A DNA stretch of 64,000 nucleotides from Candidatus Adlerbacteria bacterium RIFCSPHIGHO2_12_FULL_53_18 (GCA_001775475.1 MEWW01000010.1:5143-69142), one strand, 5' to 3'. Shown: positions 1 through 64,000, counted from the stretch's first letter. The notes: generated by a model from the sequence alone, not told the origin. Made by a program: numbers and translations.

Positions 1-584
1 TCGTCGTCGGTGTCGTAGAGCGGCGAGAGTTTAACTATGGCGCGCTTCAAGGCAGGGCCTTCTTTGAGCAGATAGTAGAGGGCTATAAAAAAGATAAATA
101 GATTCAGCAAAAAACCGGTAGCGCTAGAAAGGAGGCCGCCCAAGTGGCCGATGATGACCTGGAGCGCAGCCCTCGCGTAGGTGTCGAGCTCGGCAATAAT
201 GCTTTCGGCGTTGAGAGTAATCCCCGGTACAAACTGCGAAACTGCCGCCACCCCCTGCTCTAGCAGGCTCTGCGTCACGGCAAATCCTTCGCCGCCCGTG
301 AGTGTAGCGTACAAGTCGCGCGCCTCTACGACTATTTGCGTGGTTACCAGCCCCAGGGGCACCAAGATGCACACGAGTGCAACAAGAAGCGTTGCCAAGC
401 CCGCGAGCGCATGGCTGCGCCCGACGTAGAGAAAAATGTTGTTGAAGATCGGCCGCAAGACAACAGCAAAAATCGCCGCAAGTGCCAAAGGAGCCAAGAA
501 TGGCTGTAAGACCAGCACAACGAGAGCAAGGGCTCCAAGCAATATCGCAAGCAAAAAGTAAGGACGGAGCGTATCCAGACGCAT
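1..584 (-). CDS. AI-2E family (PerM/UPF0118) membrane transporter, N-terminal ~194 aa; C-terminus lies beyond the window edge
   Basis: Manual minus-strand translation from ATG at 584..582 gives MRLDTLRPYFLLAILLGALALVVLVLQPFLAPLALAAIFAVVLRPIFN..., multi-TM, typical AI-2E N-terminus; no stop before position 1. Not in the ORF track because it runs off the edge. Confidence 0.55.
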   Translation of the reverse strand, partial: MRLDTLRPYFLLAILLGALALVVLVLQPFLAPLALAAIFAVVLRPIFNNIFLYVGRSHALAGLATLLVALVCILVPLGLVTTQIVVEARDLYATLTGGEGFAVTQSLLEQGVAAVSQFVPGITLNAESIIAELDTYARAALQVIIGHLGGLLSSATGFLLNLFIFFIALYYLLKEGPALKRAIVKLSPLYDTDD

Positions 585-626
585 ACGGCTTTACTGTATC
601 ACGACTATTAGGTAAGGTTTATAGAC

Positions 627-1511
627 GTGAAGCATGCAAAAATCGTTGCAGTGGTACTCGTGCCGGCAAGTTTCTTCTTTGCCGCCTATCATGCATGGGG
701 ATTTTTTATCGCAGCCTCGCAGCCGCTTGTCGTTGAGCCGGTATATGCCGAACAACTAGCTGCATCCGCGACAGCAGAGCCGGAATTTGTTGACACGACC
801 AACCCCAACGATCTTCTTCCCGACCTCCTGCCTCTGCCGCCACGCGATTTAAAGGTAGAGAAAATTGGGAACCAAGTTCTGCTCTACTTCAGCACAACCT
901 ACTACAACCAGGGGCGGGGCACCTTGGAGCTGCGTGCAGACCCTGCGACTGCCGGCCTTCGCGAGACAATAGAGCGCAATGTGTTGCAGCGCGTGTATCA
1001 AGCTGACGGTGCACATCGAGACAAACCGGTAGGCACATTTTTGTGGCACCAGGAACATCTGCACTACCACTACACTGACTTTATTACGTATGACCTTGAG
1101 CCCGTTGGTGCCCCAAAAAACGAGGAGCTTTCCGGCAACTTGGTCAAATCGACCTTTTGCCTGCGCGATGTATCACGAGTGTTTCTTGATCTCGCAAGCT
1201 CTTCTCCTGAAGCGACTTATAAGATCTGCGGCAAGGAGTTGCAAGGGGTTTCTGTCGGCTGGGGCGACACCTACTACTGGAACTACCCTGACCAAGCACT
1301 CGATATCACGGGCCTGGAGTCCGGCACCTACCGTCTAACTTTTGTCGCTAACCCCGAAAAGCGGCTCGAAGAAATACGCTACGACAACAACATCTCAAGT
1401 GCACTCTTCCGCCTCAACATGGATACCGCTACGGTTGATGTGCTTGAAGAGAATCCTAAGGAAACTCCGGAGGTCGAGCATATACATCTAGATTCGCCCT
1501 TTGGTATGTAA
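627..1511 (+). CDS. secreted lysyl oxidase (LOX)-like copper amine oxidase domain protein
   Basis: N-terminal TM/signal. C-terminal block aligns with the LOX catalytic domain: WHQEHLHYH (LOX copper site WxWHxCHxHYH), YDL, KSTFCLRDVS (LOX KASFCLEDTS, LTQ lysine), QGVSVGWGDTYY (LOX QGLSPGCYDTYG, LTQ tyrosine), DITGLESGTYRL..VANP...L.E..YDNN (LOX DITDVKPGNYIL.VSVNP). Confidence 0.55.
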   Translation: MKHAKIVAVVLVPASFFFAAYHAWGFFIAASQPLVVEPVYAEQLAASATAEPEFVDTTNPNDLLPDLLPLPPRDLKVEKIGNQVLLYFSTTYYNQGRGTLELRADPATAGLRETIERNVLQRVYQADGAHRDKPVGTFLWHQEHLHYHYTDFITYDLEPVGAPKNEELSGNLVKSTFCLRDVSRVFLDLASSSPEATYKICGKELQGVSVGWGDTYYWNYPDQALDITGLESGTYRLTFVANPEKRLEEIRYDNNISSALFRLNMDTATVDVLEENPKETPEVEHIHLDSPFGM

Positions 1512-1516
1512 TAAAT

Positions 1517-2659
1517 ATGAAATATTTTGCCTGGTCGCTCACTATTGTTGCACTGCTTGGAGTTCTGCTTCTTGTGGTCATCCCCGTGCCGCAGGAGCCA
1601 GCAGAACAGCACGTGGCAACAACAACACCAGCAACGAGCAACACTGCGGAGCCGCAGCTCTACACGGTAGTGGCTGAGGGCCTAGAAATTCCTTGGGACA
1701 TCGCATTTCTCCCGAACGGCTCACTGCTTGTCACAGAGCGCACGGGCCATGTAATTGAAATTCTGCAGGATGGCACCAGGCGCGAAATACCTGTACCCGG
1801 GGTTCGCCAAAGCGGCCTGCCTGCGCAGGCAGGCGAAGGTGGGCTTCTCGGTCTCACTCTGCACCCTGACTTTCAGGTCAATAACTACGTGTATCTCTAC
1901 ATGAGCGCTCCGGGAACTACGGAGCAGACGCAAAACCGCGTCGTGCGTTTTATCTACAAAAACGGTGTGCTGTCTGAAAACAGAGTAATTATCGAAAACA
2001 TCCCTGGGGCCATATATCACGACGGCGGCCGGATGGAGTTTGGACCGGACGACCGCCTTTATATAACGACCGGGGATGCAACGACTCCAGCAATAGCACA
2101 AAACCTACAGTCACTCGGCGGAAAGATACTGCGTTTGCACGACGACGGCGTAGTGCCGAGCGACAACCCCTTCGGTACTGCCGTATACTCCTATGGCCAT
2201 CGCAACCCGCAAGGCTTAGCATGGGATAGCGCCGGCCGGCTCTGGGAAACCGAGCACGGGCGCTCGGGTGTGCAGAGCGGTCTCGATGAAATCAATTTGA
2301 TAGAAAAAGGAAAGAACTACGGCTGGCCGGAGAACGAGGGCGACAAAGTTGCCATAGGTACCATGGCGCCAGTGCGTCACTCGGGTGCAAGCGACACCTG
2401 GGCACCTGCGAGTCTCGCCTACTTAAACGGCAAACTCTTTTTTGGCGGGTTGCGCGGCGAAGCGCTCTACGAAGCAGTACTTGATGGCACCCGCGTTGCA
2501 GAACTTAAAGAGCATTTTAAAGGCCAATTTGGCCGCATCCGCACGGTGCGCGTTGGCCCTGACGGCATGCTCTACCTCACCACAAGCAACACTGACGGCC
2601 GTGGCTCCCCTGCCGCAGGCGACGACAAAATAATCCGAGTCAATCCGGAACTGCTGTAA
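1517..2659 (+). CDS. PQQ-dependent soluble sugar (aldose/sorbosone) dehydrogenase family protein, N-terminal TM anchor
   Basis: Beta-propeller motifs typical of the YliI/sGDH family: EIPWDIAFLPNGSLLVTER, GGLLGLTLHPDF, HDGGRMEFGPDDRLYITTGD, YSYGHRNPQGLAWD, KNYGWPE. Confidence 0.8.
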   Translation: MKYFAWSLTIVALLGVLLLVVIPVPQEPAEQHVATTTPATSNTAEPQLYTVVAEGLEIPWDIAFLPNGSLLVTERTGHVIEILQDGTRREIPVPGVRQSGLPAQAGEGGLLGLTLHPDFQVNNYVYLYMSAPGTTEQTQNRVVRFIYKNGVLSENRVIIENIPGAIYHDGGRMEFGPDDRLYITTGDATTPAIAQNLQSLGGKILRLHDDGVVPSDNPFGTAVYSYGHRNPQGLAWDSAGRLWETEHGRSGVQSGLDEINLIEKGKNYGWPENEGDKVAIGTMAPVRHSGASDTWAPASLAYLNGKLFFGGLRGEALYEAVLDGTRVAELKEHFKGQFGRIRTVRVGPDGMLYLTTSNTDGRGSPAAGDDKIIRVNPELL

Positions 2660-2743
2660 CTTTGACTAAACCGTGCCCCCAAGATAGCTTGGGGCGTAGA
2701 GTTCTGTACTACATATCCATCCACTCCAACAAGCGAGGTTGCT

Positions 2744-3889
2744 ATGCATAAATGGATGAACGTGGCGGTCGTTGGTAACGGTAACCGCGAGAAAGCGATG
2801 AAATCAGTCATCGAGCCCAGCGCGGGGAGTTCTCGAGTGAACTCCTGCGTTCTGGTCCCTTGGACAACTATAGATGAAGTGGTTGCCCAGGTTCTGGACA
2901 CAGCAGACCTTGTCACTATCGGCCCCGAAGCCCCGCTTGTTGCAGGGCTTGCCGACAAGTTGCATTCGCTCGGTATACCGACGGTTGGTCCGACTGCGGC
3001 GGCGGCAAAGCTCGAAGGTAGCAAAGTCTTCGGGCGCAAGATCTGCAAGGAAGCCATAGTTCGCACGCCGAGATACTGGCGAATTGATTCGGAACGCGAC
3101 GCTGAGGCTTTGCTTGCCAACTGGGAGGGACCTATCGTCGTCAAATGGGACGGGCTCTGGGGCGGTAAGGGCGTAACCATACATCATTCTGCGAGAGAAG
3201 CTCTCGCAAAGGTAAGCGAGGGCTTGCCTCACGGCCCTGTGCTAATCGAGGAATTCCTGGTCGGACAAGAGATATCTGTCTTCTTCGCCTGCGACGGCGT
3301 CAACGGCAGGTTCGTGGGCGATGCCTGCGACAAGAAGAAGCTTCTGGAGAATGACGAGGGCCCGAACACTGGCGGTATGGGGGCATGGTCCCCCTCTTCC
3401 TATCTCACTTCTCATTTGCTGGAGGAAATCCAGGGCGACATTGTCGAGCCGGTGTTGCAGGTCATGAAGCAAAGAGGAGTCCCATATCATGGGATTCTCT
3501 ACCTCGGATTGATGCTGGTGAATGTGGGTGGAACCATTCTCATCTACCTGATCGAGTTCAACTGCAGGTGGGGCGATCCGGAAGCGCAAGTCATCTTGCC
3601 CCGGCTCAAGACAAACTTCGTGAACATCTTGACCGCCACTCTCGAAACAGGCGGGCTTGAAAGTCTTCCTCCGATCGAGTTCTACTCGACAAAACTCGTG
3701 GGGGTTACCATTGCCGGGAAAGACTATCCGAAGAAAGGCAGCCGACTCCGGACAGTCGTTGGGTCTGGCAAGACTTACCGCGCGGCTCACCTCGATGCCT
3801 ACGGACAAATCGAGGAGATGAAAGATAGCGGTGTTTTGGTGGTGCAGGACATCCAATACCGCACCGACATCGGCGTCGGTATCGTCTAG
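2744..3889 (+). CDS. purD: phosphoribosylamine--glycine ligase (ATP-grasp)
   Basis: MNVAVVGNGNREKA (PurD N-term VLVIGSGGREHA), IVVKWDGLWGGKGV, GPNTGGMGAWSP and EFNCRWGDPEAQ are all PurD signatures. GAGGT lies 4 nt upstream of the ATG. Confidence 0.8.
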   Translation: MHKWMNVAVVGNGNREKAMKSVIEPSAGSSRVNSCVLVPWTTIDEVVAQVLDTADLVTIGPEAPLVAGLADKLHSLGIPTVGPTAAAAKLEGSKVFGRKICKEAIVRTPRYWRIDSERDAEALLANWEGPIVVKWDGLWGGKGVTIHHSAREALAKVSEGLPHGPVLIEEFLVGQEISVFFACDGVNGRFVGDACDKKKLLENDEGPNTGGMGAWSPSSYLTSHLLEEIQGDIVEPVLQVMKQRGVPYHGILYLGLMLVNVGGTILIYLIEFNCRWGDPEAQVILPRLKTNFVNILTATLETGGLESLPPIEFYSTKLVGVTIAGKDYPKKGSRLRTVVGSGKTYRAAHLDAYGQIEEMKDSGVLVVQDIQYRTDIGVGIV

Positions 3890-3910
3890 CGATCTGCAAT
3901 AAAGAGAACA

Positions 3911-3947
3911 GCCCCGGCGGTCTGCACCGCCGGGGCTTTTGTTTTTT
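3911..3947. terminator. rho-independent terminator (bidirectional) between purD and the convergent small minus-strand gene
   Basis: GC hairpin gccccggcgg-tctgcac-cgccggggc followed by ttttgtttttt on the plus strand. The complementary strand also carries a T-rich tail. Confidence 0.7.
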
Positions 3948-4113
3948 ACTTCTGCATGCAGCGCACGCAGATGGTCTGGCGGGGGCGGGTCTTTAGATAC
4001 CTATTGCCGCAGGCACACACATAAATCTGGGATACCGTTTTTTTAGGCGTCCAGAGGCCGTAGGAGTGTACGGGCTTGTCGTGCTTAATGTCTTTAGGGT
4101 CCCGTTTTTGCAT
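3946..4113 (-). CDS. 56-aa basic Cys4 zinc-ribbon protein (possibly ribosomal protein L31-like); below the ORF-track size cutoff
   Basis: Manual translation from ATG 4113..4111: MQKRDPKDIKHDKPVHSYGLWTPKKTVSQIYVCACGNRYLKTRPRQTICVRCMQK*. It has a CxCGN ... CxxC pattern, is lysine/arginine rich, and ends at the shared terminator. The overlapping listed ORF 3993..4181 in another frame is low-complexity and was rejected. Confidence 0.35.
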   Translation of the reverse strand: MQKRDPKDIKHDKPVHSYGLWTPKKTVSQIYVCACGNRYLKTRPRQTICVRCMQK

Positions 4114-4258
4114 GAAAATAACCCTCTTCTAAGAGGGCTTGGCACGCGGGTAACTATATAGTAGTTAATAGGCTTTGTCAATTATCGCCATTAGTGTACT
4201 CTGTAGATGTTTGGCAAGTAATTGCCGGCTCCACTAGTGGCGTGGCGCCAGCATACTT

Positions 4259-4329
4259 TGCCGGCTCGTCTAATGGTAGGACAGCGGCCTTTGAAGCCGT
4301 TAATTGGGGTTCGAATCCCTGGCCGGCAG
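4259..4329 (+). tRNA. tRNA-Gln (anticodon TTG)
   Basis: 71-nt cloverleaf TGCCGGC-TC-GTCT AATGGTA GGAC-A-GCGGC CTTTGAA GCCGT-TAAT-TGGGG TTCGAAT CCCTG-GCCGGCA-G. U1:A72 and G73 as in bacterial tRNA-Gln; no encoded CCA. Confidence 0.8.
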
Positions 4330-4404
4330 CTAGTGAAATTTTATATGCCATTCGGCATAGAAAATTTTGCTTACTGTGTTGTCAGGGATTCGAACCAAGG
4401 AGGG

Positions 4405-4500
4405 GGTCGGGGAACGGGAGTTCCCCGTGGCGGAAGTAATTCGAAACCGAGGGTTTCGAAAGAACCGAAGGTTCAGGAGTGAGATTCCCTGGCCGGCAGC
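4405..4500 (+). other. hairpin-rich element ending in a 15-nt direct repeat of the tRNA-Gln 3' end (tRNA-like 3' fragment)
   Basis: tccctggccggcagc at 4486..4500 duplicates 4316..4330. It is preceded by three perfect hairpins: GGGGAAC-GGGA-GTTCCCC, TCGAAACC-GAG-GGTTTCGA and GAACC-GAA-GGTTC. No 5' acceptor strand is present, so this is not an intact tRNA. Confidence 0.4.
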
Positions 4501-4591
4501 AAAAAGCTTATACACACCCCTGCTTTTGAGCATCCGTGGAGTGTTACAATTACTGTAGTATCAATAATCGTCGATTAATAACTATTTAGTT

Positions 4592-4984
4592 ATGGACAGC
4601 ACCACCATGTTCCTCGCCCAGACGCTTGGGCTTTATTTTGTTATCCTGGGCGCGCTTGTGCTCATTCGCCAGTCGTCGATGCTGCGCGTGTTTTCGGGGC
4701 TTACTAAGAGCCCGTTGGCGCTCTATATGATTGCCCTTCTTGAGCTTATTGCCGGTCTTATGCTCACAGTTGCCTACCCCACTGTCGGCACCGATGTTGC
4801 GGGCATCCTTTCAATAATCGGCTACATGCTCATCGTTGAAGGCATCTTCTACCTAGGTGTGCCCCTCGGCGTCTCACGCAAGTTCATTAACAAGTTCAAC
4901 ACAAGTTCGTGGTACGTGGCAGGCGGCGTTGCGGCAATCGCGCTCGGCTCCTATCTCGCGGGCCTGGGCTTTGGATACCTTTAG
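4592..4984 (+). CDS. small integral membrane protein (4 predicted TM), unknown function
   Basis: ORF of 130 aa with hydrophobic segments throughout. A promoter-like TTACAA..TATCAAT lies upstream. Confidence 0.5.
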   Translation: MDSTTMFLAQTLGLYFVILGALVLIRQSSMLRVFSGLTKSPLALYMIALLELIAGLMLTVAYPTVGTDVAGILSIIGYMLIVEGIFYLGVPLGVSRKFINKFNTSSWYVAGGVAAIALGSYLAGLGFGYL

Positions 4985-6033
4985 GAGTTTAACCGGTACA
5001 ACGCAAGTTCAAGAGGAATAGCCGGGTAAGGAGCCCGGCTGGTTTCTATATAGGCGGTCAGGAGCTCCGCAAGCACGGAGGAGTTTATCGCCGCTCCTTT
5101 AGCACCCGCGAGTTCTTTAAGTATCGCTAGATCATCGCCGCCAAATTGCTCAGCCAACTCCTTTTCAAGCTTGGGTGCATAGCGCATCAGGAGCACTCCT
5201 CTTACTTTAGTTATCGCCAAGAGCAAAAAAACGCGCGGCTCCGACCCGTTAGTAACCGCCTCGTGAAAGGCGGCGATAGCCTCTTCGGTATTTTTGTCCG
5301 CAAGCGCATGCAAGAAGTCGTGTACGGTTTTCGAAGAGGGAGCGCCAACCACCTTCCCTACCTCAGCCTCGGTAAGTTTTTTGTCGCGCGACACAGTAAG
5401 CACTTTCTGAAGTATGGAGAGTGTATCTCGAAAGGACCCTTCGCCCATTAAGGCAATAAGCTCCGCACCCGTGGGCTCGAGTGAAGCTCTCTCTTTTTTT
5501 GCAACATCCTGAACAAGTTTTTTAAGCACTTCATGCGACGGTTTTTTAAACTGAAATACCTGGCAGCGGGAAATAATGGTCTCCGGTACGCGGTCGAGCT
5601 CAGTCGTTGCAAGCACAAAAATTACATGCGCGGGCGGCTCTTCCAGAGTCTTTAGAAGCGCCCCCCAAGCGTCGCGGGTCAGGGCGTGTGCTTCGTCTAT
5701 GATGTAAAACTTGTAGCGAGAGTTAAACGGCAAAGTGGCAACACCTTCCCGCAGCTCGCGGATTTCGTCTATGCCGCGGTTGCTTGCGGCATCCATTTCA
5801 TAAATATCTTCTTCTGCGGTGCCAACTGCGGCCGCAAGCAGGCGTGCCATGCTAGTTTTACCGGTTCCCCGGCCGCCCGCAAAAAGATAGGCGTGTGCAA
5901 TTTCGTCTTTTTTTACCGCAGCCTCTAAGACTGATACTACTTGCTCCTGTCCCCGCACCTCTTCAAACGTCGACGGCCTATAGGTGCGGTATAAGGCCAT
6001 AGGATTGCGCCCACTCTCTGCCTTTTTTGCCAT
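4981..6033 (-). CDS. dnaX: DNA polymerase III subunit gamma/tau (short form)
   Basis: MALYRTYRP, GQEQVV, AYLFAGGRGTGKTS (Walker A), IIDEAH, SRCQVFQF. The start could be ATG 6033 or the internal Met at 6000. Confidence 0.85.
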   Translation of the reverse strand: MAKKAESGRNPMALYRTYRPSTFEEVRGQEQVVSVLEAAVKKDEIAHAYLFAGGRGTGKTSMARLLAAAVGTAEEDIYEMDAASNRGIDEIRELREGVATLPFNSRYKFYIIDEAHALTRDAWGALLKTLEEPPAHVIFVLATTELDRVPETIISRCQVFQFKKPSHEVLKKLVQDVAKKERASLEPTGAELIALMGEGSFRDTLSILQKVLTVSRDKKLTEAEVGKVVGAPSSKTVHDFLHALADKNTEEAIAAFHEAVTNGSEPRVFLLLAITKVRGVLLMRYAPKLEKELAEQFGGDDLAILKELAGAKGAAINSSVLAELLTAYIETSRAPYPAIPLELALYRLNS

Positions 6034-6053
6034 GGGGTAAGTATACCGTTACG

Positions 6054-7025
6054 CTACGATTTCAGGAATTCCTCAACAAGCCCTTCAACCTCCGCAGCAT
6101 TCTCCGCCTCCATCAGCTTTACCCGCAGCTCTTTAGCGCCCGGGAAGCCTTCGACGTACGCTTTAAAATGCTTTTTCATAATCGCAAAGTTCTTAATATC
6201 GCCCAGCAATTCTTCAAACAATTTAGTATGCTCTACCAGAATTCGAAGTTTGGTTAGTATATTCTCATATTCTTGAGAATTTGAGAATAACCAAGGTCTA
6301 CCGAAGATCGCGCGTCCAAGCATAACTCCGTCGGCATCGCTCTCTTCTGCTTTTTGCCTCGCATCTGTTAAATCTTTTACGTCACCATTGCCGACTATAA
6401 GCGTTTTACTCCCTTTTTCATTGCGAATCTCAACCGCACGTTTAACCCTGTCCCAATGAGCGTCCACTTTTGACATCTCTTTACGCGTGCGGGCGTGGAG
6501 CACAACGGCGGCAGGCTCGGCCTCAAGCAGCACCGGGAGCAACTCTTCTAAAACATCTTTATTGTAGCCAAGCCGCGTTTTAACTGAAACCGGAAGCCCT
6601 GGCGCGCCGCACTTCGCCGCCGCGATAAGCTCCCGCGCGAGCTTGGGGTTTAAGGTCAATTTTGCGCCCGCCCCCTGTTTTTCTATCGTCCGGTCAGGAC
6701 AGCCCATATTGAGATCAACACCGTCAAACCCCAGCTTCGCGGCAAGCGCCGCCGCTTTTTCCATATGTTCAGGTATTGCAGTAAAAAACTGCGCCACTAT
6801 CGGTCGCTCCTCCTCGCTAAACACGAGGTCGCGCATGAGTTTTGCCCGCCCCTCTTCCGGCGCAAGTGCAAGGCCGTCGGCAGAAACAAATTCGGTATAT
6901 ATAACAGCAGGTCCCGCCGGTTTACTGTACTTTGCGATGACACGCCGAAAGGCCGCGTCGGTTACGTCCGCAAGCGGCGCCAATGCAAAAAACGGTTTCG
7001 GTAGAGTCTCCCAGAAGTTTTTCAT
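6054..7025 (-). CDS. tRNA-dihydrouridine synthase
   Basis: Dus family: PLADVTDAAFRRV, DLNMGCP, TIM-barrel FMN-binding pattern, 323 aa. Confidence 0.8.
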   Translation of the reverse strand: MKNFWETLPKPFFALAPLADVTDAAFRRVIAKYSKPAGPAVIYTEFVSADGLALAPEEGRAKLMRDLVFSEEERPIVAQFFTAIPEHMEKAAALAAKLGFDGVDLNMGCPDRTIEKQGAGAKLTLNPKLARELIAAAKCGAPGLPVSVKTRLGYNKDVLEELLPVLLEAEPAAVVLHARTRKEMSKVDAHWDRVKRAVEIRNEKGSKTLIVGNGDVKDLTDARQKAEESDADGVMLGRAIFGRPWLFSNSQEYENILTKLRILVEHTKLFEELLGDIKNFAIMKKHFKAYVEGFPGAKELRVKLMEAENAAEVEGLVEEFLKS

Positions 7026-7068
7026 TTTAAGGTGTCACCTTAACACAAGGACTCTCAAGGTGACACCT

Positions 7069-7884
7069 TTATTTTAATTTGTAGTACAGCCGGTCGCCAA
7101 ATCGGAGGTCGAGATATGCGAAGTCGCTTACCGGATGTTCTTTAAATGGCTGCGCTTGGAGCGCCAGCACAAAACGCTCGTACACGTCGCCTCCGCCGTC
7201 CTCCAAGACAAAAATAATTTCAAACCCGTGTGCAAAGTGCAGGCGTACGTCTCCTGCGTGGTCGACCTCAACCGACGCAACACGAGTTCCAAGCTCCGCT
7301 TCCAGCGCCGCGGCAAGTGCAGTGAGAGAGCGATATGGGTCTTCTGCAAGGTACTGTCGCGGTAGGACACCCCCTGCAAGAGAGCCGTAGTAAGTGGTAT
7401 ACGCCAAGCCTGCAGACTGGGCCGCCAGCTCGTACGCGACACCCTGCTCATCAAGCAAAAAACAGGGTGCGGGAGCGGCTCTCGCCTCTCCACACCACAG
7501 CGCCTCTGGTGTGCGTTTGGCCACAACCACGTGCAGGGTGCGCAGATTTTTTGCACGTACTTCTACCGTTGCAAAAATCGGATACTCCGCATGGAGATCC
7601 GAGACTATCTGTGAGCGCGGATATATAAGAACGTTATTGCGGGGAAAAACAAACACGTAGCGCCCTTCGAGATGCTCGCGTACGATCCTCTCGACCGCCT
7701 GCGCCTCGGTACCTTCCACTCCTTCTACGCTCACCTCCACAACCCGTAGATGCGGCAGATAGGTAAGGCCCACAACGCCGCCAGCAAAAAACGCAATAAG
7801 AGCAAACCACAGTATCGCTACAACAACTCGGCGTTTGCGGCGACGAGTCCTGAGCTTACTTTGCGGGAGGTCAAACCGAGCCAT
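7069..7884 (-). CDS. cell division protein FtsQ/DivIB-like (single TM plus POTRA-like domain)
   Basis: Basic N-terminus with one TM (VVVAILWFALIAFFAGGVVG), then a beta-rich periplasmic domain, in division-related gene context. Assignment is by architecture only. Confidence 0.4.
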   Translation of the reverse strand: MARFDLPQSKLRTRRRKRRVVVAILWFALIAFFAGGVVGLTYLPHLRVVEVSVEGVEGTEAQAVERIVREHLEGRYVFVFPRNNVLIYPRSQIVSDLHAEYPIFATVEVRAKNLRTLHVVVAKRTPEALWCGEARAAPAPCFLLDEQGVAYELAAQSAGLAYTTYYGSLAGGVLPRQYLAEDPYRSLTALAAALEAELGTRVASVEVDHAGDVRLHFAHGFEIIFVLEDGGGDVYERFVLALQAQPFKEHPVSDFAYLDLRFGDRLYYKLK

Positions 7885-7891
7885 CCCGCCA

Positions 7892-9184
7892 TTATACCTG
7901 CACCTTTTCTATTTTTTCTTTGCCGCCCATAAATGGACGGAGTACTTCCGGCACAGTTATGGTGCCGTCTTCCTGCTGATAATTCTCCATAATCGCAATC
8001 AAGGTACGCCCCATCGCAAAAACGGTTGCATCATTCATATGCACGGGTTCTACCTCACCCCCAGCGCGCTTAAGGCGAGTGTTGAGCCGTCGTGCTTGAA
8101 AACCCCCTACATAATCGGCACTGTGCGTCTCTCGGTAAGTGTTTTGCCCGGGCATCCAGGTTTCGAGGTCAATCTGCCGCTGGTCGGGGAAGCCCATATC
8201 GCCAGTACAAATAAGTACCGTCTGGTGTGACAACGCTAGTTTGCGCATCAAATGTTCTTGTATTGCGATCATAAAGTCCTGCTCTGCCAAACCGTCTTCG
8301 GGCTTAACAAAGCTCTCCATCTCAAGCTTGTCAAACTGGTGGAGTCTCAAAATTCCTTTCGTATCTTTGCCATAGCTCCCCGCTTCGCGTCTGAATGAGG
8401 GAGAGTAGCCAGCGTAGCGTATTGGCAACTGCTCTTCCTTAAGCGTCTCGTCCATATGCAGGGGCCCTAGCGTGTGTTCTGCACTGCCGATGAGTACCAG
8501 GTCATCCTTTTCAAAATAAAATCGGTCGTCTATGGGGTCTAGCCGCGCCATGCGGTTCATCACCAGCGAGCGCATCATGACCGGCGGCACTACCGGCACA
8601 AAAGGTTTGGGGTTGACCGAGAGTCCTGCTTCTTTAGCGATAGTTTCCAGTTTTTCCCGCGAGGTAAGCACTGAAAGAGCCCACTGGAGTATTGCAAACT
8701 GTAAGAGCGCGAGGTCGCCTTTAAGGTAGGTAAAGCGCGCGCCCGACACTTCTGCCGCTTTTTCACTATCAATAACGCCAAGCGCGTGTCCAATATCCCA
8801 ATGCGCTTTCGGCTCAAAATTAAATTGTGGTTTCTCTCCCCACTGTCTGATTATCTTGTTTCCACTCTCATCGGGCCCCACGGGCGTGTCGGCTGAAGGA
8901 ATATTGGGGACCTTAATAAGGAGAGCGACCAGCTCACGCTCAAGCGTCTGATATTTTTCTTCCGCGCTTTTTAGCTCGTCTTTAAGCCGCTTTCCGGCCT
9001 CGGCGTCGCGTCTGTTGGCTGCCTCGTTGCGGCTTCGGTTGAGGTCTGAAATGTCACCCGCGAGTTTTTTACGCTTGTCAGCAAGTGCCAAAATTTTCTC
9101 AATATCAATTCCTTCGCGGTTTTTATTTTTTATCGCCGCTTTGACGAGCTCCTGATTCTCCCGGATAAAAGTGACATCAAGCAT
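7892..9184 (-). CDS. serS: serine--tRNA ligase
   Basis: N-terminal coiled coil (MLDVTFIRENQELVKAAIKNK...) followed by a class II core (FEKDDLVLIGSAEHTL, RLHQFDKLEM, GRTLIAIMENYQ). The start is set at ATG 9184; the 58-codon upstream extension in the ORF track was rejected. Confidence 0.85.
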   Translation of the reverse strand: MLDVTFIRENQELVKAAIKNKNREGIDIEKILALADKRKKLAGDISDLNRSRNEAANRRDAEAGKRLKDELKSAEEKYQTLERELVALLIKVPNIPSADTPVGPDESGNKIIRQWGEKPQFNFEPKAHWDIGHALGVIDSEKAAEVSGARFTYLKGDLALLQFAILQWALSVLTSREKLETIAKEAGLSVNPKPFVPVVPPVMMRSLVMNRMARLDPIDDRFYFEKDDLVLIGSAEHTLGPLHMDETLKEEQLPIRYAGYSPSFRREAGSYGKDTKGILRLHQFDKLEMESFVKPEDGLAEQDFMIAIQEHLMRKLALSHQTVLICTGDMGFPDQRQIDLETWMPGQNTYRETHSADYVGGFQARRLNTRLKRAGGEVEPVHMNDATVFAMGRTLIAIMENYQQEDGTITVPEVLRPFMGGKEKIEKVQV

Positions 9185-9212
9185 ATAAAATACGTGTAGA
9201 ATTAATCCTACA

Positions 9213-10070
9213 ATGCCGGCCGTTATACGACAACTGACAAGAAAAGAGTTTCCGGCTCTGCTGAAAGAGATTCCCGACTGCCCGCCGCAGCTTTTCATAC
9301 GAGGCGAGATGCCGCCGTCCGGCTTTGTGTATCTTTGTGTGGTCGGCTCGCGTGCCACGACCCCCTACGGGCGGCGCACCTGTGCTTCGCTTATAAGCGG
9401 CTTGGCGCGATTTCCTATTGCAATAATTTCCGGCATGGCGCTCGGTATTGATGCCGAGGCGCACAAAGCGGCACTTGATGTTGGGCTTCCTACCGTTGCC
9501 GTGCTGCCTTCCTCCTGCGACGAGGAGTCGCTGTATCCGCCGAGCAACAAAGCGCTTGCTCAGCGCATCTTAGCGCGCGGGGGCGCTTTGGTCAGTGAGC
9601 GGAAGAGCCCGTGGAAGGCGCATCCTCACGACTTTGCCGCGCGCAACCGGATTATGGCCGGGATGAGCAAGGTTATTCTTATTATCGAAGCGGGAGAAAA
9701 GTCGGGCACGCTTATTACCGCGCGGCTTGCGCTCGACTACAACCGCGAGGTCCTCTGTGTCCCACATGAGTTGGGCCGCGAGAGCGGCAAAGGAGCAAAC
9801 CAACTTATCCGCGAAGGGGCGACACTGGTGTGCAACTCCGCTGATGTCGCGGAAGCGCTTGGGTTTAAAGAAAAGCCGGAACAAGAAACGCTCCCCACCG
9901 ACCTAACGCCGCAGGAAGAAAAGATTCTACAGGCCTTAACCGGCTCCGCCCACAAAGACGACCTCCTGCTTGCCACTAAACTCTCAGCGCAAGAAGCAAA
10001 TATTGCCCTCTCTTCGCTCCTCATCCGCGGGCTTATTGTTGAACGGTTGGGTAAAGTGGAGCGCGTGTAG
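9213..10070 (+). CDS. dprA: DNA processing protein DprA (Smf)
   Basis: Rossmann-like DprA core: GSRATTPYG, GMALGIDAEAHKAAL, GTLITARLALDYNREV. A C-terminal winged-helix-like tail follows. Confidence 0.8.
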   Translation: MPAVIRQLTRKEFPALLKEIPDCPPQLFIRGEMPPSGFVYLCVVGSRATTPYGRRTCASLISGLARFPIAIISGMALGIDAEAHKAALDVGLPTVAVLPSSCDEESLYPPSNKALAQRILARGGALVSERKSPWKAHPHDFAARNRIMAGMSKVILIIEAGEKSGTLITARLALDYNREVLCVPHELGRESGKGANQLIREGATLVCNSADVAEALGFKEKPEQETLPTDLTPQEEKILQALTGSAHKDDLLLATKLSAQEANIALSSLLIRGLIVERLGKVERV

Positions 10071-10140
10071 TGGACAATTGTTTATTCTGTGGTATCTTAT
10101 CTTTAGTAAGTATTAGCAATCATAGTCGAGGAGACGGAAA

Positions 10141-10677
10141 ATGATTGACGGAAAACGGGGCTCGCTCAATAGTGGCAACACGTGGTGGAAAAGCCTCAAG
10201 CCTATTGAGAAGATTGCGGTGGTAAAACCGCTTCTTGAGGATGGCCTTACGAGCGAACAAGCCAAAGTTCGTCTGCACTTGAGCAGCAAAAACATGATTG
10301 TGAACGTTCGCAATCAGATCATGAAGTTCTATCCGGAAGGAATGCCCGACCGGAAGAATGGCCCGCGGTCTTCTACACCTGCCTTGCCGCGCCCTTCAAG
10401 GCGCGGAGCACATGCACGGCAAATCAAGGAGCGTGTGAAAAGACGTAACGAGGATCTGGCACGGGCGAAGGTGCCGGAGCTGCAGGTGATCAAGAATCCG
10501 ACACCTCCGCCGAAGCGTCCCCGCACGCGCGAGGAGATTATCGACGCGAACATTCATGACATGCCTCCACCATCACGTGGCCCTTTTATTGACGATCCTA
10601 TAAATATAAAGGATCGTGCCTACGGCGCCGCTTTGAACTCCATCATCTACAAGCTCATCGACGCCGGTGTCGTATGA
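10141..10677 (+). CDS. hypothetical protein, basic and Pro-rich (possible N-terminal HTH)
   Basis: GAGGAG RBS 10 nt upstream; 178 aa; no recognised family. Followed by a strong terminator. Confidence 0.4.
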   Translation: MIDGKRGSLNSGNTWWKSLKPIEKIAVVKPLLEDGLTSEQAKVRLHLSSKNMIVNVRNQIMKFYPEGMPDRKNGPRSSTPALPRPSRRGAHARQIKERVKRRNEDLARAKVPELQVIKNPTPPPKRPRTREEIIDANIHDMPPPSRGPFIDDPINIKDRAYGAALNSIIYKLIDAGVV

Positions 10678-10684
10678 ATAGTCT

Positions 10685-10722
10685 GGGGCCCCGCACAGCG
10701 CGTGCGGGGCCCACTCTTTTTT
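10685..10722 (+). terminator. rho-independent terminator
   Basis: ggggccccgcac-agcg-gtgcggggccc hairpin followed by ctcttttttaa. Confidence 0.7.
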
Positions 10723-10775
10723 AATGCTATGCTTTACACGGTATACACTTGTGGTGTATTACTTAGGACTCGCAG

Positions 10776-12998
10776 ATGAAACTAGTAATAGTAGAGTCGC
10801 CTGCAAAGGCGAAGACCATAGAGAAGTATCTCTCCGACATCGACAAGTCGGGGGATTTTGTTGTGCGCGCCTCGGTGGGCCACGTGCGCGACCTGCCGAA
10901 GAGCAACAAGAAAGCAATCGACATAGCCGGCGGCTTTGTCCCCCACTACGAGGTGGTAGCCGGCAAACTCGATGTTATCAATGACCTTAAAAAACTGGCT
11001 AAAAAAGCAGACGAGGTGATACTCGCCACCGATCCCGACCGAGAGGGCGAGGCCATTGCCTGGCACATTAAAGAAGAGCTGGGATTAAAGAAGCCGGAAC
11101 GTATTGTATTTAACGAGATTACACCGGAGGCTATTGCCGAGGCGCTTCAAAACCCGCGCAACATCGACGACAACTTGCGATATGCGCAGGAGGCACGCCG
11201 GGTCTTGGACCGCCTGGTGGGCTACGATCTCTCAGGCCTTATCTGGAAGAAGGTGCGCTACGGACTCTCCGCCGGCCGCGTGCAGTCGCCTGCCCTGCGT
11301 ATCTTGATGGAGCGCGAGCGCGAGATCCGCGCTTTCAAACCGGAAACCTTTTATGTCATTACGGCACAAACAGAAACGCCGAAGAAGGTAGACCTTACTC
11401 TTACCTGCGTAGAAGAGCCTCGCGACAAGAACGTTACCGACTCCATAATCGATGCCGTTAAAAAAGACGGTCTTACCGTGGCAGAGGTCACAGAGAGCGA
11501 GATGAAGCGCAGTCCCCGCCCGCCCTTTACTACCTCGACCCTCCAGCAGGCGGCATCAACGCGGCTTGGCTTCTCGCCCGCAAACACTATGCGCATTGCA
11601 CAAAAACTTTACGAGGCGGGGCATATTTCCTATATGCGCACCGACTCGGTAAACCTTTCCAAACAGGCGGTAGACAGCATTGCAAAAATCGTAGAGAAAA
11701 AGTTTGGCAAAGAGTACGCACAGACCCGTATCTATACTGCCAAGTCTAAACACGCACAGGAGGCGCATGAGGCTATCCGCCCTTCGCATATAGAAAAGGA
11801 GAACGCGGGCAACACGCCTGAGCAGAAGAAACTCTACGAGCTTATCTGGCACCGCACTGCTGCCTCGCAAATGGCCGATGCCAAGCTCCTTAAGACAAAG
11901 ATAGTGGCAGAGACAAAGGATAAGAAAGTGCCTCAGTTTGCCGCCAACGGCTCTCAAGTCGTGTTTGACGGCTGGCTTAAAGGCGACCCGGCAGCGCGCG
12001 GCGAGGATGTCGAGCTGCCAAAAGTTACCAGCGGCGAAGAGCTTGATGTAAAGAGTGTTGAGGCAGAGGAAAAACAGACCACCCCGCCCCCGCGCTACAG
12101 CGAAGCGGGCCTGGTAAAGGAGCTTGAAAAGCGCGGCATTGGCCGCCCCTCGACCTACGCATCAATAATGAAGACGCTTGTTGACCGCGGCTACGTCACT
12201 AAAGAAGGCCGTACCCTTACCCCAACCGATACTGGCGACGTCGTCTCAAGCTTCCTTGAAGAGAACTTCCCTACGTACATCAGCGACACCTTTACTGCCG
12301 AGATGGAGGACGAGCTCGACGAGATTGCCGAGGGCAAGCGTGAGTATGCAAAAACACTGAAGGATTTCTACACCCCGTTTCTCAAGGACGTAAAAATTAA
12401 AGATAAAGAAGCAGGCAAAATTACCGACATCGGCGAGGCACCGAAAGAGTTCCCCTGCCCTGAGTGCGGCTCACCAATGGTCTTTAAGCTCTCTAGAGGG
12501 GGCAAGTTTATGTCGTGCAATCGCTTCCCCGAGTGCACCGGCTCGCGCACCGAAACCGGCGAAATTATTTCAAACGAGCCGCCAAAGCCTATCGGCAACT
12601 GGCCAGAGACCGGCGAGTCTATCTACGTTTTGACCGGGCGCTTTGGCCCGTATGTGCAGGTTGGCGAGACACCAACCGGCAAAGGCTCGAAGTCTAAAAA
12701 TAAACCCCGCCGCGCATCCGTGCCAAAAGAAAAATTGCCGGAGGATGTAACGCTTAAAGATGCACTTCACTACCTTTCGCTTCCGCGTACGTTGGGCACT
12801 CACCCTGAAACGGGCGAATCAATCGTGGCAAACGTGGGTCGCTTTGGTCCGTATATTGCGCACAACACCAAGCCAAAACCCGATTTCCGTTCGCTTAAAA
12901 CCGATGATGTCTACTCGATCGACCTCCCCCGCGCACTCGAAATTTTGAAAGAGGAAAAGAAAAAACGCGGCTTCGCACGAAAAACTAAAAAGGAGTAG
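10776..12998 (+). CDS. topA: DNA topoisomerase I
   Basis: Toprim (VIVESPAKAKTIEKYL, ATDPDREGEAIAW), catalytic Tyr region (GHISYMRTDS), C-terminal Zn ribbon (CPECGSPMVFKLSRGGKFMSCNRFPEC) and a lysine-rich tail. Confidence 0.9.
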   Translation: MKLVIVESPAKAKTIEKYLSDIDKSGDFVVRASVGHVRDLPKSNKKAIDIAGGFVPHYEVVAGKLDVINDLKKLAKKADEVILATDPDREGEAIAWHIKEELGLKKPERIVFNEITPEAIAEALQNPRNIDDNLRYAQEARRVLDRLVGYDLSGLIWKKVRYGLSAGRVQSPALRILMEREREIRAFKPETFYVITAQTETPKKVDLTLTCVEEPRDKNVTDSIIDAVKKDGLTVAEVTESEMKRSPRPPFTTSTLQQAASTRLGFSPANTMRIAQKLYEAGHISYMRTDSVNLSKQAVDSIAKIVEKKFGKEYAQTRIYTAKSKHAQEAHEAIRPSHIEKENAGNTPEQKKLYELIWHRTAASQMADAKLLKTKIVAETKDKKVPQFAANGSQVVFDGWLKGDPAARGEDVELPKVTSGEELDVKSVEAEEKQTTPPPRYSEAGLVKELEKRGIGRPSTYASIMKTLVDRGYVTKEGRTLTPTDTGDVVSSFLEENFPTYISDTFTAEMEDELDEIAEGKREYAKTLKDFYTPFLKDVKIKDKEAGKITDIGEAPKEFPCPECGSPMVFKLSRGGKFMSCNRFPECTGSRTETGEIISNEPPKPIGNWPETGESIYVLTGRFGPYVQVGETPTGKGSKSKNKPRRASVPKEKLPEDVTLKDALHYLSLPRTLGTHPETGESIVANVGRFGPYIAHNTKPKPDFRSLKTDDVYSIDLPRALEILKEEKKKRGFARKTKKE

Positions 12999-13008
12999 AC
13001 TGAGGTCT

Positions 13009-14523
13009 ATGGTTACCGCCAAAGAGATAATCGAGGCGATGGGGGCGCCCAGCCAAGAAGACAAGGCGCTGGTGGAAAAGGCATACAATTTTGCATTAAA
13101 AGCCCACGAGGGGCAGAAGCGCTTTTCCGGCGAGCCTTACATGGTGCACCTGGGGCGCGTGGCGCGCAGCATCGCCGAGTTGGGCTTGGGTAGCAAAACA
13201 GTTGCAGCGGCGCTCCTACACGACACTATAGAGGATACCGAGGCAACAGCTGAGCAACTAGAAAAGGAATTTGGCAAAGAAATCTTATTTTTGGTTGAAG
13301 GTGTTACCAAGCTCGGCCACTTGAAGTATCACGGGGTCGAGCGCCACCGGGAGTCCCTACGCAAACTCCTGGTTGCCACGGGACAGGACGTCAGAGTGCT
13401 TATCATCAAGCTCATGGACCGGCTCCACAACATGCGCACGCTTGAACATGTCCCTAAAGAAAAACAGCAGCGCATTGCACTCGAGACGTTAGAAATTTAT
13501 GCCGCTATCGCTCACCGGCTCGGCATGGGCGTCGTGCGCAAAGAGCTCGAGGACCTCGCCTTCCAGTATGCGTACCCTGAGGAGTACGAAAATGCCAAAC
13601 GCCTTTTGACCGAAAAAACGCAGGAGACTACAGCGCGGCTTGAGGGCATGCTGCGCGACCTCAAAAAAGAGCTTGCTAAGGACGGTTTTACCAAATTTGA
13701 GAGTGACTTCCGGGTTAAAGGCCTCTGGAGCCTCTGGCAAAAACTCAAACGCAAGGAAGGCGACATTAGCAAGGTCTACGACATCGCAGCAATACGTATC
13801 GTGGTTGACGACGTCGCTGACTGCTATCGAGTGCTTGGCATAGTTCACAACCTCTGGCAGCCCTTGGTCGGTAAAATAAAAGACTACATCGCCTTCCCTA
13901 AGCCCAACGGCTATCAGTCGCTGCATACCACCGTTTTCTCCGGCGACGGTGGCATTGTCGAAGTGCAGATCCGCACTAAGAGCATGCACCAGGAGGCGCT
14001 CTTTGGCATAGCGGCCCATGTCTCGTACAAGGAGCCGGGCGCAGCGGCAGGCAGAGGCTCGAGTTTCGACTGGATCAAGAGCTTAATTCCCGGTTTCTCA
14101 AGCAAAACTGTGCCACCACCCAAAGAGGCACCGGCGCACTACGGCTCCCAGGTCCCCGAGTGGCTGAGCGCCTTGAGTGAACACGAAACCGACGACCCCG
14201 ACTTTGATACAACGTTAAAGACAGATATTTTCTCTCACCGCGTGTTCGTCTTTACCCCCAAGGGCGACGTGGTTGATCTCCCGGTTAAAGCTTCGCCCGT
14301 CGACTTTGCCTATGCAATACACTCCGATCTCGGCAACCACGTGTTTGGCGTCAAGGTTAACGGCAAGATGGTGTCGCTCAACACTGTGCTCCACAACGGC
14401 GACATCGTGGAGATAGACACACGAAAGTCTGCACATCCAACCAAGAAATGGCTGGACTTCGCAAAAACGACGCTCGCCCGCCGGCATATCCGGAACGCAA
14501 TCGGTGAAGGCGTAAAAAACTAG
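13009..14523 (+). CDS. short RelA/SpoT-family (p)ppGpp synthetase/hydrolase (HD + synthetase + TGS domains; no C-terminal ACT/RIS region)
   Basis: HD motif ALLHDTIEDT. Synthetase block DIAAIRIVVDDVADCYRVLGIVHNLW...GYQSLHTTV. TGS domain VFVFTPKGDVVDLPVKASPVDFAYAIHSDLGNH. The ORF ends right after TGS at 504 aa. Confidence 0.8.
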   Translation: MVTAKEIIEAMGAPSQEDKALVEKAYNFALKAHEGQKRFSGEPYMVHLGRVARSIAELGLGSKTVAAALLHDTIEDTEATAEQLEKEFGKEILFLVEGVTKLGHLKYHGVERHRESLRKLLVATGQDVRVLIIKLMDRLHNMRTLEHVPKEKQQRIALETLEIYAAIAHRLGMGVVRKELEDLAFQYAYPEEYENAKRLLTEKTQETTARLEGMLRDLKKELAKDGFTKFESDFRVKGLWSLWQKLKRKEGDISKVYDIAAIRIVVDDVADCYRVLGIVHNLWQPLVGKIKDYIAFPKPNGYQSLHTTVFSGDGGIVEVQIRTKSMHQEALFGIAAHVSYKEPGAAAGRGSSFDWIKSLIPGFSSKTVPPPKEAPAHYGSQVPEWLSALSEHETDDPDFDTTLKTDIFSHRVFVFTPKGDVVDLPVKASPVDFAYAIHSDLGNHVFGVKVNGKMVSLNTVLHNGDIVEIDTRKSAHPTKKWLDFAKTTLARRHIRNAIGEGVKN

Positions 14524-15482
14524 ATAGAAAAACTGCTCGGGTTGAAGGTGTTTTCATCTATCGTCTTTTCCTCTGCCGGTCGGTCGTCAACGGGTGTGTC
14601 CGGAGCCGCTGTGTCCGAGGGCTTTTGTTCCTGAGATTCCGGCGAAGTTCCGGTAGCTCGCGCCTGCAGCGCCGCAAAGAGAGCGCGCAGGTCTTCTTCA
14701 GTCATGTAGTCAATCGAGAGCTTGCCGCCTTTGTCTTTAGGCTCAATCACGACGCGCGTGCCAAGAGCCGTTGCCAAGTCGCGCTCCATTTCCAGCACCT
14801 CCGGCGAAAAGAGATATTCCTTTTTGCGTACGCGGTCAACCGCAATCCGCCGCGCGATATTTTCCGAGTCGCGCACAGTGAGCTTCTTGAGCATGATTTC
14901 CTTAAAGAGTGTCTGCTGCTCGGCAGGGCGGTCAATAAGCATGAGGAGCGGCCGCGAGTGACCCTCCGAAATCTTGCCGTCTGTCAGAGCTTGCTGCATC
15001 TCTGGCGGCATCATAAGGAGCCGTACCGTATTGGCGACGTACTCGCGGCTCTTGCCTATCTTTTCTGCAATCTGCCCATGCTTAAAGCCGAACTCGTCGT
15101 GCAGCCGGTTAAAGGCCGTTGCGCGGTCCATGGGGTTGAGGTCCTCGCGCTGGAGGTTTTCGATAATAGCGAGCTCGAGCTTGGTTTTATCGTCGTCATC
15201 CACCTCGCGTATGAGGGTCGGCACGGTAGCAAGCCCCGCAATCTTTGCAGCGCGGAGCCGCCGCTCACCCGCCACGAGTTCATACTCGGTCGCGATGCCG
15301 CCATCGGGTTTTTGCACCTCCTGGCGGTTGACAGTTAAGGGTTGCAAAATACCGTACTGGCGTACCGAGCGCGCCAGGTCGTTAAGTTTATCTTCGTCGA
15401 ACTCTCGCCGTGGCTGAAAAGGGTTCGGTTTTATCTTGTCTACCTCAACCCAAAAAATAGCGTTGTTGTAAAACCCTGCCAT
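14520..15482 (-). CDS. parB: ParB/Spo0J-like partition protein with an acidic/Pro-rich C-terminal tail
   Basis: ParB N-terminal box GILQPLTV, ELVAGERRLRAAKIAG, HTH region. The start is set at ATG 15482 because the longer listed ORF would overlap tRNA-Leu. No parA is present in the window. Confidence 0.75.
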   Translation of the reverse strand: MAGFYNNAIFWVEVDKIKPNPFQPRREFDEDKLNDLARSVRQYGILQPLTVNRQEVQKPDGGIATEYELVAGERRLRAAKIAGLATVPTLIREVDDDDKTKLELAIIENLQREDLNPMDRATAFNRLHDEFGFKHGQIAEKIGKSREYVANTVRLLMMPPEMQQALTDGKISEGHSRPLLMLIDRPAEQQTLFKEIMLKKLTVRDSENIARRIAVDRVRKKEYLFSPEVLEMERDLATALGTRVVIEPKDKGGKLSIDYMTEEDLRALFAALQARATGTSPESQEQKPSDTAAPDTPVDDRPAEEKTIDENTFNPSSFSI

Positions 15483-15506
15483 GTCGCCCCATTGTATCAA
15501 ACTTTG

Positions 15507-15587
15507 TGCCGGAGGTGGGACTCGAACCCACACCCCTTGCGGGACACGATTTTGAGTCGTGCGCGGCTGCCATTACGCCACTCCGGC
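15507..15587 (-). tRNA. tRNA-Leu (anticodon CAA)
   Basis: 81-nt GCCGGAG...CACGA CTCAAAA TCGTG, long variable arm TCCCGCAAGGGGTG, GTGGG TTCGAGT CCCAC, CTCCGGC-A. Confidence 0.8.
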
Positions 15588-15665
15588 TTGATAATTACTG
15601 TACCCTACCCTGCCCAAAATCTCTATGGTAGTGTGGCAAAGGCACGAACCTTGAGGAGAAAACCG

Positions 15666-16388
15666 ATGCCAAAAACCGGACTAATTTTCGCCTACGATTT
15701 CAGCACCTTCGACGACAAGGCCGCTTTGCTCAAGGAGATTGCATCGCATGTTGACCTCATCAAGGTCGGCCTGCAAGCAATAACGGCACTTGGCCCGGAG
15801 CACGTGAGTATTGCGTACACAGTCCAGAGCTTCACAGGGACAGTCCTGCAAAAAAAGGTGATGTGGGACGAGAAACTGCTCGACATCGGCAACACGATCG
15901 AAGGTGCAGCGAAGAACATTGCTCTGCTTTCAAGCGTGAGCCTCGCTACCCTACATGCCCAGATGAGCACCGCAGGGCTTCAAGCAGTTGTGCGAGCCTG
16001 GGAGGGTAAGATCACTCCTCTCGCGGTAACCGCCCTTACCGACCTCGACGACCAGGCGTGCTGGGACAGATTTCGTCGCGATGCCGCCCAGACCGTTATT
16101 GATTTCGCCAAGATCGCGTACAGCAACGGCATCCGCGGTTTTGTCTGCTCGCCTCACGAAGCACGAGAGATCCGCAACAGGTTCTCCGATGTTACTATCG
16201 TGACGCCGGCGATTCGCCCCCTGTGGGCAGTTGCCAAGGACGAGCAGAAGCGGGTCATGACACCGACCAAGGCTGTACAGGCAGGCGCCGACTATATTGT
16301 GGTTGGGCGGCCGATCTCAAAGCCACCCGAGGGCAAAACCTCCGAACACGCAGCACGCGAGATCCGTGAAGAACTCGAGGCGGCGTAA
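15666..16388 (+). CDS. pyrF: orotidine 5'-phosphate decarboxylase
   Basis: GAGGAG RBS then ATG. DFSTFDDKAALLKEI...DLIKVGL, KLLDIGNTI, VCSPHEA, VTPAIRP, TPTKAVQAGADYIVVGRPI. The 5' extension in the ORF track overlaps the tRNA and was rejected. Confidence 0.7.
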   Translation: MPKTGLIFAYDFSTFDDKAALLKEIASHVDLIKVGLQAITALGPEHVSIAYTVQSFTGTVLQKKVMWDEKLLDIGNTIEGAAKNIALLSSVSLATLHAQMSTAGLQAVVRAWEGKITPLAVTALTDLDDQACWDRFRRDAAQTVIDFAKIAYSNGIRGFVCSPHEAREIRNRFSDVTIVTPAIRPLWAVAKDEQKRVMTPTKAVQAGADYIVVGRPISKPPEGKTSEHAAREIREELEAA

Positions 16389-16490
16389 TTGTCTCGAAAC
16401 GAACGTGCGCCGGCCACTTGTGGCCGGCGTTTCTCTTTTTGCTTAAAAATGGTAGGTTTTGTGCGGAACTGAACAAATGGAGACACGCTC

Positions 16491-17198
16491 ATGAAAGTTC
16501 CTTCAGGACGTATTTTCTACCAGCCCGATCTCAACATCATGCGGCTTGCCGCGCACGTTGGCTTCGTCAGATGGTACGACGAGGCTCGCACCCTTGCCTC
16601 AGGTCGCGAATCGCACATTTACGTTGAAGGTCGCCAGGACACGACTGAGAATCCGGCATTCCTCGACCTCGTGTGCAGGAAAATTCTTCAAGATACAAAC
16701 GCCATCATGGCGGAAGACGAGGACGATCGAAGGGCGCGATTCATCGGTATCCCCCATGTCGCCCATGGGTGGACGCCCGCGATCACCATGGTCGATTTTC
16801 ACTCCAAGATCACGCCTCACGGTGCCTGTCATGCAATCATGCGTTCCGAGCTCAAGGAACATGGCGGACGTAAGGGCAAGTGGGTTGCTGGCAGTCCTCA
16901 ACCAGGGAAGTATCGCGATTTTCTCTTCGACAACGTCGTGACCGACGCAGGAAGTAAGCAGACCGCTCTGAGCCATCTGATCGAAGATGGATGGCGGTCA
17001 GACCAGATCGACACGATGGTCTTCGTCGATCGTCAGCAAGGCGGACTGACAAATATGGAACAGTTGGGGTTCCGTCGGGTCCACGCATGCTACTTCCTGC
17101 TCGACATGACGTTTGCGTTTCGCGAACTCGGGCTCTGGCCAGCAGATGCGGTTGAGCGGGTCGAAGAAGAGATTGCTGCTCATCAACTCGCCAAGTAG
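16491..17198 (+). CDS. pyrE: orotate phosphoribosyltransferase-like type I PRTase
   Basis: PRPP-binding loop FLFDNVVTDAGSKQTA and VFVDRQQGG (PyrE VDReqGG). Lies directly downstream of pyrF. Confidence 0.6.
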   Translation: MKVPSGRIFYQPDLNIMRLAAHVGFVRWYDEARTLASGRESHIYVEGRQDTTENPAFLDLVCRKILQDTNAIMAEDEDDRRARFIGIPHVAHGWTPAITMVDFHSKITPHGACHAIMRSELKEHGGRKGKWVAGSPQPGKYRDFLFDNVVTDAGSKQTALSHLIEDGWRSDQIDTMVFVDRQQGGLTNMEQLGFRRVHACYFLLDMTFAFRELGLWPADAVERVEEEIAAHQLAK

Positions 17199-17206
17199 CC
17201 TTTGTA

Positions 17207-18184
17207 ATGCGCGTCCTCGCCCCCACCCAGGGCGAGGCGCTTTCTTTTTTTCACTATCCGCGCTACAAGTGTCTTGTGCCTACTCGTAAAATCATCGCCG
17301 TTGTGGGCCCCACCAGCTCGGGCAAAAGTGCCTTGGGCATTTACCTTGCGCAAAAGCTCGGCGGCGAGGTTATATCCGCCGACTCGCGGCAGGTGTACAA
17401 AGGGCTCGACATCGGCACCGGCAAAGTAACGAAGAAAGAAATGGCGGGTGTCCCTCACCACCTGCTTGATGTCGCATCGTCCAAGAAAGTCTTTACCGCC
17501 GATGATTTTGTAAAGAAAGCGGAGCGGGTAATAAATACTTCGATATATCGAAGTATTTTGCCTATTATAGTTGGCGGCACGGGGTTTTATGTAGACGCGC
17601 TGCTCGGAAGGCTCGTGATCCCGAATGTGCCTCCCAATCCTGCCCTGCGCGCCAGGTTAGAAAAAAAGAATATTGAAGAGCTTTATACTATGCTGAAGAA
17701 AAAAGACTTTGCGCGGGCAAAGACAATAGAACCTAAACACAAACGGCGTATTATACGAGCAATTGAAATTGCCACGGCGCTTGGGAAAAACCCCACGCCC
17801 GCTAAAAATGAGAAGTATGAGGTGCTCTGGCTCGGTCTCTCCCCCGCCCCTGCTAAACTAAAATCAAATATTCATAAGCGCCTTCTGGCACGGATGAAGC
17901 AAGGCATGATTGCCGAGGCAAAGCGGCTACACGCGCAAGGTCTCTCCTACAAGCGCATGGAAGAACTGGGCTTAGAGTATCGGGCGCTTGCGCGGCACCT
18001 CCAGGGTAAAACTACCCGGGCAGAAATGTTGGCCAAACTTGAGCGCGAAATAAATAAGTACGCCAAGCGGCAAATGCGCTGGTTTAAGCGCAACAAAGAT
18101 ATCCGCTGGGTCGGAGACAAAGCGGAGGCTCTAAAGCTGAGCGAGGCATTTTTACAGGGTCGCATTCGTAGAGTATCTTTATAA
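17207..18184 (+). CDS. miaA: tRNA dimethylallyltransferase
   Basis: IIAVVGPTSSGKSALGIYLAQKLGGEVISADSRQVYKGLDIGTGK (P-loop), DPKH-like region. The exact start is uncertain (GTG/TTG alternatives near 17276). Confidence 0.8.
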   Translation: MRVLAPTQGEALSFFHYPRYKCLVPTRKIIAVVGPTSSGKSALGIYLAQKLGGEVISADSRQVYKGLDIGTGKVTKKEMAGVPHHLLDVASSKKVFTADDFVKKAERVINTSIYRSILPIIVGGTGFYVDALLGRLVIPNVPPNPALRARLEKKNIEELYTMLKKKDFARAKTIEPKHKRRIIRAIEIATALGKNPTPAKNEKYEVLWLGLSPAPAKLKSNIHKRLLARMKQGMIAEAKRLHAQGLSYKRMEELGLEYRALARHLQGKTTRAEMLAKLEREINKYAKRQMRWFKRNKDIRWVGDKAEALKLSEAFLQGRIRRVSL

Positions 18185-18185
18185 A

Positions 18186-18731
18186 GTGATAGTCTTTGTT
18201 TTTCTTGCACTTGGTTATACAACAGTAATAGTGCTTGGTTTGCTTTGGTTTTATGACACATTTTGGGGCGGAGAAGACTTTGCAACGTCAGAACATGCCA
18301 TTCAAAAGATCAGCGAGATAGTTTCTGCCAAAAAGTCAGATGGACTTTTGTACGACCTTGGAAGTAGTCGTGGACATGTTGTATTCAGTCTGCTGAAAAG
18401 AGTCCCTAACTTACAGACTGTTGGAATAGACAATAGTTACTTAAGAGTTTGGAGTGCAAGATTATTGAGCTTCTTTTATGACGGTAATCCCATATTTAAA
18501 AAAGGAGATTTCTTTAATACAGATATCTCTCGAGCCGACTTTGTATATCTCTATGTTCCAAGAGAACTGCTCCCTACCCTGGCACTAAAGCTGAAAAAAG
18601 AACTTAAACCTGGAGCACAAATAATTACATACCGTATTACATTTTCTGACTGGAAACCTGAGCAAGTCTTTTTAGTAGATTCTAAAGATCCTGAAAAAGA
18701 AAACGTATACGTCTATTCGAGCGGGCGATGA
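18186..18731 (+). CDS. small class I SAM-dependent methyltransferase-like protein (low-GC gene)
   Basis: N-terminal TM, GxGxG-like LYDLGSSRGHV, acidic loop GIDNS. Local GC is markedly lower than the flanks. The last ~10 nt overlap the tRNA-Trp 3' end. Confidence 0.4.
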   Translation: MIVFVFLALGYTTVIVLGLLWFYDTFWGGEDFATSEHAIQKISEIVSAKKSDGLLYDLGSSRGHVVFSLLKRVPNLQTVGIDNSYLRVWSARLLSFFYDGNPIFKKGDFFNTDISRADFVYLYVPRELLPTLALKLKKELKPGAQIITYRITFSDWKPEQVFLVDSKDPEKENVYVYSSGR

Positions 18732-18792
18732 GGGAATCGAACCCCCAATAGTGGTTTTGGAGACCACTGTTATACCATTTAACTAATCGCCC
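18722..18792 (-). tRNA. tRNA-Trp (anticodon CCA)
   Basis: GGGCGAT-TA-GTTA AATGGTA TAAC-A-GTGGT CTCCAAA ACCAC-TATTG-GGGGG TTCGATT CCCTC-ATCGCCC-G. Confidence 0.8.
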
Positions 18793-18809
18793 TGTGGCGA
18801 CAGTGTATC

Positions 18810-18965
18810 TTATTTTTTCGCTTCTTTAAAGACGACGTGCTTGCGGAGCTTTTTGCTGTACTTTTTGAGCTCAATCTTGCGCGTAACAAGCTTCTTGTTT
18901 TTGGTAGTCCAATATACCTCGCCCGTCGGCGCATGCTTTAAAATGATGAGGCTATCCTGCGACAT
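18810..18965 (-). CDS. rpmG: 50S ribosomal protein L33 (51 aa; below the ORF-track cutoff)
   Basis: Manual translation MSQDSLIILKHAPTGEVYWTTKNKKLVTRKIELKKYSKKLRKHVVFKEAKK* matches the L33 consensus (..TTKNK.....KLELKKY.P..RKHV.YKE.K). The conserved tRNA-Trp/rpmG adjacency is present. Confidence 0.7.
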   Translation of the reverse strand: MSQDSLIILKHAPTGEVYWTTKNKKLVTRKIELKKYSKKLRKHVVFKEAKK

Positions 18966-18986
18966 AGGGTTAAAACTATATACCAC

Positions 18987-19679
18987 CTACCGCAAGAGGT
19001 CAAATGACGTCCCGTTCCAGAGTGCGACGGTAGTCCCCTCCTCATAGCTGGACCCGTTCCATATGTATCTAACTATTCGAGTCAAATAGCCCGTGTCTCC
19101 ATGTACTGACAAAAGTAAATCACTGTAACTGTTGGTCTTTGTGGAAAGGATCCCTACCCACTCATAGGTAAGCGTGGTAAATATGAGCTGCCACTTTGTA
19201 CCATTTTTTTTGTGAATATCCACGGGGCAGCCGGCTGTTCCACAATAACCCGGCATATCGAGGCGTACGAACGCCTCTGTCGTGCCGTCTCCGTCGAGGT
19301 CCTGTAGAGCCACACCAATTATAGGTTCCGGTGCCGTGGGGTAGAACTTTTTGTAGTCTTCAAACTCTACTTTATAAAGTGCGTATAAGTCTCCGCTTCC
19401 GCCCGTCGAGGTGGCTACGTTGGAAAATGCAAGGCGCTTCGCTCCAAGCGTTGCAAACACCGACGCATAAGACATATCCGGATCGATTTCAGCTCCTTGT
19501 GAGGACACTGGCACCGTTACCGTTTGAGTGTAGTCCGGGTTGGTGGAAATTGACTGGTTTTGCCCCCCAAGCTCTACCGGTGTGTTATCGCTTTCCTGCA
19601 GCAGGTACCAAACTCCCACTCCTCCTAACCCGAGAAGGGCCACCACTGCTATCAAAATACTGAGAGTTTTTATCTGCAT
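18987..19679 (-). CDS. membrane-anchored secreted hypothetical protein
   Basis: N-terminal TM (LSILIAVVALLGLGGVGVWYLL) then a Thr/Gly-rich extracytoplasmic domain. No family recognised. Confidence 0.45.
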   Translation of the reverse strand: MQIKTLSILIAVVALLGLGGVGVWYLLQESDNTPVELGGQNQSISTNPDYTQTVTVPVSSQGAEIDPDMSYASVFATLGAKRLAFSNVATSTGGSGDLYALYKVEFEDYKKFYPTAPEPIIGVALQDLDGDGTTEAFVRLDMPGYCGTAGCPVDIHKKNGTKWQLIFTTLTYEWVGILSTKTNSYSDLLLSVHGDTGYLTRIVRYIWNGSSYEEGTTVALWNGTSFDLLR

Positions 19680-19682
19680 ATG

Positions 19683-20900
19683 TTATTGCAAAATTATACT
19701 CCTCGCGTTTGCCACGTTAGGTACGTACGAACGGGTTTCGGCGTAGCCCGAGTTTGCCGTACACTGCCACCAGGTTTGGCCCGGACAGTCGAAGCTTCGG
19801 TTATTTGCTCTGGGGCCTCCATTGTACGCTGCTATCGTGTTGGTACTTCTGCCAAACTGGCCTTCCATTTGAGTTAAATATTTAACGCCAAGCGTCATGT
19901 TGTAGACAGGATCTTTCAAACGAGCGGTGATTTCCGAGTTCGACAGCCCCGCAAGAGACGAGTCGAGCCCCCTTGCAGTGTCAGGGCATACCTGCATTAA
20001 CCCGACACAGCGGGCAGGGCTCACCGCCCCCGCGTTGCCGTTAGACTCAATCGCCATCACTGCTTGTGCCATTTCACAGTCACTGTAACCCTGCTGTCTG
20101 CAAATGGTCTGCAGTTGTGCGGCATACTGGTTAGTGCCTTGTATTTTTGCCTCAAGCTGGGCGACAGAGAAGATGCGTGCGTTCGGGTCGGTGGTGAGCG
20201 GCCCGGTTAAGCCTGCGGTCGTGGACACGATAGTGGGTTCGACTTGGTCGCAAGCTTCTTGAAATTGACATGAAGAATTAACACAGACTTGCTGCATCTG
20301 GTTGTACTTGTATCCATTGGGACATGTGACTTGTATGACACTGCCTGGTGACGACCCTGAGGGGGCCGAAATGGCTTTAATTGGAAGAGGGGTGGTTGGA
20401 ATAACCTCGCCAAGAAGATCACTCAAACTTGCGTTTCTTAAGCGCTCTTCCCTGCTGCACTGGAGTTCGTTCCAGCTACCTCCTATCCAAAAGTCCTGGT
20501 CAAACACGACGCTCAGCAGAGTCTGCACAACAAGGTAGGCTGAAATCGCGATTAAAAAGCCGATGAGTACACTTTTAAATATCTTATGTGCCTTGCTTAT
20601 CTGAGTGGGGTTTGAGCCTCCGGTCACATAGAGAAACCCGGCATAGGCAAACATTGCCGCCGCGACTGAGACTGAAAGTCCGATAAGGAAGTTGATAATG
20701 TTCTGCATCAACTGCCCCAGGCTGCATAGATCGCAACCTGTAGTTGTTCTTATGTATTCGCTGTAAGCGGGAGTATTCTGTTCTGGTATCGGCCCTTCCC
20801 ACACTCCACAAGGGACTAACCCCTGCGCGTCCGCAATCAGAGGAATGGAGAGCCACAACAATGCAGCTACAAAAAAGAGCAAAGCACGCTGCTTTTGCAT
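19683..20900 (-). CDS. fusion protein: VirB2/TrbC-like pilin module (signal peptide + two TM helices) + Cys-rich linker + family-1 lytic transglycosylase (SLT) domain
   Basis: Signal peptide ending ADAQG. TM1 INFLIGLSVSVAAAMFAYAGFLYV, short loop, TM2 SVLIGFLIAISAYLVVQTLL, the same layout as the 32.2-33.7 kb pilin paralogs. C-terminal SLT motifs AIESNGNAGAVSPARCVGLMQV (catalytic Glu; ES..S.AxGLMQ) and AAYNGGP. Confidence 0.6.
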   Translation of the reverse strand: MQKQRALLFFVAALLWLSIPLIADAQGLVPCGVWEGPIPEQNTPAYSEYIRTTTGCDLCSLGQLMQNIINFLIGLSVSVAAAMFAYAGFLYVTGGSNPTQISKAHKIFKSVLIGFLIAISAYLVVQTLLSVVFDQDFWIGGSWNELQCSREERLRNASLSDLLGEVIPTTPLPIKAISAPSGSSPGSVIQVTCPNGYKYNQMQQVCVNSSCQFQEACDQVEPTIVSTTAGLTGPLTTDPNARIFSVAQLEAKIQGTNQYAAQLQTICRQQGYSDCEMAQAVMAIESNGNAGAVSPARCVGLMQVCPDTARGLDSSLAGLSNSEITARLKDPVYNMTLGVKYLTQMEGQFGRSTNTIAAYNGGPRANNRSFDCPGQTWWQCTANSGYAETRSYVPNVANARSIILQ

Positions 20901-20932
20901 GGTTTTATTGTAGCACCTAATTTTTATACAAG

Positions 20933-21016
20933 TGCGCCGGGTAGGATTCGAACCTACGTAGCCACAAGGGCGCTTGGTTTACAGCCAAGTGCGATTGACC
21001 GCTCCGCCACCGACGC
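20933..21016 (-). tRNA. tRNA-Tyr (anticodon GTA), long variable arm
   Basis: GCGTCGG...CTTGG CTGTAAA CCAAG-CGCCCTTGTGGCT-ACGTAGG TTCGAAT CCTAC-CCGGCGC-A, 84 nt. Confidence 0.75.
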
Positions 21017-21060
21017 AAGAACCTCCTTACTTTACACCGTTTAGCTGCAATTGTCAGCGC

Positions 21061-22299
21061 TCAAAAATTTTCGGCAATCGCCGGAGCTTTTTGCGTATGA
21101 GGCTGCTCCCATAAGTCCCATAGATGCTTGGCCACATGCACCGGCGTGCCATAGAGAGGTTCCAAGTGCAGGTCTATCCATGGCAGCGAGTTTGCCTCGA
21201 TTATTCCCCACATTTGGGATTGAGGGCTCTCTTTCGGATTTTGAATAATCAAATCAAATCCGACCACCGGAAGCTTCGTAAGCCTGGCTGCGCGCTCTAT
21301 CTCTTTTTTAAGCTCGGGGTGTATGTCGGTACCGTGTTCCCACGTCCTGCCGCCGGACAAACGACCTGCCCAGTAAACCAGCGGGAGCATCTTGCCCTTC
21401 TCTAACACGCTATCTAGCGTATAACCGCGCCGCTCAACATAGCACTCGTGCAGAGGAGTAATCTCTATATCTTCAACCCGCACAGGTTTGTTTTTATTTT
21501 CCCTCTCGACGAGCTCACGGACGGTCGAGCTGCCGTCGCCCACGACCGTCGGATATTTAGACTCTAAAAACCCGATCATCTGGCCGTTGACGCAGGTGGC
21601 GCGGCCGACATTTCCCTCCAGATGCTGCTCGATAGCTACCCAATGGCAAAGTTTTTTAGCGGACGCAAATGCCTTTACGAGCTCTGCGGAAGTTGAAACA
21701 TGAGGAAAGGTATGCCGTCCGTTTGAGCCGGTACGCGGCTTAACACACGCGGTACCTAACTGTTTGAGCGCGGCGCTCGCCTGGTGCAGAGTTGAGACAC
21801 TGAAAGAGAGGGGTGCGGCAACTCCTGCCTCTTTAAACTTCTGCTTTAACAGATGTTTGTCGTCGGCCCACAGCGTTCCTGCGCGGTATATGGGTGGTAT
21901 GGGTAGGCTGTAAAAAATGCGCATCATGCCGAAAATATTGGCCTCAAAAAACTCGGTGGGGATTCCAAATACAAAAAACTGCTGCATGGGGATGCCGCGC
22001 AGCCGTGCCTCTTGCCATACTGCGCGTGAGCGCTTGGTGCACGCCTGCTCTAAATCGTCATTACGAGACACAACGTGTAAGAACTCTGCCGCCCGAAACA
22101 AAGGCGGCAACACCGGCGCCACCAGACGGGCAAAGCCGCGCGAGCATGCAGAGAAAAAAGCGGAAAGCCGTGTAGGAGCCCCAAGCGAGCTTATGCCGAT
22201 TTCAAGCGTACTGCTCACCCATACAGACCAATGGTCGGCTGAGACCGCGCCGCACTCAGAGCAGTATTTTTGGATGCCCTTTCCTACAGTGAGTTGCAC
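21061..22299 (-). CDS. ATP-grasp peptide-ligase-like protein (cyanophycin synthetase/RimK-like ATP-grasp domain) with an N-terminal CxxC motif
   Basis: ACVKPRTGSNGRHTF (ATP-grasp K-loop), VVGDGSSTVRELVERENKN (CphA-like GDG.sTi.eLi), C-terminal acidic/Mg-binding region FDLIIQNP. 412 aa, no Mur-ligase domain. Confidence 0.45.
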   Translation of the reverse strand: MQLTVGKGIQKYCSECGAVSADHWSVWVSSTLEIGISSLGAPTRLSAFFSACSRGFARLVAPVLPPLFRAAEFLHVVSRNDDLEQACTKRSRAVWQEARLRGIPMQQFFVFGIPTEFFEANIFGMMRIFYSLPIPPIYRAGTLWADDKHLLKQKFKEAGVAAPLSFSVSTLHQASAALKQLGTACVKPRTGSNGRHTFPHVSTSAELVKAFASAKKLCHWVAIEQHLEGNVGRATCVNGQMIGFLESKYPTVVGDGSSTVRELVERENKNKPVRVEDIEITPLHECYVERRGYTLDSVLEKGKMLPLVYWAGRLSGGRTWEHGTDIHPELKKEIERAARLTKLPVVGFDLIIQNPKESPQSQMWGIIEANSLPWIDLHLEPLYGTPVHVAKHLWDLWEQPHTQKAPAIAENF

Positions 22300-22320
22300 C
22301 TGGTTATGGTACTACGAACA

Positions 22321-22340
22321 AAGCCCCCGAGGGGGCTTTT
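22321..22340. promoter_or_regulatory. perfect 20-nt palindrome aaagcccccgagggggcttt in the divergent intergenic region
   Basis: Seen directly; it sits immediately 5' of the ATP-grasp gene start. It could be a 5'-UTR hairpin or an operator. Confidence 0.4.
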
Positions 22341-22573
22341 AACCTTAAGTGTGTCCTCCGCCGAGCAACATAGAAAAGAGAGTTAATCTGATACCCTTTA
22401 ATTATGCCACGCGCTACCCTTCCCCACTTACCCACTGGGGATAGTGACTTTTTGGCACGAGGTTTTATGGAGAAAGTCCCGGCCAGTACTCGACAAAACG
22501 GGATTTTTACTTTACTTTAAGCAACTAGTTACTTGGCCCGGCCACTCCTAGTGGCGCACAATCGAGGAGTTCT

Positions 22574-23335
22574 TTGATGAAGCCCTTTATTAAGGATCTG
22601 CGTAGAGCTACGCTTAAAGGAGCGGGAATGACCAGCTTTGACGTCCTGACTGTCGGGGAAAGGGTCGGCATACTCGGCGACCGGCGCTACGGCATCAAGC
22701 GCAAGCCGGCCTCTACCCCCGATGAGTGGGGGCCCAAAGGAAAATTCTATGTGGCAATGAACACGCCGGTCATGCCTGCCGAACACCCTGTCTACAACAC
22801 TGGTTTGGCCGGTCCGGACGGCATGAGCCAGCTCGACTTCGACTACCTCACGGAGCTTGCGACCAGGATCGGCGTTGAAGGACCGCTCGCCGTGCTCGAC
22901 ACCAAGGGCAAGTTTAACCTCACTGACGACAAGGAGCCGTATGTGTCGTTTCTCAACCTTGCATCGGTGCAGGCCCTCGACGAGTGGCTTGGGCATGAAA
23001 TCAATCCTGCTCGCTTTCGCATGAACGTGTGGTTGGGCGATCTCGACCCGTTTGCCGAGCTCATGTGGGTCAACGGCTACCCGGGAACCTACGAATTCCA
23101 GCTCGGCGAAGTCCGCTTCCGCGTCGAAGACGTCTGCGAACGGTGCAGGGCAACGGAGGCCAACCCGGAGACCGGTGTCTACGACCTCCCCATCCTCGCC
23201 GCGCTTGAGAAGATGATGAAAGAGCGCGGCTACGCCGGTTCTCCGAAACGCAAGAAGTTCGAGGTGATGGGTGTTCTCGCTCGCCCTCTCAACTCCGGCA
23301 AAATCAAAAAGGGAGACAGTCTGACCTTCCTTTAG
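22574..23335 (+). CDS. MOSC domain-containing protein
   Basis: MOSC beta-barrel signature ARFRMNVWLGDLDPF..., GEVRFRVEDVCERCRATEANPETG (conserved Cys), 253 aa. Confidence 0.6.
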   Translation: MMKPFIKDLRRATLKGAGMTSFDVLTVGERVGILGDRRYGIKRKPASTPDEWGPKGKFYVAMNTPVMPAEHPVYNTGLAGPDGMSQLDFDYLTELATRIGVEGPLAVLDTKGKFNLTDDKEPYVSFLNLASVQALDEWLGHEINPARFRMNVWLGDLDPFAELMWVNGYPGTYEFQLGEVRFRVEDVCERCRATEANPETGVYDLPILAALEKMMKERGYAGSPKRKKFEVMGVLARPLNSGKIKKGDSLTFL

Positions 23336-23375
23336 TCACGGCTGCCAGAACTCCCCGCCGTTCACTTACGAAGTA

Positions 23376-23416
23376 CGCCCACTCGGCCTTCTTGAGTGGG
23401 CGGCTTTTTCTTTTTG
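23376..23416. terminator. bidirectional rho-independent terminator between the MOSC gene and clpB
   Basis: cgcccactc-ggccttctt-gagtgggcg hairpin then gctttttctttttgg. Confidence 0.7.
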
Positions 23417-23426
23417 GCACGGGGCT

Positions 23427-26126
23427 TTACGCCCCTATTTTCTCTTCGGTGAGCATAGCGGCTGGGACTTTGACTCCCCTGCCCTTGCCGGTTTTTTTGA
23501 CGTCAAAGACGAACTCGCCGTTTTTGTGGCCCACCGAAACAGAGCCGCCGGAAAGTACGCCTCGAGAGACCATTAGGCTCGCTACTTTGGTCAAAATTTT
23601 ATCCTGTATTAAGCGGCGCAGGGGGCGCGCACCGTAGTGCGGGTTGTAACCCTCTTTTGACAAGTACTCATACACCTCCGGAGCGATATTGAGCGTAATT
23701 TCTTTTTGCGCCAGACGCTCCACCACTTCTTTAACCTGAATGTTCACTATTTCTTTGATTGCCACAGGCGAAAGGATGTTGAAGATGATGATCTCGTCTA
23801 TGCGGTTGAGGAACTCGGGGCGGAAGTAGTCTTTAAGCGCGTTCTGCACCTTCTCCTTCGCCATGATGTAGTTTTGTGCGTCGCTAGAACCTGCAACCGC
23901 AAAGCCAATCTGCTCCATCTTGTCGATGTAGGTCGCGCCGATATTGGAGGTCATTATGATGACGGTGTTGCGGAAGTTGACCTTGCGCCCCTTGGCGTCG
24001 GTCAAGTAGCCGTTGTCCAAGACCTGCAAGAGGATGTTAAACACCTCCGGATGCGCTTTCTCGATTTCGTCGAATAGGAGCACGGCATACGGGCGGTGGC
24101 GCACAAGCTCGGTTAGTGCCCCGCCCTCTTCGTGGCCTACATAGCCGGGGGGGGCGCCGATGATTTTTGAAACACTGTGCTTTTCCATGTACTCCGACAT
24201 ATCAACGCGTATAAGCGCTTTTTCGTCGTCAAACATGAACTGCGCCAAGGCGCGCGTAAGCTCGGTTTTGCCGACACCTGTGGGCCCCAAGAACATAAAT
24301 GAAGCTATGGGGCGGTTAGGGTCGGCAATGCCCGCGCGGCTGCGCTTAACCGCATCCGCTACTTTTTGCACTGCTTCTTCCTGGCCGACCACACGCTGTT
24401 TGAGCTCGGTCTCGATGCGCATCAAACGCGCCGCCTCCTCCTCGAGCATTCGAGAAACGGGGATGCCCGTCCACTTGGCGACAATTGAAGCAATGTCCGC
24501 GCTGGCTATCTCCTCCTTGAGGAGGCGGCGTGAGCTCTGGAGCTTTTTGAGCTTCTTTGTCTTTTGTTCAAGCTCTCTTTCAAGCGAAGGGATTTCTCCG
24601 TAGCGGATTTCCGCCGCGCGAGACAGGTCTACCGCGGCTTCGGCAGAGTCAGCTTCCAGGCGCAGGCTTTCAAGCTCTTTCTTGATTGACTTGATGTCGG
24701 AGAGTATCTGCTTCTCGTTTTTCCAGCGCAGCTCAATCTCACTTGTCTTCTCTTTTAGCTCGGCTATCTCGCGCTCAATTTCCTTTACACGGCTTTTAAC
24801 CGTCTTACTGCCGTCGGCACTCTCGGCCTCCTTGCGCAGAGCTTCTTTCTCAACCTCCAGGCGCATAATCCTGCGGTGCGCGTCTTCGAGCATCGGCGGT
24901 TTGTTTTCTAGGCTTATGCGTAGTGCTGAGGACGCCTCGTCAATGAGGTCTATCGCTTTGTCAGGGAGAAAACGATCCGGAATATAGCGGGCAGAGAGTT
25001 CTACCGCCGCCACGATGGCGTCGTCGGTGATGCGCACGCCATGAAAGAGCTCGTACTTCTCTTTAAGGCCACGCAAAATCGAGATGGCGTCGTCTGTTGT
25101 CGGCTCGAGCACATACACCGGTTGGAAACGGCGCTGAAACGCCGGGTCTCGTTCGATGTGCTTTTGATACTCCTTAAGAGTCGTGGCACCTATGAGGTGC
25201 AGATCGCCCCGCGCCAGCGCGGGTTTGAGCATGTTGCTTGCGTCCATAGCGCCCTCTGCGGCGCCCGCGCCTATCATCGTGTGTATCTCGTCGACAAAGA
25301 GAATGATCTTCCCTTCCGAGCGCTCAATCTCTTTTATGATGGCTTTGAGGCGCTCCTCAAACTCACCGCGGTACTTGGTACCTGCAATAAGGGCGCCCAG
25401 GTCGAGCGACACCAAGTCTTTGTCCTTGAGACTCTCCGGACAGTCGCCCATCGCAATGCGCGTAGCAAGCCCCTCGGCGATAGCCGTCTTACCGACTCCC
25501 GCCTCGCCTATCAAAATCGGATTATTTTTTGTGCGGCGCGAGAGTATCTGAATAACACGCTTAATCTCCTCGTCGCGACCTATAACCGGATCGAGCTTGT
25601 TCTCCGTTGCCATTTTAGTCAAAGAGCGCGTGTACTTGGGCAGCGCGCGGAACTTCTTCCCCTCTCCGCTTGCCGGCTTGGCTGAGCGTAGCTCTGTAAG
25701 TGCGCGCACGGTTGCTTCGCGGGTAATCCGGAAGCGCGCCAAAATCTCGCGCACGCTGCCCGCAACGTCAAAGAGCGATATAAAAAGGTGTTCGGTCGAG
25801 ACAAACTCGTCGTGGAGTTCGGTCGCGACTTTTGCCGAACGCTCGAGCGCCTGCACAAGGTCGGGTGTGAGATACAACTGGTATGAGGGAGAAAGCACTG
25901 AGCTTGCCTGCCCGCCTTCCAAACTCTCAAGTACGGTGTCAGTCAAAAGGATGACGTCAACGTCGAGCTTGTCGAGTACGGAGGCTACTAATGACTCTTC
26001 TTGCAACAAAAGAGCCCCCAGGAGGTGCAGGGGTGATACTTGGTTCTGGCCGCGCTCTACCGCAAGCTCATGAGCGCGGCGCACGGCCTCTTTGGCCTTA
26101 GTGGTGAAATGGTTGAATGGGGGCAT
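23427..26126 (-). CDS. clpB: ATP-dependent chaperone ClpB
   Basis: N-domain, two AAA+ modules ([20 protein letters not shown] Walker A), a long middle coiled coil, 899 aa. Confidence 0.9.
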
Positions 26127-26136
26127 ATATCCTATA

Positions 26137-26937
26137 TCACGAACTGGAGACGGTATTTATTACAGTGGCGGGCGCAGAGGGCATTGTAATAATAGTGTAC
26201 GAATCATTATTAGGACTTAATGAAGGCGTTGCGATGCCTACAACTTCGCCGAAGATGGTGAGTAGCACCGAGCCCGGCGTTGCCGAGGCCACACTTGCCT
26301 CAACTACCTGCCGGTCGCCTTCTGCCGCGGGCAGGGCCGCAATAACACCCTGGCTCACGGTGTCACTTCCGCTTCCACTGATGCGGAGCACCGTCTGGCC
26401 AAGAGTAAGCTTTGCTGGGTCGGTCAAGGTCGCTTGCACGAAGCCTGTCGAGGTACCTACGTTCACGTCTATAAACACGGCTGCCGTTGCAGCATTGTCG
26501 TCCCGCACCGTAAGTGCAACCCGCTCGCCCGAGTAGAGTATCGCCTCAAGGTTACGGTTCTCTGCCGCAGCAAGCGCCGCACGGTCGGTAACGGCAAGAC
26601 CCCGTTGGTCTAAGATGACACCACGCGCCAATACTTCGCCCTCACCCTCTCGCACAATGCGTATGACGCTCTTTTGCACGGTGGCAATAGACTGAGGCAC
26701 CAGCTCGTCTTGCTGAATCACGACTGTTTTTTCGGTCGTGGCAGTGGCCGCACCTTGTGTGTCGGGCACTACCGTCTCGACAGTCCTTTCAACGATCTGA
26801 TTAATGACCCTCGTTACTCCCTCCGGCGCCTGGTCCATAAGGGAAACGGTGACAATCCCTGTCGCAATGGATGTGACAAACGACACCAAAAGGGTGAGGA
26901 GCAGTATTTGATGTTTTGTCAGCTGTTCTAGGTCCAT
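26137..26937 (-). CDS. membrane-anchored Thr/Val-rich beta-rich hypothetical protein
   Basis: One N-terminal TM then a low-complexity T/V/A-rich domain. No catalytic motifs seen. Confidence 0.4.
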
Positions 26938-26955
26938 TGCGAGGATTGTTACATA

Positions 26956-28188
26956 TTAGTGTACCACATTTCGGTATCGGTCGGCAACTTTTTTGAGTGC
27001 GATCGCGATCGCACGCGCATCGCGCAGACGCGCGTCCGGAAGGAGCGTTATCCGGACCGCCTCTCTCGTTGCCTGCTCCCCTGCCCCTATAGCCTGCAGT
27101 ACAGGTGAAGGCTCTTCGTCAGCCGTACTGCATGCCGAGCGCGTGGAGACGGCAACTCCTTTGGCATCGAGTGCCACTGTGGCCATCTGTCCGTCGAGTC
27201 CGGGGACCGAAATGTTAAGGTTGTTGGCAACTCGAGCATCCGAAGGCCTCGCCTTGCCACCACGTGGCAAGGCGAGGCCTTGACATGCTGGGCCGTTGAG
27301 CACTGCGCCGGGCAGTAGTGTTTGTATCTCGCTCCAAAGATAATCCCGCACTTCCGCAACTTGCGCCGCACGTTCGTCCACACCCTCCTGAGCATTCGCG
27401 AGCGCTTCGGCAAGCGCACCGGCAAGTACCGCATTTTCTGTCCCGCTGCGCAGCCCTCGCTCCTGTCCGCCGCCAAAAAGCAGCGGCTCAAGCTCTGTGC
27501 CGCGACGCACATACAGCAAGCCACTGCCCTTTGGCCCCATCATTTTTTGCGCATCAAGCGTCATCAGGTCGATTCCTAACTTTTCTACATTGAGCGGCAG
27601 CCACAAAGGCGCCTGCGATGCATCGGTGTGGAAGTAAAGCGGGAGTTTCGCCACTCTAGTCTTACGGACATGTCTTATCTCCTTAGCTATGTCTCGTACT
27701 GGTTGAATCGTTCCTATTTCGCTATTTACCATCTGCACCGAAACAAATACGGTCTCATCGTTTACCGCTTCGCGCACATCTTTCGGATTGACCTTCCCCT
27801 CTTTGTCCACCGGCAGGTAGGTTATGTAGAGCCCATCGCGCTCAAGCGCTTTGAGCGGCTCCAGAACGGAAGGATGTTCTATCGGCGCTGTTACGGCATT
27901 AAGCTCGCCATGTTCGTGTAAGCCCTGGCGCAGCGCGCCAAAAATCGCGAGGTTGTTCGCCTCGGTGCCGCCTGAAGTAAAAATAATTTCGTCCGCATGC
28001 GCGCCAACTGCATGGGCGGCGCGCATGCGCGCGCTCTCCAGCTCCTTTTTTGCGGCAACGGCTTCCCTGTGGAGCCCGCCAGGGTTGGCAAAAAGCTTTT
28101 CAAGCCGGTGCATTTCTTTTTGTACGCTGCGCGAGAGCGGCGTTGCCGCCGCCGCGTCGGCGTAAATGCGTTTTTTCCAAAACTTCAT
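26956..28188 (-). CDS. cysteine desulfurase (class V aminotransferase, IscS/NifS-like)
   Basis: The start is set at ATG 28188 (MKFWKKRIYADAAAATP). PLP-fold motifs FTSGGTEANNLAI, HTDASQAPLWLPLNVEKLGIDLMTLDAQKMMGPKGSGLLYVRRG, RSGTENAVLAGALAEA. The 95-codon N-terminal extension in the ORF track was rejected. Confidence 0.8.
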   Translation of the reverse strand: MKFWKKRIYADAAAATPLSRSVQKEMHRLEKLFANPGGLHREAVAAKKELESARMRAAHAVGAHADEIIFTSGGTEANNLAIFGALRQGLHEHGELNAVTAPIEHPSVLEPLKALERDGLYITYLPVDKEGKVNPKDVREAVNDETVFVSVQMVNSEIGTIQPVRDIAKEIRHVRKTRVAKLPLYFHTDASQAPLWLPLNVEKLGIDLMTLDAQKMMGPKGSGLLYVRRGTELEPLLFGGGQERGLRSGTENAVLAGALAEALANAQEGVDERAAQVAEVRDYLWSEIQTLLPGAVLNGPACQGLALPRGGKARPSDARVANNLNISVPGLDGQMATVALDAKGVAVSTRSACSTADEEPSPVLQAIGAGEQATREAVRITLLPDARLRDARAIAIALKKVADRYRNVVH

Positions 28189-28239
28189 AAATAAGCAATT
28201 TAAGTATATACTGCACCGCAAGACCTTCACGTCCAACAT

Positions 28240-29814
28240 ATGACTGCAGATAAGGCCATAGGGGGCTTGCGCCCTCCCGTCGTTGCAATCGTGGGCCACA
28301 TCGACCACGGCAAATCTACCCTGCTCGACTATATCCGCAAAACGAACGTCGCGCTCGCTGAGGCTGGCGGTATTACCCAGCATCTCTCCGCCTACGAGGC
28401 CATGCACCTGCCTGCGCAGGCAGGCAAAAACGAGGAACCTCGTAAGATCACCTTTCTCGATACGCCGGGGCACGAAGCATTTACCGCAATGCGCTCACGA
28501 GGGCTCGAAGTTGCGGATGTGGCAATACTCGTTGTTTCGGCGGAAGACGGCGTAAAGCCGCAGACGCTTGAAGCACTTAAGCTTATCGAGGGCGTTAAAA
28601 TCCCCTACATCGTCGCACTCACTAAGATAGACAAGCCAAGCGCCAATATTGAAAAAGCAAAAGCGAGCCTGCTTGAAAACGGCGTGTACTTAGAAGGTAT
28701 GGGCGGCGAAGTACCGTATGTTGGCGTTTCCGGCAAGTCGGGGATTGGCGTGCCCGAACTTCTCGATTTGATTTTACTCGCGGCCGAGCTGGAGGGACTT
28801 CAGGCCGACCCTTCCCTCCCCGGGACTGGCGTCGTTATTGAGGCGCACATCGACAACAAGCGCGGCGCCACCGCAACGCTTATCGTAGAGAACGGCACGG
28901 TTGAGGCGGGAGAGTTTGTCGTGGCCGGAGAGGCCTTTGCACCGACACGGATTATGGAAGACTTTGCCAGCCGGCCGGTAAAGCACGGCTTGCCCGGCAC
29001 TCCGGTCCGGATTATCGGCTTTTCTGCGCTGCCGCAGGTGGGCGCGCAGTTTACCACCGTGGAAACTAAACGCGATGCGGAGGAAATGGTAGCCGAAGCC
29101 CTTCGACACGCTCAGGGTAAACGCGACGCAAGCAGTGCGCCGGTAAAAAAAGAGCTTAAAGCAGAGACAGAGGAACGTGTCGAAGAAGAGGCGGCTCCGG
29201 AAGTGACAATACTTCCTATAGTTATCAAAACCGACGTTGCGGGCGTCGGAGACGCTGTGATACATGAGCTAGCAAAACTCCCCAAACACGAGCGGCTTGA
29301 GATCAGGGTAGTCTCACAAGGCGTGGGACCCATAACCGAAGGCGACGTGCGTTTTGTCGGGAGCGGAAAGACGCCGGGCATTGTTATAGGCTTTAACGTA
29401 AAGGTTGAAAGAATAGCCCACGACTTGGCAGAGCGCCAAGGGGTTACCATTGAGGTCTTTGACGTAATCTACAAACTAGCCGAGTGGCTGCAGACGCAGC
29501 TGGAGAAGCGCCGGCCCAGAGAGCGCGTGGAGGAAAAAACGGGTAGCGCTAAAGTGTTAAAGCTTTTTGGCGAGGCTAAAGGCAAAGTCGTTTTGGGAGG
29601 AAAGGTTGAGGAAGGAGAGCTTACCGAAGGTTCGGAGGTTAAAGTGATGCGCCGCGACTTGGAGCTAGGAGTGGGAACCATCACTTCCCTGCAGTCACAT
29701 AAAAAGCAGGTTAAAAAGGTTGAAGCCGGGGCCGAGTTTGGCGCGCAGGTTAAAACAAGTGCGGACCCGGCGCCCGGCGACCGGCTCGAGATATTTACCG
29801 TCACGCTTAAGTAA
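28240..29814 (+). CDS. infB: translation initiation factor IF-2 (short form lacking the N-terminal domains)
   Basis: G-domain [25 protein letters not shown]. Then domain II/C1/C2 beta-barrels. 524 aa. Confidence 0.85.
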
Positions 29815-29815
29815 C

Positions 29816-30133
29816 ATGCAGGAAAACAGGAATGAGCGAAAGCGGGAAGCCCTGCGCGAAGTTGCAGCAGAGTTTCTCTCGCGCGAGGCGGGCCGGCAGT
29901 CGCTTATAACCGTAACGCGTACGCAACTTAGCGAGGACGGCAAGCGCGGCACAATATACATCACCGTGCTCCCAGAGACGGCCGAAGAGAACGCTTTAGA
30001 CTTCTGCCTTCGCAACCGCACCGAGCTTAGCAACTTTTTTAAGAAACGAGTTAAAGGCGCGCTCCCGCCGCATGTGGAGTTTGCTATCGACAAGGGAGAA
30101 AAGAACCGCCAGCGGTTAGACGAATTGTCCTAA
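29816..30133 (+). CDS. rbfA: ribosome-binding factor A
   Basis: ATG 29816 sits immediately after the infB stop. KH-like RbfA pattern (AEFLSRE...ITVTRTQLSEDGKRGTIYITVL). The conserved infB-rbfA order is present. Confidence 0.7.
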   Translation: MQENRNERKREALREVAAEFLSREAGRQSLITVTRTQLSEDGKRGTIYITVLPETAEENALDFCLRNRTELSNFFKKRVKGALPPHVEFAIDKGEKNRQRLDELS

Positions 30134-30140
30134 TATAATT

Positions 30141-30215
30141 TGGAGGCCACGGCGGGAATCGCACCCGCGTATAAGGGATTTGCAGTCCCTTGCCTTACTA
30201 CTTGGCGACGTGGCC
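30141..30215 (-). tRNA. tRNA-Cys (anticodon GCA), CCA encoded
   Basis: GGCCACG-TC-GCC AAGTAGTA AGGC-A-AGGGA CTGCAAA TCCCT-TATAC-GCGGG TGCGATT CCCGC-CGTGGCC-T-CCA. The T-loop TGCGATT is atypical. Confidence 0.6.
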
Positions 30216-30255
30216 GTGTTTTTAAATCTAGCATTTGGTGGTAAAAATAGGAAAC

Positions 30256-30337
30256 GCCCGGGTGGCGGAATCGGTATACGCGCTCGACTTAAGATCGAGT
30301 TCCGTAAGGAATGTGAGTTCGAGTCTCACCCCGGGCA
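30256..30337 (+). tRNA. tRNA-Leu (anticodon TAA)
   Basis: GCCCGGG...CGACTTAAGATCG, long variable arm, GAGTTCGAGTCTCAC, CCCGGGC-A; 82 nt. Confidence 0.8.
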
Positions 30338-30376
30338 CTATCAAAAAAAGAAAATTTGTTGTATTTTATTTGTATT

Positions 30377-30449
30377 CCGCCCATAGCTCAGTTGGTAGAG
30401 CAGCTCCCTCTTAAGGAGACGGTCCGAGGTTCGAATCCTCGTGGGCGGA
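30377..30449 (+). tRNA. tRNA-Lys (anticodon CTT)
   Basis: CCGCCCA-TA-GCTC AGTTGGTA GAGC-A-GCTCC CTCTTAA GGAGA-CGGTC-CGAGG TTCGAAT CCTCG-TGGGCGG-A. It has C1:G72 and a G27.A43 mismatch. Confidence 0.7.
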
Positions 30450-30459
30450 CCCGCAAAAT

Positions 30460-30541
30460 GCTGGGGTGGCGGAATTGGTATACGCGCCAGTCTTAGGAAC
30501 TGGTGCCGCAAGGCTTGGAGGTTCGAGTCCTCTCCCCAGCA
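30460..30541 (+). tRNA. tRNA-Leu (anticodon TAG)
   Basis: GCTGGGG...CCAGT CTTAGGA ACTGG, variable arm TGCCGCAAGGCT, TGGAGGTTCGAGTCCTCT, CCCCAGC-A; 82 nt. Confidence 0.8.
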
Positions 30542-30672
30542 CAAAAGTCCTCATTTCACCCTTGTTTTGCAAGGTTTTTTTGCTTGACAAAACCGTATAA
30601 AATGATATAATAACAAACGGACTAGCGGCCTCTGTAGCCGCGTGAAAAATCTGAACCTTGAGAGGTAAGCAA

Positions 30673-31683
30673 ATGTCAGACACTACAATCGTCCCTCCTG
30701 CGACGGAGCCCCCTGCGTGGGTGCAGATGGAACAACAAGTCGAAGAAGCTACCAGGAGCAAGTTGAGTCTTCTTGCAGGAATACTTATCTCGTATTTGCT
30801 GGTGGCTCCGTTTGTCGACTTCCTGCTAGTCAACTGGTGGTTCTTCAGACTTCTCGGTCTGGACGACGCCTTCACAGCCCACATCGTCTTCAACTTGACG
30901 GTGGGGGGTCTCTATCTCGTGTGGGGGCTCGAAGACATCCCAGTCGGCTCTCGCGGAGCCCTTCTTCTGCTTGGGCAGCGTTTACTACGTAGCGGGAGTG
31001 GCTTGAGTGAAGGGTATCAGTGGATACCCAAGCCATTCATGTCGATTCGACCTGTGGACTGCAAACCTAAGTCAGTCGACATCAGCGATGAGGAAGGAGC
31101 CTATGCCAAAGACGGTCCGCTGATGGCTACCAACGGCTTCCAGCGGTACCGTGTGTTTGACCCCTATCGATTCCTCGGGGTTGACGACGTTATTCCCTCA
31201 CTGGAACGTCTGGCTCGCCAATCAGTTCGTATCGAGATGAAGGGAAAGAAAGCCCTGGAAGCTCGCAATGCTGACAAAAAAGACTTCTCGGATCAAGTCG
31301 CAACAACACTCCATGCTCAACTTGATGCCAACGGCAATCCTAACGGGGTCCGCTGGGGCATCAGAACAGGCGTCACAGTCATCGACGACATCTGGGCAGT
31401 CGACCCGAAACTCGAAGCCGCCTGGACGGCAAAAGTTCGAGAAGAAGCGGAAGGAAAAGCGGAGAAGGTCCAGACTAAACGTCGTCTCGAGCAGGTCGAC
31501 ATGTACATCGACAAGAAAGTAGATCCTGACTTGGCGGTGGTGGCGGCTCAAACTGATGTCGAGAAGCCGGGTGCCCGGGTCAACACAGTCAGCATTCCGG
31601 GCCTCTCCAAGGCCTTTGAAGCCATAGCCAAGGCCCTTGAGAACGGTCTCAAGAACTTGGGTACAGGGAGGGGTGAGCGATGA
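30673..31683 (+). CDS. SPFH/band-7 (stomatin/HflK-like) membrane protein
   Basis: RBS GAGGTAA then ATG 30673. Two N-terminal TM helices. SPFH core YRVFDPYRFLGVDDVIPSLERLARQSVRIEMKGKKALEAR ... RWGIRTGVTVIDDIWAVDP. C-terminal coiled coil (REEAEGKAEKVQTKRRLEQ). Confidence 0.6.
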   Translation: MSDTTIVPPATEPPAWVQMEQQVEEATRSKLSLLAGILISYLLVAPFVDFLLVNWWFFRLLGLDDAFTAHIVFNLTVGGLYLVWGLEDIPVGSRGALLLLGQRLLRSGSGLSEGYQWIPKPFMSIRPVDCKPKSVDISDEEGAYAKDGPLMATNGFQRYRVFDPYRFLGVDDVIPSLERLARQSVRIEMKGKKALEARNADKKDFSDQVATTLHAQLDANGNPNGVRWGIRTGVTVIDDIWAVDPKLEAAWTAKVREEAEGKAEKVQTKRRLEQVDMYIDKKVDPDLAVVAAQTDVEKPGARVNTVSIPGLSKAFEAIAKALENGLKNLGTGRGER

Positions 31684-32153
31684 ACAAATGGCGCATTGGC
31701 GGTTGGATAGCTGGCATCGGAATAATGATGCTTGTTGTCGTCAGCATCATTCACTGGGTTGGTGGCCCTCCAGCTACGCAATTGGCCGGCACTCCACCCG
31801 CCGGCCAGTACACCTCGTCGCCCCCTGTGGCAAAGGCGAACATGGTGGATCTCGACTTAGAGTGCTACCGGCCATGGCACGATCAGCCTATCAGTGGGGA
31901 CCCCAAGAAACCCACTCGCATTAACCCCAGAGGCAACTGCGACTGGACGGTCAAGACGCCTGGCAAGTGTGTAATGGCCAAGCGTACTGACCGGGTCGGA
32001 GACAATGCGTGGTATGGCCCTATCTGCGACTACGAGATTGTCGGTGTGGAGCGAGTTGAAGCTCCGCTTGATGTGGAGTGGATCTACGCAGCAGACGAAA
32101 AAGGAAAGCCCGTTGAAGGCTTTACTGCTCTGGCACGGCTTCGGTCGAACTGA
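31680..32153 (+). CDS. membrane-anchored Cys-rich extracytoplasmic protein, translationally coupled to the SPFH gene (ATGA overlap)
   Basis: N-terminal TM (IAGIGIMMLVVVSIIHW), then a 6-Cys domain (ECYRPW...GNCDW...GKCVM...GPICDY). No family recognised; it does not look like a canonical NfeD. Confidence 0.4.
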   Translation: MNKWRIGGWIAGIGIMMLVVVSIIHWVGGPPATQLAGTPPAGQYTSSPPVAKANMVDLDLECYRPWHDQPISGDPKKPTRINPRGNCDWTVKTPGKCVMAKRTDRVGDNAWYGPICDYEIVGVERVEAPLDVEWIYAADEKGKPVEGFTALARLRSN

Positions 32154-32214
32154 TCTTTACGAAATAATGGGCGCGACGGGTTTCTCAACCCGCCGCGCTC
32201 TTCTTCTTTTATAT

Positions 32215-32490
32215 TTATCGTATGCCCTTTAACTCTACGTTCGCTCCCACGGCGTTGATTATGATAAGCACTATTGCAGAGGCTATAACCATGACGAACA
32301 TCCCAACCATACCCCAGAGCATGTGTTTTTTACCACGCTCCCTGGCATCGGTTTCGGCATTAAGGCCGTAGAGAAACTCCACCAGCCCAAAGACAAATAT
32401 CAAAAGCCCGACGGCAAAAACCAGAAGCATTATCGGGTCTATGACGTAGTCGACAACGAGCCTGCGGAGATCTACGAGATCATCCCTCAT
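32215..32490 (-). CDS. VirB2/TrbC-like pilin-family small membrane protein (paralog 1, 91 aa)
   Basis: Short N-terminal segment, TM1 IMLLVFAVGLLIFVFGLVEFLYGL, charged loop NAETDARERGKKHM, TM2 LWGMVGMFVMVIASAIVLIIINAV. Confidence 0.5.
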   Translation of the reverse strand: MRDDLVDLRRLVVDYVIDPIMLLVFAVGLLIFVFGLVEFLYGLNAETDARERGKKHMLWGMVGMFVMVIASAIVLIIINAVGANVELKGIR

Positions 32491-32498
32491 GAGAGCTG

Positions 32499-32861
32499 TT
32501 ATCTGGGTGTATTAGGTGCCTGTAGATTTTGTTCAGCGTCCCGGTTGGATTGGATATTAAGCACGCCTTGTGCAAGGCGGATAATGCCCCACACCGACAC
32601 CATCACGAAGAGGCCTACCAAGCCGGCAATCATAATCTTCTTACCCGTCTCTGCCTCCGGCTTGCGTATGTACTGAACCAAACCCCAAAAAAATACTATG
32701 AGACCGAATGCTATGAGGATAGGAATGACATTATCGAGAAGATCTCGCGTACCCCCCACAAGAGACTGAAAGTAGCCAAAATTGATTGCCCCTGTCCCGC
32801 CTTGTGCAGATGCTAGTAAAGGGAACAGGCCGAGTGAACCAGCGATTATGGTCTTTTTCAT
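32499..32861 (-). CDS. VirB2/TrbC-like pilin-family small membrane protein (paralog 2; start at the internal ATG; the ORF track extends to 32909)
   Basis: Signal peptide MKKTIIAGSLGLFPLLASAQG, TM1 VIPILIAFGLIVFFWGLVQYI, loop RKPEAETGKKIM, TM2 IAGLVGLFVMVSVWGIIRLA. Confidence 0.5.
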   Translation of the reverse strand: MKKTIIAGSLGLFPLLASAQGGTGAINFGYFQSLVGGTRDLLDNVIPILIAFGLIVFFWGLVQYIRKPEAETGKKIMIAGLVGLFVMVSVWGIIRLAQGVLNIQSNRDAEQNLQAPNTPR

Positions 32862-32932
32862 AAAAAATTTATTATATATCCACTTTAACAGCTGGGGAGT
32901 CGAACTCAAGACTGCAGTGTGGATAGTCGCAT

Positions 32933-33229
32933 CTACACTTCGAGTATCTCCACGGTGTTGCCGCGCTCCTCTTCGTAGCGCTCGTTGGTGTAAGGTACTA
33001 GCTGCTTAAATATGTTGATGATCCCCCAGATAGAAAAAAGGATAAAAAGTGCCAAAAGGCCCCAACCCATAGCCCTGCGCTCCTCGCTTTTGCCGTGTGC
33101 GTCGCCCGCCTTGGCTATGTAGCGCACTACGATTATAAGAAAAAGGACCAGCACCACCCCTCCCAAAGTCGAGACGGTGAGGTCAATAAAATCGACTATC
33201 GGGTATACAATATCGTCCCTCAAATTCAT
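32933..33229 (-). CDS. VirB2/TrbC-like pilin-family small membrane protein (paralog 3, 98 aa)
   Basis: TM1 LGGVVLVLFLIIVVRYIA, loop KAGDAHGKSEERRAM, TM2 GWGLLALFILFSIWGIINIF. Acidic C-terminal tail. Confidence 0.5.
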   Translation of the reverse strand: MNLRDDIVYPIVDFIDLTVSTLGGVVLVLFLIIVVRYIAKAGDAHGKSEERRAMGWGLLALFILFSIWGIINIFKQLVPYTNERYEEERGNTVEILEV

Positions 33230-33654
33230 ATGTCGATGTTAAGCCGCGCCAGCGTCCCCACGATTACCTCAGTGATAAGCCATGCGCCAAAAAAGACGGC
33301 AATACCCACCACGGTGTAAAGCAAATTGGTCTTAGCTTTGTCAAGTTCGGTAGGATTGCCGCGCGCCCAGACAAAACGAAAGCCTGCGATAACGATAAAA
33401 AGTACCGCTACAGGGAGACCTATGATAAATGTACCATCGAGTATGGCTTTAATAAGTTCAGGAAATGAATCAATATCTCCGAGAGGGTTGGAGAGTTTTA
33501 CAAAATTGCTATTACTACTGCCGCCACCTATTCCCCCGTCACTCCCACCCCCTAACCCTCCATCCGACCCTCCACCGATGGCCGCTATAGATACGAAAGG
33601 AAAGCAGACAAAAGTAACGAAGAGAAAAACAAAAAAAATATATTTTCCTTTCAT
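33226..33654 (-). CDS. VirB2/TrbC-like pilin-family small membrane protein (paralog 4) with a GGGSDGG tandem-repeat linker
   Basis: Signal peptide/TM MKGKYIFFVFLFVTFVCFPFVSIAAIGGG, (GGGSDGG)x3 repeat, then TM1 FIIGLPVAVLFIVIAGFRFVW, loop ARGNPTELDKAKTN, TM2 LLYTVVGIAVFFGAWLITEVIV. Overlaps the upstream gene by 4 nt. Confidence 0.5.
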   Translation of the reverse strand: MKGKYIFFVFLFVTFVCFPFVSIAAIGGGSDGGLGGGSDGGIGGGSSNSNFVKLSNPLGDIDSFPELIKAILDGTFIIGLPVAVLFIVIAGFRFVWARGNPTELDKAKTNLLYTVVGIAVFFGAWLITEVIVGTLARLNIDI

Positions 33655-33657
33655 ACT

Positions 33658-34947
33658 TTATCTCCCTACAAGTTGCCGCAGCCCCTGGGCGGCGGTGTTG
33701 ACAGCGTTTGCGGGCTCGGCACCGCCGCTTATCACCGATTCTATCATGGCCTGAAAGATGTCATCGGTGGCCTCTGGCTCTGGGTCGAGCCAGCCGCGTG
33801 CGATAAGCGCTGCCCCGGCAAACACGCCTGCCGCGGCATTTGCCGAGGTATCAAACACAACATCGCGGCGCACGGGCGGCAGCCCTGTTGCCTGTGCCAC
33901 CAGTGCGATAGTCTCTGCACTCACAAGCTTTTCCGCAATGATTGCCGCGCCTTCGATATTGCGGGCGGAGCGCGGGATAGCGAGCCCTGTCATCCGACCG
34001 AAGGTGGCACTTGAGAGTGCGCCTTCAACCTGCGGCACCTGCGCTACGGAAAAGCGCAGGTTGGGGTTGCGTGCCGCGATAGCGTTAAACTCGCTTACAA
34101 AACCGAAGTACAAGGCCACGTCGCCGGCAACAAAAGCGTTGGTGGAAAGAGGGAGGCCCCTGTTCCACGAGTAGGTGGTTTTAGTGGGGTTGGCAAAGTC
34201 GGTATAAAACCGCAGCGCCGAAGGCGCATCAGCCGAGCCGCCGCCTGTTGCAGAGCCTAAAACCGGCAAGAGTGCGCCGTCCTCTCCGCGCACGACTACC
34301 CGGTCGCCCGCCTGCATAAAGAGAGTTGAGAGTATTTCCTTAGCGTGCGCGACGTTGCTCCACGTGCCAAGTGCCACGGCGCTCTTGGTTATGTTGGAGC
34401 GGTCGAGCGCGGTCACCTTGGGCGCCACAGCGAGGAGCTCGTTCCAGTAGCGCGGCGGCTCGCCCAACCCAGCAGTCGCAAGCAAGTCGCGGTTCCAGTA
34501 CATAACCAGGGGGTCGATAGTAAATGGCAGAGCAAGCTCACCCTGCGTGGTTAAAAACAGCTCGCTCTCGTCGACAAATGAGTTAAGGAAGACGTTTTGC
34601 GACACGAGCCGATACGGGATCGTAATGATTTTGTCGGAAAATGAGTGGAGCTTGTCGCTATCTATCAAAAAAAGGTCGGGCCCCGTGCCTGCGGCCATGG
34701 CGTTGAGAAGCTCGGTGTCGTAGGTGGCCGGGTTTTTCTCTGTATAGGAAACATCCTGAAATGTTTCGTCGGCGTTTCGGAGCGAGGTCAACACATTGTT
34801 CATCATCGTCCCGTCGAGCGTACCCCAGATAACCACCTGTCCGGTGCCGCCACCGCCAAGCACACCACCAAAGGAAGCAAACACGCCAACGCCTATGAGT
34901 ATAAGTGCGGCGCAGACGCCAAGAACGATGATCTGAAAGGTCGACAT
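33658..34947 (-). CDS. membrane-anchored extracellular solute-binding protein (ABC-type SBP family 1-like), orphan
   Basis: N-terminal TM, Gly-rich linker, then an SBP fold pattern (VVIWGTLDG..., AAGTGPDLFLIDSDKL, LPFTIDPLVMYWNRDLL). There are no permease or ATPase genes nearby. Confidence 0.5.
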   Translation of the reverse strand: MSTFQIIVLGVCAALILIGVGVFASFGGVLGGGGTGQVVIWGTLDGTMMNNVLTSLRNADETFQDVSYTEKNPATYDTELLNAMAAGTGPDLFLIDSDKLHSFSDKIITIPYRLVSQNVFLNSFVDESELFLTTQGELALPFTIDPLVMYWNRDLLATAGLGEPPRYWNELLAVAPKVTALDRSNITKSAVALGTWSNVAHAKEILSTLFMQAGDRVVVRGEDGALLPVLGSATGGGSADAPSALRFYTDFANPTKTTYSWNRGLPLSTNAFVAGDVALYFGFVSEFNAIAARNPNLRFSVAQVPQVEGALSSATFGRMTGLAIPRSARNIEGAAIIAEKLVSAETIALVAQATGLPPVRRDVVFDTSANAAAGVFAGAALIARGWLDPEPEATDDIFQAMIESVISGGAEPANAVNTAAQGLRQLVGR

Positions 34948-34972
34948 CTCGTTTGTTTAATAATGCGCTTGA

Positions 34973-35569
34973 TTAAGACTTTTTCCTAACGACAAATCCC
35001 CAATGGTAGAGGCCTGCCGGCACCTCTTCGACATAGGCAAAGCCTTGAGTTTCAAAAAGTGCGCGTGCGGCGGCCGCAGTTATTACGTGGTCTGTATGCG
35101 GCCCTAAGCCCCCAAAGGAGCCCGCCCAGTCCACCACAAGCGCGCGGCCGCCGCGCTTTAAGACCCGTTTTATCTCCGCGACACACTCACCCCGGTGCTC
35201 AAGCCCAAAAAGCAGGTTTGCTGCAACACAGAAGTCAAAATGGTTCTCCGGCAGGTTGCTGCCCCCCACCGCCTCGACATCGCCGTGGATAACCTCAACG
35301 TTGTGCAGGCCCTCTGCGAGGGCTAGCGTTTTAATCCGCGGCAGAAGCTCCCGATGGATATCAACCGCCCACACCACTCCTCCGTCACCAACCTCGCGCG
35401 CTAAGGCGCGCGTAAAAAAGCCCGACCCAGCGCCAAAGTCGGCCACAACCATACCCTCGTGCACCTTGGCACTAAGCAGTGTCTTATGCGGGTTGAGGAA
35501 AGAGCTCTCGCTCATCGTTTGTATTATAACGCCCTTTTTGTTACCGTGACTGCGGACGAACACGGCCAT
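34973..35569 (-). CDS. class I SAM-dependent methyltransferase
   Basis: Motif I VADFGAGSGFFTRALA, motif II VWAVDI, post-I acidic residue. 198 aa. Confidence 0.65.
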   Translation of the reverse strand: MAVFVRSHGNKKGVIIQTMSESSFLNPHKTLLSAKVHEGMVVADFGAGSGFFTRALAREVGDGGVVWAVDIHRELLPRIKTLALAEGLHNVEVIHGDVEAVGGSNLPENHFDFCVAANLLFGLEHRGECVAEIKRVLKRGGRALVVDWAGSFGGLGPHTDHVITAAAARALFETQGFAYVEEVPAGLYHWGFVVRKKS

Positions 35570-35606
35570 ACATAATGTGTGGCTATCTGAACCGGAGGAA
35601 AGTTAC

Positions 35607-37025
35607 ATGGAGATGGAACTTAACGCACTGACCGCACTAAGCCCGGTGGACGGGAGGTATCGGCGCCACATCGTAGACCTGGTACCTCACATGAGCGAAT
35701 ATGGCCTTATCCGGGCGCGCCTCGAGGTACTTATCGAGTACCTGATAACGTTTTCTGAACATCGTGATACACCGCTGCGAGCATTTACGCCGACGGAGTA
35801 CAAGATGCTCAACGAGTTCAAGAAGGTGTCGGTTGAAAATGCCGCCATCATCAATAAAATCGAAACGCAGGGATATAAGGACATCAAGGCAACCAACCAC
35901 GATGTGGTCGCGGCGATCAAGTATCTGCGCATGGTGCTTCAAGGCACTTCGCTTGGCGATATCGTCGAGTGGGTGCACTTTGGCCGTACCTCGGAGGACG
36001 TTAATAACCTTGCCTACGCGCTCATGCTGCGGCGGGCAGCAAGCGTCCTCTTGGCAGAGGTTATTGCGGTGCGGGATGCACTGCGAAGCTTTGCCCTGCA
36101 GTATGCCGCACTTCCGATGCTTGGGCGTACTCACGGCCAACCCGCAACCCCAACGACACTCGGCAAAGAATTCAACGTGTTTGCCGAGCGCCTTACGAAG
36201 CACATCTTCAAGCTGCGGCAATTCGAACTCTTGGTGAAATGTAATGGGGCGAGCGGCAACTACAGTGCCGACGTGAAAGCGCTCCCCAAGGTCGAGTGGA
36301 TCAGCTTTACCTACGACTTTGTTCTGCGACTCAACAAAATATCTGCAGAAGAGAGATTGCTGCCCTTCGTCGTGAACGAGGTGACAACGCAAATCGAGCC
36401 CCATGACACCTACGCCGAGTTCTTCGGCATCTTCATGCGGATCAACACAATCCTGATCGGACTTTCACAGGATGTATGGCGTTACATCAGCGACGACTGG
36501 TTGATGCAAAAAACAGTCGAGGGCGAAGTTGGCTCCTCGGCCATGCCGCAGAAGGTCAACCCGATCGACGACGAGAACGCTGAAGGAAACTTGGGGTTGT
36601 CGAACGCGATGTTGGAATTTTTCTGTAGAAAGCTCCCCATCTCGCGCCTGCAGCGGGATCTCTCGGACTCCACGGTTGAGCGTGCGTTTGGGATGGCGCT
36701 CGGACACTCCCTCATCGGTTACAAGGCCCTGCTGAAGGGGCTTGGCAAGATCTCGGCCGACCAGGCCAAGATAATCACTGAACTTGAAAATCGTCCTGAA
36801 GTGCTCGCGGAGGCCATACAAACCATATTACGTCGCGAAGGCGTAAGCGGTGGATATGACCTCCTCAAGGAGGAAACTCGAGGCAAACCGGTGTCTCTTG
36901 CGAGTTTGCACAAAAGGATCGACTCGCTTGATATCCCGGAGGCCGTAAAGGAGGAGTTGCGAGCCTTAAAGCCCTCGAACTTTACGGGGCTTGCCGTGGC
37001 GCTGGCGGCCAGGTTCACCGACTAA
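35607..37025 (+). CDS. purB: adenylosuccinate lyase
   Basis: GGAGG RBS 8 nt upstream of ATG 35607. LSPVDGRY, HFGRTSEDVNN, fumarate-lyase signature GSSAMPQKVNPID. The ORF-track start 35577 is a GTG extension. Confidence 0.85.
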   Translation: MEMELNALTALSPVDGRYRRHIVDLVPHMSEYGLIRARLEVLIEYLITFSEHRDTPLRAFTPTEYKMLNEFKKVSVENAAIINKIETQGYKDIKATNHDVVAAIKYLRMVLQGTSLGDIVEWVHFGRTSEDVNNLAYALMLRRAASVLLAEVIAVRDALRSFALQYAALPMLGRTHGQPATPTTLGKEFNVFAERLTKHIFKLRQFELLVKCNGASGNYSADVKALPKVEWISFTYDFVLRLNKISAEERLLPFVVNEVTTQIEPHDTYAEFFGIFMRINTILIGLSQDVWRYISDDWLMQKTVEGEVGSSAMPQKVNPIDDENAEGNLGLSNAMLEFFCRKLPISRLQRDLSDSTVERAFGMALGHSLIGYKALLKGLGKISADQAKIITELENRPEVLAEAIQTILRREGVSGGYDLLKEETRGKPVSLASLHKRIDSLDIPEAVKEELRALKPSNFTGLAVALAARFTD

Positions 37026-37032
37026 CGAAAAA

Positions 37033-37071
37033 GGCCCCCCGCGAGACCATCCGCGGGGGCACTCATTTTTT
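37033..37071 (+). terminator. rho-independent terminator after purB
   Basis: ggcccccc-gcgagaccatccgc-gggggc hairpin then ctcatttttta. Confidence 0.7.
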
Positions 37072-37075
37072 AATA

Positions 37076-37219
37076 TTAGGAGCGGTCGACTACCACCGAA
37101 GCTGGCTCGCCAGACTGATTGGTTAGGATATGCGTGCCCCAGAAGGAGTACAGGGAGATGACCACCGCGGCTACCATAACCGCGCCTAAGACATCTTTGT
37201 TGGCCCTGACCTTCATCAT
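37076..37219 (-). CDS. 47-aa small membrane protein (hypothetical; below the ORF-track cutoff)
   Basis: Manual translation MMKVRANKDVLGAVMVAAVVISLYSFWGTHILTNQSGEPASVVVDRS*. Its stop lies beside the purB terminator hairpin. Confidence 0.25.
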   Translation of the reverse strand: MMKVRANKDVLGAVMVAAVVISLYSFWGTHILTNQSGEPASVVVDRS

Positions 37220-37455
37220 ATATAGAGGTATAACGCACGAGCAAGCTGTTTCTTACAAGAACCCCTAGTTAAAAGAAAAAGAGCGCCCAACTTCAAAGCG
37301 CTCAGGTTATCTGCTTCGACCCACCTATTACAGGCTCAAGGGGCCTAGATGGGGTTAGTCGTTGACCTACGTGGCGTACCGGCTTCGGAGGGCTCGGTCG
37401 TGGTGGCCAACGTCGAAGCATATGAAAACTGCGCTCTACATTACAGAATAAGTTA

Positions 37456-37806
37456 TTATTCCTTTAATGTCACCAGATGCAGGTGAAAGTGTTTAGGTAT
37501 CGACTTCTTTTTATAGACCGCCTCTATGACGTAGTCGTAGGTGTCGTTAATGTAAGAATGCTTTATCTCGCGTAACTCTTCTAACTCCTCGGCGGTAAGC
37601 TCGTGCTCCGTGATATGCCGCAGAGGTACCACCATGTCGTGCGCTCCAGCCACACGGTCGTAAGGAAAGTCATTTGAGACTATTTTCCAATACGTAAAGG
37701 TTTTACGTGCCGTGTCGCGACACAGTGGACAGCCGTTATCGAGGCCCCCTGCTTTAATGTAGTCCTGATATTTTTGCTCGCCTTCCGGCGTCCGTAAGGT
37801 AGCCAT
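37456..37806 (-). CDS. HIT (histidine triad) family protein
   Basis: C-terminal HFHLHLV (HxHxHxx) and an N-terminal nucleotide-binding fold pattern. 116 aa. Confidence 0.65.
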   Translation of the reverse strand: MATLRTPEGEQKYQDYIKAGGLDNGCPLCRDTARKTFTYWKIVSNDFPYDRVAGAHDMVVPLRHITEHELTAEELEELREIKHSYINDTYDYVIEAVYKKKSIPKHFHLHLVTLKE

Positions 37807-37894
37807 AACCAGAGCAGTATACCAATAAAAATCCCCGCCCGCGGTCGTGCGCCGCGGGCGGGGATGGGTAAAATCGTCATGGCTGTCGGAACAG

Positions 37895-38110
37895 CTAGAT
37901 GAATATTCCCAAAAAGTTGCACCAACTCCCCTTCGGGACCGTGCCGAAACGAGCGTCGTAGTTCTCGTGAGCGTCTTTGTAGTCCTTGCCCACGGAACAA
38001 CTACTGTTGTCGATATTATAGAGAAGGTATTGACCCTGCTGTCCGTCCTTCAGGGCTTCGCGCAGTTCGTTGAAGTCCTTCTCGACCTCTGGCGGTACTG
38101 GTGCTGACAT
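37895..38110 (-). CDS. small hypothetical protein (71 aa from the internal ATG with a GGAG RBS)
   Basis: MSAPVPPEVEKDFNELREALKDGQQGQYLLYNIDNSSCSVGKDYKDAHENYDARFG... GGAG lies 8 nt upstream of ATG 38110. The listed 95-aa version starts further upstream. Confidence 0.3.
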   Translation of the reverse strand: MSAPVPPEVEKDFNELREALKDGQQGQYLLYNIDNSSCSVGKDYKDAHENYDARFGTVPKGSWCNFLGIFI

Positions 38111-38206
38111 CTTGGTTGCTCCCAGGTTCGATTCCTGCGACACCTTACCACAATACCTCCTCAAAATCTTACCATTTGGCAAGGGTGTCGCATTGCCATG
38201 GGCTTA

Positions 38207-38593
38207 TCAATTTCTTAAGTTCTTTACTAGAACAAATATTGAAGCTCCGGTAAAAGCAATATCTGCCAACAGATAGAACCAAATACTTGACGCTACAGAT
38301 CCACCGGTAACATACACCCTAATGATTAGTAGAAAACTCAGAATGGTGAAGAGTGATAACCCGATCGCGAGAGAAAAAGCAAGAGAAAGGGGCATTTTCT
38401 TTCTTCCTAAAAACATGTCCATAGGGCTAGTGTAAAGTTCAGCAAATTCTTCATACTTCTCTCCAAAATTGTTTTTTATCCCTTTCCTTCTATTTCTGAT
38501 TGCTGTAATTGATAGACCTATAACTGCAATTAGTATAAAAGAGAAAGAAACTATATTCACTATTGAAGAAAAATCGAGAAGTTGAAAATTCAT
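38207..38593 (-). CDS. AT-rich small integral membrane protein (4 TM), hypothetical
   Basis: 128 aa, hydrophobic throughout. Local GC (~35%) is well below the ~58% of the flanks. Confidence 0.45.
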   Translation of the reverse strand: MNFQLLDFSSIVNIVSFSFILIAVIGLSITAIRNRRKGIKNNFGEKYEEFAELYTSPMDMFLGRKKMPLSLAFSLAIGLSLFTILSFLLIIRVYVTGGSVASSIWFYLLADIAFTGASIFVLVKNLRN

Positions 38594-38599
38594 GCAATT

Positions 38600-41068
<2,469 letters not shown>

Positions 41069-41071
41069 AGG

Positions 41072-41278
41072 TTACTCCTGCACCGCTTCAAGCGCCGAGG
41101 CGGCGTTGCTTGTGCCCTCGTTTACCACTGCGGGCACCGCGCCCCCAAGCCGGACACCAAGCGTAGCAAGCCACGCTATAAACAGCAGGCCGGTCACGAT
41201 TGCCGCAATGCGCATAGCGACTTGTCGTCGCTCGTGCGGCGTGTGGGTGTCTTGGATGTTTTCTATATATCTGCGCAT
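41072..41278 (-). CDS. small membrane protein upstream of gyrA (hypothetical)
   Basis: 68 aa, one TM (IAAIVTGLLFIAWLATLGV). Confidence 0.3.
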   Translation of the reverse strand: MRRYIENIQDTHTPHERRQVAMRIAAIVTGLLFIAWLATLGVRLGGAVPAVVNEGTSNAASALEAVQE

Positions 41279-41283
41279 AGGGT

Positions 41284-41901
41284 TTATGACTGCAAGACCA
41301 CTATCTCGTCTTCTTTGCCCTCCAGGTCTTTGCGCTTTACCGTAAGCTTGTCTATCGGTTTAACATCCTCGCCCGCTTCTTTAAGAAAGCGCTTGAGCTG
41401 CTCCTCCGTATAGTGCATCGGGATCACCACCTTAGGCTCCAATTGTACCGCAAGCGCGTAGGCTTGGCTGTAGTCTAAAACCCCTTCGCCTCCAATCGGC
41501 ACAAACAGGATATCAATGTCGTCGAGACCCTCTATAGCTTCTTTCGAGAGCTGGTCGGTGCCAAGTGCGCCTAAAAATGCCAAGTTCATGCCCTCAAGCA
41601 AGATACTGTAAATTGTGTTGATACTCTTCTCTCCCCCGTAGGTGCTCTCGGATGCAAAGCCACGCACCGCAACTCCCTTAACCTCATATTCGCCGGGGCC
41701 GGTTATTACAAACGGCGCCCGCTCGCCAAAGCCCACTTGCTCAATACCGTTAAAGTCTTCATGGTCCAAGGTTGTGAGCACGATGTCGGAGCCAAACTTC
41801 GGGGCTTTAAGCGAAGAGTCTTTAGACGGCGGGTTTATGGCTATAGTGAGGTCACCCTGGGTGACCTTAAAGCACTCGCCGCCGAGGTAGGTTATTACCA
41901 T
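41284..41901 (-). CDS. metallo-beta-lactamase-fold metal-dependent hydrolase (UPF0173-like)
   Basis: MVITYLGGECFKV..., MBL-fold pattern with His/Asp clusters (TLDHEDF, PMHY). 205 aa. Confidence 0.55.
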   Translation of the reverse strand: MVITYLGGECFKVTQGDLTIAINPPSKDSSLKAPKFGSDIVLTTLDHEDFNGIEQVGFGERAPFVITGPGEYEVKGVAVRGFASESTYGGEKSINTIYSILLEGMNLAFLGALGTDQLSKEAIEGLDDIDILFVPIGGEGVLDYSQAYALAVQLEPKVVIPMHYTEEQLKRFLKEAGEDVKPIDKLTVKRKDLEGKEDEIVVLQS

Positions 41902-42008
41902 AATGTACCCTTAATTATAGCATTATTTGGTACATTTTAAAAGCGTGATAAAGTCTACCGATGCGCCTTTTTTAGGGTGGCAAAAGTTCTACGAGGAGAC
42001 GGAATGCG

Positions 42009-42230
42009 ATGAAGAAGGATGACAAGAAATTGGATAAACCTTTTCTCGACAAATATCCTCAAAATGTGCGGCGATTTGGGCGGAAAAGGGTTCCAAAACA
42101 GATGACCGACCTCACCAAGTCGCCAGACCAGCAGCGGCAAGGTCCGCACCCAAAAGGGGTTATAGGCGAAGGTGATGCCGGATGGGATTTGGAAGAACAC
42201 GATCCCAAACCTGTTCTCCGTACCTGGTGA
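42009..42230 (+). CDS. small basic hydrophilic protein (73 aa), hypothetical
   Basis: GAGGAG RBS ~9 nt upstream of the ATG. Lys/Arg/Pro-rich with no TM. Confidence 0.3.
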   Translation: MKKDDKKLDKPFLDKYPQNVRRFGRKRVPKQMTDLTKSPDQQRQGPHPKGVIGEGDAGWDLEEHDPKPVLRTW

Positions 42231-42250
42231 TCATTTTTCGACATGTCCGT

Positions 42251-42280
42251 GGCTCGCGCGCTTGCGCGAGCCTTTTGTTC
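42251..42280 (+). terminator. rho-independent terminator
   Basis: ggctcgcgcg-ctt-gcgcgagcc then ttttgttc. Confidence 0.65.
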
Positions 42281-42486
42281 TCCGCGGCGGTTTTCTTATT
42301 TATAGAATATTGACCAAAAAACTAACTGGTAGTACAAACTAGTTAGACACTGTTTAAAAGGTCGATGCTCGGAAAACCCAAGCCCATAAGCTAGGTAATC
42401 GTCGGCCAGATTTCTACAACGCCTACCCTGGTGCATTCAGGATGCCAATGTAGAAAGGGGCGTGGTCCTAAATTAAGAATTGTCTA

Positions 42487-42520
42487 CCCGCGCGATGCAC
42501 CGCGCGGGCTTTTCTTTTTT
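42487..42520 (+). terminator. rho-independent terminator or attenuator hairpin ~100 nt upstream of rpsA
   Basis: cccgcgcg-atgcac-cgcgcggg then cttttctttttt. Confidence 0.6.
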
Positions 42521-42622
42521 AGAAATATCGTGTATAGTCCCTAGCAATAAAGGGTTTCTACCTTTTATTAGCACGCACAGGAGTAAACCCCGCAGGGGCC
42601 CCTGACGTAAAACTAAATAACT

Positions 42623-43723
42623 ATGGTTACAAAAGAACTCATTGTTGAGGCCGAGGCACCTGTATCTTTGATGCAGGGTTTTGCCTTGCGCGCGCCCGAG
42701 CCGCCTAAAGAGGGCGACATTGTCGAGGGCAAGGTTATCGCTCTTGACCGCGCGCGGCTTTACATCAACCTCCCCCCATTCGGTACCGGCATCATCTTTG
42801 GCCGCGAGTACATGAACGCCCGCGAGGTCATCAAGCGCACCAACCTTGGCGACGTTATCGCCGCAAAAGTAATTTCAACCACGAGCAAAGAGGGCTACAT
42901 CGAGCTCAGCCTCAAAGAGGCGCGCCAGGCTATAGTGTGGGCTGAAGCCGAAGAGGCGGTTAAAGACAAGCGCCAGCTCGAGCTCCTGGTTAAAGAGGCA
43001 AACAAGGGCGGGCTCATTTTGGAGTGGCAGGGGTTGGCGGGCTTTCTCCCCGCAAGCCAGCTTAAGGCCGAGCACTACCCTAGAGTTGTAGACGGCGACA
43101 AAGACAAAATCCTCGACGAGCTGCGCAAACTGGTAGGCACTCGGATCGCGGTCTCGATAATCGGCGCCCAGCCCAAAGAAGGCAAACTTATCTTCTCCGA
43201 GAAAGGCGTTGACGACAAAGAAAAGCGCGAGCTTATCCAAAACTACGCCGTGGGTGACGTGGTGGAGGGCGAGGTCACCGGCATGGTGGACTTCGGCGTC
43301 TTTGTAAAACTCGAAGAGGGTTTGGAAGGCCTGGTCCATATTTCAGAAATCGACTGGGGCTTGGTAGACGACCCGCGCCACTTCTTCAAGGTCGGCGACA
43401 AGCCCAAGGTCAAGATAATCGACATTAAAGAAGGCAAGGTCTCGCTTTCGGTCAAACAGCTCAAAGAAAACCCATGGAAGAGCGCCGAGACCAAATACAA
43501 CAAAGGCGACAAAGTGGAGGGCGTGGTGATCAAGTTTAACAAGCACGGCGCACTCGCCTCTATCGAGGAAGGTATCGCAGGGCTGGTGCACATAAGCGAG
43601 TTTGGCACCGAAGAAAAGCTCCGTAGCTCGCTCGAGCTCGGCAAACGCTACCCCTTTTCCATTTCCCTCTTTGACCCCAAAGAGATGCGCATGGCGCTCT
43701 CGTTTACCGGAGAGAAAAAGTAA
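42623..43723 (+). CDS. rpsA: 30S ribosomal protein S1 (four S1 domains)
   Basis: Repeated S1 OB-fold units (GDIVEGKVI..., GDVVEGEVTGMVDFGVFVKL, GDKVEGVVIKFNKHGALASI). 366 aa. Confidence 0.8.
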   Translation: MVTKELIVEAEAPVSLMQGFALRAPEPPKEGDIVEGKVIALDRARLYINLPPFGTGIIFGREYMNAREVIKRTNLGDVIAAKVISTTSKEGYIELSLKEARQAIVWAEAEEAVKDKRQLELLVKEANKGGLILEWQGLAGFLPASQLKAEHYPRVVDGDKDKILDELRKLVGTRIAVSIIGAQPKEGKLIFSEKGVDDKEKRELIQNYAVGDVVEGEVTGMVDFGVFVKLEEGLEGLVHISEIDWGLVDDPRHFFKVGDKPKVKIIDIKEGKVSLSVKQLKENPWKSAETKYNKGDKVEGVVIKFNKHGALASIEEGIAGLVHISEFGTEEKLRSSLELGKRYPFSISLFDPKEMRMALSFTGEKK

Positions 43724-43746
43724 TTTATAACTCTTGTGTAGTTGAT

Positions 43747-44256
43747 TTATCTCCCGTTGATTGCAGTCATTGCTTTCCCCAAACCCTCAGTCATCAGAAT
43801 TTCGAGGCCCTCTTTGACGCTTTTACGAGCCACTTTGAGCTCTGCTTCATCGCTTGATTTGAATTTGCCCAACACATCGGGCTTCTTTACTGCGCCACTC
43901 TTCTTCTCCGCCGAAATACCAATGCGAAAGCGCACATAATTCTTGGTTTTTACTGCGCGCTCGACAGACTCCACCCCCTTATGCCCTGCCGAGCCCCTAC
44001 CAAAAGAGATTTTTACCGTTCCTAAAGGTAAATCAAGGTCGTCATGCAACACCACGAGCTGCTCTGCGGCTTTTGCGGACTTAATATACGGCTTTACTGC
44101 GCTCCCCGACTTGTTCATAAATGTATCGGGCGTTACTACAGTAGCTTTTTTGGGCAAATCATCTGCACAAGCGAGCAAAAACTCTCTACCAACGTTATGG
44201 CGTGTGTGTTCGTACTCTTTCCCCGGGTTGCCTAAGCCTACTAATACCCATTGCAT
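43747..44256 (-). CDS. pth: peptidyl-tRNA hydrolase
   Basis: MQWVLVGLGNPGKEYEHTRHNVG, GHKGV, 169 aa. Confidence 0.85.
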   Translation of the reverse strand: MQWVLVGLGNPGKEYEHTRHNVGREFLLACADDLPKKATVVTPDTFMNKSGSAVKPYIKSAKAAEQLVVLHDDLDLPLGTVKISFGRGSAGHKGVESVERAVKTKNYVRFRIGISAEKKSGAVKKPDVLGKFKSSDEAELKVARKSVKEGLEILMTEGLGKAMTAINGR

Positions 44257-44313
44257 GTGTCCTAATGTAGCAAACTGCTTGCATTAACGCGAGAGTGACA
44301 TACAATTACTCTC

Positions 44314-44868
44314 ATGCCAGAGGAGAAGAGTGAGAATATCTTCACCGAACTCCTAAAATTCGCCCTTGTTGCCGTAATCATCGTGGTACCGGTGCGCCTT
44401 TTTGTTGCACAGCCCTTTATCGTATCCGGCGCTTCTATGGTACCGACCTTTGAAAACGGTCAGTATCTCATTGTCGACGAGCTTTCTTACCGCTTTGACG
44501 AGCCTGACCGAGGCGATGTCGTTATTTTTAAATACCCGAAGGATCCTTCGCAATATTTCATCAAGCGCCTCATCGGGCTCCCCGGCGAAACCATACGCAT
44601 CACCGAAAGCAGCGTTACCGTAACCAAAACAGACGGCTCGAGCGTCGTGCTTGACGAGTCGTACGTAGTTAACGAAGGCAACGGCGGTAGTTTGACCGTG
44701 GAGCTCGAGAACGACGAGTACTTTGCCATGGGCGACAACCGGCCCGAGAGTTCCGACTCGCGGATGTGGGGTATCTTGCCGAAAGAAAATATTGTCGGCC
44801 GGGCCTTAGTGCGCCTGCTGCCTATACAAAACGCGACTCTCTTACCGGGAAGTACACCAGCACAATAA
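44314..44868 (+). CDS. lepB: signal peptidase I
   Basis: TM anchor, SGASMVPTF (catalytic Ser), GDVVIFKYP, KRLIGLPGETI (catalytic Lys), GDNRPESSDSR. Confidence 0.8.
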   Translation: MPEEKSENIFTELLKFALVAVIIVVPVRLFVAQPFIVSGASMVPTFENGQYLIVDELSYRFDEPDRGDVVIFKYPKDPSQYFIKRLIGLPGETIRITESSVTVTKTDGSSVVLDESYVVNEGNGGSLTVELENDEYFAMGDNRPESSDSRMWGILPKENIVGRALVRLLPIQNATLLPGSTPAQ

Positions 44869-46017
44869 TTGTTGATGAAAAGCCCTTCTTCTTTCTTAAG
44901 ACACGCGAGTGACGTCGCTACCTTCTACGGCTTTCGGCCCGTACGTGAGGTGGAAAAAGAGGTTCCGCGCTCTGCGGTGCTGCTCCCGCGCAGCAGAGCG
45001 CCGCACACTTTTATGAGTGCGGCGCATGTATGCGCTGCGCACGCTGCCTTAAAGCCCGGAGAACCTGTGCTGGCCTTTTATGCCACACCCGCGCCCGAGT
45101 ATGCGCCGTACACGCTACCGCCCCGCGAGACGGCGGAGTTCGGCCTGCAGGTCATGGGCACCGGCGAGAGCGTGGGAGAAATCCTGCTTCTCAAGACGCT
45201 TATCATGATTGCGGAGGAGTGGGGAGCGAAGCCGCGTGCCGTGCGGTTTAATGCGCTTGGCGACCGCGACTCCCAGCAGCGATTTCAGCGCGAGTTGGGG
45301 ATTTTTGTCCGCAAGCAGGTAGAGCGACTCGACCCTGCCTGCCGCGACGACGTTCTTAAAAATCCGCTCATGATCTACCACTGCCGCTTGGAGAGCTGTC
45401 AGAGAACTGCCCTGGAAGCTCCTCACCCCACGCATTTTCTCTCCGAAAAGAGCCGGGATCATTTCCGTTCGGTGTTGGAGCATGCAGAACATCTGGGGCT
45501 TCCCTACGAGCTCGACGACACGTTGGTGGGCGACGAGCGAGGAGCCCACACGCTTTTTGCGCTCGACTTTACAGACGGCGACTCGACGGTTATGGCGTGT
45601 GTCGGCGGCCGCTACGACGAGTATCTCCGCCGCGAGACGCGGCAGAAAGAGAGCACGGGTGTGGGTGCGAGTATTTTTTTCCGAAAGAGCGGCTTAAAGC
45701 CGGGCATCTACTCCGCCGAGCGGCGCACACACAAGCCGAAAGTGTACTTTGCTCAGCTGGGGTTGCGCGCAAAGATTCAGGGGCTTGCGGTTATCGACAT
45801 GCTGCGCGCGGCTCGCGTGCCGGCATGGCAATCGTTCAATACCGCCCACCTCTCGGTACAGCTTGCCGCCGCGCGCGAGAAAGGCGTCTCCCATCTCCTC
45901 ATCATGGGCCAGCGGGAAGCTCTCGACGGCACGCTTATCGTACGTTCGATGCAAAACAGCTCGCAGACGACTATTATGTTGACCGAAGTGCCCCGGTTTT
46001 TAAAAACGCTTAGGTAA
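44869..46017 (+). CDS. histidyl-tRNA synthetase-like class II aaRS protein with a divergent N-terminal region
   Basis: HisRS motif-3-like ACVGGRYDEYL and a C-terminal anticodon-binding-domain pattern (VYFAQLG...AVIDMLRAARV...LIMGQREALDGTLIVRSMQNSSQ). N-terminal motifs 1/2 are not recognisable. The likely start is ATG 44875, right after the lepB stop. Confidence 0.5.
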   Translation: MLMKSPSSFLRHASDVATFYGFRPVREVEKEVPRSAVLLPRSRAPHTFMSAAHVCAAHAALKPGEPVLAFYATPAPEYAPYTLPPRETAEFGLQVMGTGESVGEILLLKTLIMIAEEWGAKPRAVRFNALGDRDSQQRFQRELGIFVRKQVERLDPACRDDVLKNPLMIYHCRLESCQRTALEAPHPTHFLSEKSRDHFRSVLEHAEHLGLPYELDDTLVGDERGAHTLFALDFTDGDSTVMACVGGRYDEYLRRETRQKESTGVGASIFFRKSGLKPGIYSAERRTHKPKVYFAQLGLRAKIQGLAVIDMLRAARVPAWQSFNTAHLSVQLAAAREKGVSHLLIMGQREALDGTLIVRSMQNSSQTTIMLTEVPRFLKTLR

Positions 46018-46056
46018 GTTGCAGCGGATATTTTTTCGTGTTAGTATTGCTCCGCA

Positions 46057-46311
46057 ATGGCAGTAAATGCAGAGGTGCAAAAAAACGAGTCTGAAACGGC
46101 GGTCAACTTGATCCGCCGCTTTAGCAAACGCGTGCAGGGCGTGGGGCTTATCCAAGGCCTACGCAAGCGCCGCTACTACTCCCGCGACAAATCTAAGCTC
46201 GTGCGCCGTAAGCACACGCTCAAGGTCATTAAGCGGCGCGAAGAGGTTGCTGAACTCATCAAGATGGGCAAGATACTCGAGCGTCCTCCGCGCCGAGGCA
46301 GGAGACGCTAA
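46057..46311 (+). CDS. rpsU: 30S ribosomal protein S21-like
   Basis: Basic 84-aa protein; LIRRFSKRVQ resembles S21 ALRRFKR; Arg-rich C-terminus. Confidence 0.45.
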   Translation: MAVNAEVQKNESETAVNLIRRFSKRVQGVGLIQGLRKRRYYSRDKSKLVRRKHTLKVIKRREEVAELIKMGKILERPPRRGRRR

Positions 46312-46314
46312 CTA

Positions 46315-46653
46315 ATGCGACAAGCAGAGCTTTTTAAACGCTTGCAAAAAGAGGTACTGGGCCCGCACTACGACCTACAGCACGCTTTTTTGTCTCCCAA
46401 AGAGATGCGCAAGGTAACCCTCCGCACTAAAAACAAGAACAAAGTGTCTAATGTCCTTTCTTTTCCTCTCTCTAAAACGTCGGGAGAGATACTTATCTGC
46501 AAAAAAGCGGCCGCACCCTACTCGGTCCCCTACCTTTTTATCCACGGATTACTGCACCTGAAAGGCTTCAAACATAGTGCTAGAATGGAAAGCGCTGAGC
46601 AAGAGCTCTTAGCGCGTCATTCTTTGCATGCAAAAAATCGTCACCGGTATTGA
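46315..46653 (+). CDS. ybeY: rRNA maturation endoribonuclease YbeY (short)
   Basis: HGLLHLKGFKH metal-binding motif (HGxLHLxGxxH), 112 aa. Confidence 0.6.
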   Translation: MRQAELFKRLQKEVLGPHYDLQHAFLSPKEMRKVTLRTKNKNKVSNVLSFPLSKTSGEILICKKAAAPYSVPYLFIHGLLHLKGFKHSARMESAEQELLARHSLHAKNRHRY

Positions 46654-47806
46654 TGTAGGCACACACCAGGTCAAGGTTGTGATCGCCCGCCGTCCTGACA
46701 ACCCCCGCGAAGCGCCGCAGATACTGGGCACCGGATACGCCGAGAGCCGCGGCATGAAGCAGGGGTATGTTATCTCCGTACCGGATGTTGCTCGCTCAAT
46801 AGCCGCGGCAGTGGCACAAGCAAGCAGAGCAGCACAAGTTAAGGTAAGGCGCGCCTACGTCGGAGTGGGCGGGGTCGGGTTGGACGAAGCATTTTCCCGC
46901 GGAGAAACGGTTGTGGAGCGGGGCGACTCGGAAATTACCTCCCGCGATATCCCCCGCGCACTCTCTGCCGCCGAAGGCGCTCTTGCACCCTCCTCAACTT
47001 TAAACCGCAAGGTGATCCACACCATTCCCCTGCGATATTCGGTCGACGGGATGAGAGTGATGGGCAAAAGCCCCATCGGTATGAAGGGCCAGCGCATCTC
47101 TGTTGAAACCTTTTTTATCACCTGCCTCGAGCGCCACGTGCATGACCTCGTTTCGGCAGTCGAGGAAGCCGGGATTGAAGTCGAGGATATCGCCGCATCG
47201 CCCTTGGCGGCTTCGTTCGTGGCGCTCAATAAGATGCAAAAACGCGTGGGCTGCGTCTTGGTGAACATCGGCTCGGAAACTCTTTCCATAATCGTGTTTG
47301 AAGACAGTATTCCGATGTCCGTTCGGGTCTTCCCCGTGGGCGGTACCGATATCACCAATGACCTTGCGCTGGGGCTCCGCATCAGTCCTGAAGAAGCCGA
47401 GCAGTTAAAGAGCGGTGCGGTGTTAGGCTCTACCTATCCCAAGCGCAAAATAGACGACCTTATTTCAAAACGGGTGTCCGACATGTTTAAGCTTGTTGAA
47501 GCGCACCTTAAAAAAATCGGCAAGAACGAACTCCTCCCGGCCGGGGTAATCCTAAGCGGCGGGGGCTCATCGGTTCATACGATGTCCGACCTTGCCAAGG
47601 CGGTGTTGCATCTCCCTTCGCGTTTTGCCATGCTTTCGGAAGGTACAAACTCGCGCGTCGAGCTTAAAGACGGCTCATGGGCGGTAGCCTACGGACTTAC
47701 CATTTGGGGCTTTACTCAAGGCAGCGGCTTCGAAAATCAGGAAGGGGGTGGCGCGCGTGATGCCTTGCAAGCCGCGTGGCGTTGGTTTAAGAAATTTCTC
47801 CCCTAA
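46628..47806 (+). CDS. ftsA: cell division protein FtsA
   Basis: Actin-fold ATPase IVTGIDVGTHQVKVVIAR, GGGSS, and the FtsA-FtsZ gene order. 392 aa. Confidence 0.8.
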   Translation: MQKIVTGIDVGTHQVKVVIARRPDNPREAPQILGTGYAESRGMKQGYVISVPDVARSIAAAVAQASRAAQVKVRRAYVGVGGVGLDEAFSRGETVVERGDSEITSRDIPRALSAAEGALAPSSTLNRKVIHTIPLRYSVDGMRVMGKSPIGMKGQRISVETFFITCLERHVHDLVSAVEEAGIEVEDIAASPLAASFVALNKMQKRVGCVLVNIGSETLSIIVFEDSIPMSVRVFPVGGTDITNDLALGLRISPEEAEQLKSGAVLGSTYPKRKIDDLISKRVSDMFKLVEAHLKKIGKNELLPAGVILSGGGSSVHTMSDLAKAVLHLPSRFAMLSEGTNSRVELKDGSWAVAYGLTIWGFTQGSGFENQEGGGARDALQAAWRWFKKFLP

Positions 47807-47875
47807 ATACAAAAACAAAAAGGTAGATTGTCAAAGGTTGCAAACGGCTTATAAGTGGTATACTGCCCTTTACTT

Positions 47876-49048
47876 ATGCCGCAGATATTACCGGAGGTGG
47901 AAGCATTCGCACGGATACGGGTGGTCGGCGCAGGAGGCTCTGGCAGTAATGCGGTCAATCACATGGTCGAGAGCAAGATGCGTGGCGTAGATTTTATTGC
48001 AATAAATACTGATGCTCAGGCACTCCACCATGCACTCGCCAAAAAGAAAATACACATCGGCAAAAATCTGACACGGGGCCTCGGCACCGGTATGAACCCG
48101 GAATTGGGCAAGCGTGCGGCCGACGAAACAAAAGAAGAGATCCAACAGGCACTTAAGGGCTCTGACATGGTGTTTGTTGCAAGCGGTATGGGCGGCGGCA
48201 CGGGAACCGGCGCCGCGCCGGTTGTTGCTCGCACGGCCAAAGAGCTTGGGGCGTTAACAGTGGGGGTGGTGACAAAGCCGTTTTCATTCGAGGGTGCCCA
48301 GCGCATGCGCTTGGCGGAGCAGGGTTTAGAAGAACTGCGCAAAGAAGTAGACGCGCTTATTGTAATCCCCAACGATCGCCTGCTTGCAACCGTACAAAAA
48401 GAAACGACGCTCAAACAGGCCTTTGCCATGTGTGACGACATTTTGAAGCAAGCGGTCGAAGGAATCTCCGACCTTATTACCTCCCCCGGCATCATCAACG
48501 TCGACTTCGCTGACGTACGCGCCGTTATGGAAAACTCCGGCAGCGCGCTCATGGGCATCGGCGTAGCAAGCGGAGAGAACCGCGCGGCTGCTGCAGCCAA
48601 CGCCGCAGTCTCCTCGCCTCTCCTCGAACTCTCGATAAACGGCGCAAAGGGCGTGCTGTTCGCGGTCGCCGGCGGCGAAGACTTGGGTATGATTGAAGTG
48701 CACGAAGCGGCAAAAATTATTACTGAGTCTGTTGATCCTAACGCTAAGATTATCTTCGGCGCCATCAAGGACGACAAATTGAAGAAAAACGAACTAAAGG
48801 TTACGGTTATTGCAACCGGCTTTCCGGCACAGGGAGTAACGCCCCGCGGTACTCAGCTCTTTACTTTTGCTCGCGATGGCAAGGAAAAAGAGGCTGATGT
48901 CCCCGCGGTAGGCAAAACGTACGGCACGCCTGTCGTACCCATGAAAGAAGGCCACAATGAGCCTGACACCAAGCCTAAGCTCGACGACAAAGAGGAGGAC
49001 GACTGGAGCGCGGTACCTTCGTTTTTGCGAAGACCGAAAATTAAGTAG
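47876..49048 (+). CDS. ftsZ: cell division protein FtsZ
   Basis: Start at ATG 47876 (MPQILPE...). [37 protein letters not shown] (tubulin signature), acidic C-terminal tail. Confidence 0.9.
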
Positions 49049-49057
49049 AATAGAGCA

Positions 49058-49978
49058 ATGTACGATCTTGCGATTTTAGGCGGCGGGCCTGCCGGAGTGG
49101 CCTCAGGAGTGTATGCTGCCCGCAAACAGCTCAAGACTGTTTTTATAACTGAAACTATAGGCGGACAGTCTATGGACTCCGTAGAGATCCAGAACTGGAT
49201 CGGTACCAAAGCGATTTCCGGTCTTGACCTGGCCAAGAGTTTTGAGGCGCATCTGCGCGCCTATGCGAGCAATGTGGTGGATATTAAACTCGGAACCCGT
49301 GTTACCAAGCTCGAGAAAAAGGGAGGGGCTTTTTCGATTATTGCAGGCGAGCAGTACGAAGCGCGGGCGGTCTTGGTTGCGACAGGAGGCGTGCGCAGAA
49401 AGCTCAAGGCTATAGGTGCGGCAGAGTTTGAGAACAAGGGCCTTACCTACTGTGCCTCGTGCGACGGCCCCTTGTTTGCCGGCCAAGACACGGTGGTTGT
49501 AGGCGGCGGCAACGCCGGCTTTGAGACAGCAGCACAGCTTCTTGCCTATGCCAAGTCGGTGACGCTCCTCCACAGGAGCGCGGAATTTTCAAAAGCGGAT
49601 GCCTTGACGGTTGAAACAGTGTTAAAACATCCCAACATGAAAGCACTTACAAACACCCGCCCTATTGAAATAAAAGGCAGTGGTTTTGTATCGAGCGTAG
49701 TTGTCGAAAATACCCAAACAAAAGAGAAGAGCGAAATCCCGTCTGCGGGCGTATTTGTGGAGATCGGCATGCTCCCCTCCACCGACTTTGCCAAAGGCAC
49801 GCTCGAGCTCGATGAGTTTGACCGTGTAGTTACCAACCCCAAAAACCAACGCACCAGTGTAGAAGGTATCTGGGCCGCGGGCGACTGCACCGATGAACTC
49901 TACCACCAAAACAACATTGCCGCCGGCGACGGTGTTAAAGCGCTTGAAGACATATACTTTTGGATTAAGGCACACTAG
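49058..49978 (+). CDS. trxB: thioredoxin reductase
   Basis: FAD GxGxxG ILGGGPAG, redox CASC, NADPH GGGNAGFE, GIWAAGDCTD. Confidence 0.85.
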   Translation: MYDLAILGGGPAGVASGVYAARKQLKTVFITETIGGQSMDSVEIQNWIGTKAISGLDLAKSFEAHLRAYASNVVDIKLGTRVTKLEKKGGAFSIIAGEQYEARAVLVATGGVRRKLKAIGAAEFENKGLTYCASCDGPLFAGQDTVVVGGGNAGFETAAQLLAYAKSVTLLHRSAEFSKADALTVETVLKHPNMKALTNTRPIEIKGSGFVSSVVVENTQTKEKSEIPSAGVFVEIGMLPSTDFAKGTLELDEFDRVVTNPKNQRTSVEGIWAAGDCTDELYHQNNIAAGDGVKALEDIYFWIKAH

Positions 49979-49983
49979 AAAGA

Positions 49984-50012
49984 GCAAATCCCGCCAGTAT
50001 GGCGGGATTTGC
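49984..50012. terminator. hairpin terminator after trxB (possibly bidirectional)
   Basis: gcaaatcccgcc-agtat-ggcgggatttgc perfect 12-bp stem. T-tract is weak on plus and modest on minus. Confidence 0.5.
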
Positions 50013-50247
50013 TTATAGCCAGTAGGCTAAAAATTACATTTGGCCCGGAGCAGGGGGCGTTTGCGGTGCGCCACCCGGCATTGGAGGAGTCGGAGTGGCG
50101 CCTGGCACTGGTGCTCCTGGAGCAGGTGCTGTGCCGCCTGGATTCATGTCGTCCATACGATACGTGCTTTTTTTCGCGTTACGCTGGTAACGATTCGACC
50201 TCACTACTAACCGTACCATAGTGCGCTACAAATCTAAAGAAAAGTTT

Positions 50248-51516
50248 TCAAGACTTGATAAACTCAAGTAGTTTTTGATGCACGGTGCTTTCTCCCGCGA
50301 CCTCGCGCAGCGCCTCGCGCGCGGAGTTAGTGACGGCCGGGAGCCCGCCCTCCTGCACCAAAGCAAAAACCTCCCGCACGTTCGCAAAGCTTACAATCAA
50401 CTTGTCCAAACCGACCTTTCTAAACACTTCCGCCACACCCATGTTGCGGCTCACTAAGGCCGGCGTGCCTGCGGCAACCGCCTCCTGTGCCACGTTGCCA
50501 TAGGTCTCGAAGTGCGAAGGACAGATAACCGCCTGCATACTTGCATAAAACTTCGCCATCTCAAGCGCGCTGTGGTAGGGGCCCGCAAAGCGCACGCGGT
50601 CGTGAAGGACCTTGCTTGCCTTACCCCTGCCCCGCTCGTCTGTCACGACATAGAGGTCGAGAGGGTTCTTGCTCATGTGGTTGAGGTAGGCAAACCTATC
50701 GAGAAAAGTGGTATTTTTAACCCGCGTCCACCTGCCCACAAATGCCACACCCTTTTTATCTTTGGGTATAGGTGTTTCAAAAAACTCCTTGGGTATAGGG
50801 TTTGGCAGCACAAGCGCCTGCGCCTTGCGCACGCTGTGGCGAAACACGTTCCGCTCGACATAATGCTTCACCAGCGTTGAGGGAAAGACATACTTCAAGT
50901 CGGCGCGGTCGAACGAGGTTTCTATGGCGCGCATGATGCGTTTGTGTTTCTCGTTCTGCCAGTGCTCGGTCTCCTTTATAAGCGAGCCGTGGTAGTAGTG
51001 CACCACCGGGTACCGCAGGCCGCGCGCCGCAATCATTAAAGCCCAGGCGATTATGTAGGTGCCGTTAACCAAGACGACGTCCGGTTTTTCCTCCTTAAGA
51101 GCGGCGCGGTAAGCGTCAATAAGCGTCGCGTAGGCGCGGCTGACATCCTCTATCCCTTTTGCCGACTGCAACACGCCCGCAAACGGAGGAATAACCCCTT
51201 CATACAGGAGCGAGGTAAGATGTTTTTCTTTGTTAGTTTCTTTTTGCCAGCCAGCGCCTTCATGCTGAGCATTGTCGGGCGCTGTTGAAATACATACGAG
51301 CTCTACGCGGGTATCGGGAGAGGCATTTACATGTTCCGCAAACGAAGACATGACACGGGTTATCCCCGCGACAGAAGCACTCTGCACATTGGTAAAAATC
51401 TTGAGACGCTTTGGGGACGGTGTAGCAAGTGGCTGTGAACGCCAGCGCCGCACGGCAGAGCGTGTTTTGCGGTATACCTTCCGCTGAATAGAGTGTTTGC
51501 TTTTTTTTTCTTCCAT
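50248..51516 (-). CDS. GT-B glycosyltransferase (family 4-like)
   Basis: C-terminal GT4 pattern VICPSHFETYGNVAQEAVAAGTPALVS. 422 aa. Confidence 0.7.
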   Translation of the reverse strand: MEEKKSKHSIQRKVYRKTRSAVRRWRSQPLATPSPKRLKIFTNVQSASVAGITRVMSSFAEHVNASPDTRVELVCISTAPDNAQHEGAGWQKETNKEKHLTSLLYEGVIPPFAGVLQSAKGIEDVSRAYATLIDAYRAALKEEKPDVVLVNGTYIIAWALMIAARGLRYPVVHYYHGSLIKETEHWQNEKHKRIMRAIETSFDRADLKYVFPSTLVKHYVERNVFRHSVRKAQALVLPNPIPKEFFETPIPKDKKGVAFVGRWTRVKNTTFLDRFAYLNHMSKNPLDLYVVTDERGRGKASKVLHDRVRFAGPYHSALEMAKFYASMQAVICPSHFETYGNVAQEAVAAGTPALVSRNMGVAEVFRKVGLDKLIVSFANVREVFALVQEGGLPAVTNSAREALREVAGESTVHQKLLEFIKS

Positions 51517-51556
51517 TACTAGCCCTTAAGGGCGCCTAGATAGTATCAAATTCTAG

Positions 51557-51629
51557 TGCGCGGTGCAGGACTTGAACCTGCGACCCTCCCCACGTCAAGG
51601 GGATGCTCTGCCAACTGAGCTAACCGCGC
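51557..51629 (-). tRNA. tRNA-Val (anticodon GAC)
   Basis: GCGCGGT-TA-GCTC AGTTGGCA GAGC-A-TCCCC TTGACGT GGGGA-GGGTC-GCAGG TTCAAGT CCTGC-ACCGCGC-A. Confidence 0.8.
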
Positions 51630-51681
51630 TTGGAAAAGAGTATAGCCGAAAATGGCCAAAAATGGTACTTTGTGGTCTATT

Positions 51682-51766
51682 GGAGAGGTGGCTGAGTGGT
51701 CGAAAGCACCGGTTTCGAAAACCGGCATACCGCAAGGTATCGTGGGTTCGAATCCCACCCTCTCCG
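51682..51766 (+). tRNA. tRNA-Ser (anticodon CGA)
   Basis: GGAGAGG...CACCGGTTTCGAAAACCGG, long variable arm CATACCGCAAGGTATC, GTGGGTTCGAATCCCAC, CCTCTCC-G; 85 nt. Confidence 0.8.
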
Positions 51767-51767
51767 C

Positions 51768-51839
51768 GGCCCCATCGTCTAACGGTTAGGACGCCGGCTT
51801 TTCAAGCCGTTAATCCGGGTTCGATTCCCGGTGGGGTCA
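51768..51839 (+). tRNA. tRNA-Glu (anticodon TTC), starting 1 nt after tRNA-Ser
   Basis: GGCCCCA-TC-GTCT AACGGTTA GGAC-G-CCGGC TTTTCAA GCCGT-TAAT-CCGGG TTCGATT CCCGG-TGGGGTC-A. Confidence 0.7.
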
Positions 51840-51926
51840 TGGCGACAGTTTGAATAAATAAAAAAGAGAAACCCCGCACCATATTGGAACGGAGTTCCTC
51901 TGTGGTGCGGGATTAGACGCTTGTGT

Positions 51927-52556
51927 TTATATCTGAACCAGTCCAGCCTCAACTGACCGGTATTCGGCACGTGTCTCAGTGCCGTTCTCGTCAGAGACCC
52001 TGATTATGTCGCCGACGCTCATCGTCATTAGCGCATCATGCCAGCCGACGTTCTGCCGGTCTTGCTTGATGAACCAATCCTCCGGACCGGTGGCGGCCAT
52101 GAGAACCTTGTCGCGTCCCTCGCACCAAGGCAGAGTTCCGCAGTCAAAGTTCCAAATGCCGGTACGGCGGTCACGGCCCTCAAGGCAGTAGTAGGCTCGG
52201 GCACTCACCACCACCAAAATCTTGTCGCTTTCCTGATTGGGCTTTGCGAGAGCGTATCCGTCATGGATCGAAACCGGATGGGCTTCCAAAATCCTGTTGT
52301 GCAGAATCTCGGCAGGATTCTTTCTGAACAGAGGCACCTTCTTGTTATTCGAGCCTCCGCCCAGAATCAGTGCTTCCTGCGGAGACCTGGAATATACCTG
52401 GGCCCCACGGTGAACTCGTTCTTCGCGGATTTCGTAGACCTTCATGACTCCCTCCTTTGGGAGAATCCAAACGGCTTGCGCCGGGATTGTAGTTGGTGTG
52501 GTGCCCATTTCTGGGCTTCTGGCAATGAGCGAATCTTGCCATTTATTATTATACAC
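51927..52556 (-). CDS. hypothetical protein (no recognised family) next to the tRNA cluster
   Basis: 209-aa ORF. The probable start is an internal Met (MKVYEIREERVH...). Cys/Trp-containing, soluble. Confidence 0.4.
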   Translation of the reverse strand: MYNNKWQDSLIARSPEMGTTPTTIPAQAVWILPKEGVMKVYEIREERVHRGAQVYSRSPQEALILGGGSNNKKVPLFRKNPAEILHNRILEAHPVSIHDGYALAKPNQESDKILVVVSARAYYCLEGRDRRTGIWNFDCGTLPWCEGRDKVLMAATGPEDWFIKQDRQNVGWHDALMTMSVGDIIRVSDENGTETRAEYRSVEAGLVQI

Positions 52557-52773
52557 CCGAACAACATTTTTGTCAACATGTCAATAGAGCGTCAAAATAA
52601 GGCTTTTTACCGTTTCTAATCCCTTAGAGCAGTACTAGACCCGCTCGGCCTCTAGAGTCTGTCCGAGCAGATACCAAGCCTCTAGCTCTATAAGGAGTTA
52701 GTTCCAATTCTGACCCACTTGGGTCACCAAGCAGCAATGCTATACTAAAAAGCATAAAAGTAATTGCTTTTTT

Positions 52774-53010
52774 ATGCCTATTTCCTTAGATTCACTGTCG
52801 AGGTTAAAGAACAAGATAAAGGAAAACGAAAGTAAAATAAAACGCGAGCAAGACTGGTGTAGCCGTACACGTGCAGAGATAGAGGCAAAGCAGAAAGAAG
52901 TTGATGACGCCGAGCGTCTCATTGCATCCCTGGAAAAAGAGAATGCGACTATGGAAAGAGAGCTTGCAGATGCTCAGCGGCAATTGCAGGAAAAAATCGC
53001 AGAAAGATAA
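52774..53010 (+). CDS. small coiled-coil protein (78 aa), AT-rich gene
   Basis: Heptad-like charged sequence (KNKIKENESKIKREQ...EIEAKQKEVDDAERLIASLEKENATMERELADAQRQLQEKIAER). Confidence 0.3.
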   Translation: MPISLDSLSRLKNKIKENESKIKREQDWCSRTRAEIEAKQKEVDDAERLIASLEKENATMERELADAQRQLQEKIAER

Positions 53011-53071
53011 TAAACGCGGTCTCAAGATGTCTGGTGCTTGAGTGACATTTCCGCTAGTATCTAAAGCACTC

Positions 53072-53905
53072 ATGAAAAACATTGTTGTTCTCTACCACGC
53101 GAGCTGCCCCGACGGGTTTGGCGGTGCATACAGCGCGTGGAAGAAGTTTGGAGAAAATGCGGAGTATATCCCCGTTTATCATGGCGATCCGCCGCCCAAT
53201 GTTACAGGCAAAGAGGTATATATTGTTGATTTCAGCTACCCTAAAGAAACACTGCTTAAGCTGGAAGTAGGGGCAAAGCGGCTGGTAGTACTCGACCACC
53301 ACGAGGGAGCCGAGGAAGCGGTTGTGGCGGTGCGCGAGCATGTTTATGACTCTACACGCTCCGGCACCGGTATTGCGTGGGAGTACTTCCACCCCGGCAT
53401 CCCGCTCCCCCGCTTACTTGCCTACATCCAAGATGCTGATTTGTGGAAGTTCGAGCGCCCGCACGCCAAAGAGGTAGCGAGTTTTGTCAGCAGCCTTAAG
53501 TTTGAGTTTGACCTATTCGACCCAATTGTCCAAAAAGCAGAAACAGAGGAGGGTTTTGCAGAAATTGTTGCAAAAGGTAAAGCGTATCGTGAATACTACG
53601 ACTACATCTGCGATAAGATAATCGAACAGGCAGAGGAGGTGGAGTTTGAAGGTTATCGCATCTACGCCGTCAATGCGCCCCGGCTCTTCCGCTCCGAGGT
53701 CGGCAACCGGCTTGCAAGGATGAAGGGTCCGTTTGCCGTTGTCTGGTATCCCAATCACGGCAAGTGGCACTTTTCTTTGCGGGGCGATGGCACGATAGAT
53801 CTTACTAAAGTTGCACAAAAATACGGCGGCAATGGCCACACCAACTCTGCGAGTTTTCAACTCCCACTAGATAAACCACTTCCTTTTACGTTTGTTAAAA
53901 AGTAG
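53072..53905 (+). CDS. DHH-family phosphoesterase (NrnA-like nanoRNase/pAp phosphatase)
   Basis: Start at ATG 53072. Motif I VVLYHASCPDGFGGAYSAW, motif III VLDHHEG, DHHA1-like C-terminus (GGNGHTNSASF). Confidence 0.6.
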   Translation: MKNIVVLYHASCPDGFGGAYSAWKKFGENAEYIPVYHGDPPPNVTGKEVYIVDFSYPKETLLKLEVGAKRLVVLDHHEGAEEAVVAVREHVYDSTRSGTGIAWEYFHPGIPLPRLLAYIQDADLWKFERPHAKEVASFVSSLKFEFDLFDPIVQKAETEEGFAEIVAKGKAYREYYDYICDKIIEQAEEVEFEGYRIYAVNAPRLFRSEVGNRLARMKGPFAVVWYPNHGKWHFSLRGDGTIDLTKVAQKYGGNGHTNSASFQLPLDKPLPFTFVKK

Positions 53906-53907
53906 CT

Positions 53908-55005
53908 ATGCGCGTGTTAGCTATAGAAACCTCCTGCGACGAGACAGGGATTGCAGTCGTAGAAGGAACATGTCAAGGCGAGGCCTTGCCATTTGGTAAG
54001 GCCTCGCCTTTATTCTTTCGTGTACACAAAAACGCCCTGCTCTCGCAGGCGGCACTTCATGCACAGTATGGCGGAGTCTACCCCAACCTAGCTAAGCGCG
54101 AGCACGAAAAGAATTTGCCTTTGCTTTTTGAACAGTTTAGAGACGAGAAAGTAGACGCTGTTGCAGTAACTAAGGGCCCGGGGCTCGAGCCTGCGCTCTG
54201 GCAAGGTATCGTATTTGCCGAAAAAATGGCTAAAGAACGCAGTTTGCCGCTTGTCCCAGTCAACCATATGGAGGGACACCTTATCTCCTCCTTAGTACGA
54301 CATTCCAACATTCTGCAGAATGTTGGAATGTCTGGAGAATTGCGTGATGTGACTTTGCCCGTATTGGCACTCTTAATCTCCGGTGGCCACACAGAGTTTG
54401 TATTAATGCGAAAGTGGTTCAAATACGAAATTATCGGCGAGACACTCGATGATGCCGTAGGCGAAGCCTTCGACAAAGTTGCGCGCATGCTCGGACTCTC
54501 CTATCCAGGAGGACCAGAAATATCGAGGCTTGCTGAACAAAGCCGCAAAGCCAATGCCGAGTCGACTGGGTCCTTGAAGCTCCCTCGACCAATGCTCAAC
54601 ACAAACACTTGCGATGTATCTTTTTCAGGCCTCAAAACTGCAGCACTGTACGCCTTGCGCGGCAAAGATTTGTCAGAGGATGAGAAAAAAGATTTTGCCC
54701 GAGAGTTTGAGGACGCGGTAACGGATGTATTTGTCGCGAAAACCCGCAAGGCTCTGCGGGAAACGGGTGCACAAACGTTTGTAATCGGTGGCGGCGTTGC
54801 AGCCAACAAGTTTATCCGCGAATCTTTGCAAAAATTAATTGACCAGGATTTCTCCGACGTCGAGTTTCGCCTCCCTGAGCTTTCGATAACCGGCGACAAC
54901 GCAATCATGATTGCCGAGGCGGCGCTCGCGCGCCGCCTCTCCGGCCTCGACGACAACGCAAAAGAAGAAGTCCGAGCCGTTGGAAATCTCTCTATTGCGA
55001 GCTAG
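53908..55005 (+). CDS. tsaD: tRNA N6-adenosine threonylcarbamoyltransferase TsaD, with a ~45-aa insertion
   Basis: MRVLAIETSCDETGIAVVEG, HMEGHLIS, GGGVAANKFIRE. Insertion CQGEALPFGKASPLFFRVHKNALLSQAALHAQ. Confidence 0.85.
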   Translation: MRVLAIETSCDETGIAVVEGTCQGEALPFGKASPLFFRVHKNALLSQAALHAQYGGVYPNLAKREHEKNLPLLFEQFRDEKVDAVAVTKGPGLEPALWQGIVFAEKMAKERSLPLVPVNHMEGHLISSLVRHSNILQNVGMSGELRDVTLPVLALLISGGHTEFVLMRKWFKYEIIGETLDDAVGEAFDKVARMLGLSYPGGPEISRLAEQSRKANAESTGSLKLPRPMLNTNTCDVSFSGLKTAALYALRGKDLSEDEKKDFAREFEDAVTDVFVAKTRKALRETGAQTFVIGGGVAANKFIRESLQKLIDQDFSDVEFRLPELSITGDNAIMIAEAALARRLSGLDDNAKEEVRAVGNLSIAS

Positions 55006-55015
55006 AATCAATCCA

Positions 55016-57133
55016 ATGCCCGAGAAGTTTACGAAGCCCTATAACCCCGTGGAGGTCGAGGGCGCTATATATAAAAAATGGGAAGATTCGGGCTACTTTA
55101 ACCCCGACAAACTCCCTGGAGAGCGTACTGAGTCTTTTTCAATCGTTCTTCCCCCGCCCAACGTTACCGGCAGTCTACACCTTGGACACGCGTATGAAGA
55201 TACGCTTCAAGATATAGTAATTCGCTTTCAACGCATGCGCGGCAAAAAAGTACTGTGGCTACCCGGCACTGACTCGGCAGCCATAGCAACGCAGGCACGT
55301 GTAGAAAAGAATATCCAGAAAGAGGAAAAGAAAACCAGGCACGACCTCGGCCGCGAGGAGTTGGTTAAACGTGTGCATGAGTTTGCAAAAAGCAGTGAGA
55401 CCACTATTTTGAGCCAGGTGCGCAAAATGGGCGCAAGTCTTGATTGGTCGCGCTATGCTTACACACTCGATGAAAAGCGAAATCTCGCAGTGCTTACCGC
55501 CTTTAAGCGCATGTACGATGCCGGGCTCATTTATCGCGGCCACAGAATCGTCAATTGGGACCCGAAGGGTCAAACTACAATATCTGATGACGAAGTGATG
55601 TATGAGGAAGAGAAGGGTACATTTTACTATTTTCAATACGGACCGTTTGTTATTGGCACCTCACGACCAGAAACAAAATTTGGGGACAAATATGTCGTGA
55701 TGCATCCAGATGACTCTCGTTACAAGGACTATACGCATGGTCAAAAAATAGAGCTCGAGTGGATTAACGGGCCTATCACCGCCACGGTTATCAAAGACAC
55801 AGCAAGCGATCCCGAGATGGGCTCAGGTGCCATGACCATCACACCGTGGCACTCTATGGCCGACTTCGAGATAGCAGAGCGGCACGGTCTTGACAAAGAA
55901 CAGGTCATAGACCGTTACGGCAAATTACTGCCCATTGCGGGAGAGTTCGCGGGTATGAAGATATCCGAAGCGCGAGAAAAGATTGTAGAAAAACTCCGGC
56001 AGAAGGGCCTCGTCGTAAAAGTCGACGATGCGTATACCCACAATATCGCCACCTCGGAGCGCACTGGTGCCACTATTGAGCCTCAGGTCATGGAGCAATG
56101 GTTTATTGCGGTAAATAAATCCTTCGTCATCCCCCACTCAGAAATCCCAGGTATCACGAGCGGCAGCGAGACGACGCTCAAGGACATTATGCGTGCCGCT
56201 GTTGAAAGCGGAGCTGTTGATATGCCACAGGAAGGTTTCCGTAAAACATATTTCCACTGGATTGAAAACCTTTATGACTGGTGCATCTCGAGACAAATTT
56301 GGTTTGGACATCGCATCCCTGTTTGGTATCGCGAACAAGAGGTCTACTGCGGTGTTACCCCCCCTGAGGGCGACGGGTGGGAGCAGGACCCTGACGTGCT
56401 GGATACTTGGTTCTCCTCCGCACTGTGGACGTTTTCAACTCTCGGATGGCCAGAGGATACAAAAGACCTTGAAACATTTCATCCCACCTCGTTTATGTCG
56501 CCTGCATATGAAATTCTTCAACTATGGGTATCCCGCATGATACTCATGAGCGGCTTCCATCTTGGGCAAGTACCCTTTAAGAAAGTCATGATTCACGGAC
56601 TGGTGCGGGCAAAGGACGGTAGAAAATTTAGCAAGTCACTCAACAACGGAGTCGACCCGCTGGAGATGATAGAAAAATACGGTGCTGATGCGCTGCGCAT
56701 GGGACTCATTGTGGGAGCTGTAATCGGAAGTGATATTAGGTTTGATGAGCAAAAAGTTAAAGCCTACAAGCTCTTTGCCAACAAAGTCTGGAACATCGCA
56801 CGGTTTGTGCTCTCGCAGGAGAGAACGGGCGACATAAAAACAGAACTTAAGGAAGAGTTTGACGCACTCGCTAAAGAAGTTACAGCGGATATGGAAAATT
56901 ACCGGGTGTATATGGCTGCCGAAAAACTTTATCACTATCTGTGGGGCCGCTTTGCCGCGGAAATTTTAGAGGAGAGTAAAGGCAAACCTGAGTATGGCAA
57001 AACGTTGTACTACATTTTAGAAAACTCGCTCAAGCTCCTCCACCCCTTTATGCCATTTATTACCGAGGAGATTTGGAACAGCATGCCCGGCAAAAAAGAG
57101 CTGTTGATGGTCGAAGAGTGGCCTATAAAGTAG
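55016..57133 (+). CDS. valS: valine--tRNA ligase (short, ~705 aa, lacking the long C-terminal coiled coil)
   Basis: Start at ATG 55016. PPPNVTGSLHLGHA (HIGH), KFSKSLNNGVDP (KMSKS), ValRS-type N-terminus YNPVEVEGAIYKKWEDSGYF. Confidence 0.85.
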   Translation: MPEKFTKPYNPVEVEGAIYKKWEDSGYFNPDKLPGERTESFSIVLPPPNVTGSLHLGHAYEDTLQDIVIRFQRMRGKKVLWLPGTDSAAIATQARVEKNIQKEEKKTRHDLGREELVKRVHEFAKSSETTILSQVRKMGASLDWSRYAYTLDEKRNLAVLTAFKRMYDAGLIYRGHRIVNWDPKGQTTISDDEVMYEEEKGTFYYFQYGPFVIGTSRPETKFGDKYVVMHPDDSRYKDYTHGQKIELEWINGPITATVIKDTASDPEMGSGAMTITPWHSMADFEIAERHGLDKEQVIDRYGKLLPIAGEFAGMKISEAREKIVEKLRQKGLVVKVDDAYTHNIATSERTGATIEPQVMEQWFIAVNKSFVIPHSEIPGITSGSETTLKDIMRAAVESGAVDMPQEGFRKTYFHWIENLYDWCISRQIWFGHRIPVWYREQEVYCGVTPPEGDGWEQDPDVLDTWFSSALWTFSTLGWPEDTKDLETFHPTSFMSPAYEILQLWVSRMILMSGFHLGQVPFKKVMIHGLVRAKDGRKFSKSLNNGVDPLEMIEKYGADALRMGLIVGAVIGSDIRFDEQKVKAYKLFANKVWNIARFVLSQERTGDIKTELKEEFDALAKEVTADMENYRVYMAAEKLYHYLWGRFAAEILEESKGKPEYGKTLYYILENSLKLLHPFMPFITEEIWNSMPGKKELLMVEEWPIK

Positions 57134-57148
57134 CGCTATAATAGCGAT

Positions 57149-57835
57149 ATGTTCGAGCCTTTGCTCCTTGTTGCACTGCTAGGCGGTCTTTTGCCTGCCC
57201 TGCTGTGGCTTGCTTTTTGGCTCCTCGAAGACCGGTGCGAACCCGAGCCTAAGCGCTACATCTTTTATTGCTTTGTCCTAGGCATGGCCACAATCCCCTT
57301 AGTGCTCTGGGGAGAAAAGCTTGTGGCACACTATCTGACGGGGCCGCTCCTTCTCGTTGCCTGGGCTGGGATAGAAGAGGTGTGCAAGTTTGGCGCAGCC
57401 TACTTTGCGGCCCTGCGCTGGAGCGTCTTTGACGAGCCCCTAGACGCGGTTATTTACATGGTGACGGCGGCACTAGGTTTTGCGGCGATAGAAAATACCC
57501 TATTTATCCTCTCGCCGTTGGAAAACGGCAATGTCCTTCAGACCATTATGACCGGCAACCTCCGCTTTATAGGAGCAACACTTCTCCACACGCTCTCCTC
57601 GGCAACTGTGGGGCTTGCGCTTGCATTTGCATTTTATAACCGGGCAAGCATTAGGCGTTTAGCAGCCCTAGGCGGGGTTATCCTTGCAGTGCTGTTGCAC
57701 GCACTTTTTAACTTGTCTATACTAGGCAAAGGTGGCAGTTCGATATTCTGGATTTTCCTCCTTATCTGGCTTGGTATTATCGGCGCGCTTCTACTTGTAG
57801 AGCGGGTCAAGCAGCCGTCACGTGATTATTGCTAA
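57149..57835 (+). CDS. PrsW-family intramembrane protease-like protein
   Basis: Multi-TM with EEVCKFG (EExxK) and FAAIEN (FxxxEN) motifs, HTLSS; 228 aa. Confidence 0.5.
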   Translation: MFEPLLLVALLGGLLPALLWLAFWLLEDRCEPEPKRYIFYCFVLGMATIPLVLWGEKLVAHYLTGPLLLVAWAGIEEVCKFGAAYFAALRWSVFDEPLDAVIYMVTAALGFAAIENTLFILSPLENGNVLQTIMTGNLRFIGATLLHTLSSATVGLALAFAFYNRASIRRLAALGGVILAVLLHALFNLSILGKGGSSIFWIFLLIWLGIIGALLLVERVKQPSRDYC

Positions 57836-57853
57836 ATTCCTCCCTTTGTACTC

Positions 57854-58354
57854 ATGGCGCGAGAAAAAAAATCCCTCTTTGGTTGGTTGACTGGCGGCGC
57901 AGATGCCGACAACGACTACTCGTTTGACGACCTCGAGGCGGGCTCGGGAGCGCTCCCCACCCGTGGCCGTGCAGCGGCCGAAAAGCACCCTGCTTCCATG
58001 CCAGACCCTATAGAAGAGCCTATAGACGGGGAGCTCTCGGTAGATGTCTACCAAACCCCAAGCCACATCGTGGTTAAGGCCATGATTGCGGGAGTCCGAC
58101 CTGAAGATTTGGATGTCACTATAACCCGCGACATGGTTACAATTCGGGGCAAGCGCGAGCAGCATACCGAAGGCAGCGCGGGCGACTTCTTTTTTCAAGA
58201 GCTCTATTGGGGCTCGTTTTCGCGCACCATAGTCTTGCCGCAGGAGGTTGAGGTTGAAGAAGCGGAAGCCGTGGAAAAACACGGGCTCCTCATCATCCGC
58301 CTTCCCAAACTTGATAAAGGCCGCCAGGCCAAGCTCAAGGTCAAATCGAGTTAA
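57854..58354 (+). CDS. small heat shock protein (Hsp20/alpha-crystallin family)
   Basis: ACD pattern ELSVDVYQTPSHIVVKAMIAGVRPEDLDVTITRDMVTIRGKRE...GSFSRTIVLPQEVEVEEAEAVEKHGLLIIRLPK. Confidence 0.8.
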   Translation: MAREKKSLFGWLTGGADADNDYSFDDLEAGSGALPTRGRAAAEKHPASMPDPIEEPIDGELSVDVYQTPSHIVVKAMIAGVRPEDLDVTITRDMVTIRGKREQHTEGSAGDFFFQELYWGSFSRTIVLPQEVEVEEAEAVEKHGLLIIRLPKLDKGRQAKLKVKSS

Positions 58355-58422
58355 AGCAGGTGCTTGGGGCCGGGCACTGGGAAACCCACGGTTTTCCCAA
58401 CTTTCCTCATTTCGTCCGTCTG

Positions 58423-58495
58423 TGCCTGGGCCCGGGCTCGAACCGGGGACCCTTCCCTCTTCAGGGGAATGCTCTACCAACTGAGCTACCCAGGC
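58423..58495 (-). tRNA. tRNA-Phe (anticodon GAA)
   Basis: GCCTGGG-TA-GCTC AGTTGGTA GAGC-A-TTCCC CTGAAGA GGGAA-GGGTC-CCCGG TTCGAGC CCGGG-CCCAGGC-A. Confidence 0.8.
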
Positions 58496-58530
58496 GATTT
58501 GGGTACTCTAGCATATTTGTCACTAAATTT

Positions 58531-58800
58531 TTAGGGCTGCTGAAACTGATTTCCAATCTGCCGCGCCTGTTCAAGGGCTTGTTGGGCCGTGTCGTAAAGC
58601 TCCTTCATTTCCTGCAGGTAGGGCAGCAAGTAGAAAAAAGCCCCTACCGAAAACGCTGCAATAACAGCGAGCCAAATAAACTTGCCTACCCTGCCCCATA
58701 CGGCCGTGCGATGCATCGACTTAACCATCGCATTCGTCTCTTGAGTAAGCGCCGTATTTTGCCGAATAAGCTCTTTGAGCTGTTCTATTTGCGGATCCAT
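58531..58800 (-). CDS. small membrane protein, hypothetical
   Basis: 89 aa, one central TM (FIWLAVIAAFSVGAFFYLLPYL), coiled-coil-like termini. Confidence 0.3.
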   Translation of the reverse strand: MDPQIEQLKELIRQNTALTQETNAMVKSMHRTAVWGRVGKFIWLAVIAAFSVGAFFYLLPYLQEMKELYDTAQQALEQARQIGNQFQQP

Positions 58801-58823
58801 GCGTTCATTATATCATCTCTCTT

Positions 58824-58899
58824 TGGTGCCCCCGCGAGGAATCGAACCTCGATCAAACCCTTAGGACGGGTACGTTCTGATCCGTTGAACTACGGGGGC
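58824..58899 (-). tRNA. tRNA-Arg (anticodon CCT), CCA encoded
   Basis: GCCCCCG-TA-GTTC AACGGATCA GAAC-G-TACCC GTCCTAA GGGTT-TGAT-CGAGG TTCGATT CCTCG-CGGGGGC-A-CCA. It has G32 and a U27.U43 mismatch, so the isotype call is moderate. Confidence 0.6.
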
Positions 58900-58930
58900 G
58901 GATAAACAAGGTTATCCTAACAGGTATTGT

Positions 58931-59200
58931 CTATTCGTAAATATCATGGGTACCTATTTGAAAAAATCGAGCAATCTTTCCTTCTTCTGAATCCTCGATA
59001 ATGTCAAAGATAATGCGATACGAATATGTAACTGAAAATGCAGATAGGCCTTCCATTTTCCCTGTAAGCTTATGAACTCTCAGGCGTGGGTCGAAGGGGT
59101 TTTGGGCAAAAATTTTCGTCTTTTTCTTTGCGATTTCACGAATATCGGAGGGTGTTTTCTTATATTGTCGAAGATAGAGCGGAGAAAAGAAAACCTCCAT
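58931..59200 (-). CDS. type II toxin, RelE/ParE family
   Basis: 89 aa. ...NPFDPRLRVHKLTGKMEGLSAFSVTYSYRIIFDIIEDSEEGKIARFFQIGTHDIY matches the RelE/ParE C-terminal core (YRiiY.i.d.....i..ig.H..Y). Confidence 0.6.
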   Translation of the reverse strand: MEVFFSPLYLRQYKKTPSDIREIAKKKTKIFAQNPFDPRLRVHKLTGKMEGLSAFSVTYSYRIIFDIIEDSEEGKIARFFQIGTHDIYE

Positions 59201-59210
59201 GGAATGCCTG

Positions 59211-59426
59211 TTATCTAAGCTCTTTGAGGGAACTTAGACGCTTCCAGGTTTTTTTATTGAATGTCCTTTTTTGTTCCTGTAACTCCTCCGCAAGTTTGCG
59301 ACGCTTTTCCTCCCGCAAGAGGTAGCGGAAGAACTCGCTGACAGAGGCAAACCCTTCTGCACGCGCTACACGTTTTGCTTCTGCGGCGGTTTCTTTGGGT
59401 ACGGATATGTTAAGAATGGTTCTCAT
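59211..59426 (-). CDS. type II antitoxin, ribbon-helix-helix (CopG/ParD-like)
   Basis: Start at the internal ATG (MRTILNISVPKETAAEAKRVARAEGFASVSEFFRYLLREEKRR...). RHH N-terminus. Lies 10 nt upstream of the toxin gene. Confidence 0.55.
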   Translation of the reverse strand: MRTILNISVPKETAAEAKRVARAEGFASVSEFFRYLLREEKRRKLAEELQEQKRTFNKKTWKRLSSLKELR

Positions 59427-59544
59427 AGCTGTATTACAAAGTATATACACCTACCCGCACAAAGTCAATTTTGCAATACTTACGCCTCAACCCACTGTCT
59501 CGAAGACTCCCAGTACACACCAAGAATATAGTCGTAAAGCCTCC

Positions 59545-59787
59545 TTATTCTTGGATGCCTAACTTCTGCGCCAAACGGCCGCGGTCAAAGCCGACCATCA
59601 CCTCGTCCCCTATAACGATTACCGGCACACCGAGCTGGCCTGTCATCTGTATCATCTCCTGGCGCTTTGCCGCGTCACTTGCAACATCGTAGTTAGTAAA
59701 CTCAACCCCTTTTTCAGTAAAAAATTCTTTTGCCATGTGGCAAAAGTGACAGGTCGGGGTCGAATAAATAGTGACAGATTTTTGCAT
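59545..59787 (-). CDS. glutaredoxin-like protein (NrdH/Grx)
   Basis: TIYSTPTCHFCHMAKEFF (CxxC), GVPVIVIGDEVMVGFD; 80 aa. Confidence 0.7.
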   Translation of the reverse strand: MQKSVTIYSTPTCHFCHMAKEFFTEKGVEFTNYDVASDAAKRQEMIQMTGQLGVPVIVIGDEVMVGFDRGRLAQKLGIQE

Positions 59788-59833
59788 GACTTTCTTTATT
59801 AACTGTTTTCTTTTAGTATAACATACGTGCCAA

Positions 59834-59904
59834 GCGGGATTAGTTCAGTGGCAGAACGAGTGCTTCCCAAGCATTAGGCGCGAGTCCGATTCTCGCATCC
59901 CGCA
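59834..59904 (+). tRNA. tRNA-Gly (anticodon CCC)
   Basis: GCGGGAT-TA-GTTC AGTGGCA GAAC-G-AGTGC TTCCCAA GCATT-AGGC-GCGAG TCCGATT CTCGC-ATCCCGC-A. Confidence 0.8.
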
Positions 59905-59917
59905 CAGAATTCATCAC

Positions 59918-60316
59918 TTACCATGCCAGCAGCGCGTTAAAAAGCTTGCTAAACGGGTTATTTGCCGTAATTTCTTCAATACTCTCGGCACTCTCTGTCC
60001 GCACAATACGAATCTCTCCCTCGCCGGGGCGCACCACCCCAAAGCGTTCCCGCACTGCGGCTTCGATACCTCTCTCAGACGAAAACTGCTCCAGCGTCGC
60101 GACTATAGTGACATACTCTTCTTTAGTGGCCGCAAGCTCGGCCTCAGCTAGCGCGCGCTCCCCGACCGCCATGTCGAAGGTCTGATACATGCCCCAAGCC
60201 GCTTTTACCGAAGCACTTGATACAAAAAGTAAGACGCCCGCCGTCACGAGCGCCAAAAAGAAGCGCCAGAAGACGTGTTCGCTCGTTTGGTTGGTTTTAA
60301 AATCTCTCTGGGGCAT
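59918..60316 (-). CDS. FtsB/DivIC-like septum formation initiator family protein (tentative)
   Basis: N-terminal TM then a coiled coil (ERALAEAELAATKEEYVTIVATLEQ) and a short beta-rich C-terminus. 132 aa. Confidence 0.35.
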   Translation of the reverse strand: MPQRDFKTNQTSEHVFWRFFLALVTAGVLLFVSSASVKAAWGMYQTFDMAVGERALAEAELAATKEEYVTIVATLEQFSSERGIEAAVRERFGVVRPGEGEIRIVRTESAESIEEITANNPFSKLFNALLAW

Positions 60317-60437
60317 AGGTTGAAGGGTTGGAGAAATACGCTATACTAAGTGCCATGTTTGGAAGAAATGGCAGCCGGATGGCTCGTATCGTGACCTGGT
60401 TTGTAGGGGTGGTTATTATCCTCAGCATGGTATTGGC

Positions 60438-60818
60438 CTACTTTGCAATGCTTATCTGATTGGGCGCTATGAGGAGCAGAGGCTCCGGAGCCGGCACCGA
60501 TGTAGCTGCGTCGGCCAACGGCTCGGATACAGCTCCTACGGAGGCCAGGTTTGACCGAGCAGGCCCAGAGAAGCCTGCGACAATTGCCGCACCCATAGCC
60601 ACATAGGCGCGCTCCTGGGCGTCGCCAAGCGCATACACACTCTCTACGTAGGACTCGACTACAATCCGCGTCAGCGGTATCCCTATCGCGTAGGAGAAGG
60701 CGAGGTTAAATACGGTGAGCGCCACAATAACGCCGAGCGCTACAGAGGAGTCGCGCTTTTTAAACGGTTGTTTTTTAGGACTTTTCGCACTCTTTACACT
60801 CCTCGAACGCTTTTTCAT
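60438..60818 (-). CDS. membrane protein, hypothetical
   Basis: Basic N-terminus (KKRSRSVKSAKSPKKQPFKKR) then two TM segments. 126 aa. Confidence 0.4.
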   Translation of the reverse strand: MKKRSRSVKSAKSPKKQPFKKRDSSVALGVIVALTVFNLAFSYAIGIPLTRIVVESYVESVYALGDAQERAYVAMGAAIVAGFSGPARSNLASVGAVSEPLADAATSVPAPEPLLLIAPNQISIAK

Positions 60819-60840
60819 AACCTTCCCAGGCTAGGTTAAT

Positions 60841-60883
60841 AATTTTTAGAAAAAGAAAATGCCGGGCCCAAAAATGGCCCGGC
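60841..60883 (-). terminator. rho-independent terminator on the minus strand
   Basis: gccgggcc-caaaaat-ggcccggc hairpin. The minus-strand read-out is followed by attttctttttctaaaaatt. Confidence 0.55.
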
Positions 60884-61145
60884 CCTGTTGCCTGACTATA
60901 GTACCCCTCCCTTCCTCTTGATGCAAATCAGGGCTCTGTGGATATCTCCCGACGCTTTGGTCGGGACCCCGACCGGGAGCGTCGGGGTTTAATCGCCTAC
61001 TAAAAGAATTCCAGGCTGCTAAATATGGTCAGCTTGCCCGGATATTACAAGAGTTTTCTAAACTCTTCTTCGGTTAAGCCGGCTTGTTTTATTATTTGTT
61101 TTAAAAGGGAGCGTTTTATATCACCCGGGTGTATAGGAACAGAGG

Positions 61146-61343
61146 TCACAAGGCGCTAACGGGAATTTGCTCTCCATGCTTAACTAATGTGTCCAAGTAT
61201 CCCTCGATAGCATCCTTTGCCATCTCCCTAACCTCGTCGAGCGACTCCCCTTGTGTGAGACACCCGGGCAGTGCAGGAACCTCGGCCCAGTAGCCGCCCT
61301 CCTCTGCCTTATGTACTCGCACCGTATAGTTAAACACCTTCAT
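61146..61343 (-). CDS. hicB: HicB-family antitoxin (UPF0150), apparently without an adjacent HicA
   Basis: MKVFNYTVRVHKAEEGGYWAEVPALPGCLTQGESLDEVREMAKDAIEGYLD matches the HicB consensus (..DGGY.A.VP.LPGC.TQG.TLEEA..NAKEAIE.YLE). The start is set at ATG 61343; the ORF-track start is GTG 61352. Confidence 0.6.
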   Translation of the reverse strand: MKVFNYTVRVHKAEEGGYWAEVPALPGCLTQGESLDEVREMAKDAIEGYLDTLVKHGEQIPVSAL

Positions 61344-61463
61344 ACCCGACACTATACCACAACTTCTCCAACGACGTGAGGTTTAGCCTCACGAGTTACA
61401 GTCACGCTCCATGTGCACAGCATGAACGACTTACGAAGTCGTTCATTTAGACACCGAAGCGGC

Positions 61464-61979
61464 TTACCAATCTGCAGCCCCTTGCGAATAGACTGAACAA
61501 AACGTGTGTTGTGATTCGGTTGTCCGGCGAGGGTCGGCAAAATTCTGGCCTAGCTTGCATTTAGTCCCTACTTCGGCGCTCCAGTCGGTGGAGAGTTTGT
61601 AATTGGTCCCATTAGATCTATAAATGTAGCCCTTGAAAGATCCCCCGCTGACGCAGCCCGATGGGTCTGTGGGAAGAACTGCGATATACGCTGGAGCCAG
61701 GTTAGGGACATAGCCATTCGCGCCGCTTGTGTCGCGTGGTGTCGGATCGGCGCCGTTGGTACAGACCGTCCACCAACTGCCGCCCGTTGATGGGTAGGAA
61801 CCATTGTCGTTATAGTAGAGCTTCAAGCCAATATCCACGTTAATCAAATCTGAGTATCGTTTTGCGTCTCGAGACTCTTTGCGAGAGCTACCGAGACCAG
61901 CGACGACAATGGTTGAAAGAATGCCGATTATCCCAACCACAACCATAAGCTCAACTAGCGTAAAGCCGCGTACGTGCAT
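61464..61979 (-). CDS. type IV pilin / pseudopilin (class III signal peptide)
   Basis: Prepilin peptidase site MHVRG/FTLVELMVVVGIIGILSTIVVAG. C-terminal globular domain with Cys pairs. 171 aa. Confidence 0.7.
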   Translation of the reverse strand: MHVRGFTLVELMVVVGIIGILSTIVVAGLGSSRKESRDAKRYSDLINVDIGLKLYYNDNGSYPSTGGSWWTVCTNGADPTPRDTSGANGYVPNLAPAYIAVLPTDPSGCVSGGSFKGYIYRSNGTNYKLSTDWSAEVGTKCKLGQNFADPRRTTESQHTFCSVYSQGAADW

Positions 61980-61984
61980 GTAAT

Positions 61985-64000
61985 TTACTGTATCACCGCA
62001 GCAACATCTGTTTCAACCTGAGATGAAGGAGAACTTTCTTCTTCGCTCTCCTCCACTGTCGACTCTTCCTCATTCGTCTCTTCTGGTGCCGGTGCTTCCT
62101 CTACAGGCTCACTTGGGGTTGACGGAGCAACATCTTCTACAGTCGGTTCTTCTATTTCATCTGCTTCTTCCGGCGCTCCGGCGGGCTGAGCCTCTGGCGG
62201 CGGTTCCGATTCTGCTTGCGGTGAGCTTGTCGAATCCGGCGCGGGAGAGGGCGCGGGAGCTGGTGCGGGCGTACTCGAGCCACCCGCAGCCGCAGATTGG
62301 GATCGCAAATCGAGAAGCTGCTGCAGTTCGGCTTCGTTTACGCAGGTTGCGCCGACGCACAACTCGTCGGTGCGCACACGCTTTGCAAAGAAATCGGCGA
62401 TGCCGTTGCCAGCGTCGGCGAACCATTGTGTGAGGCGGGTGAAGAGGGAAGAAAAGAAGCGGGACGGGAATGAACCTTGCTCGGTTGCTGGCGTCGTCGT
62501 CGCGAGGTCTTCGAATTTAAGGTTGAGTTCTTGGATCGCCTTGGCAAGGAGCGCGGTGAGGCGCTCGTACTTTACGCCTTGGAGCTCTCCTGTTTCGTTA
62601 TCGTAGCGGGCAAGAAGCGGACTGACGGCGACGATTTCCTCGGCGATAAAGCCGAGGTCATGCTCGCCTCCGAAATCCTCTCTCCAATCGAACTCGCGAG
62701 GAGTTAGCGCAAGGACCGCATCGAGACCGAGAGAAATGTCCTCCACGTTCTCTTTGTACTGCGCAAGCGACGTGCAGTCGCCGTACAAAGACCCACCCGC
62801 GCCGTCCCAGCAGAGGGGGTCAGCTCCGACAGCTGTGTTGGTGAGCACATACAGAGTGCCCCCGACCGTAAGAAGTCCTTCGGTCGGCGTTGTGTCATTG
62901 ATGCCGACGTTGCCGGTGGAGTTGATGGTCACCTTTTCCGTGACCCCGCTTATGTCCCCTGACCCCGTGTAGAGCGAGATGCCGGACGCGCCTGCGACGA
63001 TCGCGTTGCCGTTCAAGACCGCGAACTCCGCGTGCGTCCCGCTTCGTGTGATGCGGATACGGCTTGTGGCAGCTGTCGTGCCGTCGACATGGAGAGCAAC
63101 TGCTGGCGAGGTGGTGCCGATACCGACGTTGCCTGAATAGTCAATCGTCATCGCAGTGTTGGTGATACCACTGGAGTATAGATTTGAAGTGCCGAAGTGG
63201 AGATAACTACCGCTTGAGGTGACTTGAGATCCGATGCGAGCTTTCGGAATCCCATGAGAACCAGCGGATACGGCACTGCGGCTTGCAAAGTCGAGCACTG
63301 TGTACTGGTTGGAGCCCGTATCCGCTTGAATTCTCAAGTGTCCGTCAGTCGTGCCGGTGAAAGTTGAGAGAGCGGTCCCCTCGATATTAAGTTTAGTTTC
63401 CGGCGTCGTGGTGCCGATGCCGACGTTGCCGGCGTTGTCTATTCTCATGCGCTCGAGCGCTGCACCACCAGCGTTAGGGCGCGTGATGAATTGCAGGTTA
63501 CCACCCCACGTCCCGGTCTTTGTGCCAGTTATTAAAGCCGCGCGTTCTCCGGTGTTATTAGAATCAGCAAATGCAATCCCATTATTAAACGCGTCGAAGT
63601 CCGTACCGATGGAATGCGTACTACCTGAAAATAATAGGTCGCCAAGATCTATCTGTAGTTTTGCCTTTGGACTCGTCGTCCCGATGCCGACGTTGCCGTC
63701 GTCTATGACGAGCCATGTATTTGCATCACCGCTTCCTTCACCGAATGCGATGGTGTTGTCGGAAGCGGTGGAAGCGCCGTGACGAAACTCGATCCACGAT
63801 TGTGCGGAACTATTATCGTCGATTGACGCTTCAAGTCGAAGTGCGCTGTTGTGCCATGAATTGTCGCGCGTCGCATGTGCTCGCGTAACGATGTCGAAGT
63901 AATTGTTATTGGCGCCATCGACAAAATTGTCTCTGAAACGCGCAAGGAGCGTCTCGCTATCATCGGCAAGCGCAAGCGCGTTTGTTCCATGAACATGGAG
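61985..64000 (-). CDS. large secreted tail-fibre-like protein with repeated (I/V)DxxGNVGIGTTSP units, a C-terminal S74-type intramolecular chaperone domain and an acidic Pro-rich tail; the N-terminus lies beyond the window edge
   Basis: The ORF track starts at Met 63448, but the same frame is open upstream to position 64000 (...LHVHGTNALALADDSETLLARFRDNFVDGANNNYFD...ALERMRIDNAGNVGIGTTTP). Three GNVGIGTT(S/T)P repeats. Chaperone-domain pattern CWDGAGGSLYGDCTSLAQYKENVEDISLGLDAVLALTPREFDWRE...GFIAEEIVAVSPLLARY...KYERLTALLAKAIQEL. Confidence 0.55.
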   Translation of the reverse strand, partial: LHVHGTNALALADDSETLLARFRDNFVDGANNNYFDIVTRAHATRDNSWHNSALRLEASIDDNSSAQSWIEFRHGASTASDNTIAFGEGSGDANTWLVIDDGNVGIGTTSPKAKLQIDLGDLLFSGSTHSIGTDFDAFNNGIAFADSNNTGERAALITGTKTGTWGGNLQFITRPNAGGAALERMRIDNAGNVGIGTTTPETKLNIEGTALSTFTGTTDGHLRIQADTGSNQYTVLDFASRSAVSAGSHGIPKARIGSQVTSSGSYLHFGTSNLYSSGITNTAMTIDYSGNVGIGTTSPAVALHVDGTTAATSRIRITRSGTHAEFAVLNGNAIVAGASGISLYTGSGDISGVTEKVTINSTGNVGINDTTPTEGLLTVGGTLYVLTNTAVGADPLCWDGAGGSLYGDCTSLAQYKENVEDISLGLDAVLALTPREFDWREDFGGEHDLGFIAEEIVAVSPLLARYDNETGELQGVKYERLTALLAKAIQELNLKFEDLATTTPATEQGSFPSRFFSSLFTRLTQWFADAGNGIADFFAKRVRTDELCVGATCVNEAELQQLLDLRSQSAAAGGSSTPAPAPAPSPAPDSTSSPQAESEPPPEAQPAGAPEEADEIEEPTVEDVAPSTPSEPVEEAPAPEETNEEESTVEESEEESSPSSQVETDVAAVIQ

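What the first reader, a model, noticed from the sequence alone, without database searches (positions are those of the whole stretch)
61146..64000. Type IV pilin followed by a tail-fibre-like protein with an S74-type intramolecular chaperone domain; the gene is truncated by the window edge and its start was mis-set by the ORF track
The large minus-strand ORF is open in frame from 61985 up to the window edge at 64000. The listed Met at 63448 is internal. It carries at least three (I/V)D-x-x-GNVGIGTT(S/T)P repeats. Its C-terminus matches the self-cleaving intramolecular chaperone of phage tail spikes and endosialidases (Peptidase_S74-like: ...DCTSLAQYKENVEDISLGLDAVLALTPREFDW...GFIAEEIVAVSPLL...KYERLTALLAKAIQEL). 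A highly acidic Pro/Glu/Ser-rich tail follows. Immediately downstream is a bona fide type IV pilin with a G/FTLVELM class III signal, then an orphan HicB. A tail-fibre-like adhesin next to a pilin is a candidate host-cell or surface recognition module, or a prophage or tailocin remnant.
Basis: partly seen in the sequence, partly recalled or inferred. Interest (0 to 1): 0.6.

Follow-up and report, generated by a model that had tools for sequence, protein, structure and literature searches.

The report
Membrane-anchored tail-fibre-like protein of Patescibacteria
The window ends inside a chromosomal gene of an ultra-small (CPR/Patescibacteria) bacterium whose product looks like a phage tail fibre and is probably anchored in the cell's own membrane. 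It is a plausible but untested device for recognising the host cells these bacteria depend on.

Summary
The minus-strand frame is open from 61985 to the window edge. Matching contigs show a 1,391-aa protein, of which the window holds aa 721-1391. It has GNVGIGTT repeats (seven in all, four in the window), a Peptidase_S74 intramolecular-chaperone domain with an invariant Ser1131/Lys1136 pair, and an acidic Pro/Glu/Ser tail. A type IV pilin gene starts 5 nt after its stop codon, followed by hicB.

The prophage or tailocin reading is not supported. The gene lies between lepA and housekeeping genes, and a related genome has an orthologue at the same position.

The part outside the window matters most. 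It is an N-terminal winged helix-turn-helix (HTH_17 type), then one hydrophobic, predicted membrane-spanning segment. An exhaustive profile search finds this N-terminal module at the start of thousands of proteins. Many long ones share the whole layout: HTH, membrane anchor, fibre shaft, S74, a conserved two-cysteine module and a low-complexity tail. Where sources name an organism, it is Patescibacteria. None of 75 S74 proteins on viral contigs has the HTH or the Cys module.

The closest characterised cellular relatives are the surface fibres (MAT family) of the predator Bdellovibrio. The tight link to the pilin gene is specific to this lineage (0 of 130 other loci). Adhesion, self-cleavage and membrane topology are inferred, not shown.

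The parts
61985..64000 (-). 3' 48% of the fibre gene (aa 721-1391 plus stop codon); the full gene is 4,176 nt / 1,391 aa and continues 2,160 nt beyond the window edge
   Evidence: Open frame. Full length recovered on L001, L002, L004 and L005; L002-L006 are identical to the window over 2,016 nt. Public record OGG49101.1, named 'hypothetical protein' or 'Peptidase S74 domain-containing protein'.
63668..63709 (-). Shaft repeat VIDDGNVGIGTTSP (4th of 7 in the full protein)
   Evidence: The same motif aligns to the beta-helix turns of Bdellovibrio Bd2133 (8ond, E=6.8e-11). PHROG tail-fibre families 9942 (9e-26) and 18345 (4e-20).
63401..63442 (-). Shaft repeat IDNAGNVGIGTTTP (5th)
63104..63145 (-). 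Shaft repeat IDYSGNVGIGTTSP (6th); mosaic junction
   Evidence: P0001 is about 100% identical from aa 490 to this repeat and unrelated immediately after it.
62885..62926 (-). Degenerate shaft repeat INSTGNVGINDTTP (7th)
62774..62812 (-). Cys-bracketed loop CWDGAGGSLYGDC (aa 1117-1129) just before the predicted cut; it would be the distal tip of the mature fibre
   Evidence: Both Cys are invariant in the four closest homologues and common in the wider set. The tip role is inferred.
62753..62770 (-). Predicted autoproteolytic site: Ser1131 (cut between T1130 and S1131) and Lys1136
   Evidence: Ser and Lys are invariant in 10/10 and 11/11 aligned homologues. The Ser aligns with residue 1 of the released GA-1 chaperone 3gud. 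The Ser-Lys dyad with this spacing is indispensable in MyRF and endoNF (PMC8326128). Cleavage itself was not tested.
62501..62770 (-). S74 intramolecular chaperone (ICA) domain, aa 1131-1220
   Evidence: Pfam 33.8 bits against 22; profile against PDB; AF2 pLDDT 84-92 over most of the core; Foldseek top 11 hits all ICA structures (7dc3 probability 1.0, 3gw6, 3gud).
62306..62425 (-). Post-S74 conserved module WFADAGNGIADFFAKRVRTDELCVGATCVNEAELQQLLDL (aa 1246-1285), with invariant Cys1268 and Cys1273
   Evidence: L176, C177 and C182 of the fragment are invariant in 11 sequences. Modelled as a beta-hairpin plus helix; no PDB fold match. Present in 24 of 34 long family members, 5 of them without S74. 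Absent from 75 S74 proteins on viral contigs.
61988..62302 (-). Acidic Pro/Glu/Ser/Ala-rich low-complexity tail (aa 1287-1391)
   Evidence: Composition. Homologues with the Cys module all carry tails of 70-170 aa.
61464..61979 (-). Type IV pilin / pseudopilin gene (171 aa), leader MHVRG|FTLVELM, four Cys in the globular part; starts 5 nt after the fibre stop codon
   Evidence: N_methyl and TIGR02532 above their cutoffs; GspG-like 45.5 bits, below cutoff. Junction TAAattacATG. It is the only prepilin motif in the 64-kb window.
61146..61352 (-). hicB (N-terminal HicB-like domain only, 65-68 aa)
   Evidence: PF15919 at 46.6 bits, PF21748 at 36.6 bits
61045..61152 (-). Truncated hicA remnant (last ~25 positions of the HicA profile)
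   Evidence: PF07927 at 27.8 bits against 27, profile positions 34-58 of 58. An in-frame stop lies directly upstream.
60861..60883 (-). First strong intrinsic-terminator-like hairpin downstream of fibre-pilin-hicB (8 G-C pairs plus a T run)
   Evidence: a consensus scan, not proof of function

Best explanation
The gene encodes a cell-encoded surface fibre of a Patescibacteria (Paceibacteria-type: Kaiserbacteria/Adlerbacteria bins) bacterium. It is built like a phage tail fibre but is probably anchored in the bacterium's own membrane.

Anatomy shown here:
- aa ~15-90: winged helix-turn-helix of the HTH_17/excisionase type, followed by a long helix
- aa ~120-146: one hydrophobic segment, predicted to span the membrane
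- aa ~147-1130: Ser/Thr/Gly-rich shaft with seven GNVGIGTTxP turns
- aa 1131-1220: S74 intramolecular chaperone
- aa 1246-1285: conserved two-cysteine module
- aa 1287-1391: acidic tail

Proposed mechanism (inferred):
1. The hydrophobic segment acts as a signal-anchor. The HTH stays in the cytoplasm and about 1,245 aa are exported.
2. Three S74 domains associate and nucleate folding of the shaft into a trimeric beta-helix.
3. Once trimeric, each S74 domain cuts its own chain between T1130 and S1131 using the Ser1131-Lys1136 dyad. This releases a 261-aa acidic fragment (pI about 4).
4. The mature fibre of about 985 aa per chain stays tethered to the cell. Scaling from the roughly 550-Å model of the 922-aa Bdellovibrio Bd3182, it would be tens of nanometres long. 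It exposes the Cys-bracketed loop at its tip and binds a surface structure of the partner or host cell.

The shaft and tip are exchangeable: recombination occurs at the repeat motifs, while the two ends are conserved. In this lineage the gene appears to be transcribed together with a type IV pilin and hicB, but that link is not general.
For: Chromosomal, not phage:
- Housekeeping genes on both sides and 14 tRNAs in the window.
- A positional orthologue in L141 with the same TPR-MurJ-LepA ... DivIC-Grx-Hsp20-PrsW frame.

Fibre:
- PHROG tail-fibre families at 9e-26 and 4e-20.
- Best solved relatives are the Bdellovibrio MAT fibres (8ond 6.8e-11, 8ojn, 8ol4). Those are surface-displayed trimers, 13 of 21 end in S74, and self-cleavage was demonstrated for Bd3182 (PMC10769870).

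S74:
- Pfam above cutoff; profile hits to ICA structures; ICA fold.
- Ser and Lys invariant; the dyad is indispensable and the cut is N-terminal to the Ser (PMC8326128).

Anchor:
- Only one segment exceeds Kyte-Doolittle 1.6, at aa 120-146.
- AF2 models aa 13-90 at pLDDT 75-92. Best fold matches are Xis (4j2n, probability 0.99, 1.8 Å), BldC, TraN and RdfS.
- 11 of 26 long relatives hit Pfam HTH_17, best E 1.3e-13.

Family:
- 4,414 proteins match the N-terminal profile (402 at E<=1e-10).
- Among the 34 top hits of 1,000 aa or more, 26 have a single TM after the HTH, 20 have S74 and 24 have the Cys module.
- The consensus of 26 members reproduces the whole layout.
- Where a source names the organism, it is Paceibacterota or Kaiserbacteria.

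Cellular-specific ends: 0 of 75 S74 ORFs on viral contigs have the HTH or the Cys module, against 13 of 128 cellular ones with the Cys module.

Mosaicism:
- P0001 is about 100% identical over aa 490-1020 and switches tip exactly after a repeat.
- The orthologue P0176 aligns only at the two ends.

Operon: a 5-nt gap to the pilin gene; the first strong terminator comes after hicB.
Against: - No experiment supports any step. Topology, trimerisation, cleavage, surface display and binding are all inferred.
- The hydrophobic segment is only moderately hydrophobic (Kyte-Doolittle 1.84).
- This protein's own HTH does not reach significance in Pfam (HTH_59 E=0.02-0.23). Its Foldseek E-values are weak (0.08-0.6). 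HTH_17 membership rests on relatives and on the predicted fold.
- The canonical SDxxxK motif reads S-L-A-Q-Y-K here (Asp replaced by Leu), so cleavage competence is not certain.
- The structure was predicted only as a monomer and only for the two ends; the shaft was not modelled.
- A cytoplasmic DNA-binding-type domain has no obvious role in a purely adhesive fibre.
- The host or partner of this organism is unknown.
Confidence: 0.65

Rival explanations
1. Contact sensor or membrane-tethered regulator. The fibre is the extracellular sensor of a single-pass signalling protein (ToxR-like in topology, MYRF-like in using S74). Binding of, or pulling on, the fibre changes the activity or release of the cytoplasmic HTH_17 domain and so couples host contact to gene expression. 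This can coexist with an adhesive role.
For: - The HTH_17-type domain is conserved at the N-terminus in front of a single TM across a large family.
- A second lineage has an unrelated DNA-binding-type domain in the same position (Phage_int_SAM_1, 42 bits against 22.3, then a TM at about aa 226).
- S74 is known to activate a membrane-bound transcription factor in eukaryotes (MYRF; PMC8326128).
Against: - The TM lies between the HTH and S74, so S74 cleavage cannot release the HTH. A separate intramembrane protease would be needed, and none is linked to the locus.
- No DNA target is known.
- HTH_17 folds also occur in proteins that are not transcription factors.
- Nothing here tests DNA binding.
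Confidence: 0.12
2. A pilus-associated adhesin. The fibre and the downstream pilin form one functional unit, with the fibre acting together with, or mounted on, a type IV pilus.
For: - A 5-nt gap between the fibre stop and the pilin start, with no terminator between them.
- Loose proximity in some relatives: L008 and L009 have fibre-gapA-rpiB-pilin; L034, L015 and L089 have pilins within 3 kb.
- Type IV pili drive host binding in cultivated Saccharibacteria (abstract of PMC12206443, listed).
Against: - 0 of 130 other loci have a pilin directly downstream.
- The locus-level enrichment is not significant (P=0.07).
- The positional orthologue L141 has no pilin there.
- The fibre has its own predicted membrane anchor.
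- No pilus assembly genes lie in the 64-kb window.
Confidence: 0.1
3. A structural envelope or glycocalyx fibre, or a shed protein, with no role in partner recognition (for example spacing, protection, or a decoy for phages that use similar fibres).
For: - The shaft is low-complexity and Ser/Thr/Gly-rich.
- Nearly all the cellular S74 fibre genes sampled outside Patescibacteria (for example Bacteroidota, Acidobacteriota, Planctomycetota) begin with a plain signal peptide, so the protein type is not restricted to parasites or predators.
Against: - Hypervariable shaft and tip with conserved ends, and tip swapping at repeats, are typical of receptor-binding proteins.
- The closest characterised cellular family affects prey handling (PMC10769870).
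Confidence: 0.1
4. A prophage, tailocin or other phage-derived remnant: a tail-fibre gene left behind in the chromosome.
For: - PHROG tail-fibre hits.
- 80 isolated phage genomes carry distant relatives (best 29.8% identity over 60% of the query).
- S74 is typical of phage fibres.
- A decayed toxin-antitoxin pair lies next to the gene.
Against: - No phage structural, lysis or integration gene within 10 kb on either side.
- Intact in the 1,391-aa gene calls on four contigs.
- Conserved chromosomal position in a related genome.
- HTH, predicted TM anchor and Cys module are never seen on viral contigs (0 of 75).
Confidence: 0.03

Closest known systems
Bdellovibrio bacteriovorus MAT ('mosaic adhesive trimeric') fibres, S74 subgroup (e.g. 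Bd3182; structures 8ond, 8ojn, 8ol4, 8oml; Caulton et al. 2024, PMC10769870)
   Same: - Encoded by a cell, not a phage, in an organism that depends on other bacteria.
- About 1,000 aa, with a phage-tail-fibre-like shaft carrying the same xGNVGIGTxxPxxxL turns (direct sequence match, E=6.8e-11).
- A C-terminal S74 chaperone/protease.
- Mosaic, swappable tips.
   Different: [quoted passage not shown] This protein has a cytoplasmic HTH_17-type domain and a predicted TM anchor.
- S74 here is followed by a conserved two-cysteine module and a long acidic tail.
- The motif is S-L-x-x-x-K, not SDxxxK.
- The organism is a presumed monoderm Patescibacterium. That paper and its supplementary list of MAT-like proteins name none.
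Phage tail fibres and tailspikes with a C-terminal intramolecular chaperone (K1F endosialidase 3gw6, T5 pb1 8hqz, GA-1 neck appendage 3gud, S16 gp37 6f45)
   Same: S74/ICA domain by sequence and by fold, the Ser-Lys dyad, and a trimeric fibre upstream.
   Different: - Not in a virion gene module.
- Has a predicted membrane anchor and a cytoplasmic domain.
- S74 is not terminal.
- At most 30% identity to fibres of isolated phages.
MYRF (eukaryotic membrane-bound transcription factor with an ICA domain; 7dc3)
   Same: Combines a DNA-binding-type domain, a single TM and an S74/ICA domain in one chain. It is the best fold match of the ICA model.
   Different: - Domain order. MYRF is DBD-ICA-TM, so cleavage frees the DBD. 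Here it is HTH-TM-shaft-ICA, so cleavage frees only the chaperone and tail outside the cell.
- The DNA-binding fold is different.
ToxR/CadC-type single-pass transcription factors
   Same: Topology: an N-terminal cytoplasmic winged-helix domain, one TM, and an extracytoplasmic domain.
   Different: - A different wHTH family (OmpR-type against HTH_17).
- The sensor domains are small and globular, not a 1,200-aa fibre.
- The resemblance is recalled from general knowledge and was not tested here.

Membership tests
Peptidase_S74 / intramolecular chaperone auto-processing (ICA) domain | Match to the family profile above the curated threshold | tested here: met
   PF13884 at 33.8 bits against 22; 32.6 bits on the full-length protein.
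Peptidase_S74 / intramolecular chaperone auto-processing (ICA) domain | Catalytic Ser and Lys five residues apart | tested here: met
   S1131 and K1136 are invariant in 10/10 and 11/11 homologues. The Ser aligns with the first residue of the released chaperone 3gud. The requirement is stated in PMC8326128.
Peptidase_S74 / intramolecular chaperone auto-processing (ICA) domain | Canonical SDxxxK motif (Asp after the Ser) | tested here: not met
   The sequence is S-L-A-Q-Y-K. The closest Patescibacteria homologues also have Leu or Ser at that position, while others (P0034, P0176) keep Asp. The Asp was not among the residues mutated in the MyRF study.
Peptidase_S74 / intramolecular chaperone auto-processing (ICA) domain | ICA fold | tested here: met
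   AF2 pLDDT 84-92 over most of the core. The Foldseek PDB top 11 are all ICA structures (7dc3 E=1.1e-3, probability 1.0; 3gw6; 3gud).
Peptidase_S74 / intramolecular chaperone auto-processing (ICA) domain | Trimer-dependent self-cleavage | not testable with these tools
   Needs expression of the fragment and S1131A/K1136A mutants.
Bdellovibrio MAT fibre family | Tail-fibre-like trimeric beta-helix shaft | tested here: inconclusive
   Sequence match of the repeats to the Bd2133 beta-helix regions (8ond E=6.8e-11, three stretches). No trimer model was made.
Bdellovibrio MAT fibre family | N-terminal signal peptide | tested here: not met
   The first hydrophobic segment is at aa 120-146, after a folded 90-aa domain. 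The variant P0001 does have a signal peptide.
Bdellovibrio MAT fibre family | Conserved beta-rich N-terminal domain of about 130 aa after the signal peptide | not tested
The feature is described in PMC10769870.
Bdellovibrio MAT fibre family | Display on the cell surface | not testable with these tools
   Needs microscopy or proteomics.
Phage tail fibre (virion component) | Encoded within a phage structural gene module | tested here: not met
   Housekeeping genes on both sides for at least 10 kb and a syntenic orthologue.
HTH_17 (excisionase/MerR-type winged helix) | Profile match above threshold | tested here: inconclusive
   This protein: only HTH_59 at E=0.02-0.23. Relatives found with its N-terminal profile: HTH_17 in 11 of 26, best E 1.3e-13. 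L031: HTH_17 E=0.004.
HTH_17 (excisionase/MerR-type winged helix) | Winged-helix fold of the Xis/BldC type | tested here: met
   AF2 pLDDT 75-92 for aa 13-90. Foldseek: 4j2n Xis (probability 0.99, rmsd 1.8 Å), 6ama BldC, 4pm3 TraN and 8dgl RdfS, but with E-values of 0.08-0.6.
MYRF-like membrane-bound transcription factor | DNA-binding domain and ICA on the same side of the membrane, so that ICA cleavage frees the DNA-binding domain | tested here: not met
   The order is HTH (aa 15-90), TM (120-146), ICA (1131-1220).
Type IV pilin (downstream gene) | Class III signal peptide G|F-T-L-x-E and N-methylation motif above threshold | tested here: met
   MHVRG|FTLVELM; PF07963 at 29.4 against 21.2; TIGR02532 at 28.1 against 16.3.
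Type IV pilin (downstream gene) | Prepilin peptidase and assembly ATPase in the genome | not testable with these tools
   None within the 64-kb window. The rest of the genome was not available.
HicAB toxin-antitoxin pair | An intact HicA toxin next to HicB | tested here: not met
   Only the last 25 of 58 HicA profile positions are encoded, preceded by a stop. HicB itself covers profile positions 1-58 of 123.

The most novel reading that the evidence does not exclude
Patescibacteria carry a large, undescribed family of single-pass 'fibre receptors'. Each has a tail-fibre-like, S74-matured ectodomain of variable specificity, wired through one transmembrane helix to a cytoplasmic DNA-binding-type domain (HTH_17, or an integrase SAM-like domain in another lineage). 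Contact with a host cell would then be both made and reported to the genome by the same molecule. This would be a prokaryotic counterpart, with a different topology, of the eukaryotic S74-bearing transcription factor MYRF.
Probability: 0.12. Interest if true: 0.85.

Novelty: new variant of a known kind. Interest (0 to 1): 0.6.

Why it matters
How ultra-small CPR/Patescibacteria bacteria find and hold on to host cells is largely unknown. Only type IV pili have been implicated so far, and only in a few cultivated Saccharibacteria.

This finding points to a second candidate class of determinant. It is a large family of chromosomal, probably membrane-anchored, tail-fibre-like proteins with hypervariable shafts and tips. 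Their nearest characterised relatives are the prey-handling fibres of Bdellovibrio.

The family gives concrete, testable handles:
- a predicted self-cleavage site
- swappable tips that could predict host range
- an unexplained cytoplasmic HTH domain that might link contact to gene regulation

It is also a practical warning. 'Tail fiber' and S74 annotations in CPR bins should not be read as prophage signals.

Tried and rejected
- Conserved fibre-pilin module. I scanned 52 genome loci and 80 metagenome loci for prepilin motifs. None lies directly downstream apart from this organism's own contig. Enrichment within 3 kb is not significant. Rejected as a general feature.
- Pilin-S74 fusion in L139 (336 aa, Shufflon_N plus S74 in the precomputed Pfam hits). 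The sequence has a hydrophobic signal-anchor but no G|FTLxE motif. Not accepted.
- Prophage context. Pfam on 30 neighbouring genes plus the upstream flank found nothing phage-like.
- MYRF-like release of the HTH by S74. Excluded by the domain order.
- Sequence-level identification of the N-terminal domain. Pfam gave only sub-threshold hits, and a three-sequence profile found nothing in the PDB. The word-indexed homologue search found only two relatives, which wrongly suggested rarity. The exhaustive HMM search corrected this.
- Rfam on the whole window found only 14 tRNAs, and nothing in the hairpin-rich spacer after hicA.
- Literature. No paper in the library links S74 or tail fibres with Patescibacteria.

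Full report

Yes. The minus-strand frame from 61985 to 64000 has no stop codon (672 codons), so the Met at 63448 that the ORF track used as a start is internal. The downstream pilin is complete, so I looked up contigs that encode exactly that pilin. Six loci came back, and four of them carry the complete upstream gene at 1,391 aa. Five loci are identical to the window over the 2,016-nt overlap and one differs at a single base. The window therefore holds aa 721-1391.

The public record is OGG49101.1, named 'hypothetical protein' (Candidatus Kaiserbacteria) or, in UniRef, 'Peptidase S74 domain-containing protein'. A 771-aa truncated copy lies at the end of a 69.6-kb contig binned as Candidatus Adlerbacteria, which is probably the source of the window.

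The other elements also check out:
- The window holds three exact and one degenerate GNVGIGTT repeat; the whole protein has seven.
- Peptidase_S74 scores above the Pfam threshold (33.8 bits against 22).
- The last 105 residues contain 27 acidic residues, 19 Pro and no basic residue.
- The pilin has a canonical MHVRG|FTLVELM leader and passes the N_methyl and TIGR02532 thresholds.
- HicB is real.

Three corrections apply. S74 is not terminal. HicB is followed by a truncated hicA, of which only the last 25 of 58 profile positions remain. The true gene start lies 2,160 nt beyond the window.

**2. Where does the gene sit?**

It sits in a cellular chromosome. The window has 14 tRNA genes. It also encodes TopA, RelA/SpoT, ClpB, IF-2, GyrA, PurB, FtsA, FtsZ, signal peptidase, S1, TsaD, a class I aminoacyl-tRNA synthetase, PrsW, Hsp20 and glutaredoxin. 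Upstream of the fibre gene, beyond the window, are LepA, MurJ and a TPR protein. No phage structural, lysis or integration gene lies within 10 kb on either side.

A related Paceibacterota genome (L141) has the same frame: TPR, MurJ, LepA, then a fibre gene, and further on a DivIC-like gene, Grx, Hsp20 and PrsW. Its fibre gene, P0176, has the same architecture. It aligns with this protein only at the two ends: HTH plus TM at 32% identity (E=5e-20), and S74 plus Cys module plus tail at 34% identity (E=2e-25). The shaft of about 1,000 aa does not align at all.

**3. Anatomy of the protein**

*C-terminal part (inside the window).* A profile of the S74 region hits solved intramolecular chaperones:

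| Structure | Protein | E-value |
|---|---|---|
| 8jov | putative phage tail fibre | 2.4e-13 |
| 6f45 | long tail fibre distal subunit | 2.5e-10 |
| 7dc3 | MyRF ICA domain | 2.4e-8 |
| 8hqz | T5 L-shaped tail fibre | 5.8e-6 |

The conserved Ser also aligns with the first residue of the released GA-1 chaperone, 3gud. Ser1131 and Lys1136, five residues apart, are invariant in every aligned homologue. In MyRF and endoNF this dyad is indispensable, the cut is N-terminal to the Ser, and cleavage needs the trimer (PMC8326128).

An AlphaFold2 model of aa 1092-1291 is confident over the S74 core (pLDDT 84-92), and its eleven best PDB fold matches are all ICA structures. The Asp of the canonical SDxxxK motif is Leu here.

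Two further conserved features flank S74. Immediately before the predicted cut is a Cys-bracketed loop (C1117...C1129). After S74 comes a module, W..A.NGI..FA..V.T..LCV..CV..QL, with two invariant Cys. It is modelled as a beta-hairpin plus helix and has no PDB match.

*Shaft.* The repeats match PHROG tail-fibre families (9e-26 and 4e-20). Among solved structures, the best matches are not phage proteins. They are Bdellovibrio Bd2133 and its relatives (8ond at 6.8e-11, then 8ojn, 8ol4 and 8oml).

*N-terminal part (outside the window).*
- Only one segment is hydrophobic enough to span a membrane, at aa 120-146.
- In front of it, AlphaFold2 models aa 13-90 with pLDDT 75-92 as strand, helix, helix, beta-hairpin wing and a long helix.
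- The best fold matches are Pukovnik Xis (probability 0.99, rmsd 1.8 Å), BldC, TraN and RdfS. All are excisionase/MerR-type winged helices, although the E-values are weak (0.08-0.6).
- This protein's own sequence does not reach Pfam significance.

**4. A family, not a one-off**

A word-indexed homologue search with the N-terminal 320 aa found only two relatives. An exhaustive HMM search of 1.84 billion cluster representatives, using the three-sequence profile, found 4,414 proteins at E<=1e-3 and 402 at E<=1e-10. The module sits at the N-terminus of proteins from 71 to 7,214 aa.

Of the 34 top hits that are 1,000 aa or longer:

| Feature | Members |
|---|---|
| Single hydrophobic segment within the first 350 aa | 26 |
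| S74 | 20 |
| Cys module | 24 (5 of these without S74) |

A Pfam census of 26 long members gives Peptidase_S74 in 16 and HTH_17 in 11 (best E 1.3e-13). This identifies the N-terminal module. The consensus of their alignment reproduces the whole layout of the window's protein.

Where a source names these proteins, it calls them 'tail fiber domain-containing protein' or 'helix-turn-helix domain-containing protein', from Candidatus Paceibacterota or Kaiserbacteria. One 722-kb contig carries at least four S74 proteins side by side.

In another lineage (L015 and L018) the position before the TM is occupied by a Phage_int_SAM_1 domain (42 bits against 22.3). These loci are labelled Pseudomonadales, but their neighbourhood looks patescibacterial to me.

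**5. Cellular versus viral**

S74 fibre genes are widespread in cellular genomes: 52 loci in a species-level genome collection and more than 80 in metagenomes. Outside Patescibacteria nearly all begin with an ordinary signal peptide.

| Source of S74 fibre ORFs | With HTH | With Cys module |
|---|---|---|
| Viral contigs (75 ORFs) | 0 | 0 |
| Cellular loci (128 ORFs) | 3 | 13 |

The seven Cys-module ORFs in the genome loci are all from Patescibacteria; the six in metagenome contigs carry no taxon label. Isolated phages reach at most 29.8% identity over 60% of the query.

**6. Mosaicism**

P0001 is about 100% identical to this protein from aa 490 to aa 1020. It then diverges completely, immediately after the sixth GNVGIGTTSPA repeat. 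It also has a different N-terminus, a classical signal peptide. Several assemblies break inside the gene (L003, L006 and the Adlerbacteria contig), which fits strain heterogeneity. Conserved ends with an exchangeable shaft and tip are what one expects of a receptor-binding protein.

**7. The pilin link**

The pilin start is 5 nt after the fibre stop codon, and the first strong terminator follows hicB. Co-transcription in this lineage is therefore likely. The link is not general:
- 0 of 130 other loci have a pilin directly downstream.
- 4 of 108 de-duplicated loci have one within 3 kb, against 1.6 expected (P=0.07).
- The positional orthologue L141 is followed instead by a TM protein and two LamG-type secreted proteins.
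- In L008 and L009, gapA and rpiB lie between the fibre gene and a similar pilin.

The slot downstream of the fibre gene seems to hold variable surface-protein cargo.

**8. Most likely mechanism**

Shown: the domain content and order, the conserved dyad, the ICA fold, the chromosomal context, the size of the family, and the mosaicism.

Inferred:
1. The hydrophobic segment anchors the protein with the HTH inside the cell and about 1,245 aa outside.
2. S74 trimerises the shaft and then cuts between T1130 and S1131, releasing a 261-aa acidic fragment.
3. The mature fibre stays on the cell and binds a partner-cell surface structure.

The analogy is with the Bdellovibrio MAT fibres. Those are surface-displayed trimers, 13 of 21 end in S74, self-cleavage was shown for Bd3182, and deletions affect prey entry (PMC10769870). 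That paper and its supplementary list of MAT-like proteins in predators and symbionts do not include Patescibacteria, and they describe no HTH-TM anchor.

**9. What stays unexplained**

- Why an extracellular fibre carries a cytoplasmic DNA-binding-type domain. Two unrelated folds in the same position argue that the domain has a function. It cannot be released by S74, because the membrane lies between them.
- What the Cys module and the acidic tail do.
- Whether the Asp-to-Leu change affects cleavage.

**10. Verdict**

The gene is already in public databases under generic names. To the extent the searchable literature shows, the architecture and the family it belongs to have not been described. 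I rate it a new variant of a known kind (cell-encoded S74-matured fibres). Interest is moderate to high, because it offers testable candidates for host recognition in CPR bacteria.

Noticed in passing
window 61045-61152 (-): A truncated hicA lies directly after hicB. It encodes only the C-terminal ~25 positions of the HicA profile (…VPIHPGDIKRSLLKQIIKQAGLTEEEFRKLL*) and is preceded by an in-frame stop. The toxin-antitoxin pair is therefore decayed, and hicB is not truly orphan.
   Followed up: yes
window 19683-20900 (-): A 405-aa protein combines a T4SS_pilin domain (31.2 bits) with an SLT lytic transglycosylase domain (69.2 bits). It is a likely component of the monoderm-type type IV secretion system recently described in Patescibacteria.
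   Followed up: no
L003, L006 and P0122 (contig ends inside the fibre gene); P0001: Three independent assemblies break inside the fibre gene. A variant (P0001) shares a ~100% identical shaft but has a signal peptide instead of HTH-TM, and a different tip swapped exactly at a GNVGIGTTSPA repeat. This points to strain-level heterogeneity and recombination at the repeats.
   Followed up: partly
L139 1-21742 (722-kb JGI contig): A cluster of S74 proteins sits in one Patescibacteria-like genome: a 5,104-aa LVIVD plus S74 protein, two HTH-TM-fibre paralogues (P0153, P0147), and a 336-aa S74 protein with a Shufflon_N (PilV-type) Pfam hit but no prepilin motif. Gmad2-domain genes are interspersed.
   Followed up: partly
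L015 4181-11725 (also L018, L092): A 2,514-aa S74 fibre has an N-terminus that is a significant Phage_int_SAM_1 domain, followed by a TM at about aa 226. The MAG is labelled Pseudomonadales, but the neighbourhood (three CPR-style pilins, Obg, an M23 peptidase) looks patescibacterial.
   Followed up: partly
L062, L088, L070-L073, L117, L121; P0271; P0018: In some relatives S74 lies far from the C-terminus (up to 1,939 aa follow it) or occurs twice in one protein. This raises the possibility of polyprotein-like fibres that are cut into several pieces.
   Followed up: no
window 58931-59450 (-): A small RHH (CopG-type) antitoxin and a weak YafQ/RelE-like toxin form a second toxin-antitoxin pair 2 kb from the fibre locus, between tRNA-Arg and glutaredoxin.
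   Followed up: no
window 60890-61040 (-): The spacer between the hicA remnant and the strong terminator looked by eye to be rich in nested G+C hairpins (not folded or tested). It has no Rfam match and no ORF.
   Followed up: no
L002 5775-5819: The ATG of the fibre gene lies 9 nt after a perfect 12-bp hairpin that looks like the lepA terminator, and no obvious Shine-Dalgarno sequence is present. The start is nevertheless supported by conservation of the encoded HTH in relatives.
   Followed up: partly
L141 13389-17602: In the positional orthologue, the genes after the fibre gene are two ~700-aa secreted Laminin_G_3 (concanavalin-like lectin) proteins. The slot downstream of the fibre gene appears to collect different surface proteins in different lineages.
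   Followed up: partly
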